Origin: Haliotis rubra
Taxonomy: Eukaryota
Direction of reading: 5' to 3'
NCBI RefSeq assembly: GCF_003918875.1
Contig: NW_025767508.1
Location: 1 to 64,000, forward strand
Length of the DNA: 64,000 nt
Both the position numbers and the translations under genes were made by a program. The stretch's first letter is position 1; the number at the start of each line of letters is the position of its first letter. Positions 1 through 64,000 of the stretch are shown here, piece by piece. A model generated the notes under the pieces. It did no database searches and was not told where the DNA came from. It saw only the letters and a program-made list of their open reading frames with translations.

Positions 1-233
1 AAAATGTTCCGCTTTAGGCTGGCCCAGCTACAGCCAAGATCTAAACCCTATTGAGAATGTGTGGGGACTAATGAAGGACAGAATAAAACAAAAAGAACGT
101 ATTGAGGGTATGAAGAAAGAAATGGTCGAATATTGAGATACGATGTCACACGATTTACTGCAAACTTTAATTGGTTGTGTACCTAGGCAGATTCAGTCGT
201 GTATTACAGGGCAAGGAGGTCTCACAAAGTACC
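1..233 (+). mobile_element. Tc1-like transposase C-terminal remnant (degenerate, truncated by window start)
   Basis: Translates to WPSYSQDLNPIENVWGLMK...LIGCVPRQIQSCITGQGGLTKY, matching the Tc1 WPxxSPDLNPIENxW and terminal GGxTKY motifs; contains in-frame stops. Confidence 0.8.
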
Positions 234-428
234 GAAAAGACACTTGGACTGTAAAGAGAATCATATCTCAACATATTCATTTAACTAAAACTTCTATAGT
301 TTATATACATGTATTAGATATTTGCCAGAACCACTTTCTCTTTCTGGTAAGGCTCATCATTAGCTCAGGGCCCTTGGCCCTCTACACGCAGCCCAGACAG
401 CGAATGGGACTTCTCCCAGGAAACGCTT

Positions 429-596
429 AGTAGTATACACAAAGATTGTCCGAGACCAAGTCCAACAAAGCCTCTGTAAAGCTTTATTTCACAAATAAAG
501 CTTTGTCAGGGCCCTTAGATCTCGCCACCATTGTATATACTACTTTTGAACCCCAAGTTAACTTCCCGACCCCACGTGATACAATAGTGTCGCTAT
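429..596 (+). repeat. Polinton left terminal inverted repeat (outer part)
   Basis: Reverse complement of 11076-11244 with scattered mismatches and indels (e.g. aaagctttatttcacaaataaagcttt, cttagatctcgccaccattgtatatact). Confidence 0.95.
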
Positions 597-628
597 AGAA
601 TATACCTATAGAAAGATAGAAAGGTTTT

Positions 629-642
629 AAAAAGTAGTAAAA
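629..642 (-). terminator. Candidate Pol III terminator (TTTT then TTTTT)
   Basis: Minus strand reads CGGGGAC-A-TTTT-ACTAC-TTTTT directly after the 3' strand of the terminal stem. Confidence 0.55.
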
Positions 643-937
643 TGTCCCCGGCAGCCACAATTCCGCAAGGGTGAAATCGAAAGATGATGTTGCGCTTCTC
701 CCAAGGGGAATTGCGTCAGCTGCCTTTCTCTCGTCATGAGAGTGCCCCACTCAGCTAAGCCCTTTTCAGCGACCCAACTGATATGATCCTGATTCCTTAC
801 CGAAACACCTCACATCACACAAAGTTGTAAGGAATCTCCACTGAGGCAACTGGCGTGGATCTGAGAACCCACATGTATGGCTCGCGCAAACTATACATAA
901 TGGGCCGCACCACTCAACCCGATTGAGCTACGGGGAC
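643..937 (-). ncRNA. Candidate tRNA-scaffold / VA-RNA-like Pol III non-coding RNA (~295 nt) in the Polinton
   Basis: 5' GTCCCCG pairs with 3' CGGGGAC; TA then D-arm-like GCTCAATCGGGTTGAGT containing A box TAGCTCAATCGG (930-919); B-box-like GTGGGTTCTCAGATCCAC (872-855); several further helices; oligo-T terminator. Confidence 0.6.
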
Positions 938-988
938 TTAGCTGAATAATCTCAGTTTAACGGATCTATCCTGAGATTGCAAAGCTGG

Positions 989-1050
989 GACCGTGAACTA
1001 GCACTTTCCTGATCATGTGACTTGTCGTGTTGACCTCGAGGAAACAGTTT
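989..1050 (+). repeat. Inner segment of Polinton TIR (inverted partner of ~11020-11075)
   Basis: gaccgtgaactagcacttt...ttgacctcgaggaaacagttt is the reverse complement of aaactgtttcattgaggtcaa...aaagtgctagttcgcggtc. Confidence 0.85.
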
Positions 1051-1089
1051 AATGTGAATGAGCTGGTTACTGGATACTATTGGGATTAC

Positions 1090-2080
1090 TCAACAGTAAG
1101 TGTTAAATATTTTGCTTTGGGGTAACATTGTGCCGTACGGTATGACTAATAATTCCTCTCTGACGAAACCTCTCCCTGGCCCATCTCTCAAGTAGTACAA
1201 GTTCGGCTCGTCAGCTTTGATGTCCACTTTATCTATGTTGTAAGTTTTGACTGACCATATCGGATTGGTGGCTCGTTTCCGAGTGTCCCCTTCGTGTTCC
1301 CCGGCTGGTAGAGGTACCTCACAAAGGGCCCTATCGGTATCTGTTTCTCCTTCCCGCGTGATGGTGCAGCCGACTCTGCCACTATTGATTTTAGTTTGAT
1401 AGCGTCGGCTGGTTTCTTGCCGGTGAGGCGACGGGTGGTTTCTGGTGGTTGATGGCCGACACAACCTGAGGTAGCCGCACCACCCATTCAGTCGATTGTA
1501 TCCCCGGGTTGGCCATCTCTATCGATACTGATGCCCGAATAAAGCTCGGACAAAGTCCTATTGAATCTCTCAACTATGGCTTGGCTGCGATGAGCCCGGG
1601 CCGTGCGCCTGACCTTTGTATCGTGTTTGTCTAGCAGGTGTGACCACGGCACCCATGAACTCCCGCCTGGTGTCGACTTGCAGCTCTGTGGGCCACGTCA
1701 GTGGACTGCATTTGTACATGCGTTCGAATCCGCGGGCTACCTTGGCCGAGTCTTTTCGCAGTCAAGGGTTCAGCTTCCTTGTAGGGACTGGCCACGTCCA
1801 CGACAGTTAGGGCATACTTGTACCTCTTATCATGGGGTAGGAACAGAAGGTCGGCCTGGTGAACGCTATTGGATGCGCGGTAATACCGAACCTTCTTCGA
1901 GGCACGTAAGCGTGGTACTGGTAAATAGATCTGCCACAGGGCTTGTTTTTCAAGCCACGCTTTGGCCTCGTCCGGGGGTACTCGCGCCATTTTGGCCAGC
2001 TTATGTAATGCGCCAGCTCCTTTCCAGTACCCACGCGGGCTGTAGTAAATAGCCTCAAACTTTCTCTGGTTCCGTGACAT
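1090..2080 (-). pseudogene. Polinton retroviral-like (rve) integrase, frameshifted
   Basis: Fragments IYYSPRGYWKG...WLEKQALWQIYLP, VHQADLLFLPHDKRYKYALTVVDVAS, EWVVRLPQVVSAIN, RKRATNPIWS...YYLRDGPGRGFVREELLVIP spread across several frames. Confidence 0.9.
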
Positions 2081-2116
2081 CCTGACATATATACACCTAT
2101 GTTCTTGGTTCAATTT

Positions 2117-4550
2117 TCTCATGCCCGCATCATCGGCGTGCGTGTTGATCCCATCAATAGCTATCCAAGCTTTAGTGTCCATCGGCGACAGGGACGTCTT
2201 GTTTATAGTCAGTCCATATATCCTATGCCCATCACTTCTAAGCATGTTCATTTTTATGTCTGAAGGTGCGGGTCTTGAACAGGGCTTCCTTGAATCTGGC
2301 GTGTTTGTAGTGTTGTTTAACCACGTGCTTCTTAACACCCTTTCGCCTTCGGATCTCACCATTGTCGGCCTTCAGGATGGAGTACATCTTGGGTCTCAAG
2401 CCTATGTACTCAGCTATGGCCGTGCCAACACACTCGTCCTTCCTCTTACCGAGGACCTTTTTATTTACCGCTGTGTATGGCATGGTCCTTGGGGTAGTCG
2501 CTGACATCATTACATAAATCGAGGCGTTTCTTCATGTCCTCGTACACGTCCTCGGTTCGAATCTCCATCAGCAGGAAATCCGTGTCTGTGTACAGCACTT
2601 CGCACCTGTCGCCGTACTGTTTCTTCAGTTCGTTGTAGTAAAAGTGGTACATCAGGTGTTTGGATAAATCGAGGATGCTCATCCCCACGTGAAAATAGGC
2701 GGTTGAATTTGATGTGGCTTTTCTTCATGTGTAGGGCAACCAGGTCGTCGGTGAATATCTTGCTCGGTTGAATGCGGGCTGGCTATCAGTTTCCTGAGCT
2801 TGTCTTCCTCTTTCGACCCAACCAGCTTCACGGTCACGCATTTCCTCAGGTTCTCCATAGTCTTACCGAACACCGAGTTGTTCATGAGCTTGTAGAGGTT
2901 TTTCTCAAAGTCACTGGTGGCCAGCTTTCGCAGGTCCGTGTTCATTCTGATGTAGGGCTCCATCCAGGGTCTCCGTCGATCACGAGCACCCTGTGTATTT
3001 TGGTCAGCCTCATACCCAACGACAGGTACAGCTGTAGGGTTTCGATAGTGAACGATGTGCTTGGTCGTATTCATTAAGTTGGGCACGAGTTTTCAACGTC
3101 TGCCACCCGCCCACCCAGCAAGTTATGTTGGTACTCGGACATCCAGTCTGGGTTAACCCTCAAACGTTCGGGGGCCAGGGGGTAGCTGTTGTGCGATGTG
3201 TGTAATGCCTTGGGGTATTCCAAGTCCACCTCGAGGATATAGCCTTTGTTCGAATCCGGCGCGATGCTCATAACATCGATCTCGGGTGATGCCCATTCGA
3301 ATCCCCCTGTGGGTAGATACTGGCTCATGGCCCAGCCGTACAGGTTGTTGGCGTGTTGGGTTGATTCGGGTTATAACCCTTCACGTATTGATTATTGGCT
3401 TTTGTGTAGCGTTTAGAGGCCATGGAAATCCCACCTCGCAAGCCTTTCTCAATGAATAGGTGCATGTCGTAATCGGTGAGCAATTCCAACTTAACTCCTG
3501 TCTTTTTCAGCAACAGACCTGGGCTGGTGTAGTACCATGCGGGTCGAGTTGATACTGCTTAAAACACGTCCTCCTAAACGTCTCAAACACGTCGGCTAGC
3601 AGGAGTACATCTGTCCTCAAGTACAGGTCGTGGTAGTCACCCAGATTCTTACAGCCCACTTTATTCCATACGTTAATCGCGTGCGAGTAATCGTCTTGGG
3701 TGATTGTCGAGTCGGTCAGGTTGCTGTAAAATCGGTTGATGGGGGGTAGTCGGGTCTCTGCGAACTTGGCCCAGCCATCCATGTACTCGTAGGGGTACAC
3801 ACCCTTCCTCATCAGCAGGGGTCGAGTCTCGGCGTCGGTGTATCGATCGGTGATGGGGAAGGTATCGTTCAGCCTTGACCAGACTGTTGAGTGACGACAG
3901 GAGGAACTGAACCGAGTAGATGAACCTCAGGCCATTCAAGCTGAAGGAGATGTATCTCTCCTTGTTGTTGGGGATGCACGTCAGGTTGCCGTGGACTTTC
4001 ACGATGGCCTGCATGATCAAGTGAGAGTCGTATCCTCTCAAGTTGTGGAAGACCACGAGGGGATGTTTATTGTCTTGGGGTTGATTCTGAGCTTGAGGTT
4101 ACACATGCTGTGAGCGGCCTCTATACTTACGGTGGCGGCAGTGATCTCTCAACGAATCGCCATTCAGCGGTTTATCACATACATGACAGTGAGTGCTGCA
4201 GCGGTGAGATAGCCGGTCGGCTTTGAGTCATACGCATGGGAGCGACTGTATACAGCCCATTCCTGATAGTTTTCTCTTCCTCCTTCAAACACTTTAGAAA
4301 CTTTTCAGCCGCGTCGGGTCCCCTGTACACTACGGAGCTTTCGTTTCCCATCACATCGACGACCACGTATCCAAACCCACAGGCCTCGTGCTCCTGTGTT
4401 TTTGTGTGTTGGGGGTACCCCAGCATCAACAGGTTTGTGAAGGCTTCGGGTTGGCGTAGATGATGTAAGGCACGGGCATCTGATTCTTGTGGTTGTCGAA
4501 TTTTAAGATATTGTCGGCTTCCTTAGGCATGTCGACTCAGTAAATGGCTT
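2117..4550 (-). pseudogene. Protein-primed family B DNA polymerase (pPolB) with endonuclease VII-like insert; N-terminus missing
   Basis: MPVPYIIYA; RDHC..GKYRAAHSMCNL (EndoVII-like); VFHNLRGYDSH; RKGVYPYEYMD; ANNLYGWAMSQ (motif A); KLMNNSVFGK (motif B); YTDTD (motif C); GLRPKMYS; many frameshifts. Confidence 0.95.
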
Positions 4551-4563
4551 GCCGCCAGGCAAA

Positions 4564-5738
4564 TCAATAGATGGCTTGCACGAATCTCCCATTCTCTATA
4601 TTAAGTTGCACGTCCATAATCACATTACAGATATAATTTCCATTTGCCTGCGGGTTGAGCCTTCTTGGTAATCTGGATTGTTATCCCTCGCTGCCGTTGT
4701 CGATGCGGCAACTGCTGCCGCAGGTAATTTATCGTCATCCATGGATCGCATGTCCAACAATAGCCGTACTTGGTGGTCAGGTATTCACCCGATCTGCACG
4801 GGCGATAGGTCCAGGTCCTTGTGGACGTGTTGGTGCCAGGTCGGTAGCTGAACAACTGGTTGGGCATGCCCTCGATGGTCACTTCCACCTTTTCAATCTC
4901 GGGGTTGAAAACTTCAAGCCTATCCCATCGAACGGCTCGTAATCCCTCACGGGATGATCAGGGATATCTTTCATCGATCGTGCCGGCACCTTCTTGTCCC
5001 GATTGATCGCTCTATGCCTCAGGACCCCTATCGTACAGGATGGCCACCTTCCCCGAGTAACTGGTTTTGAACCTGCCTTGGCCAGCTCCGGGCTGAAGTG
5101 ACCATGTCGAACTCCAGATCGATGTTGGCTTCATCACAGTTTGGCGTATGACGCACGACTTTGCTGTAGTCGTATTGAACGTGAGCTCGTGATTCAAGCC
5201 TATCACCCAGCTGCCTAGTAAAATGGCGCGTGTCCGTCAACAACTTCGAAGTCGGCGCACGCAGAACCTGTTCCATGACGCTTTGGGCGATGGCCTTTTC
5301 ACCCTCTGAGATCTTGTCTAGCTGGTCTTGCGTGGAAGCCTTTACCCCACACGCAACCGGGTCGATTTGTTTATACCTTGGTACACGTCATTGACGCGTT
5401 CTCCCTCGCTTTTCAAGAGGTCCCCATAGCAGTGAAAGACGCCGCTGTTGTCGATGCTCAGCACCTCGTTACGCTGATCTTGATGGTGGTTTTCTTGATG
5501 ATGGCCCGACCTATGTTCCGCACTAGCTCGCGTTTGTCGTTGTCGGAGGGTCAACGTGAGGTTGAACGTCAGTCGAACCGTGCCTGGTACGATGAGGTCA
5601 TTCTCACCCAGGTTTGGGAATCTAACCAGCAGCTTTTGGTTCTGTTCTATCTTGCTGGGATTGTGCGACTGGCGCACGGCTCTGACGCCTAGAGGCTTTC
5701 TTTGATCTTCTGAAAGGATCTAGTTTCCTACCATACAT
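4564..5738 (-). pseudogene. Polinton major capsid protein (double jelly roll), frameshifted
   Basis: Starts MYGRKLDPFRR, continues NPSKIEQNQKLLVRFPNLGENDLIVPGTVRL and EVTIEGMPNQLFS, ends GITIQITKKA...VIMDVQLNIENGRFVQAIY*; pattern recognised from Polinton MCPs. Confidence 0.85.
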
Positions 5739-5775
5739 TGTTATATAGATAAAATATAAAAGTTTAATATAAATA
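5739..5775. promoter_or_regulatory. Short AT-rich divergent intergenic region (putative bidirectional promoter)
   Basis: 37 bp, almost only A/T, between the ATG of MCP (-) and the ATG at 5776 (+). Confidence 0.5.
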
Positions 5776-6950
5776 ATGGCTGACGACATCGAAATGGATG
5801 ATTTTGACGCTGGTGCGTCCGTTGAAGTGGATTCCGGTGAAGACACCTCATTCATGGGCGGCACCTTGAGCGTAACTTTTAAAAACAACCGTCAACGACA
5901 TTACAAGGGGTTAACACAGGATAAAAATTACGTCAAGCCGTGGGGAATAGAGTATTCCAAGTTTACGATCGATCGATGACAAAAGGGCACGCTGCTATTG
6001 AAAGCTCATCCGGAGATCGATCTAAGTGAATAAAGCGACGCGAAAACCGCTCGCTTTGTCTACTCTCACGGTCGCCATGGTACTGACTTTATCCGTGATA
6101 GATTAAACATCGCGAGTTCACGGTGGCGCCACGACTAAGCTTCCCGAAGGTCGTCCAAGATTTGCAAAACATCATGGCGAACTCAGCGGTGAAGGTGATA
6201 TACCCCAACGTGCTAAAGAAACATCAGACATCAAAAAAAATATTGACCATGTACCATGATAAACCCTTGCCGGTTTTGAATTTCCCCTGAGGGAACTGTA
6301 GGGTCTAGACAAAGCCTTGAAGCGCGTAATGCAGCGGAGAACTCGCGTGAACAACATGGGAAACTGAACAAAGTCGACAAGCACATCGCTCGCGATAAAA
6401 TAAAACTCACCGAAGCGGAGGACGATGATATGAAACGTCGTATCGAGGGAGAGAATAAAAACTTGGAAGACGATAGATGGACTCGGTTTGGAATCCGCTT
6501 CCTCGAACTGGAAGCCCTCTGATCCCAGATCAGTCGTGTACGGGAACCATCGATCGATTCCTAAATGAGGGGACACCACACTATCTGACAGGATCCGAAT
6601 CCTCTTCTGAGAGCAAAGGGATCAACATCGCCAGCATTCTGACGGCATTGGGCTTCATCATATCAACCCCTGGTGATGCGCTGCTGCGCCACCGGCTGCC
6701 CTCGACGGTGGTACACCAGGTGGTACACCCACTGGTGTCGTCAGAGACTGGATAAAAACACCTGAAATCCCTCTGGGAGGCCCTGGCTAAAATCGCTGGT
6801 AAGGCGCCGAAGCCCTGCCCGGCATCCTGGGTAGCATCGTCTCGTGGCTGCTCAGCATGCTGGCTAAAACTGTCACGTGGCTTGGTCAAAACCTGTTGGC
6901 AGCCATCGTCGTAAAGCTATGACGGGTCCTGTACATAGTGGCTAAGGAAA
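5776..6950 (+). pseudogene. Polinton coiled-coil protein with C-terminal hydrophobic helices, frameshifted; end approximate
   Basis: MADDIEMDDF... then FPLRELYGLDKAL, QISRVRETIDRFL, GINIASILTALGFIIST, LPGILGSIVSWLLSMLAKTVTWLGQNL across frames. Confidence 0.65.
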
Positions 6951-8148
6951 TTTTTAAACAAATAAGCCCCCACCCGACTGCGACGACCCGCCAACCACCA
7001 GCGCTGTTTTCACGGTCGATGTGCTGCTGATTGGACGCCTGCACGTTAGGGGTTGGGGTTGTGGGGGTGTTGGTTGAACCCCTGGGCTCTGGGGGTGGTA
7101 CAACTATGGCCGTTTCACCCGTGGGAGGTGGGACATGACTCACGTTGATGCCTACATTGACGCACCCAACTTCTGGTCGGCCGTGGCTATAACTATTTCG
7201 TTGTTGTAACCAACCACCTTTTACTCTCGATTGCATATCGGCTCCAGAGCCATTTACAATCCCACGTCGAAGACGTAGTCGACTTTCGACCGGCGTATTC
7301 CAACAAGTCTTGGTAGCGTCGGATAGCACTCGGGAGATCAACTGGAGCATTGATAGCATCCCTCGGCGTTGGACCAGCGAACTGTTTCTGCAGCGCCCTG
7401 GACAGTCCCCTTACCGATAATACTGGGCAGCGTTTCCGCCTGTGCACCTAACAGCGCCCACACGCACGTTCGAATCGAGTCGTTCAAGCGTTCGGTGCCA
7501 GCACGAGTAAACCCTTTCGACGTCCAGCATGAACATTTTTCAATCGTCCACGGGCCCCTGCTCGAACCTCCAGACTTCGGTCATCCTTGCTGGTGTCGAA
7601 AGCCATGTAACAGTCATCCCACTCGTTTGTTGTGATATGATACGATTTGTAACACAAATCTTTCACCAGCTGTTTGCTGACTTACGCGATGTGTTTATTG
7701 TGAGTGATGGGGATACTCCAACCCATATGGTTCGAGCCCGGCAAACGCCAATCCGTCTTCAGGTCTGTTTGAATTCATTGCAAACGCGTTCATAGGCCCG
7801 TTTATCATACTGGTTCTTTACTGCGTCCCATGCTTTGTCCTGTGGGATTGGAGCACTGATCTCTTTGAGGATACACCTGACCTGGTAGTACACGCCGAAG
7901 TGTCGGTTAATGTCAAGCCACACCCGATGTGAAGCGCACCACAAGGCGAAGTTGAGTTGATTCTGTCAGAACTGCATCAGGTTGTTGAACCAAGCATGGA
8001 CTACCTTAGCACTAGTCACCGAAAACCTATACCTGGCAAATACATCTATAAACTGGGCGCCGAAATACAACCCAGAAGCATCAACCACAATCTTCATGTG
8101 TGGGAAATCTATGTCCAGTTTAGGGTAAAACACTCCTGGCTTGTACAT
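6950..8148 (-). pseudogene. Conserved Polinton hypothetical protein, frameshifted; end approximate
   Basis: MYKPGVFYPKL..., QNQLNFALWCAS, FGVYYQVRCILKEISAPIPQDKAW, GFTRAGTERLNDSIRT, DAINAPVDLPSAIRRYQDLLEYA; Pro/Thr-rich and hydrophobic end. Confidence 0.65.
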
Positions 8149-8164
8149 TTTAAAATTATATATA

Positions 8165-8798
8165 ATGGGTATATATACTCATACATAGAGTAACACTTCC
8201 AGGAATAACGAGCGGAGAGTCCGTTCAGTTGATACACGCAATCGATAACACGTCGGGCCAACTCGAAGTCGCACTCCTGCGATATCAACAACAACAAGCT
8301 GTTCGTCAGTGGCACCCGCAACCAGATAACTGACGTCTACTACAGTGTGTACTAAGTGACGAAGTCTTCAAACCCTTAGGAGCCGAACTCAAGATGAACG
8401 ACGCAAACGGAACAGTGGTGTTAATCAACAATGGAATAACCCTCTTGATGCTCGGCCGACCATTGGCGAGGACACTCGGGATGTCGCCAGACGAGATAAA
8501 ACCAACAACTACCGTCACAGGCACGAAGTTACCCGACCTGGTACCGTACCGAGAGCTGTGCATTCATCTCGGTCAGTTGAGCATAACGGACATTCAAGGT
8601 GGCCACCCTTCCACGATACTGAGAGCTTTATCGGTGAAAACGGAGAAATACAACGACGGTAGAACCGAGTCGTTTTCGCCGCGTCAGTATAAGAGGTTAA
8701 CTCGGGGCAAAATCCCTGAGTTGATAATATCAGTGTTAGATATAAAGCATAATCCTGTGAATATTGGATACCTCAGCATAACGCTTCATCTAAAATGA
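8165..8798 (+). pseudogene. Putative minor capsid (penton, single jelly roll) protein
   Basis: N-terminal VTLPGITSGESVQLIHAIDNTSGQLEVAL, then ORF 8394-8798 ELCIHLGQL...GHPSTILRAL...FSPRQYKRLTRGKIPELIISVLD...ITLHLK; beta-rich, Polinton mCP-like. Confidence 0.65.
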
Positions 8799-9650
8799 CC
8801 AAGCACAAGGCCTCGGGATGAAGTGGAAAAAAATGCGTCAATGCGGGGGATCTCCGACCTCGGGGACACACGCAGATTCGACGACCCCGGAGTAGATGGT
8901 AAACTGTACGCCTTGCAACTGAAAAACAACATTTACAAACGCGTTGAAGTCCCCTCCATCGGTGGAACCCTAGGTGATATAGTAGATGTCTCAGGAGTAG
9001 CCCTCAACACTTTCGGTTCGACCTAGTCCGCGATCGGTGATGATAGATGGGCGGTATCCCAATCGTTGGGAGGAGGCAAACTGTTCGACTGTTGATGGCA
9101 CGACTGTCGCCCGAAACAAGCCATATACGCTCGTTGTTACCCTCTCACGATTGGTTTCTCAACATTAGTCTAGGGCTCCCTACGTGTTCACGGAGAACAA
9201 AGACAACTACCTAAACAAAGTCGTGAACAACGGAACCCTGCTCGTGGCTTACGTCCCGGCTCAGAGACGTAAAGCGTAATCATCAGCCCTGTCGCCAGTA
9301 TGGCAGCCCACATGCTATCGAGTAAACCGGGAGTGCAAGGCTGGGCATTGCAGTTGGTGTCTGAATTCGCATGGCGTGGTCAACATCCTGGCGAGCCTAC
9401 CGGCTAACTCCACGCTGATCATCAAAGTCTACCTAGTGGAACCATCGCTGGATGAAGTCAGAAATCGTGAAGGGGATCAAACTCCGTGGGTGAAACGGCA
9501 CCAGTATTAGGGTTTGCACTGTTTACATGCGGGTGGGTGTCGACTCCCACACCAGTCTGCAGGGGTCACCGTGACCGTGGAAGACATGATATCACTCACC
9601 AAGATCTTCCTACCGACAACATACTAGTACTTCCATGGGGGTAGTGCACC
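8795..9650 (+). pseudogene. Fibre-like protein 1 (degenerate); end approximate
   Basis: ISDLGDTRRFDDPGVDGKLYALQL followed by LGDIVDVSGVALNTFGSTLV..DDRW; overlaps the penton stop codon. Confidence 0.4.
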
Positions 9651-9704
9651 CCTGAGAAATTATCAGAAAACAATTGGAAACTATCTCGTAATAGTATTAT
9701 AGCA

Positions 9705-10399
9705 ATGCCCAATCGTCATCGGCCCAGCGCCACACTTAACGATCTAGGAGACACGGAGGGATTCGATCTGCCTGGTGAGGAAGGTGGTTCATATGTCCTG
9801 CTCTTCAGAGACGGCGTGTACATCATGGCAGCCTCTGGCAGACTTCAGAAGAACCCGCATGGGTTGATCAACATTGCCCTTACCGCGACCTTATACATCT
9901 CTAAGAGACAAAATGGGTTTGTCTCGAAATTAGGAACAACTTTCTCTTGCTCAGGGTTTTCATTCCGGGTCTATTGCATATGTCAAGATAGGCACTGATC
10001 ACCTATACAACACGTTAGTTTCAGTAGGAAAAATAAATTAAGGTTTGTCGCCCCCAATGCCCAATTGGGGCTTGTGGATATATACCCACGCCCACACTCA
10101 TCATAGAAGTCCTCTTTTTGAAGATAGCCCCGGATAGTTCACCAGTACCACTTTTTACCCAGGGTGGCAATATACTGGCTACGCGAACACATATACCAAC
10201 TTTGCAAATTATCTTCGCCCACAACCCGGATGCCTTAACGGATCCTATAGACCCTTTAGTAAGCCTCCGTGGGGTTTATGTTAGAGCAGAGGTACCTAAT
10301 AGCCTCTCACCTATTACCCAGCCTGATGGCCTGGACCTTGTAAGCTTCAAATACACTACACAAGATTTAAATAGCACACAATTAGAAAATATCTCATAA
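9705..10399 (+). pseudogene. Fibre-like protein 2 (paralogue of 1, degenerate)
   Basis: LNDLGDTEGFDLPGEEGGSYVLLFRDGVY aligns with the N-terminus of the 8823 ORF; beta-rich remainder in fragments. Confidence 0.4.
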
Positions 10400-10424
10400 A
10401 ATATATTATATATACACACACAGG

Positions 10425-23700: not shown

Positions 23701-24033
23701 GAAAATCAAGGCAAAAAGAATCCGGCGCTCAGAGGAGGTAAATATGCACTCCATTTACTAATTAACAATATCATTATTGTTAATACATCCTTCATAAAAG
23801 ATATACATTCACTATGTGTGATATCATTATGAGAAACTATATTTTTGGAGAGAGATGAGATAGTTTTATGAACTTTTATTAAACTCTGTGTTGGACGTGT
23901 GAATCTACATATGCTGTGATATGTATATGTGGCATCGTATCCCTCCTAATTTCAGACAGACCTCTTGAAGGACGAAGCAGCAATCAATGAAGCACTATTT
24001 AGATATGAATCGGAAGAAGCCATCATTGACTAA
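14503..24033 (+). CDS. SAMD9-like: SAMD9-like antiviral STAND protein with N-terminal ubiquitin-like domain; exons 14503-14700, 16316-16646, 17910-23737, 23956-24033 (~2144 aa)
   Basis: Giant exon encodes SAM-like repeats, AlbA_2 domain (LEFK...ETLRFACGCLNRRRNGTIYFGIAD...HGQIVG), SIR2-like region (WCAVFDFD), P-loop HHEPGAGGST, Walker B LLLLID, TPR-like and OB-like (FYLGFSLSGPV) regions. GT-AG phases match (0,1,0). Exon 1 is the least certain. Confidence 0.9.
14703..14781. repeat. Compound microsatellite (CA)n(GCAC)n(CA)n(CATA)n
   Basis: Directly visible, immediately after the exon 1 donor. Confidence 0.95.
14874..15010 (-). mobile_element. 3' tail fragment of a dispersed retroelement ending in (ACTC)n
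   Basis: Same sequence family as ~30300-30436 (+) and ~55752-55880 (-). Confidence 0.7.
15030..15805 (+). mobile_element. Non-LTR retrotransposon ORF2 3' remnant
   Basis: LRCSSHELLIEKGRY...RTCQLC...IEDEYHF is the C-terminal zinc-binding motif of LINE ORF2 proteins; upstream part is degenerate. Confidence 0.75.
16811..17690. mobile_element. Degenerate mariner-like element in SAMD9-like intron 2
   Basis: TA|CGAGGGTCGATCAAAA ... TTTTGATCGCCCTCG|TA. Confidence 0.8.
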
Positions 24034-24200
24034 AACCTGTGACATATAAAACGCCTGGATGATATGAAAAACAGGTTTTGTACTTAATTCCAAGAGTGTG
24101 CAGTTTGGTGAGTGAGTGTCTTTAATTCCTCCCTGATAAATAGGAGATATAATGAGGTGAGGCTGGAAAATGTTTGAGTTAATGAGGTGAAAGGGAGAGT

Positions 24201-24815
24201 TTATGTCTGATGATGTCCAAAATGTCCAACCTTGATCGCAAGTGACTTGTTGTCAAAGTGAAGTTCATGTCCACCAAGGAGAGCTAGAGTTTGACTCTCA
24301 GGGTCCATAGTGTCCAGTGTCACATATGTGTCAGGTCTAAAGACGCCAAGTACGGACTTCCACATGATCTCTCTGCTCAAGAGAACAGATGTAGGGCCAG
24401 GTTGTCCAGAGTCACAGTGAGGACACCAGCTTGCAACTATGGGTGTGGCAATCAGGCGAAGCAAGCGGTAGTATTCACTTCTGTGTTTTGGGTCGTACTT
24501 GCTGAGGACCCACAGATAGTGGGGAGAGAAGTAGCTGTGTAGCTGCGAGAACACGTGCAGGTCAGGGTCGTCGTTAAGTCTATGTCTCGGCGAGTTGGCT
24601 TCAAATGTTAGCACTGCTTCCTTAGCGCGATGTTTCCAGGAATGTTTAGAAACTCTCAGACCGTTGTATGCAGAGTTCAGAAGGTTAGAGATATCGTAAT
24701 GTCCACAGCCGCGCTGATCTGTGTTGTTCAGGTGGCAGATGGAGAATCGAAAGAGGACAACAGCTTTAACTGTGCACGGACTTGGATAAGTAACATTTCG
24801 GCCAAAGAGGATGAT
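24201..24815 (-). CDS. Unassigned 204-codon open frame (possible terminal exon), convergent with SAMD9-like
   Basis: Frame is open from 24815 (after TTAG) to the stop at 24201; more GC-rich than its flanks; no motif recognised. Confidence 0.35.
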   Translation of the reverse strand: MILFGRNVTYPSPCTVKAVVLFRFSICHLNNTDQRGCGHYDISNLLNSAYNGLRVSKHSWKHRAKEAVLTFEANSPRHRLNDDPDLHVFSQLHSYFSPHYLWVLSKYDPKHRSEYYRLLRLIATPIVASWCPHCDSGQPGPTSVLLSREIMWKSVLGVFRPDTYVTLDTMDPESQTLALLGGHELHFDNKSLAIKVGHFGHHQT

Positions 24816-25587
24816 CTAACTGATTCATTCTTGAGACCAATGTGCGACATGTCATCATTCATTGTTAACGAAGAGACAATGGATGAAAACCAAAACTGTT
24901 GTATTGTTAAAATATGTTAGTCAATTATGCATAATATTTTGAAAACGACTTGATAATGAGTAAGTGAAATTCGAAAAACTCGTCAGAACTACCGTTTGTG
25001 AGCGTTTATTTTCGCAGTCAAAAAATATCATGCACTATGACAATTATTATTGACAGTGACATTTTGTAATTTAACAAACATTTGGTGTTTATAGATTATC
25101 AATTAATATGGGTTTAAACAAACAAGGGCAATGTGTTTATTGCAAGTATATTATCAGTTGTTTTTTGTGTATATCATAGAATTATAGTCATCGACCTCAC
25201 ACAAAGTTAATGCATTCGGTGTCACTATTCCTCTCAAAATCATTGAGAGATGACAGTGTTTAGAGTACATTTCGAAAGTGCTCAGTGTAATCATTATTGA
25301 TATTGTGTTTGCGATAACATCTATAACATCATCATTACTTCGTTATGTAATGTCTTTCTCTTATTGAAAATATAAATACTCTGATTCCATTATTGTCAGA
25401 GCATCTTGTCTTTAAGTGTCCAATATCAAGAACATTTGTTTCTTAAAGAGCTTAAAGATGTTTTCGCCATGAAGTACAGTAGCAGCCTAATGCAGTGTCC
25501 TACTGGTGTAGAACAATGTAAAGAATTTTCATTAAAAGCAATTTGTAGACAATCACTATTTCACACACACACACACACACACATATA

Positions 25588-27649
25588 CAGGGAATGTGTG
25601 AAACCACGGATTTCACGTAATCCCTAAAAGAGTCAGTGATTTCATGAAATCCCTGTTACCCCCAGGGATTTCATGTATTTCTTAAAATTTCCAGGCATTT
25701 CATGAAATTACTGAAATATTAGCTCAGGGATTTCATGAAATCCCTGTAAGCCTTTATTGAAAAAGAGAACACCAAATTTATAATGCGAGTACAGAGTATA
25801 TGCGGATAAAATTTATTTGTTTGGACAAGATAGACTGTTATGATACAAGCTATTACACTTCAGTAGCACTTTAAACATTTACAACGTATAGATTTACATT
25901 GGTTAGGATCACAGTTACATTTCTGGAAACCCTGACCACCACAATTCGACTCGAAAATCACAGCTGCGTGGAGAAACAGTTCTTTGTCCATTGCCACAAC
26001 ATTCGTAGAGTGAAGACGCTGAGGACAAACACGAAATATGTGCTTTGACAAAATACCTTTTCCTTCTCAATGGCCTAATCTGTTTATGCTTAAACGTCTA
26101 TTTTGAATAAAGAAAAGCATTTTTTTTTTAAAACCTCGCTAAATTTTTAAATGCTATTTCACAGTAAAATGTTGAGCCTTTCCGTACGGAATTATGAGAG
26201 ACACCTGTGCCACAATATACAGAGTATAATATAAGAATATTAAAAAATGCAATGAAAAGGGTACAAGTTACATTAAGAAGATATATACAAATTTGTAGTA
26301 CGCTTTTAAAGAATATTGAGGCAGGTTTGGGCGGATAAAAACGACACACCTGGACAAACTAGAAATAAAGATTAACTCTTTCAACATACACAGATTGAAA
26401 AGACTTGTACATTAGATAAAAGTTACAATCCCTCATCAGCATACAAAAGACAATGCAATAAAACATGACACTCATCTTCAATAAAATCTTTACAGTAAAA
26501 GCAAATTCTTTCAGTTTCGATTCTAAGCGAAATCGCTAAAAACAACCTCTGTAACTTTTGAAACTACAAAAGGAATATTGATACTCAACGTTGATATCCT
26601 TATATCAACACCCAACGACAAATTATTAATCATAACAATAAGATGCACTAGCAAGTGTGATGCCGCGATTTCAACACAATTAGTGCCAGTTAAATTAGGA
26701 AGCATCCAGGAAATGTGCCAACAAGATTAGTGCCAGTTGAAATAGGATTAACAGGATTAAGTACTTTCCCTGCCTGGTCATTTAAGTTGTTCTTGTAGGA
26801 CACATCCCATTCTGCATAATCTGTATTTCATTGGTTATTGTAGGTTACACCCATTTTTGTATCAGTCAACGAATCATAACCTCTTCCTTGTTTCAAATTT
26901 AGATATATTGTAACAAACTCCAATTATTTGTCAGTAGGGTTTAGACTCCCAACACAGGTCAGCTCAAGCCCCCAGCCCAGAGGGTTGTACCGACTCTCTG
27001 TGGCCACCCCATGTTATTCCATTCTTGTAAATAAAATTGTGATTAGATTCTTGTGACTTCGGACTCTTTGCTGAGTCAATTCCCCTAAGCAGACCAGCAC
27101 GCGAGTTAGATAAGGGGTTTCACCAGAACCCTCACTTGGACCCAAGACCCTTATCATAATATTATAAAAGATAATCTATACAGATGTCATTTGTCAAAGC
27201 ATCAGCTGGAATATTATCGAAACCCGGTGATTTCCCTCTCTTAGCTTGACATAGTGTCATCAGTAAATAGTAAAGTTTTCAACTCCTAAGACCTAAGGGA
27301 TGAAATGAGACTCAACAGTAAAGTCGTAAGTAAATCAACTTGCTACCCCGACTCAAGGTAGTAATTAGCCAAAAAGGTCATCGGTAAATTGTCAAAGTTT
27401 TCAACTCCTAAGACCTAAGGGATCAAATGAGACTCAACAGTAAAGTTTTAAACTACAAACATTAATTTCACACATTCACTGATATCCTAACAGGGAATGT
27501 GTGTAATGAGACACCATGAAAATCAGTAATTTCATGAAATCCCTTGAAATTTTAGGGAATACATGAAATCCCTGGGAGTCACAGTGATTTCACGAAATCA
27601 CTGAATCTTTTAGGGATTACGTGAAATCCCTGGTTTCACACATTCCCTG
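25588..27649. mobile_element. Non-autonomous TIR DNA transposon with KRBA2/Ginger-like Cys-rich tail remnant
   Basis: TA|CAGGGAATGTGTGAAACC...GGTTTCACACATTCCCTG|TA with ~110-bp TIRs; minus strand GGQGFQKCNC...CKSIRCKCLK..KCNS..HNSLSCPNK* at ~25813-25945. Confidence 0.8.
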
Positions 27650-28344
27650 TAATATATACACACATATACACAGACGCAAGTGTTTACGCGTGACATATAC
27701 ACTATCAAGTACAACAGTATCCCAGTGAGGTATATATTAGCAAGAACATGTGCATCTTAGTGAACTATCTATCATCAAAAACCTGTTTATCATTTTCAAG
27801 AACATTGATCCTGTTTCCTTACGATGTAGCTTGTTATTGAAACAAAAAGAAGTGTTTTGAAATAACCAATCATTGGCGTGCCATTTGACACAGGCCCCAG
27901 GTTATGGCGGTAACAAAGACATACAAAATGCTAAATAAAACGAAACAGGTAATCGTTGTTTATCACAAAGTTCTTACAGATTACACACACTCGAGATTTG
28001 ATATATATTACATAATAAGAACACGATCATCATAACAAACTAAAACAGGGTTTAAGGATGATTTTGAAATCAACTCCTTGTTTGGATGAAAGATTTAAGT
28101 TTATCAGTTTGTTTCAACATCTGATAGAAAGGAAAAAGTCGACCAGGGTGTAGGTGTAGTCAAATGTTATCTAGGTCAGTCAAAAATGTATGTGATACAT
28201 TCAGAAACATATTTGGATATAAACTGTTAAGTTTGCTAATAAGCAGTTCTGAAATAAGTTCTGAAGTTATTTAACAGAGATCTGAGTATAAACATTTAAT
28301 GTTGTCATTGTTGGCTTGGTTTGAAAATAGTTACAGTTTTGGTG

Positions 28345-28600
28345 ACCGCCTACGTGGTGTAGTGGTTTGAGCGTCCGCCCGGAGAGCGGAAGGTCGCGGG
28401 TTCGATCCCCGGCTGCGTCAAACCAAAAGACGTTAAAATATGGTACTTGTTCGTCCCTGCCTGGTGCTGGGCATGAATGGGTAAAACAAGGATTGGTCGG
28501 CCCTGACTCAGTATAATGTGTCTGGGTGGGGTATTCATGCTTAACTGCAGCATGGTATCTCAGTGAGCTAGCACTAAAAACCCACGACATTAAACCACAT
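28345..28600 (+). mobile_element. tRNA-derived SINE (Meta-domain-like body)
   Basis: Head GTGGTGTAGTGG (A box) ... GGTTCGATCCC (B box), then gtcaaaccaaaagacgttaaaatatggtac...cagtgagctagcacta body. Confidence 0.8.
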
Positions 28601-30156
28601 TTCATCTCCCTCACCTCAGTTTTGTTGAGTGTTAAGTCAAAGACAAAATACTTCGTATTTTATGCTTATTTTGTCTCTGTAGTACTGTTCGTGTTCTCGT
28701 AGAGGACCAACCAGACCTACATAGTCATTTACTGGCATTGATTCATGAGGTTTGTGGCTTCCACCATAGGACAAAATTCATTGCGCAAAAAAATTCAAAA
28801 ACTTTCAACAATCATTGCACAAGGCTTCATTTTATTTGGATAGCCTTTAAGCTACATAGACTATGGACTATAGAATGTTACATATTATTCCCACTAAGTG
28901 GGAAACATAACTGACTGATGACTGGTGACTAATTCTTATCTTGGCCTTCAGATGTGATTTTACAAATTGTCAAAAGGTTCAAAACTCTTTAATGAAAAAC
29001 TTAATTTTCTCAAGTGTTATTCAACTATTTGTAACAAATGATGCAAATTACCGATATTGACATCTACACGGAGGAAGCATTTTTACATGATAACGTTTGT
29101 TTCTTTTATGAAAATGAACCAGAATCATCGATGCATGTTTAAACAGAATGCGACTCATTTTGAACATCTCGAGAACACTGTCCTTATAATAGTTTGCCTT
29201 TTGAAATTAAGTTTGATGAATTCCAAGTACATTTGGCTCTCAGTGACAAGACTCTAAAGAATAATTAATCATAATTATTCGTATAAAAGACATTTTTTTC
29301 AAAGAAGTAACCTGATCATTAAGACATATTCGTAATGGGCGCGGTGGGCCAGCTGACTAAGGCGCCAGTGCTATTAAATCCCAATCAAATTTATTAAATA
29401 TGGAGGAAAATAAAAGAATTCATGGCTGAAAATAAACTTAATAAAATGTTTACATATTTAGTTTGGCATGCACTAGGTCTGTATTTGTCCGGTTTTTCTG
29501 CACAAATGAGTGTGCTTCAAATGTTGTTTTTAAATAGAACAAACCATAATTCAAGGGAGTTTGTGACTACGATCCTGATGGAAGGACTGAAAAGCTACAT
29601 TCCTCTGTATACCAGTGGGGTCTTTTATGACTTTTTTTTGTGTTAGAACATATTCATCAGGTATACCCGCGTATTTAACTCATTTATTCACGTTTGAGAC
29701 GAAATTGGATTATCTACAACGAATTTGTTTTGTACAAAGACTCGTGTTTTCAAACGTAATGCTTAAGTAATAAGAAAGACTGCATGTATTTGTACTTTAC
29801 GTATCTAAGTAGCGTAAAATAATTTTCCTTCGAGGTGGGTTTGCAAGTTCCAGGTCATTCAAAGAATATTTATGCATTCCAGTGCTTAAAGCGTAGTTGA
29901 TTTGCCTTCTTTAAATTTTGATGTAATGTACCAAGCTTTGTCGCGGGCTGAAGGGTTAGTATGCATTCTGCTTGGGAACCATTTAGATAACAGTTTAAGT
30001 AACATAGTTACCTTAACTCGCTTTGGTTCCTTGTATGGTGACTTATGTGCTGGTAATCTATAGTCTGTTTCTAAACTGTTTTGCTATGTATAGTTATATC
30101 TTCTTAAGGGTACATATAAAGTTTAATACCCTTGTCGACTTTGTCCTATACACTTC

Positions 30157-30436
30157 TAATGTAAGTATCCATGGACCCTAGTATGGTGATCTACCTTCAG
30201 TTGTTTGTGATCTATAGCCCGTTTTTATTTTGTATTGTCTATAGTGATTTAATTTTATGATAGCGTACTAGTTTGTATATCTGTGATGCTCTAGTATTTT
30301 TACTGCCCTGCAATGACAGTTTTTAACGTTCTACATTTATTGATTTTGATATTGTTCTCTTGTATTGACTTGTTCTCGTCACGATATGGCTGAAATATCG
30401 CCCATGTGACGTTAAATATCAACTCAGTCACTCACT
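30157..30436 (+). mobile_element. Dispersed retroelement 3' region ending in (ACTC)n
   Basis: Matches ~55752-56030 in reverse orientation (tagtatggtgatctaccttcagttgtt..., cgtcacgatatggctgaaatat...). Confidence 0.75.
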
Positions 30437-31594
30437 AATATAAGTATCATTGTAAATAACGTGTTCTTGTAATAAAGTATCCCTGAGGTGACTTAAAACG
30501 ACTCACTCAGTCACTCCAGTGATCATTTCAAGGTATAAATATTTTGTTTCTACGCATATTTCGATTCTTGTTCCAGTATTTGTGTTTGTAATTAAATATG
30601 TTAATCTCCATTGATTTTCTTGTGATTTCTTTCTCTTATAACGACACGGAGGCTGAGAAGGATTTGGTTTAAAATGACGACATAATTCCTTTTGGAAATT
30701 AAATTTAAATTATGTGAAAGGAAAGGGCCTTTGAAATCTGCGTTTGTACTCAAGAACTATTACAAAACCTACAGAATTTGTTTTTTTCTAACAAGACGGT
30801 TGGGTGCAATATGTACTGAGAGTAACAAATATAGGAACACATGAAAATTCAAGTGTTCCTTTAATATTTCCTAGTTTTCATCACCAGCTTTGAATAGCGT
30901 TGTGAGAGGAAATCTGAGAACAAATAAAGGAAAACTGCCATGAAGTGGTGTTCCCTTATTTGTTTCCCTTAGTATATATAAAATTGGAACATCCTCATAC
31001 ATCAGTGCTCAAAGAGCGCAACAGACCATTTTTTTCATTGACTCGTAGTATGATATGAAAACAAAAATTAAATCTACTGTTTGTTTTTGTTATATAATCC
31101 CGCATTTGGCAAAAATACCTGTACGACGACTTCTTGTAAATACTGGAATCTAACGGACCAGACAAACCAGTGATCGATCCATTTTGTCTCCTCTCACAAC
31201 CAGCACAGATTGGTGAGCACTTATTCAGGGCCACTCACGCACGTACACACACACTTACAGGTATGTCAATGCTAAGGCGCAGTATTTTTTAAAGCTACGT
31301 TAAAATCCATTTCGCCGCTCTTCACTTAATCAATGTGATGCATTTTCGTATGTGTCATTGCCGAGCTGGGTAAGAACGAGTGCCATCTTTTAACGTCTTT
31401 TGGGGATCCAGGTTCGAACCGAACTTCTGCTCTCCTATCAGATCCACTATCCACTAGATCACGGTCACTTTGCATGTACATATTAATGTTTGTGTTAAAA
31501 GACGAGGACAACATACATGCCAAGAAATTTATTTCTGAACCCCTGTATAAAATTAGAAAAAAGAATTTAAACAATATTCCTGCAAATTTCTGTT

Positions 31595-33946
31595 TTATGA
31601 GCACTGATACGTCTTGCACGTGCAGGCTGTTGGCATTAGCATGGTTACCTTGGTGATCCTTTCACCGTAGGCCAACCCAGCACAGTACGCCCACACCCCT
31701 GTCTGTCTGTAGCTGGCCTCACAACGGCTAATTGTACCATAGCTTGCTTTGGCCGAACACCCATGTCTGAAAAATGACAAAATACCTTCAGCTTCTATAT
31801 ACATACAAAAGAAAACACTTGTTTGATTGGTCGGTTTATAAAGAAACTGCTAATTATATAAATTATTCAGCTACACTCTATCTGTCTAGATCCTACTGGC
31901 TTTGCTATACACTGGTTGGTGTGATCAGTCATCTAAATTTCACATCTTTCTACAATTTCACCAAAAAGGCCTCTTCCAGATAAACAATATTTCCCTGCGT
32001 TCAATAAATGTTAGGGATCTAATTAAGTCAGATCTTTAATTTCAATACAACTCTGTCTACGTTCTCATCAGACTCCACTTCCAGTTCGTGTTAGGTAAAA
32101 AAGTGGAAACCTAGATTTCTCACTAGCTCAACTTGAGTGCCAAATCTCCCTCACTAACTTGGAACACACTGATTTTCATACAAAACCATGTCTGTACAAG
32201 TATGGCCCTGGAATGTTTAATGCTGCATTTCTTTTATGAATGTGAAGACCAAAGCCAACACCAACCCGCAGTTGTAGAAGCTGACGTCTTGGTACACGGG
32301 GTTGATGACCCAGCAGTAGTTGTTGTAGGAGTAGAAGCGTCTCAAGGTCAGGGACTGTCCTTGGCAGCCATCAGAGTAGGCTGCTTGACGTTTAAATCTG
32401 TAATTGTGAACACCCAAGTTGAGACGGAAGGTTGTAGTGTAATATGGATATGAAATATTTACACAAGATATTCATGCAAATGAAGTTCGTCGAGACATAT
32501 GTTGGCCTATGAGACTCTAAAAATCAATTCGCATAAGGTTAGATGAGAATTTCTTACCTCTGTCGCTGTCTTCCAAACATCTAAAACCTGTATTTGCACA
32601 CTTAACCATTCATCGGAATAAGCTAAACTGGCATGCACATGTATCTGGAAATGTGCATCATATATATTTGTTCTTTTTATTATTACTTTCTCGTTAGGAA
32701 CAAACACAAGCATACCTTTGTCCATGTATGGCCATGTGTGGCTGGAGGTTGTATTTACCCCTGAATCGACCACCAGTTCCTAAATCAAATATGGCGGCTC
32801 TGATCTTTGGTCGTTGCTCAAGTTCGAAGATGATATCATGTCTGAAAATTAAGTACAATCAATAGCTGCAGCTGGGCATTAACAATCAAGTCTGGAACAG
32901 ATAATCACTGGATTATCTGGACTGAGACAAAGATGACAAAGAATCAAAATAAAACCATAATGAACTTCTTTTTAAGCGCAATAACTCTGCAAAGATAACA
33001 AGAGAGAAAGGAAAAACTAAGTGAATAAATATACGAATGCTGTTGAACATTAACATTCTATAGATAAATGTGGGTAGTAGTGTGTTCGGCCTCTTCGTGG
33101 TATTCCAGCCGAATCAAACTATGGTACCCTAGGTTAACGCGTCACGCACTGGACCCATGTCAGGTGTATCAGAGCTGCGAAGATGAATACAGCGAGGTGT
33201 TTCACTTACTTTGGGTAGCTGTAAGACAAGTGAGAGAACTGATACAGAACATAAGGCTCTGGTTGAAGGCCGCACTTGAGGATAGCAGGGTTGACAACAG
33301 GGGCTGAAACAACAGCGGTCTTTAGACTAGGTGACGTTGCCAGGGCGCTGGATGAAGCGGAGAACGGCTCGGGAAAATCTGGATGTGGCATAGCAGGGAA
33401 GTCGGGTTTAAGGGAAGCTGCGCTAGGTATAATGTCCTTGACAATACCAGAAGCTGGAGGAGCTTTGGGAAATGTGGAGGCTGGTAAAACGTCATGGACG
33501 ATAATGTTTGAGCTTGGGACGACGTCATGAACAACGTTTTCGGAAAATGATTTAGGTATGATGTTATGGATGACGTCGTGAACGATAGCATCAGATCCGG
33601 ATTCAGGTACAACGTCGCGAACAACGTCTACCACATCAGATGATAAACCTGTGACAACATCTACCACACCACTGTTGCCGGGATCGGGAACAACATCTTT
33701 TACAACGCTGTTTGACTGTGGATCGTGGACAATGTGGATACCGTCACCACCATGGACATCGACAGGGTCTTTAATAAAGTCGCCATTTCCACCTACAGCG
33801 GAGTGATCAGGCACAACGTCGATGACATCACCTGGATTCGGTCCAAAATGTCCCAAGTCTCTAGGATGAATCTGGGAAGACACGATTCCAACGAGGACAG
33901 ACACCAGTAGAACGTATGCCTGCAACAGTTTAAGGAGAACAATCAT
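31595..33946 (-). CDS. Secreted precursor with D/V/H-rich pro-region and C-terminal Spaetzle/neurotrophin-like cystine knot; exons 33946(or 33919)-33210, 32397-32266, 31766-31595 (~346 aa)
   Basis: Signal-like AYVLLVSVLVGIVSS-Q; phase-2 GT-AG introns match; KFKR|Q followed by a 97-aa domain with 9 Cys ending MPTACTCKTYQCS*. Confidence 0.75.
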
Positions 33947-34269
33947 GATTTTATTCGAGACATTGAAATCTTGTAAATTTGCATTTTGTGGAAATATGAG
34001 TTGTGAAATTGAGTTAACTTGGTGTGAAATGTTATTGCAGTCATCCACGCCGGTGTTGTCAGTGCCGGCCACAGGCTCTCCAGACACTGTTACAACTACA
34101 CCATGGAGGCGATCGTATTGTTGTAATATTCTTCCTACAGGAACAGGAGGTTTGTTACTTTGAAAACGCGATCAAATAATACACTATATAATTCAGACTG
34201 GTAAAGGTCAAAGACTGTATCACTGTTTTCCCGCCACAACCAAGCTACCACGTCATCTGATCAAAGCGG

Positions 34270-34429
34270 GGCGGTAGGGTAGCCTAATGGTTAAAGCGTT
34301 CGCTCGTCACGCTGAAGACCCGGGTTCGATTCCCCACATGTATGGGTACAATGTGTTGAGCCCATTTGTGGTGTCCCCTGCCGTGATATTGCTGGAATGG
34401 TGCTAAAAGCGGCGTAAACATGAACTCAC
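34270..34429 (+). mobile_element. Full-length tRNA-derived SINE with (ACTC) tail
   Basis: A box GTAGCCTAATGG, B box GGTTCGATTCC; TSD tctgatcaaagcgg at 34256-34269 and 34430-34443. Confidence 0.9.
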
Positions 34430-35765
34430 TCTGATCAAAGCGGCGTTCTACCCATATGTCAGCTGCATTTGGTCAAGCATTGTCAGTGTTAGAAATGCTA
34501 TTTGGTAGTGTGGCATTAATAATGCTTTCTCGCCTTTTTAACATTGACAAAAACGTTATTTGTCAACAGCCTCTAAATGACGCAATACAGGTAAACAACA
34601 CGCCTTTCCATTATAAGATACATAATTATCCAAAACACGTAAACCAAAATATGAACATTATTTAGGAACTGGAAGTGGCCACTCATTAAACGGTGGGGTC
34701 ACCAAAGACATGCATTTGGGACAGGTATAAAATTTTAGCGAATCTTCAGTCGTTTATGAAACATTTTAACATAGTTCGTCGTAATTACAAACTGCCCTAG
34801 GCATTTAAATAGGAACGATAATCTAGCCTTTGGTCGTTTTCTGATATCTTAAACACGGATTGGGGCACCTATCGCTGTAATGCGGGTTAGTTTCCATTAA
34901 ACCAACGGGTTTATTCTACGATGTTTTAACCCAGGTGGAGGAATAACCAGATGTGTGGTTTATTGTATCCACCCTTTAAATACTTATCTGAGATGTATGA
35001 CTTACTACATGTCTGTGCACTTAATATTATTCTGTTAATGAATCTACTGAATGTATTAAACCATTCATCAATTTCTGCATGTTGCCCTTCAATAATCATC
35101 ATCCATCGTTTCACCATGATGTTTACCTTTACCTGTTATTGCTGCTCAGTCACGCATGTATGGGTTTAGTGGGGACATGGCTTGAGACAGAACATTCTTT
35201 CAGTTAGCGTTTCGAGAGATACTATGCTAAATTTATTTAAAATGATGCGTCAAGCGATTGAGGGAACCGCTTCACTTTTATCAGATCACCCAAAATGTCC
35301 GTAGAAGGATGTTTCTTTAAAACACTTAAGGAGAGCTTTTGCATCCACGGGAACAGATATTTGAAGTTAGAAGTCATGACCGCCCCTCGTGCCATGACTT
35401 GTGGCACGATAATAGCTACACGAAAGAACCCTGCGATTACTAGTAATGCTATTTCACAAAGGGAACATTGAAAATGTTGAATGATCATACCATGTGCTTT
35501 TCAATGATCTGTTCACATATATGTTCACCGGTATTATACATTTCCTGCCCGACAGATTCTGTTTTGGTCGGTATTCTCAGGTGGAAACGTTTTATATATT
35601 TATTAGGTCAATCTTTGCACACATGGAGCTAGTTATTCATAGAAATTCATATGATTATTTAGTAAAAATTATCAATAAAATAAGTAGTTTAAAATTATTT
35701 TACATGTTTCCGAATGAACAAACTCTCACAAAAATTCTTTGAGAGGCATTTTAGAAGTTCTAAAG

Positions 35766-35921
35766 ATGGAGGAAAACCAGGTTCTATAGATTGTCAACTT
35801 CTTTATTGCAATGAGTGCGACGTTTCGGTGTAGGTACTAACACCATTATCTACCGAAACGTCGCACTCATTTCAATGAACAAGTTGACTATGCATAGAAA
35901 TCGAACTTAGTTTTCCTTCAT
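35766..35921. mobile_element. Penelope-like inverted terminal remnants with hammerhead-like motif
   Basis: Two inverted arms each carrying CCGAAACGTCGCACTCAT; left arm has a GGTGT-loop-ACACC stem before GAAAC. Confidence 0.6.
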
Positions 35922-36131
35922 ATGACAAAACGTCGCACGCTGTTGCTTCTCAACGCAGATACAGTTAGTCGTGGATCCTTACCAAACTAAATGAAACAAC
36001 TAGTTTAACCCGAACCCAACAATGTCGTAGCAAAGTATATCACGTAACAAAAAATAGATATGTCCTACAGATTTACTAAAAACGGAAAACCCTGAAAGAA
36101 ATTTCACACTACTCGCATTGATTAGTAGCAG

Positions 36132-36167
36132 CAGAGACCATATAATAGATCTATTATATGGTCTCTG
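36132..36167. repeat. Perfect 36-bp palindrome
   Basis: cagagaccatataataga|tctattatatggtctctg. Confidence 0.95.
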
Positions 36168-36228
36168 GTAACAGTGTTTAACTTTTTCCTAGGCAAAGGA
36201 ACATATTTAAAAGGTGCGTAACTATTCC

Positions 36229-36842
36229 AAACACTGTTGCGATAATATACGAAGTACGAGTGGAAAGTATGTTATACAAACGTCACACATCATATTACTT
36301 GAAAGTATGTTATACAAACGTCACACATCACATTACTTACAAACACTGTTGCGATAATATACGAAGTACGAGTGGAAAGTATGTTATACAAACGTCACAC
36401 ATCACATTACTTACAAACATTGTTGCGATCATATACGAAGTACGAGTGGAAAGTATGTTATACAAACGTCACACATCACATTACTTACAAACACTGTTGC
36501 GATCATATACGAAGTACGAGTGGAAAGTATGTTATACAAACGTCACACATCACATTACTTACAAACACTGTTGCGATAATATACGAAGTACGAGTGGAAA
36601 GTATGTTATACAAACGTCACACATCACATTATTTACAAAACATTGCTGCGATCTTACAAACATTGTTGCGATCATATACGAAGTACGAGTGGAAAGTATG
36701 TTATACAAACGTCACACATCATATTACTTACAAACATTGTTGCGATCATATACGAAGTACGAGTGGAAAGTATGTTATACAAACGTCACACATCATGAAA
36801 GTATGTTATACAAACGTCACACATCACATTACTTACAAACAT
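36229..36842. repeat. 74-bp minisatellite (~8 full or partial units)
   Basis: Unit starts at 36341, 36415, 36489, etc. Confidence 0.95.
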
Positions 36843-39800
36843 CGTGGTTGTGGAGACACCTCCAGCCCAATCCTCCACCTGAAACAGCGCGGTTCGGTCA
36901 AATGACTGTGGGTCAACGTGAAACTTAACCCACCAGACACCATATAACGGTTCATTAGATGTGGGCCAGGAGTGAAATATACAATAATTATACCGCCATC
37001 ATAAACACCTACGGCCAGCCATGCTCCCCGCAGAGGACATATTCACTGCACCATTGCACGACTATAGAGAGTTTTTAAGAGAGCCTTAATCCCAGCTGGA
37101 CCCAATCTCTATTTATTGAGTAAATGCTATAATGACTCTTAAAAAGGGTTTTATTGCTATGACACGGTTCTGATGTCGCTGGTATTTAAATTTATAAATT
37201 CGTCTTTGTAGCCTTAATTTGCATATTTTCACACAGTTGCCTTTCATTATCCATTTAATGCATAATGAATTCTAAACTGTATTGTGATGCTTTTGTAAAC
37301 TAACTGTCTCTAACTTTATTGTGTCGAGTTATGTGATGCAACACAAAATTTCATTGGTGAATCAGCCTAGTTGTTGAATATGAAGTCTGTATTGTGTCCT
37401 ATTGATCAATATGAACACCTTGAGTGTATCGTCAATCTACCCACACCAAGTCACAGTCATGAAACGTATCAGTCAGTGTAGTTTCTTGGTTGTGCTTCAG
37501 GTAGGGATGTCACTGACCTATGGTTGTGGATCCGAATCCAAATCTCGCTCAAATTATACCCCTGCTTTCGGAGTAACGGGAGTATATAACGTTCATTCTG
37601 TGAGTCCTTCCGTCCTTCTATCCGTCCTTCCGTCCCGAAACTTTGTCCGGAGCATGTCTCTCAAAGTTTACGTGTATATAAGATTTGGTGGAGCCAAGGA
37701 GAAAGTCTTGTGAGCTGATCCTCACATTATATACATCAGCATCATTCATTTCCATGTCCCAAGGTGGGAACAGAAGGACATCTCAAACCTGCATTATATC
37801 GTCCCACATGAAGCTAACATACTCTGATGTGCCTGGAACATTGTTCAAAGCAGCGTCAAATACAACTTCATCACTCAATATGAACAGAATAACCCGCACA
37901 CGCCATGGTCCCTAGTTAGAAGGTATGAGTCAATTCCTGCATCTGATACGGATTATATACTTACTCCTTCACCATGATGGAGTAACGATACATTCAGAGA
38001 CGCCGTGTTTCTCAAAATAAAGACATCCATATATTCCATGTTATTCAAATGTTTGTTAGATTGCGTTTACTTATTTAATTGACAGTAGCAATGAATACAA
38101 TCGCCCTTCCAAATCTTCGAAGAATCTTTACTGGTCTGGCATTTAGTAATTGCGCAGGGGTTGTAAAGGATTTTTTCAGTCCTCCTGTAAATGTTTGCGA
38201 ACAGATCATGAAGATTACATTTTCCCGAAGGAAGTAAACTATTCCAACGAAAGAATGTTCCCGGGGGAATGAAGCCTGTGTTACCTACTAGCCGATGAAG
38301 CGCATGTATTTCCCTGGTGAGTTGATCATATGCATTCGCTTGGTCAAATATCGCTATTTATCATAGTGCTAACACTAATTTCATCTTGAAAGAAATATTT
38401 CTGCGTAAATGTTTGAACTGTATACCGTCCAAGGTGTGTTATGTAAACAACGTATTTATTCATTTTGCTATTTCAGCTCTGTAAACAATTTACAGAAGGT
38501 TTTTCTTGTCATATATTTCCATGAATATCCCGAGTATTTGTGTAGGGCTATTCCTTTTAAACTAAGGGACCGTTCATAATTTATGGGGTAGGATGGGGTG
38601 GGGGGTGTGGTTTGATGATTTTGTTTTATGGTAAAGCATGTACAATGTGAATGACCCTCCCCTTATATTTATGTACAAAATAAGTGTCTCCGTCCCTATG
38701 CATGTCATGTACAAAATCAAAGACACTTCCTCCCCTCCCCATATTTTTGTAAGCATAATTTTTTTATAATAATTGTGTACAAAACTGCTGACCCCCCCCC
38801 CACCAGATGACGTGAACAAAATGGATCATCACCCCCTACCTCCCCAGAACAAAACATGTGAAACCCCCCTTAAAATCATCACCCATCTCTCACTCACACA
38901 CACCCACACCCACTCTCTCTCTCTCTCTCTTTCTCTCTCTCACACACACACACACGCCGGATACCCGTTATGTTAGTTCTTGACATCAAATTTGCAAGAA
39001 ATGGCAATATATTCTTCAGGTCGGAGGCTAAAATTTCGAGGTTTTCAATATCTTAACCATGTATTATATTCAAAGGAAGTAACTGTAACTTATGTCTAAA
39101 TCTTCGATACAACCTTTTAAATTTTTAATCATGAAAAAAAATAACATAATACATTGTTTAATGCATTGCATGTCACATTATCATAAAGGGTCCGGGTATT
39201 GAGACGGGTACCCGGGTCCAACTCATTACCCACCCGTTCCGGGTATCCGGGTTACCCGTCCCAGCCCTAGTCTCTAAACAATACAAGTATGTGCAGGGGC
39301 AAGAGACGACGGAGAGAAAATCGTGACATGTGAAGGTCTGCTGACGACCAAGGAAATCACAACTCTTTTAAAATATACAAATATTGATAAAATGTCCTTG
39401 CACTATGTGTTATTATGTGATCGACTTTATTACCCATAATTAGGGTAACTAACCATGATTCATTCATAGTTCCATCAATAAACACAAAATATATAAAAAG
39501 AAGGAGTTTTTCTTTTTCACATAATCAACATGACATAAATCATCTGCGGAATACATTGGTCAGTGTTATTACCGTAAATGTGAATAGTCACATGCCAACA
39601 GACATTAATGATACTTTCAGAGCAACAATATTTGTGTATTGCTTTGTCAACATTGATCAGGGTGACGTTTGAACATCGTTAAGTGAGACTGTTGGAGTTG
39701 TAAACAGTAGTGAATTATAGGCAGCATGTTTGGTAAATGTGGGAGGAAATCCCGAAGTACTGTTGGTCACACATCTTTACCACACCGGTGAAACCCAAGA

Positions 39801-40099
39801 CCAAGGGTACGCTGCTGACGACCCAACACTCATTGTCAGGAAAGATCTGGGATTCCAATCCACGATCTCTGAATCCTTGTAGGCTCAAGCGCAATAACTC
39901 AGGACAGCGAAATGCGTGATCGGGTTTCGTGTGCGCGTCAGTATTCTCTGAATAATTGTTTGACAGGCCTCCAAATGGTTTCAGCTGAAGTTGGACAACA
40001 GGAAGAGATCCACCACATGTGGTGTCGTCAGTGTCTAAAAGTGTAATGACAGGCAAGAGGCGCACTAGAGTTTGTGGAGTCTAAATTAAAAGGCATATA

Positions 40100-43000
40100 T
40101 TACACCGGGTTGCCACTTTTAGAACTGACGACTTCTCTATGGGAGACGTCCTCGTGACTGAAACTGCCGTGTATCACGTTGTCAGCGGAGTCTCTAAATG
40201 TATTCACTGGGAATAGTGGACTGCCTTGTGAACTCGTCTCGGGTGTACAGGACATTGATGAAACCTCGTCCTCACTCTCATTCAACATAATGTGCTTGAT
40301 TTCGTCGTCTTCGTCAGTGAACGCAGCGTCCTGAACATCCCTGAGAAACTTGTCCAGCTCCTCCTGTCCTCCAAGCTGCTTGTCCAGCCAGTCTTTGGCC
40401 TTGTTGACCACCACCTCCCACACTAGACGTTCATTTGGGCATTCCAGCGTCAACCAGCAAATCGCCAACCCAGTCGCCCATACATTTAAGTCCTGAACAA
40501 AAAGAAGGATGTGTATGTAATACTATGTATGTGTTGAGCTGTTATTAAACTCGAGCCAGTTCACCTGAATGGGTGCTGGGTAACAGCTGGATGGAGCAGT
40601 AGGTCATTACTAGTTTCTTTGCTTCCGTCCACATTTGGTTATATAAAGAAAACTTGGACAGGTAAGGTATTGATTTAAATCACTCACAGTGCACACTGCC
40701 ATCTTTATCAGTCTGTACCGATGTACATTGATGAGACAACAAAGTGCCTCACTCAGCATCCAAGCGCCGTCATCCTCCTGCAGTGTCACCATCTCACTCG
40801 CTGTGGGCGAATCTGAACAACTCAACACGTCATGGCTGATACACGTTCGATCTGAATTATACCAAAGGAAAGATCAATGGTAAAAGTTAAAGATTTGTAT
40901 CCTTATTTGTCGTACATTAACATATTTCAGATGTATGATCCCCAGGGAGTTGAGATTGACAATACGATGTGCCGTTGAGATTGACATCCAGTGAACGAGG
41001 GAAAAACAAAGCGCCTTTGAGCAGCTGAGCTGAGCTGGATATCGGCGCTATACAAATGTTAGTATGTATGTATGTATGTATGTATGTATGTATGTATGAA
41101 AATAAGCGAATAACAGGCAAATAACCCACACCACCTCTGTGACATGTCGCATGTTTATGATAGTCAATGTTCAGAATACTGTTGACGAATGAGGTGACGT
41201 ATGTCAGGCCATGTCGTGTTAAGAAATAACAACCGTACATCTGTTTGATTTCTGGCCATGATCAATACATTTGTAACTGAAAGAAACAGTTGACATCGGG
41301 GATTGTGAGTGAACGACTTTCATAATTCCAGTTAAAACATGGTTTCACATGTTGGATGAAAGCCTAAAGACCATCCCTTCTGTGATCCCAACACGTATGA
41401 GCTGCCACACCAGAGTGCATGACCAGTGCAGATTAAACCAACGTGTATTGGATTCAGTCATGAACAACAGATACAACAAATTCCGACACCTTAGACGACC
41501 TGTGTGTTATACCATCAGGCGACAGCTGTCAACTTCGGGTAATGTCAAAGCCTACACTCACAGATATTATTGTTAAACAAATGAGCATTGTATAGAGCCG
41601 AATACAAGATTAGAAACAGAATGTTTATTGCAAATCAAAATGTTTCAAATAAATGATTCTATGTCACTAATACTTTACAACGTTAACTGTATTGTATTGT
41701 AATAAGTGTCTACGTTATAATACGTTTGAAATACGAAAAGCAGTAAATGACGATGGAAGGCCACGTGTATGATAAAGACAGGTTGATGTTGTCACCCCTG
41801 TATTCGTATAACGATGTAGCCAGGTTATGTATTACCTTCATCAGTGGTCTCTGCTACATCAGCTTCAGTTGCACTGCAAGAGACATCCATACACTTGTCT
41901 AACTGTTTAATCAGCGTAACATACGACTTACAACCACTTAAAAATATCGGATTCTTTCATAGCATGACATAATTATGTTTTATTTATAAATTATTCATAA
42001 TTTATTTATGATTATTCTTTGGTTATTAGTTTGTACCATATTGCCTTTTACACTTACAAGACCAGGTGTACATATTATGATTATCATTATTATAACGGAG
42101 ATATAGTGAAACCTTGTTAAACCGGACGGACTAGGCTCCTTGTGACTGACTGACTGACTGAGTTTGGTTTTACGCCGCTTTTAGCAATATTCCAGCAACA
42201 TCACGGCGGGGGACACCAGAAATGGGCCTCACACATTGTACCCATGTGGGGATTCGAACCCGGGTCTTCGGCGTGACGAGGCTCCTTGTGAAAACGTTAA
42301 GAGTAACACATTTCGGGAATACCGGGACACTTGCATTTAGAAGCCATCCTTTAACTGTCGCATATTGGATAACAAACAATTACCGAGGTGCCACAGTAGA
42401 AGTATTTTTCACACAGTTATCCGAAAGTTAAATAGTAATTATAAACAAAAATAATCACGATTATGGACACGCCAAACCTTACTCGGGAATCGTTCATACC
42501 TCATGTCCGTACGCGTTATCTGACGTGTAGTGGGCTGGGGGTGGTCCTCGGTGGTCAATACGTCCACACCAACGAATGACGTGTACTTTGAAACTACATT
42601 ACCCGACATACTGGCAGCTACTATCTCATCCTTCTTCAACCCGCCGAACTCTGTGAAATAAGTCATACATACATGCTGACTATTACTGCTACTAATACTA
42701 AATATCATCTGCATAAAACATTAATTGATTACAAACAAGTTCGCCAGAGAAACACCATATCCAGCATTTAATACCTAATATTCGTATCTAAGTCGTGCTG
42801 GTATACATAGATGAGAAGACGGGTGTGGAGGGGCAGTGTCGAGGGGTGAGGTACGTTGTGAATATGCTCATATTTCCAGGCGATACTTACAGGGTTGAAT
42901 AGTTGTTCCATGCAATACTATTGTTTTGTTTGTGTGTTGTCTCAAGCCTCACTCAGAAATATTCAAGCTATATGACGGCGCTTTGTAAATACGTTTGATG

Positions 43001-46000
43001 TACATTTTTTTTAAAAATAGATAATATGTTTGGTTTTGTGGTGAAATAAGGTGTGGTGTGTGGAGTGTGGAGTGTGGTGTGTGGAGTGTGGAGGGTGTTG
43101 TGTGATATGTTTGTCATGTGGTGTGATACGTGGTGTAGTTGGGTGTGGTGTGTGGAGTGAGGTGTGTGGTGTGATATGTTTGTCATGTGGTGTGATACGT
43201 GGTGTAGTTGGGTGTGTGTGTGAGGTGTGTTTGTGTGAGGTGGTGTGATATGTTTGTCATGTGGTGTGATACCTGATGTGGTGTGATACCTGATGTAGTT
43301 GGGTGTGGTGAGAACTGTGCAGTTTCATCTGTTTGTGAGGAGTGTGAGGTGTTGCAGTGTTTTGTTGTTGATGTGACGTGTTATGATGTGATGAGGTGTG
43401 CTGTGATGTGAACTGTGCGTGGTGATGTATGTGTTCCATGCCGTGTCCTTGTACCTGCTTTATTACCTTTGTCGATGACTTCCAGGTGTTTGATAAGAGC
43501 GTTGATGGCCATCCTGTGCATGTATGTTTCAGACGTGGTGACCGCGTCCCTGGAGACGTCGAACGTCAGCGTGTGCGTGAACCCCTTCTCCCCAATCCTG
43601 CCAGAGACTCTGGCTGTTCCGATAGATGGCGTGTGACGATCAATCTGTGTAGAGAACGTGAGTGAGTGAGTGAGTTTGGCTTCCCACCACTTTGGGTACT
43701 TCTTCAGTAATAACCCGGAACATCTGCTTGATGCGGAGGAATGTCTGAAGTGATGCAGTTCTTAAGCTTTCACCATGTCACGAGTGTTAACAAACCATAA
43801 ATCGTAATAGGGCGAGTGTATTGTCATATCTTGTCCCATCCTTCAGTGTAGGCTTTCTTCATTATGATAAATACAATAGACCCATTCAAATATACTTCGG
43901 AAGTGACTTCTCAATCTCGTTTTTCTCGTCACCTCCCGCTCATGAGAATAATATGATAATTGTTTATAATGTCATTTCCATTAAACACAGCTGGGGTAGC
44001 GAATAGGTTCATAAAACACAGAACGAAGATAGAGACCCTGGCACATCGAGGATGGTATGGCATGGATTCGACATCCGTGGTTTGTAAGTGCATGCATTAC
44101 TGGCATTGGTGTTGCATAACATCTGCTCACTCAATTACTAAAATATAGAAGCACCAAGATATTATTACAAGTATTTTATAATATCGGTATGTTCATACTC
44201 TTGAAACAGCACGCTGGTTTACCGTCACGCCAAAGTCGCGGGTTCGATCCTCGTCTTGGTTAAATTCACGAAGCCTTATCTTGCCTCACACATAAATGTC
44301 GTTTTCTGATTGGTTGAGAGCTCTTCTATTATTTTCAATGTACCCAGCTTACAAGCGAGTAACATTTTCTATGTACCCCGCTGGGAATGCCAAACTCATT
44401 TGGTACTTCGTAGTAGTAATTCTTTATCTCGAATGACATTGAATCACGTATGATGTACGGAAATTACCGATATTTTGCGAATGCAAATCGATGGAAGGGA
44501 GATAACTCTAAATTTGTTTTTCTTGTCGTCTTGTCGTCTGGTACTCCATACTATGATCCGATACCCGTGCTTCAAACAGTTCAAAATTACCATTGAGGTG
44601 TTCGGTAAGATAAATACGTTGTTCACATAAAGAAACATCGAGGGTACATCAGCCCATGTCCCCCTCGAGACCAGTGAACAACTTATAATGTCATGAGATA
44701 ACATGTCTCAGTGACATGTTGTCATTCACAGGTCTTCACTCCATAACATCTGACGTTAAGGACCTTAACTACCCAACTTCACTGAGTGTTGGTGACGACG
44801 CTAAGTCCATACATTTGAGGAAGCATCAACTAAATTTGTATAAAGTTCCATAAATAGAGGTTACAAAACTCTTTATATTGTCATAAAAACTCTACACAAA
44901 GGCATGGTCGAGTTGTTTCTTATGAGTTTCACGATATACTATATTCACCTTCTTATGAAGATTATCAGCGTCTCTCACAAACTCCACCAGCCCACCTCCG
45001 GCCTTGGCGACTCTCCTCACCAGCGACGTCGACAACGCAGCACCGACACTCACTGTAAAGACCCTGGGTAGAGACAGAGTTTACAATCGTAGACACCTAG
45101 ACACTGTGCCTGACAGTGTTAATTATTAAACATGTATGAAACTTTTACATGGCGCCGGAAATAGCTCGAAATGCGTTCCTTGACGTGGAGGAATATTGCA
45201 ACATGACATCAAGCTTATCATTCTGCTTGTCCCTATATACGTAACTGGAATGATGCTGAAAGCCAAGTTGAACCCGACAGTTTTACCTGACATTATATAC
45301 GTATCGTCATATGTAACACTTTGACGATATCAAGGTACAATTGAAGGTTTGCTGTGACACCTAGCCCGAAGTAAATAAGATTCCTAGGAAAGCGCACCTG
45401 CACGATCTGGCTTTCCTCCTGACCAGGGCCACTACGTGACCGACCCTGGAGACGTCTCCGTCCGTCAGAAGGAACACCTGCAGCAGAACACTGATACATA
45501 ACATCCACAGGAGCGACATGTCGCATAATCTAACGAGAACTTTTACTGGAGGAAACACATCTAAACCTTTACGATAAATTTACAATTTCACGAACGACGA
45601 TACTGCTACTGCTACTGCTACTGCTACCACTTTTATTAATGCTACTCCTGCTACTACTACTAATGCTATTTCTACTACTATTGCCACCACTGCTAATCGT
45701 TAGACTACTGCCACGAATGACTGTGACCATCACTATTCATGAAGCTGACAATAATTCACTAAATATAAACATTTTTATTGTTACTGTACAATATTAACAT
45801 TTTCGGAAATGAAAGTTAAATTGACAAATGTAAACAGAGTAGTTCTCTGGGGGTATGACACATCCCGCTCTGATAAACAGAAGTCCTACCTGTCGTGAGT
45901 AGCCGGGGATTTCTCCTCTCTCCAACACGAAGTGTATCGGGTTAAAAAACTCACTTCCTCCCATATCCGCCCTCAGATCCTCCTGGAGCTCCAAGGCTTT

Positions 46001-49000
46001 CTTCAGGGAGGCTGGCCCGTAACGCTCGCTCCCCCTTCAAAACATGGTTACACAGGTATTTTGAAGGATCACGGGGGAAGGGTTCGCCCACCCAAACCCA
46101 TTCAAAAACATAAAGGACCCCCTGGCAAGAGTAAGAAACATAATTGCATACATATTCCTTGGTCTTATTAAAGAAAAAGCACCCCAAATATTTTCGATTT
46201 TAAATTATTTTGGAATTTCAATTACAAACTTGCGTGTACAATTGATTAATCAATAAAATACGAAATCGTGTTTCTGTTTTGAACTTTTGTGTGAATATTT
46301 CCCTCTATCCCCATTTAAGTTATCAATTAAAAATTATCTTGATTGAATAGAAAATCGTGATTCTGAGTTATGGTGTTAAAATGCACTTCTGTATTTATTA
46401 AATTCCTTTACCGAGGGAAAAGGGGAGAAAATCCGGTTCCAAAGCTGATGACATTGAAGTAGCAGTCTGTCGGAAGACTCTTCAGGAAGCACAACAGAAG
46501 GTCTTGGGTTCTTCGTATCGGTTTGCCACTCATGCTGCCTGTTGTGGAAAGAATTGCCAGTGTCAACACCACCAACTGCATGACTATTTTGCGTGATGGT
46601 TATCATTGATACGGTTCGTATGCCCGGTAATTGATTCTTTGTTTATAACGCCATAACAAACAGTATGACACGTTTAGGAATATGGTCTGTAAATACTCAA
46701 ATCTAGACCAGACATTCAAGGGTAACTTTCATATAGTGTGGTATCTTATTAACAAAGTAATATGTACACACATCCTAGAATAAACATGCAATTATTTAGG
46801 TTTAGCCCAGTGACCAGAAACAGCAGCAGGAATTGTCTCCCTTAGTTGTGCCAGTATTCGAAGGAATATCTTGACAACTATTCTAGGCTTGTCATCACAT
46901 ATTAGTGATTTGCACAAATGGATAGTACCTATATCTACACCATATTAACCTGACACGCCACAACATATATTGCCGAAAATATCCACCATCATCATAACCA
47001 TTCGATTTATAACGAACGCGTTAATAACGAACTGGCTCATATGAGGAACTGTGTACTTTGGTACCGGTCACTTGCGGTCGAAATGCCTGTAACGAACTAC
47101 GGTTGTAAAGAACTAAAGTAGTACCTTTGTGTTCGTTAAAACCGTATTTCACAGTAGTTGTATATACGACGGCTGGCTACAGAATCCTGTATGCATATGA
47201 TCATACAACACACGCATCATACAACACACGCGTCCGATCATACAACACACGCATCATACAACACACGCGTCCGACAACACACGCATCAGGCAACACACGC
47301 ATCATACAACACACGCATCAGACAACACACGCATCATACAACACAAGTATCATACAACAGTACAAGCCGCCTGCACGTACCTGATCGGTCTAAGATGAAG
47401 ATGAACTCAGCGTTCAGAGGCCCCGAGATGACATTTGGGTGCAAGGACATCATCAGTATGTCTCGCCGAAGGAGGGATGAAGATGCACCTGTGTATGACA
47501 ACAGAAACGACTAACGGAGGGATATATTCGAAGCCTGGCAACTGACTCAGCATGCTTGCTCTTAGTTATCGGTGAGTTTCTACTGAAAACATGGTCCTTT
47601 CATATCTATTTGTTTTAAATGCCACACTTAGTTATATTCCAGCTACGTCTCGACTGAAATCAGCCGTCAAGAGCAAACAAGATGTCCAGAGCATACAATC
47701 CGCCAAGAGCATACAAGATGTCCAGAGCATACAAGATGTCTTTAGCAAGTGGAGTGATTATTGCAATGACAGGACCGACACACTCGTTGCCTCTCACAAC
47801 AAGGGCGTGTTACTTTGAAGTCAGAATCAGGACTTCAATGGCATCAGTAATATATACCAATAACAATCAGGCAGCGGGGTATCCAACAATGAAACCCCGT
47901 TAATCAGACCCACCATAACCAGTCACTTCTGGAAGTTAAAGACATTAAAGTATACATTAACATAATATCAGATAGTTCTAATGAAGATACGTCGTCGTAT
48001 GCGCGGACGTTACGTGGTTGCCCGTTTAAGGGGTTTCCAGACTAAAGGGGTTCCTTCTAATGGGGTTTCCTGTTTAGTGATGTACGACGGTACCTTTGTC
48101 TCCTTTCTCCAGGGAGGTCTGGATGTTGTAGTCTTCCCCATATAGAATGTTGAACGATAGGTTATGTGTTGGACTGAATGGTTCAGTGAGACGTATCTGA
48201 AATGACACATCGTTCACACATTGACGTCAAAGCTTCATGTTAGGCCGATGCACATATTCACTTCATCAGTTAAATCGTTCTGAGAAAACTAAATGAACTA
48301 TTGCTCCAACTGCCTTCTTAAAACAAATAGTTGTCAACTTCAACATCATTCTGTAAGATGTATGGACTATATAATGGTACCTACTGTGTACCACCACCAC
48401 TACCATCACCACCAACACTACGACCACCATCAACAGCTGATCCCTAAGGATTTGTTCTTTCTTCTTTATTACGTATTACATTGCCCAAATAAATTATTAA
48501 GTGGTACACAAGCATGTCCATAATTAAGAAGTCGTATCATTTTATCAATTTTCCAACGATGCTAAATGTGCCTCTGTTCACAGAAATCGATGATCTTGTT
48601 GTATGTTGTGTGTCCCCTCCGTGGTATTGCTATTTGACAACACTTTCAGTTGCACTCCTAGAACCTGCATCTTGTGACGCTGGGCGATCACGGGAAACAT
48701 ACCGGTACCAACTTCGTATAGCAGGTGTGCTGAACATTATAGAATTCACAATAATGTCAGACCGAAATATTTCTATTTTGACAAAACAAGACGTATACAC
48801 AATCGAATTCAGGTTACTTTGCAAAAAAATATGTATTTTTATAAAATAATACAGGATTCTGACAATGCTGGAGGAATGATGTGGCTAAGGGGAAATTTGC
48901 TGAGATACACTCTTACTAATCGTNNNNNNNNNNNNNNNNNNNNNNNNNNNNNNNNNNNNNNNNNNNNNNNNNNNNNNNNNNNNNNNNNNNNNNNNNNNNN

Positions 49001-52000
49001 NNNNNNNNNNNNNNNNNNNNNNNNNNNNNNNNNNNNNNNNNNNNNNNNNNNNNNNNNNNNNNNNNNNNNNNNNNNNNNNNNNNNNNGACGATTCCGCCGT
49101 CCACAACCGTGGTCAGCCTGTCTGTAGTGGACCACACCCTGACTATCTCGTGCTTAGACACCACGGTGCCGTGGAAGGTCAGATTGTAGCAGGTTGCACT
49201 CACATCAGGCACAGTCGCATCTTCATCTGCATCTACGGTAACAGAAGACAAACATCAGCTTATCGCCTGTTTCGGCAATATCCATTGACTATATGAAGAA
49301 TGGCTTTGACATTGTATTCATGGATGGTACATAGCGAGTCTAGTTAGTCGGCGTGACGAGCAAATGTTTTCATCACTAGGGTCCTCCACCGTCTCTGTAT
49401 GTAGTTGTCATTACTAAAAGATGTAGTTTTCTTTGGGAAAATCTTGTAATTGAGCGACATGTCAGATGTTCATTAACGAAGTTATTTTTCGTGTATTTGT
49501 CAACAAACGTAACAATAAAGACACATTGTCGCAGTTTCAGACTTATTGATCTGATACGCTGAATGGTGCAACTAGTACAGTTTATCATAAATGTTAAATA
49601 TTGAACCAAACAAGGACTACATACCTAAATTTAATGGAGGAATTGTTCAATGAGAGAGAACAGCAGTTTGAACCAAAGAATTATAAAATTTGGGTATATA
49701 TTCCTATTCCTATTCACATTGAACAAATCCCCCACACCCCGAAAACAACAACAAACAAGGAGAAAAAAAACAACCCCAAAAAACTAAAACTCTTCTTAGA
49801 AGCTGCGAGATTTTTTATACTTCTCTGTAGTTATACACATGTGATAAATTGTTATTTTGCATTTATAGTACTAAACTTCGAAACCTGTCTTAATGACAAT
49901 TTTCTGATAAAGGACACATCGCCTTGTCATCTCATTATATACTATCACCTTATTACACATACTGAGTGCATACAGTAAGGATGTCAGCTAATATCTTGCT
50001 TCACACATAAATGTCGTTTTCTGATTGGCTGAGCGCTCTTCTATTATTTTCAATGTACCCAGCTTACAAGCGAGTAACATTTTCTATCTAACCCGCTGGG
50101 AATGCCGAACTCATTTGGTACTTCGTAGTAGTAATTATTTTTCTCGAATAACATTGAATCAGGTATGATGTACGGAAATTACAGATGTTTTGCGAATTCA
50201 AATCGATGGAAGGAGATAACTCTAAATTTGTTTTTCTTGTCGTCTGGTACTCCATAATATGATCCGATACCCGTGCTTCAAACAGTTCAAATTACCATTG
50301 AGGTGTTCGGTAAGATAAATACGTTGTTCACTGGTCCCTCGGGGCCCATGGGTTGATGTGACCCTCGAGACCAGTGAACGACTTATAATGCCCGCCTGGT
50401 TGTGAAACGAATTAAGAAGTGAAAAACACGGAGAAATCAACAGTCGTAGAAAAACAAATGTCAAGAAAGAAATCGTTGTTGATGTTGCCTTACCTTCCGT
50501 GCTGGGACGTTGTCTGGGGTTGAGGACCGTGGGGAGAACAAACTTGAGAGACCCATCAATCTCCTGAGCCAGTTCCGTCACGAAAGAAAACTGGAGTTTG
50601 GCGTCGGAATTTGGTGGTAGATTACCCAACTTGCATCTGAAGATGTCTCCTGAAGCTTCTTGTTCCTCTCTCATAAAAGGAGGTCGACCAGCAACATCAG
50701 CTTTTGTGTAGGTTTCTGTGACCTTTATGAATGACAGAATGTACTGTGATATGTCGTCATGCAATGTTGTAACTATCTTACATTCCTTCTGTTACCAAGC
50801 ACCAAATCACCAACAGTTCTTAACACTGTTTTATTTCATTTAACAAACTGAATAATTAGTTGTCGGCTATGTATTACTACATAACGTAATCAGTGATGTG
50901 GAAGTTACTATATTTATCAAGTGTAGTCTGGAAACTTCTAGAAGAGTATAGCCTAATCCAGCTTGGTACAGATCTTTCCTGGAGGTATTAACACTATACA
51001 AGTGGGAAAGCGCATGTCTCTTTCATCTTAAATTACGTTACGATCAGCGGTTATGTGGAGATTACGTTTTCACCCTGGATACCCAGCCTGTTGCTACCAT
51101 ATGTTTTAACCATTAGGTTTTACCGACACGAATTATGTATTTTAACAACTCATTACAATTCTTAAACGTAATTGATCTGGACCAGACACATGACTATTAT
51201 CAACGATTCATGGTGTATGTCAACAGACAATCAACGACGTCATGTCAAACAGATCCAAATCGCTTCGTACCACAACCAGTGTTAACATAAGCTGATGAGG
51301 CCAGGGGATGATCGAGGTGTATAATCATGCTCATGATTAAGTTTGTTTTATCCTCACCTGTTGTTTTTCTTGAATCTCAGCTTCGTAGTGTCTGTCGTCG
51401 ATGTCGGCCACAAGTTTGTACACCACGCTGTTGTCGTCCATGGGGAAGAGAAAGGCCACGTCCACTGTGGTGTCCTGGACATTGCGATACTGGACACATG
51501 CGTCAACGTTAGCCAGGAAACCTTGAATACTCACTGATACGTCAACACTCGTCAGAGGCACTGAAACATGACAGTGAGCAGGCGAGTGGGGTCTATCTCA
51601 GAGCCAGTGATAGTGGGCACAGAGTTGATAGAACTCTTTAGTCAAGCATTTCCCATTCCATTTGATCACTTACCACTTACAACTATGTCGGGACCAGTGA
51701 GGATTGCGGACTCATGGGTTTGTATCGGAGTCATTCAGGCAACGGTGCCATAAAGGTTGACAGAAAAACAAAACAAAACACACACAAAAACAAACAAACA
51801 TCGCCGAGTCAGTTTACGATCTTGCAATGATTTTAGCAAATTAACGTCAGTTGCACCACTTGATGACGTTAGTGTTTATGTTATTGGAGTTCTTACACTT
51901 TCTTACAAGACAACCTAACCATTTGCCGGAACTGGCTGTAATTCATCATCAGCTAAGATAGCTGTGTGTATACGCCACTATTATATACCCACTTATATCA

Positions 52001-52838
52001 ACTTAGACTTTAGAGAGTGTTCAAAATGGGCAATAAATATATCACAAAGTCTTGTAATTATATTTATTCTCAAACCCATGAACGTGTCATTGAAATACAG
52101 TCGTAAGTAACCGTATCCAACTGAGGTTCGTTGAGCAATCGACATGTGTAAATATAGATGCGATGTCCGAGATGCGATGCTATATCCCACCGTCCAAGAA
52201 CTCAAAGTTTTCCTCCACTTGCAGCAGCAGTTCAACAACATCACAAAAACCGAGATGTAGGCACGTGGCGAATCAAACCCGACACTCCGCCATGACGAAA
52301 CTACAGACTTATTTTTTGCGTGCAAAGGGACTTGAAAAGAAACGTCATTAAACATTTCACTAACACGTGTCACGTCGCTTGTAGGTTTATTTGTTAGATT
52401 GTTGCTTAACGTGACACACGGCAGTCCGTAAATAGTGGAGTCTGGACCAGACAATCGGGTGATTGACTTGATGACATGACGATCTTGGAACCAGACCCCC
52501 CGATCCCGTTAGTCACTTCTTACAAGCACGGATTGCTGAAGAACAATTTCTTTACTAGTCTAGCGCTTGTTAGATGTACTGATGTTATTAAAGAAGATTT
52601 TGAGACAAAACGTAGGAAAACTAACACCGTTCACCCGGCGTGCAATGTTTGGCTGACGAATGGTGATGTACACATACTGTCTCAACATGATGGAACGGTT
52701 TCTTGAACATACAATAATAACGATAAGGGAAGAAATGTTTCTGCCAGTCCAGTAAGAGTGGACGAGACAGGACACGGTCCAGTACTTACCTGTTCGCCCC
52801 TCTTGTCCCCTGATCACTAGACCGGAGGGAATCGCCAT
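40100..52838 (-). CDS. VWA5A-like: von Willebrand factor A domain-containing protein 5A-like (VIT + vWA), multi-exon
   Basis: Exons 52838-52790, 51560-51358, 50722-50494, ~49228-gap, 48196-48094, 47488-47381 (EFIFILDRSG), 46538-46412 (SMSG..FLKSLP..YFNVISFG), 46034-45890 (ADMGGSE), 45477-45398 (VFLLTDG), 45063-44949, ~43644-43454, ~42651-42500 (SKYTSFVGVD), ~41900-41836, ~40851-40688, ~40492-40100 (VWATGLAICWL). Confidence 0.9.
42146..42278 (-). mobile_element. 5'-truncated copy of the (ACTC/AGTC)-tailed SINE
   Basis: Same body as the 34270 SINE; TSD aggctccttgtga on both sides. Confidence 0.88.
43045..43420. repeat. GT-rich low-complexity tandem repeats
   Basis: gtgtggtgtgata-type units. 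Confidence 0.9.
44276..44690. repeat. Dispersed repeat, copy 1 (copy 2 at ~49993-50390; fragment at ~60570-60625)
   Basis: Near-identical ~400-bp sequences in two VWA5A-like introns. Confidence 0.85.
47200..47358. repeat. Minisatellite of catacaacacacgcat units
   Basis: Directly visible. Confidence 0.9.
48924..49086. other. Assembly gap (N run) cutting a VWA5A-like exon
   Basis: 163 N. Confidence 1.
49993..50390. repeat. Dispersed repeat, copy 2
   Basis: Matches 44276-44690. Confidence 0.85.
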
Positions 52839-53221
52839 ATTCTCCACCCTACAGCCACACTGACCCCAATACACTACTAACCCGCAACTGCCACCCCGAC
52901 CCAACAGCTTGTATACCAACGCCTTTATTCCTCAACACACCGATGAGTGACTGGACACAAAGAAGTGTTTTCAATGTTTTTCTGTTGCACTGAGAATATT
53001 CTGGCGCGGTGAATCGTATGATTCCATAAAGGAACTCCGAGTAATTTCTTTGCCTATTTATCCAGCTCATTGAGTGTTAGACAGTCATAGTGAATGTTCA
53101 CAGATCATATTGTATACAAAGATATGCGGTATTTGTGTATTCATTGGCTTGTAAACAGGTTAGTGGTTTTACTTTCAATGTGCTATCTTCTGATTGTGCG
53201 CAGGACGTACTCTAAGGGAGC

Positions 53222-53389
53222 GAGTTCCAGTGTAGTACTGATCACCTTGTGTGAAGGGGCACTGGCGGCCCTGTTGTAGACAGTGCCGTAATGACGGACA
53301 TAGTGAGTTCCAGTGTAGTACTGATCACCTTGTGTGAAGGGGCACTGGCGGCCCTGTTGTAGACTGCGCCGTAATGACGGACATAGTGA
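53222..53389. repeat. ~83-bp tandem duplication
   Basis: gagttccagtgtagtactgatcacc...gacggacatagt occurs twice. Confidence 0.9.
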
Positions 53390-54636
53390 CGTTCCTGACA
53401 GAAACGTTGGGTCGGGAAATCAGATTCCAGATTTATGTTTTCCTTTAGTCATCACCAGACCCGTTGTTGTAGATCTCAACAATGTGGTAGACGTGTCAGA
53501 TCTCATTTCAGAATCACATCAGAGTCTGCCATTCGAATATCCTTTTCACCTCGGGACTGACTCTCGTGCTTCAAAACAACGAAATGTCACCAAGAACATG
53601 CGTTTTGAAATACACTCCGTTGGAATAATGGTTAAAGTATGTTAAAGAGGGGGAAAATGGATCGCTTGTTTGCTCGTGTTACTACACCCAGAAGCTACAT
53701 TCCTTCCACAGGTCACGATGACGGGTGGTTATATGTGCAACAAGAGTTGTCTCCCTTTGGCGTCGAAAACAGAGCGCGCACTATTGAATTGGTGGTTCAG
53801 TCAAATCAAGTTATAACTGAAATGTTTATATAATACGAAATCGATTTTCTGAAAATTGCCCAATTTGCGGTTGTACGTAAAAGTTAAAAAACTAAGAAGC
53901 CGAGAACATAACACCGTGAGATCGGGACACTTGATCAATATTTGCGGTAGAGGTGTTGGCCACGTTTTTGGAGAGTATTGCATAGATTCAAAATCCTTTT
54001 CACTAAGCAGACGATTGTGAATGCAATGAATACATTTTTATGCATGTCAATACAATCAATCGCTTCAGTATGTCTATATGTAGACTCTATTTCTGTCCCA
54101 AGTCGCCCCTATCCTTCTGGATGCAAAGTGTTATTTTTTCTTAAAATCTAAAAATTGAACGTTGCGCGACAATTACACATAACAGATATGTACAATATTA
54201 ATTCCCTGTCCGATGGAGAATATTGAAGTGCAAATACTTATGCGGTTTGAAAAGTAGACTCGTTAAAGACAGGAATACTTTCTCCGTTTTTCATCCTACA
54301 CCGAAAAGGCACTGTGTGGAGATATTACATATTTGGCATCTTCAGGGAAACTGCGAGCGAACAAATTAAAATACTGAACGAACGATATCGGAACGACACA
54401 TCAATATCTCAAATAGACTAACGGGCAAAAGAAACGATACCAAGTCGAAATCACTGATATTACAAACCACCATTGTGAAAAAGGACAGTGAATTTTAATA
54501 ATAGGTGTATGGGCAACATGAACTCGGTCATTTCATTGGAGTAGCAGCAATAACAAGTCCATTGAGTCAGTGTATAAATGAAGGAATGAAGTGTCCAGTA
54601 TTCGATCACAGATGTAAACAATACAACATACGTGGT

Positions 54637-55553
54637 CAGTGTCTGGTATGCCCACTGTGGGCATCAACTCTACGACGTGCTGAGAACGTCAGACGCCGTA
54701 TACCTTGAGGGGTCCTTTGCCATTCCTCTTGAAGGGCTTGGACAAGCTGACGTCGGTTATAACGGCCCCAGCACGAATCTGACGATCCAAATGGTCGCAC
54801 AAGTGTTCAATTGGTGACATTGACGTGGAGGGCCAAGGAAACACATTGATGTTGTTTCTTTGTAGAAAATCCATGACAATATGTGCTGTATGAGGACGCG
54901 CGTTGTCCTGCTGGAACATGATCCGGTTACGGCGTTGGCGTAGGAATGGTAGCACAATCGGACGCATAATTTGATCAATGTATCGTTGAGCAGTGAGATT
55001 ACCATCCACCACAACAAGATCTGTCTTCATACCGTCACATATGCCGCCCCAAACCATGACACTCCGCCACCAACGGTTCCACTGCCTGTACACAGAAACG
55101 TTGCACACGTTCTCAACGGCGTCTGTTGACACGAGCCCTACCATCATTCCTGAACAGCTGGAACCTGCTCTCGTCTGAGACCATCACTCTCTGCCACTAT
55201 CTACTTTCTGTTTTGCCACTGGCGAACTGTGCGTGCCCATCGAAGACGTTGATTTTGATGTTAAAGCGTCAGCCGTACACCACGGTAGGGTCCGTAGGCG
55301 CGGATACCGTCGTGCTGCTGTTCGTTGACTGATAGGATGTCCAAGCCCAGTCGCTGCTGATGACGTCACAGGTAGGAAACGGTTTCTTCCACTTCTTGGC
55401 CAGTCTACTGTCCGCCCTGTTTGCCTGCAGCGTGTCATCAGCCTCGTGATGGCTAGACGTGTACAGCCCAAGGTCGCTGCTACATGTGCATGAGTGGCAC
55501 CCATCTGTACCATCCCAATGTCTCTCTCTGGATTCCTGCGATAATCAGGGCAT
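54637..55553 (-). mobile_element. Tc1-family transposase pseudogene
   Basis: HTH region with RSGR, SVMVWGGI, QRYIDQIMRP, FQQDNARPHTA, PWPS..SPIEHL; frameshifted. Confidence 0.92.
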
Positions 55554-55751
55554 GGTCGCTGAAGTTGACTTGAAGGTCTGATGTCGAGGAAGTTTTGTGT
55601 GCACTCTTATACCCCAATGATGCACGTGCTTCAAGCAATCCGTTCACGAGACTTTCGTGCTTCACGACCTGTTGTAGTGACTTGATTGTTTACAGGCCAC
55701 TACAATATGGCTGGAATATTGTCATAGAATATGAGTCCGGGATAGAAAGGT

Positions 55752-56060
55752 GATTGAGTGAGTTAATATTTAACGTCACATCGGCAATATTTCAGCCATA
55801 GCGTGACGAAAACAATTCATACAATAAAAAGCGAAAACATTTTGAAGATTAAAACCTGTCGATGATGAACAGTAAAAATACTAGAGAATCACAGATATGC
55901 ATGTAAAACTAGTGAGTTAAACTAAAACATGTTTATTAAAGAAGACAATACAGAATAAAACACGGGCTATAGATCGCCAACAACTGAAGGTAGATCACCA
56001 TACTAGGAACCATGGGGACTTACATTACTTTTGCTACCTGCACGGACCCTAGCTGGATGG
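55752..56060 (-). mobile_element. Dispersed retroelement 3' region (same family as 30157-30436)
   Basis: Reverse-complement match. Confidence 0.75.
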
Positions 56061-59000
56061 GATAGAAAAGGGCTCCAGCAAAAAGCAGTCTAAGCAAACT
56101 TAGGCTCAGTATTATTCGTTCGCCCAAACACAACATTTTTCATGACAAATGTCAGGGAAGCGTTGTGGCGATTGTTTTAAGCTCATAACTACTTACAAAA
56201 TTTGAGTTCGAGTCCAAATTATCAAATTCAATTTTAGTGTCGTTTCTTTTGCCCGTTAGTTTAGATTTGTATGCCTATGTTTAACGTTATACATTCAGTA
56301 TATCAAATGGCTAAACAATCAGTATAAAATATGGCTTGCCATAGACGACGAAAATTGATTTTCCGCTATAGTGTCAAACGACGACAGAGAGGCCACACGC
56401 TCATAAAGATAAGGGGGCATAACTCCGCTGTGCTTGACACTTGGTCGTTGTACCTGAACCAGAGTATTCCTATACAACGATCTACACTGTAACTGGATAC
56501 GTTTTGCTAGTATCACAAACTATAAAAATGATGAAATCGTACAATATGAGAAAGGGCGTAATAGCGAATTGAATGGCCTTATCGAATAGGTAAATTACCT
56601 CTTAGATTCCCATAATCTCTTGTTTTGTAAATGTATCATATTGCACCATTAATAACAGAATAACAGCCTTATCATCACGTGTAATAACATTGCTGAAAAA
56701 AACGACACCATTTTAGTTGACGTGAAGGCTTGTTTTATGTATTTGGCAAGGTCGGAGAAAGACGACATTGGTATGTTGATATATATCTTACCTAATTTTC
56801 GTTCAAAGAGTCAAAGGCTCATCTGTATATATCAGTATAAACCTTTCACAAATAGTTTGAATAATACTGAAACCTTTTGAACACACTTCTCCAAATCATT
56901 ACATATTACATCATGCGATCATTTCTGTAATGCTCGATGTCATTAATGTCACCTCCACCTTGGACAAGGACGCATCAGAGAACCAGTTTTTCCAGTTTGT
57001 GAAAAAGCTTTTGTCTGCACCATACCCGTGTAGCCTACCCATGAATAAACTATTATGTAACTATAAGGTAATGGGACACAGTGTGAGATCCGTCACATCC
57101 GGGCCTAAGTCAGGCCCGTTCAGAGGAAGAATAACCTAAGTCTTAGCTAGGTCTTTTTTTTGCATAAATCATGCATATTCAACACGCTGTAATTCTGAAA
57201 AATATTAATGTATCAACGTGATATTTCACCACAATCTAGGTCTCAACATGACGTTCAGTGGGGTATTATAATGTCAAAACAACCTAAGTCTCACTTAGGT
57301 CGTTCTGCTTCGCAACCCTTCATATGTATCTGAATACAACTGTGTCACAAACATGGTGAAGAGATACACAGAGACGTCCGGGGGATACCTGTGTGTAAGC
57401 TGTGAAGGTAGTAGATTAAATTCATTGTCTTGTATATCTTATACAGTCTTCACTCTTACTAGTACTCATCAAGAAATTGAACTTTGTGTTTATTACACTT
57501 TATCATAAGTCAGTGTTCCTCATTGTGTGGCAATGTTCCAAGTGTATAACATCGCGTAATAGGGGTCAGTGGTATGCTATATTCTTGAAAGTACTGGAAG
57601 ATCTTCTATTGTCTTTTTCGTAGGCACGTGAGGGGATCTATCTTATGACAAGCATTGTGTGTGTGATGATACTTATCCCCTGGACTACCTTGCCTAGGTC
57701 CTCCTTGGGGGTTGGTTGCTGTCGCAGAGAGGTGGATATTTTCATCACTGGCTTTACTGCCATGATTTTTGCTTTCGTATTATATTAATTTCATTGAGAA
57801 GATGGACAAACCTTTACAAATGCCATATTACGTTACATGTTTTTGGAAATTGGAAATATTACAGATTAACTGACCACGTTTCACCATCTTAAATCTGCCA
57901 AAGGTCACACTGATAATGAGCATCGGACATAATCGAAGACCAGTATCCCTTAAGCTATCAGAGCCAAGATGCAAAGCGTTTAGCTGTATTGTATGTTTAT
58001 ATTCCACGTTGGTCAAATCACGCTCGTGCCAAATACACCTTCGTGGCATAATCGCACCTGGATATTGCATTCACATGCACGCGACTGTGAATACTGCTAC
58101 ACTCACTCGGACCACGAACATGGATTGCAAGGCACAGATACCAAAGGTAAGTCACCATCAGCAGAGTCACTTGAAAGATGACATGGTACCGTCACAATAC
58201 TCTGAAGCTACTGTCAACAATTCTACAGTCTCTCAGACAGCCGACGTGTTTTGGTAGTTACTGCTACACAAGGTAAGTGACCAGTACTACCCAGTTGAAA
58301 AGCTATATTACTAAACTGGAAGCTTGAAAACACATTACATAGATAGAGGATACTAAACGACCTTCAGTGTAATACCATATTTATTAAACGAGTTAAACAT
58401 TTGATTCTAAATCTTTCACGAGCTTAATAAAAATGGTATTTCACGGAAGTGAGTTTAGTATTCTGTTTATCACTCTCCAACATAAATTGATAGAAACTGC
58501 CAACGTAGTGTTATGACTCTCAGCTTTCCACGAATCAAACAAGGTCTAATACCATTGTGACAGAGGTATTAGCATTGTGAAGTCATAACTGTAAACCATT
58601 ACGACGTCATACGTCTAGCGGTATTACACTAGTGTAATATTGCTGTAACAAATATCACAGTGCAGTATCACCCACGGGCGAGTAATAAATAAAAAAGTAA
58701 CAGTAAAATCGAACTATTAAAAATATGTTCCCTATGAATATATTTATGTTCTCTATCTTAGTAGGGACCTTCATGTTTTAGCATGAAACCCACAATGTTT
58801 CTGTCAGACAAACCCAGACTAAACACCCCCACCCCCACCCCTTGTCCACAAGTAATTAGATATCACTAGCTAATCTACTAAAAAAAGTACTGTAGGAAAT
58901 AGAAAAAAAACTGTTTTAGGCTGTTACTCTGTATCCCTACAATTTACACAACTGCAAATAGCATATGGCGAAATAACCCACTTCGGCCTAACTTGGCATT

Positions 59001-59924
59001 CAGTGGGATGCGTAATAGGATATCCAGAAAAGCATGTTTACTCGTAAAATCGGGCAAAACTTAGAAAAAGTACGAATAGATGCTGAAAACAATAGATCAG
59101 ACTATCAGATGGCAATTAGGTCGCTCAGCCAGATATGACGACCGACCGTCGACTCACCTGGCATGAAATGCATGTGCTGCCTACAGGCACAAGGGGTCAT
59201 CTCAAAGGTATTTTGTGCTTATCCATGTGTGTTGACTATGCCTCATCTATTGATTAACATCTTACGTGTCTTCCTTTCATAAAGTTTATGTTGAGATATG
59301 TATAAGAGTATGATACCTGATAACCATAGAAACACATCGTATTAAATGTCTCAAAATATATAGTGTGGCATGACCACCCGATCGCGAAGATCGACAGGAC
59401 TGGATATTATTTGTAAATTGTTATGACATGCCGTGTACTTCCCCAGTATAATTGCCCTAAAGGATTATCTCATCTTAGCTGATATCTCTATCCCCCAGGC
59501 CGATCCAAACGATCGTCTGCGACACCCGTCCAGGTTTTGCTTTTGAGACGAACCCTCCTATCTGTTTCTTTTTATGGTGACAGTGAAACTCCATGGTAGC
59601 TACATCCTTAATAGTTTCAGCATGAAAGTTATTAATTTTTACACCAGCTATCGTTTATAATGAAGCTACGTCTAATTTCAAATTGGGCATTTAAGCAGTG
59701 TCCTTTGTAATACAATATCGTCGCACACTACTTTGCATAAACCCATGGCCTGTTCCAAATAAATCGTTTTGGACTTAGAAAAACACCGCTTTGCTCATTT
59801 CTGCACTCATCTCTCCTCAGTAAAGTCCTTTTTCTACGTGTCCTATCTCCCTCCACTGAGACTGTAGTTAGGCCGAAATTAGTTTAACAGATATTTCACA
59901 CTTTCACATTTCCGACAGTACTTT

Positions 59925-60112
59925 AGTGATTTAATGACATTGTGTATTAATCTCAAACGTCCCTCTCAGACAGGTGAGCGTAGCTCTAGTGATTAAATGG
60001 CATTGTGTATTAATCTCAAACGTCCCTCTCAGCCAGGTGAGCGTAGTTCTAGTGATGTAATGGCATTGTGCATTAATCTCAAATGGCCCTCTCAGCCAGG
60101 TGAGCGTAGTTC
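59925..60112. repeat. ~59-bp tandem repeat, 3 copies
   Basis: cattgtgtattaatctcaaacgtccctctcag..aggtgagcgtag units. Confidence 0.9.
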
Positions 60113-60313
60113 TAGAAGAACAAGGCGTAACATGACACTGAAGAGAACATGTTAGCGTGGCATTGTAAGGGCGCAAACAATCCAGACAGATGACATAGAT
60201 TGGGAATAGTGAAAGTTTGAGATGACATGATTAGTTGTAAGTCATGCATTGAAAAACATTCGTATATGCGGCATGGAATGGTCTGAATTAATATTCCGAT
60301 TTCAGGGAGTATA

Positions 60314-61127
60314 CACTAAACGCCAAAAGAAATGTTACCCTCCTTCCTTAATGACGGAGGTACCTATCTTCAGCTGGCGTTGTGATGCATAGACGTCCAC
60401 TGCTTGGTCTGTCTATGGTGACCACAGTCTGTCTGTAGCGCTGACTTATAACCGTGACACGGTGGCATCCGAGGACGGTGGCAACAGGATTGCATGTCGA
60501 CTCCATCTGCACGATCCCAATATCTCTTTCTCTCTATTCAGCTGTTAATCTTCGGGCTCAGGGAACATAAACAAACATCGAGGGTACATCAGCCCATGTC
60601 CCCCTCGACACCAGTGAATAACCTATAGTTTAAACAGAAAATGGAAAAAATGTTACTTTGCTTGCAAAATTGTTAACATTGATAATTTTAGATGCTTTTT
60701 CACAATATTAAAGACACGTTTTACTTGTTTCACTAATGCAAATCAGCAGAAAATGTTTTCAAAGACTGAAATTATAGGAATGATTCTGTTACAATTTTAT
60801 ACACTCTACAACAGTTGTTTCTTGTTTTAATAGTTGAATAATGGTGACTTAAAATGGTTTATCTTTGTCTCAAGCAGAATTTTATTTCAACTTTTCTTTT
60901 GGACATCTGTTAATCACTGTTATTGGTTTATTTCGGCATGGTCGAAAATAGGACAATTTAAGGTGCATTTCACCTAAATATAAATGCATTTGAGAATACT
61001 TTTTTGTGATTTGCATAAAGCTGTGTTTTTTCGGCCTTCTTGTAAACTAATGCCTTCAAACATATCTTTGATAGTTTTTAAGTAATTCATAATGGTAGGA
61101 GGGTAACGTTTCTCTTGGCGTTTAGTG
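60314..61127. mobile_element. Non-autonomous Tc1-like element
   Basis: TA|CACTAAACGCCAAAAGAAATGTTACCCTCCT ... AGGAGGGTAACGTTTCTCTTGGCGTTTAGTG|TA. Confidence 0.88.
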
Positions 61128-61768
61128 TAGTTCACTCCCTTTGCAGCGCCTTACCAAGTATGGCTAACGTACCTGCAGGTGCCTATGATCTTTTGTCCCG
61201 GAGTCACTATGTGGCTGGAATAATGCCATTGTGACGTAAAACCCAACTCAAATGAACTCTTGTCCCGCACATCGTCCGTGGTGGGAAAGACCACTGGGCA
61301 TGGTTGACCAATGCGCTCTCTCAGTGTCTTACTGGTAGAGGTGGTCAGTTACGTGACGTCAGGCACGAGTGTTATCGTCTGACAAACAGGTAATGTTTCC
61401 GGTGTGCTGGGGCGAGTCTTGGTAAGTATTAGGGAAGCAGTCCACCATATATGCTCTCTAACTGTTAGCTTTGTCAAACTAGAGATGTGTTTCCAAACGT
61501 TTAGCCTAATATGATACTTAGCTGTGCGTTGTTGCACAAAAAAGACAAAAGCAACCTACTTTTGAGCGATAGTTTCCTTGTCCCAGACAATTTTTAAAAT
61601 TTTTGATGTTGTATGTCCAGTTCTTCTCATCTGAAAAATGGTAAAAATCTTGGTACTTTATTCATAGAAATATTTCAAAGGTTTCATTGAAATTACCTGT
61701 GTTTAAATTATAAGAATAATACCTTGGAGATGTTCACATTATTCTTAACGGGTGTTCCAGGAGAGGAC

Positions 61769-63742
61769 ATGTCAACTCGAGCTGAAGAAGGGATGAGGGC
61801 TGGCTTCAGTCTAAAACTGACTATGTTTGAAGATATGGTGGTTCCATGTGGTATCATCCCCATTCTGTCCTCCTTCAGGACCCGTGAAGTACGAGATGAC
61901 GACATCTTTCTGTGTACATATCCTAAATCAGGTAAATACCCGTGACTATATATATTCATATGTTGTGTTTCACGATGGAAGGCACTCTCCTACCCAGAGT
62001 TCCATGCGGCAAAAATGTGACGATTCGTCACATCTTGCAATGTCCATTCAATATAATGTACACATTTCGTTTACACTTTATTTGTGACGAGTCTACACAT
62101 CTATCTAAACATCTTTAATAGAATGGTTTAGTTTCACTGAGAAAATATCCAAACACATGTAACACTATTTCGATTTTCGTAGCGATCCTTTGTTTACATA
62201 GGTTGTACGGCTCCACGTGCTGTCATCAAAGCTGATGGAGAGCAAACGATGCAGCCAGTTTGATATCTAAATATGTACCGTCATAGACCTTACTGTCGCA
62301 TTTGTGGAAGAATATATATGTAACAATGTAAAACATTATGAAGAGAGAGCCGAAAAGCTTTCGTGAGTCCAGTCTCTTCTTATTATGAATATGCGCGTTT
62401 GTTTACAAACAAGAGAAAAGTCCGGTCACGTGATATGCAAATTAACCTGTGGCAGTGATGTTATGCGAAGTCATCGCTGTGCCGGAGTGTGGATAGAAGG
62501 ATTAGATGTTTCTTTTCTACTCCAGACCTAGTCAAACTAATTCAAATAATGTGTTTTTTAGTCTTAGTCAAATCAAATGAAACAATGTGGTTTCCATCGT
62601 AGCAGAAAATACAGCTGACTCAATTTAACAAAATGGATGTATAGTTCAAAACCATATGGCACAAATACGACGTGTGCCATAATTATTTCAGGGAAATTGT
62701 TGACATGAAGTCAAACAATAGGTCTTCACACAGTAGAGACCACGCACGTGTGGTTGTAATGCTATGTCGTATAACATGTCAGTTTGCTGAGGGTCACATA
62801 GGATGACATACGGCCTAATGCAGTGTGCTGATGCCTATCATCCAGTTCTCAACTCTACAGGTACCCACTGGACATGGGAGATTCTCAACATGATCGTTAA
62901 AGGCGAAGCGAAGTACACAGAGCATTGGCTGGGTTCTTCCTATATTGACCAACGCAATGAAGATGTCATAGATGCCATTGCTTCTCCGAGGATCTTGACA
63001 ACCCACATGATACCACGGTGACTATAACATTCATTATGAAGTTCCTTTGATATAAGCCTTTGAAAACTGCTGCATCAAAGATAGTTATGTCTCATGCATA
63101 CGAGATGAGTCTTCAAGTGAACCTGTTCATACAAAGCGACATGTACACTCAATCTGAATCGTGTAGGGGGTACTTGCCTTGACTAATTTGTTATTGTAAA
63201 GGCTGTATTTTACGTGAGTGTAACCTTACCTGTGCAGTATTCTTAACATAAAGGAAATGTTATGTTACTGTTTTATCCGTCGTATAAAAAATATTTTCAG
63301 CAGGTTCTTTTATTATGGTCTCGTTACGACTTTACACGGAATTCAATCACGTGCAACCTCTCGCACGTGAAACATATTGTATGATCTAAAATCTAAAGGA
63401 TCAAATGTTTTTCACTTATCTCTAAGGGTATCGCTGAGGCCTTAGGATGGTAACTTATGTTTTAAAGTGATGTGTGTTGATAATATATCGGAGCCAGATA
63501 GTTTTATCACTTTTCTTGTTTGATAGTTTTATCTCCATGGCAACTGATTGATTGTTCCAGCATTCTACCAAGAGCAATTTGGGAACGAAAGTGTCGTATA
63601 ATCAACGTACAGCGAAATCCGAAGGATGTTGCAGTGTCCTACTTCTTCCAGTCAACTAATCAGAACTGGATGAATGAATCAGCAGGGCCGTCTTTCACTG
63701 GTTCCTGGGATAACTTCTTAGATGCATTTATCAAGGGAAACA
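61769..63742 (+). CDS. Cytosolic sulfotransferase (SULT1-like), first three coding exons 61769-61931, 62861-63017, 63561-63742; continues beyond window
   Basis: RDDDIFLCTYPKSGTHW (5'-PSB), SPRILTTH (catalytic His), RNPKDVAVSY (3'-PB); intron phases match. Confidence 0.93.
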
Positions 63743-64000
63743 GTTAAGTTCAATGTACCACAACCACAAACCAACATCTAGGCTCTGAAATGAACATATT
63801 TTACAGAAAGAAGGGTTAAAAATAATAATCATAAAAAATAATGAAAATGAGATCAGAAAGTTTCTCCATTTTAGGAAACTGTGGAAATCTAGACTTGCCA
63901 CATATTTCTAGACTTGTTTCGAGGTTATCTATCACCAGGGTCCCGATCCACAAAACGTTCGTAGCGTTACGACATTTGTAAGCCTATGGTTAACGACAGG

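Follow-up and report, generated by a model that had tools for sequence, protein, structure and literature searches.

A predicted Pol III-type RNA gene family with a conserved fold in the terminal repeats of Polintons

In silico analysis of the window, a stretch of 64,000 nucleotides from Haliotis rubra taken at its full length, revealed a decayed Polinton that carries a predicted gene for a structured RNA in one of its TIRs. The element is composed of the following parts:

429..11244, no strand: decayed Polinton (Maverick/adintovirus-type) carrying the RNA gene, recognised by AGTAGT...ACTACT ends, TIRs and broken integrase and pPolB genes
429..1059, no strand: left TIR region, of which 429-596 and 989-1059 match the right TIR
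1120..2080, minus: broken rve integrase gene, located by tblastn with a sister ORF that matches Pfam rve
2471..4536, minus: broken protein-primed DNA polymerase B gene, located by tblastn with a sister ORF that matches Pfam DNA_pol_B_2
11011..11244, no strand: right TIR, without the Pol III unit (TIR comparison)

The assignment to Polintons relies on (i) an rve integrase together with a protein-primed PolB and (ii) TIRs that start with AGT repeats and are accompanied by a target-site duplication. The flanking duplication at the AGTAGT...ACTACT ends has 5 bp; the usual Polinton target-site duplication is 6 bp long. In a comparison limited to Pfam, the candidate packaging ATPase and capsid ORFs of one sister copy gave no match. 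A palindrome is present in both TIRs (window 477-503 and 11169-11195), its arms co-vary among family A copies and it is a candidate replication-origin hairpin. The polymerase N-terminus at locus L113 (1703-5095, minus strand) contains Rho_N-like repeats and an endonuclease VII-like stretch.

The RNA gene sits inside the left TIR, points outward, and has the broken integrase gene upstream of it in the same direction. The 392-bp block 597-988 is missing from the right TIR of this copy. The parts of the gene are arranged as follows:

639..937, minus: predicted Pol III RNA gene, family A long form, about 295 nt, pointing to the element end (fold z, homologs, covariation)
954..973, minus: conserved upstream motif at about -36 to -17, common to families A, B and most C copies
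919..930, minus: A box, read from the sequence, overlapping the 5' strand of the terminal stem
873..898, minus: hairpin between the A and B boxes, with UGCGC in the loop (884-888); 7/8 pairs here
855..872, minus: B-box region, damaged in the window copy as judged from alignment with sisters; 5/5 pairs for the hairpin
791..836, minus: 10-bp helix, optional family A module; 10/10 pairs at 791-800/827-836
751..781, minus: hairpin, optional family A module, missing from the ~255-nt variants
728..742, minus: small CUCUC/GAGAG hairpin, common to A, B and C; 5/5 pairs
656..715, minus: long 3' stem-loop, predicted to stack on the terminal stem, with GCGCA at its apex (691-695); 10/11 pairs here
644..655, minus: 3' strand of the 12-bp terminal stem, pairing with 927-937; pairing kept in B and C
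629..642, minus: oligo-T terminator read from the sequence, T4 at 639-642 and T5 at 629-633

The first-pass annotation, made from the letters of the window, had described a Polinton-encoded RNA with a tRNA-type Pol III promoter, a terminal stem and an oligo-T end, and had proposed it as an immune decoy; this interpretation is partly supported. The features it placed in 629-937 (minus strand) are all present at its coordinates, as verified by pair counts and T-tracts, including the terminal pairs 931-937/644-650 (7/7), the helix 658-664/707-713 within the long 3' stem-loop (7/7) and the hairpins 728-742 and 873-898. The unit lies, as claimed, within a Polinton (429-11244), and the predicted promoter is borne out by an A box in this copy and a B box in its sisters. 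The region folds at -114.8 kcal/mol, and the RNAfold-type z-score against shuffles, which the annotation had proposed as a check, is -3.09, with 1/100 shuffles equally good.

Three of its helices need a different reading. The B-box hairpin described as a "T-arm" is present, but its 18-nt form is private to the window copy, in which the B box is damaged; in the sisters this hairpin is shorter and the B box can be recognised. The helix 651-655/719-723 has 5/5 pairs here but is not kept in family B, and the A-box strand is the more likely partner of 651-655, a pairing which is kept in B and C, has 4/4 pairs in the window copy and extends the terminal stem to 12 bp. The long T-arm and the 651-655/719-723 helix have been rejected as conserved features. 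The helix 791-800/827-836 is complete but confined to part of family A, being missing from family B and from the ~200-nt A variants. The hairpin 728-742 is lost in some short A variants; a hairpin homologous to 873-898, with paired changes, is seen in B and C by eye in the alignments.

In comparison with its sisters, which keep the A box, the B box and the T-tract, the window copy is damaged in the head and the B box, and is itself probably a pseudogene. The A-box motif has been identified in 75/78 A-long and 26/33 B-long copies, the B-box motif in 63/78 and 23/33, and the apical motif of the long 3' stem in 73/78 A and 30/33 B copies. The family A B box differs at one conserved position from the canonical motif. 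T-tracts follow the stem also in families B and C, and in A-long units a TACTAC motif lies after the T-tract. The upstream motif was found ahead of 77/78 A-long, 34/34 short and 30/33 B-long units, in a sample which is not random, some loci having been chosen by this very motif; at 954-973 (minus strand) it is a candidate TATA-like or upstream promoter element.

The host genome (1.38 Gb) was searched for further copies. The DNA search gave 896 candidates, 40 of which were scored, and all 30 loci that were fetched continue into Polinton ends. Pattern matches with at most one mismatch number 472 for the head, 518 for the upstream motif and 54 for the B/C stem, and the 3' end of the long A form was found 216 times against 1545 family A TIR ends. 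Many of these matches form inverted pairs, spaced by 14-15 kb, and represent the two TIRs of one element. Twenty places, chosen for lacking a listed partner, are all Polinton ends by eye (14 with the TIR pattern, 18 with an adjacent gene), and 28 of 30 B/C places inspected have a TIR or a Polinton gene near, the other two keeping the Polinton upstream block. The distance of the unit from the termini is 100-250 bp, and frequently both ends of an element have it. The family A variants span 184-302 nt and share a core of promoter domain, terminal stem and long stem, with variable internal hairpins. The long form is also held by DNA runs labelled as three organisms, whose kinship is not established, one of them giving a single contig over 608-1021 at less than 90% identity. 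In four sequencing runs tentatively taken as RNA, the unit is covered by low-depth contigs which continue into the integrase and from which ends, strand and level are unreadable.

These data bear on the possibility that a host SINE landed in an ancestral Polinton and has been passively carried since. Like tRNA-derived SINEs, the unit has a tRNA-related head with A and B boxes, similar to host tRNA-Asn, and the 392-bp block resembles an insertion when the two TIRs of the window copy are compared. Unlike SINEs, it is not dispersed outside the Polinton context in any of the copies inspected, has neither a tail nor a target-site duplication of its own, and travels together with a fixed upstream flank; furthermore, the covariation described below arose at orthologous Polinton positions. 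The confinement of the copies to Polinton ends and the fixed upstream motif lead to the rejection of this explanation, which is largely refuted and by now extremely improbable. The first-pass annotation had itself named a dispersed SINE, a lack of conservation or covariation among sister copies and a consensus devoid of a functional B box as reasons to abandon its claim; each was looked for and none was found.

A tRNA origin is a separate question. ARAGORN found no tRNA in the window, Rfam gave nothing near the gathering score on the window and ten sister loci, and identity with a tRNA or a viral tRNA-miRNA was rejected (best tRNA score 18.9 bits versus 29, no ARAGORN cloverleaf with an anticodon arm and an acceptor stem closed beside the T arm). 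The family B head has 11/12 of its first nucleotides in common with host tRNA-Asn, with one gap; for the family A head, the common parts are the D-loop and the 3' acceptor strand. These likenesses are a suggestive lead to an origin from a host tRNA, tRNA-Asn being the closest of three host tRNA-type heads; the Asn head was compared, the Glu and Asp-like heads were judged by eye only, and the genome tRNA search was swamped by SINEs. Loci L310-L315 (G000:C169) belong to a host tandem array of ~690-bp units, each with tRNA-Asn and tRNA-Glu genes.

Following the upstream motif led to a second form of the gene, form B (~248 nt, z -4.08), in elements whose proteins are mostly 60-75% identical to those of family A. 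It occupies the same place as form A, ~130 bp from the terminus and at either end, and possesses a canonical B box. In form C the linker and apex are replaced by a small hairpin and a CA-rich loop. Over the first 95 nt and the last 45 nt the three forms can be aligned collinearly. The cassette of form B or C is turned inward, together with its upstream block, in at least seven loci, and is thereby independent of orientation to the terminus. At L280, L281, L283, L342, L346, L347 and L350 the inverted cassette is accompanied by several hundred bases of upstream TIR and points into the integrase or the last gene. Locus L332 holds an A-type long RNA with a diverged head in a B-type TIR, as a recombinant or an intermediate lineage would. 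Tandems of long and short units, recalling the paired VA RNAI/II genes, occupy one end at L078, L020, L024 and L068. No more than two bases from the predicted start, foreign sequence is joined at L158 and L159 (just before +1) and L119 (from +1); these joins could be insertions targeting Pol III start sites, or deletions.

Since the helices of the first-pass annotation were predicted from the window alone, families B and C serve as a test of them. Between A and B all 12 pairs of the terminal stem are kept (94.5% of cells paired), with three double-sided and two wobble changes, and the long 3' stem has two double-sided changes between A and B/C. For the terminal stem, long stem and B-box hairpin taken together (8 sequences, 23 pairs), 95.7% of 184 cells are paired, compared to 41-50% in controls with slid partners. 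Double-sided changes between families affect six pairs; the seventh in the count stems from a single shifted row. The shuffle control ignores relatedness, and the slide control and a simulation were used instead: when the same substitutions are placed at random, the probability that every pair survives is 0.0014, 0.17, 0.059 and 0.024 for four helices, or ~3e-7 when multiplied, the register of the first hairpin having been set by hand. Paths from U-A through U-G to C-G are found among natural copies in the first hairpin and the long stem, and the G-U intermediates lie on the predicted strand. In 18 long copies (that of the window and 17 random ones from 110) the sense fold has z from -3.2 to -7.8, lower than the antisense in 18/18; stable folds are obtained for the antisense strands too (z -2.3 to -6.6), and six coding windows range from -2.1 to +1.0. 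This is good evidence, at the level of sequence comparison, that an RNA structure has been under selection, the covariation being contributed by two to three lineages from one genome.

Inside single families the signal is weak. In A, pairing is maintained no more often by shared variants (11/30) than by singletons (23/79), and in B somewhat more often (8/13 versus 17/82), a comparison blurred by CpG decay and long-read errors; shared alleles are equally dense in stems and loops. Pair 5 of the terminal stem is broken in an A subfamily (10/80 units). The first hairpin loop and the apical loop are complementary over 5 nt, a property retained without covariation in A, B and C; both motifs are present in 61/78 A and 16/33 B copies, which makes a loop-loop pairing a candidate feature.

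The unit is reduced or lost in many family A elements, which could not be seen in the first-pass annotation. Short forms of ~80 nt were unstructured in 12/12 tested of 34 (z -0.6 to +1.9) and occur at both ends of young elements, with TIR identity of 252/255 and 246/248 (99%). A B box is present in 47/56 short stubs and an A box in 27/56; the stubs appear to derive from the long form by deletion. The exact head or upstream motif was found near 29 of the first 100 TIR ends; among 20 other TIR ends, 14 have a long, short or degraded unit and six, the ends of three elements, have none. Elements without any unit at either end make up 3/7 of those sampled, and a promoterless version with the hairpin alone recurs in three loci. 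The stubs, hairpin-only and null elements indicate that the RNA is dispensable in cis, which is evidence against a vital role. The long, stub and null alleles of one genome provide a natural comparison set.

Among the closest known systems, the adenovirus VA RNAI/II share several properties with it: a viral lineage with linear DNA and pPolB, internal A and B boxes, an A box within the terminal stem, a four-U end and a proposed tRNA origin (PMC7589676). Tested against these properties, the Polinton RNA has both boxes, a terminal stem with box A and a four-U terminator. Nevertheless, it is 190-300 nt long (A 184-302 nt) compared to ~160 nt, its B box lies in a 3-bp hairpin instead of the apical stem, its terminal stem is only 12 bp, and the alignments, inspected by eye, hold no invariant GGGU-ACCC pair. 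It is furthermore located in a TIR, has no Rfam match, belongs to an invertebrate host and has a function that is predicted only. Membership in the VA RNA family was rejected on size, B-box position, the GGGU-ACCC pair and the Rfam match. VA RNA itself is an abundant transcript which inhibits PKR by binding it and serves as a Dicer substrate. Vault RNA/nc886 combines a type-2 Pol III promoter, paired ends and an oligo-U end, as the Polinton RNA does. The Polinton RNA differs in lacking an Rfam match, in being element-borne and multicopy and, in its long form, in having the B box far from the 3' end. For nc886, a role as PKR repressor has been described (PMC4500795). EBERs use upstream elements together with a weak B box. 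EBV EBER1/2 are likewise structured viral Pol III RNAs with an oligo-U end (PMC4378190), but differ in being herpesvirus genes of another fold, without sequence match to the Polinton RNA. A tRNA-type promoter, hairpins and a U-tract are also found in the MHV68 tRNA-miRNA RNAs and BLV pre-miRNAs (same source); the Polinton RNA differs from them in having no tRNA that ARAGORN could fold and in pairing its 5' end with its very 3' end, so that the hairpins are enclosed.

That these observations stem from a genuine Pol III RNA gene which was once under selection for structure is highly probable, and, granted such a gene, the odds that its product is a decoy are even. The preferred reading as a whole, to which we give slightly less than an even chance, is that a Polinton-borne Pol III gene yields a folded RNA of 190-300 nt acting in trans as a decoy for dsRNA sensors or Dicer; by analogy, it would be an accessory RNA that works like VA RNA yet stands outside that family. 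Host TFIIIC would bind the A and B boxes, with the upstream motif helping to position TFIIIB, and RNA polymerase III would transcribe from ~937 to the T-tract. The last 30 nt of the transcript would be paired continuously, 12 with the 5' end and ~18 within the long stem, and coaxial stacking of the terminal stem on the long 3' stem would give a nicked duplex of ~30 bp, a length near the binding threshold of dsRNA sensors. This duplex may bind the host sensors without activating them, to the benefit of replicating elements. A diffusible product would allow elements that lost the RNA to spread further, which would account for the many stubs, and both the old selection on structure and the frequent loss in individual lineages could be explained in this way. 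Nine RIG-I C-terminal-domain matches have been found in the host genome, and working RLR signalling is reported for molluscs (PMC6723221). The longest antisense matches of the RNA to the genes of the element have 11-12 nt, and no long one was found. Three RIG-I C-terminal-domain matches (G000:C158:2082746-2186110) flank a Polinton copy at C158:2118004-2131207.

The same RNA might instead be a Pol III precursor of small RNAs, in which Dicer or Drosha cuts the long 3' or terminal stem to release a guide against host genes. The 3' stem of A can be extended to ~25 bp, miRNA models score weakly (E 0.3-1.5, below the gathering scores), no other long stretch is as well conserved between families as the 3' strand of the stem, and viral precedents exist (BLV pre-miRNAs, MHV68 tRNA-miRNA chimeras, mivaRNAs; PMC4378190). 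This is nonetheless unlikely: the B stem is bulged and its apex branched, the 3' strand differs between A and B at five internal positions, so the guide would change, and the tRNA-like part, unlike that of the MHV68 RNAs, is not closed before the hairpin. We also regard it as unlikely that the promoter matters and not the RNA, with TFIIIC or Pol III at Polinton ends acting as a chromatin barrier or positioning the element, and the tail only stabilising or terminating the transcript. Common unstructured stubs that retain the B box far more often than the A box would fit this, as would the distance of the unit from the termini and its frequent presence at both ends; but the compensatory changes across the 12-bp terminal stem and the long stem would be left unexplained, the stubs resemble deletion derivatives, elements with the hairpin alone or no unit also spread, and the cassette is inverted in some families.

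Somewhat less probability is given to a role in the element's own cycle, such as packaging, replication or guiding a protein to the TIRs as EBER2 does (PMC4378190), perhaps through the loop-loop complementarity. The location of the gene in the TIR, the retention of that complementarity in all three families and the Rho_N-like repeats of the polymerase point in this direction, whereas the loop motifs lack covariation, complementarity to the rest of the element is not beyond chance and elements without the unit have transposed. Finally, the stems could be hairpins of the DNA strand that is displaced when the element replicates by protein priming, and could be maintained or corrected by template switching, with the A and B boxes as relics of an old tRNA or SINE. 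The well-folding antisense strands, the other palindromes in the TIRs and the frequent rearrangement of the ends agree with this; G-T pairs, however, accumulate on one strand only, as fits RNA, the boxes and the T-tract keep their order and orientation over ~30% protein divergence, and between +1 and the T-tract the 5' and 3' ends of the predicted transcript form exact pairs, which renders the DNA-hairpin explanation very unlikely.

As far as searched, the predicted Polinton Pol III-type RNA genes appear to form a real and previously undescribed family. In titles and the beginnings of abstracts no non-coding RNA of a Polinton was found; Repbase, subscription journals and supplements could hold an annotation. 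In the available text of the adintovirus paper the terms "Pol III" and "noncoding" are absent and "tRNA" appears once, for other viruses (PMC8502044). In viral contigs no match was found to the head pattern, the B-stem pattern or the integrase, and four matches to the upstream motif, without a downstream unit, were taken as chance. The best 80 of 428 metagenome integrase loci (395,510 bases) gave no profile match at E<=10 and no pair of A and B boxes; many of these loci are without element ends, and the result does not amount to absence of a homolog.

Polintons have been described almost wholly by their proteins, and a structured Pol III RNA under pairing constraint in diverged families adds a non-coding gene class to them. 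If the decoy reading is right, a VA/EBER-like solution would have arisen again in an invertebrate-infecting relative of adenoviruses, and the RNA would open a way to study how an invertebrate host senses RNA. A transposon confined to the genome would gain little from a dsRNA decoy, so that it also becomes testable whether Polintons are selected as viruses. More tentatively still, Polintons may have independently evolved a VA-like, tRNA-derived Pol III RNA in their terminal repeat that neutralises invertebrate dsRNA sensing and serves as a public good among hundreds of copies; this would make it the first gene for a non-coding RNA in a Polinton, and a direct sign that these elements evade antiviral immunity as viruses.

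Several other features have been identified in the window. An open frame of 1989 codons extends over 17792-23761 on the plus strand. The segment 25586-27651, with 129-bp inverted repeats around 1.8 kb and internal 29-bp repeats, is likely a non-autonomous DNA transposon. Host SINE copies of tRNA-Asp-like type, unrelated to the Polinton RNA, are located at 34270-34440 and ~42150-42280.
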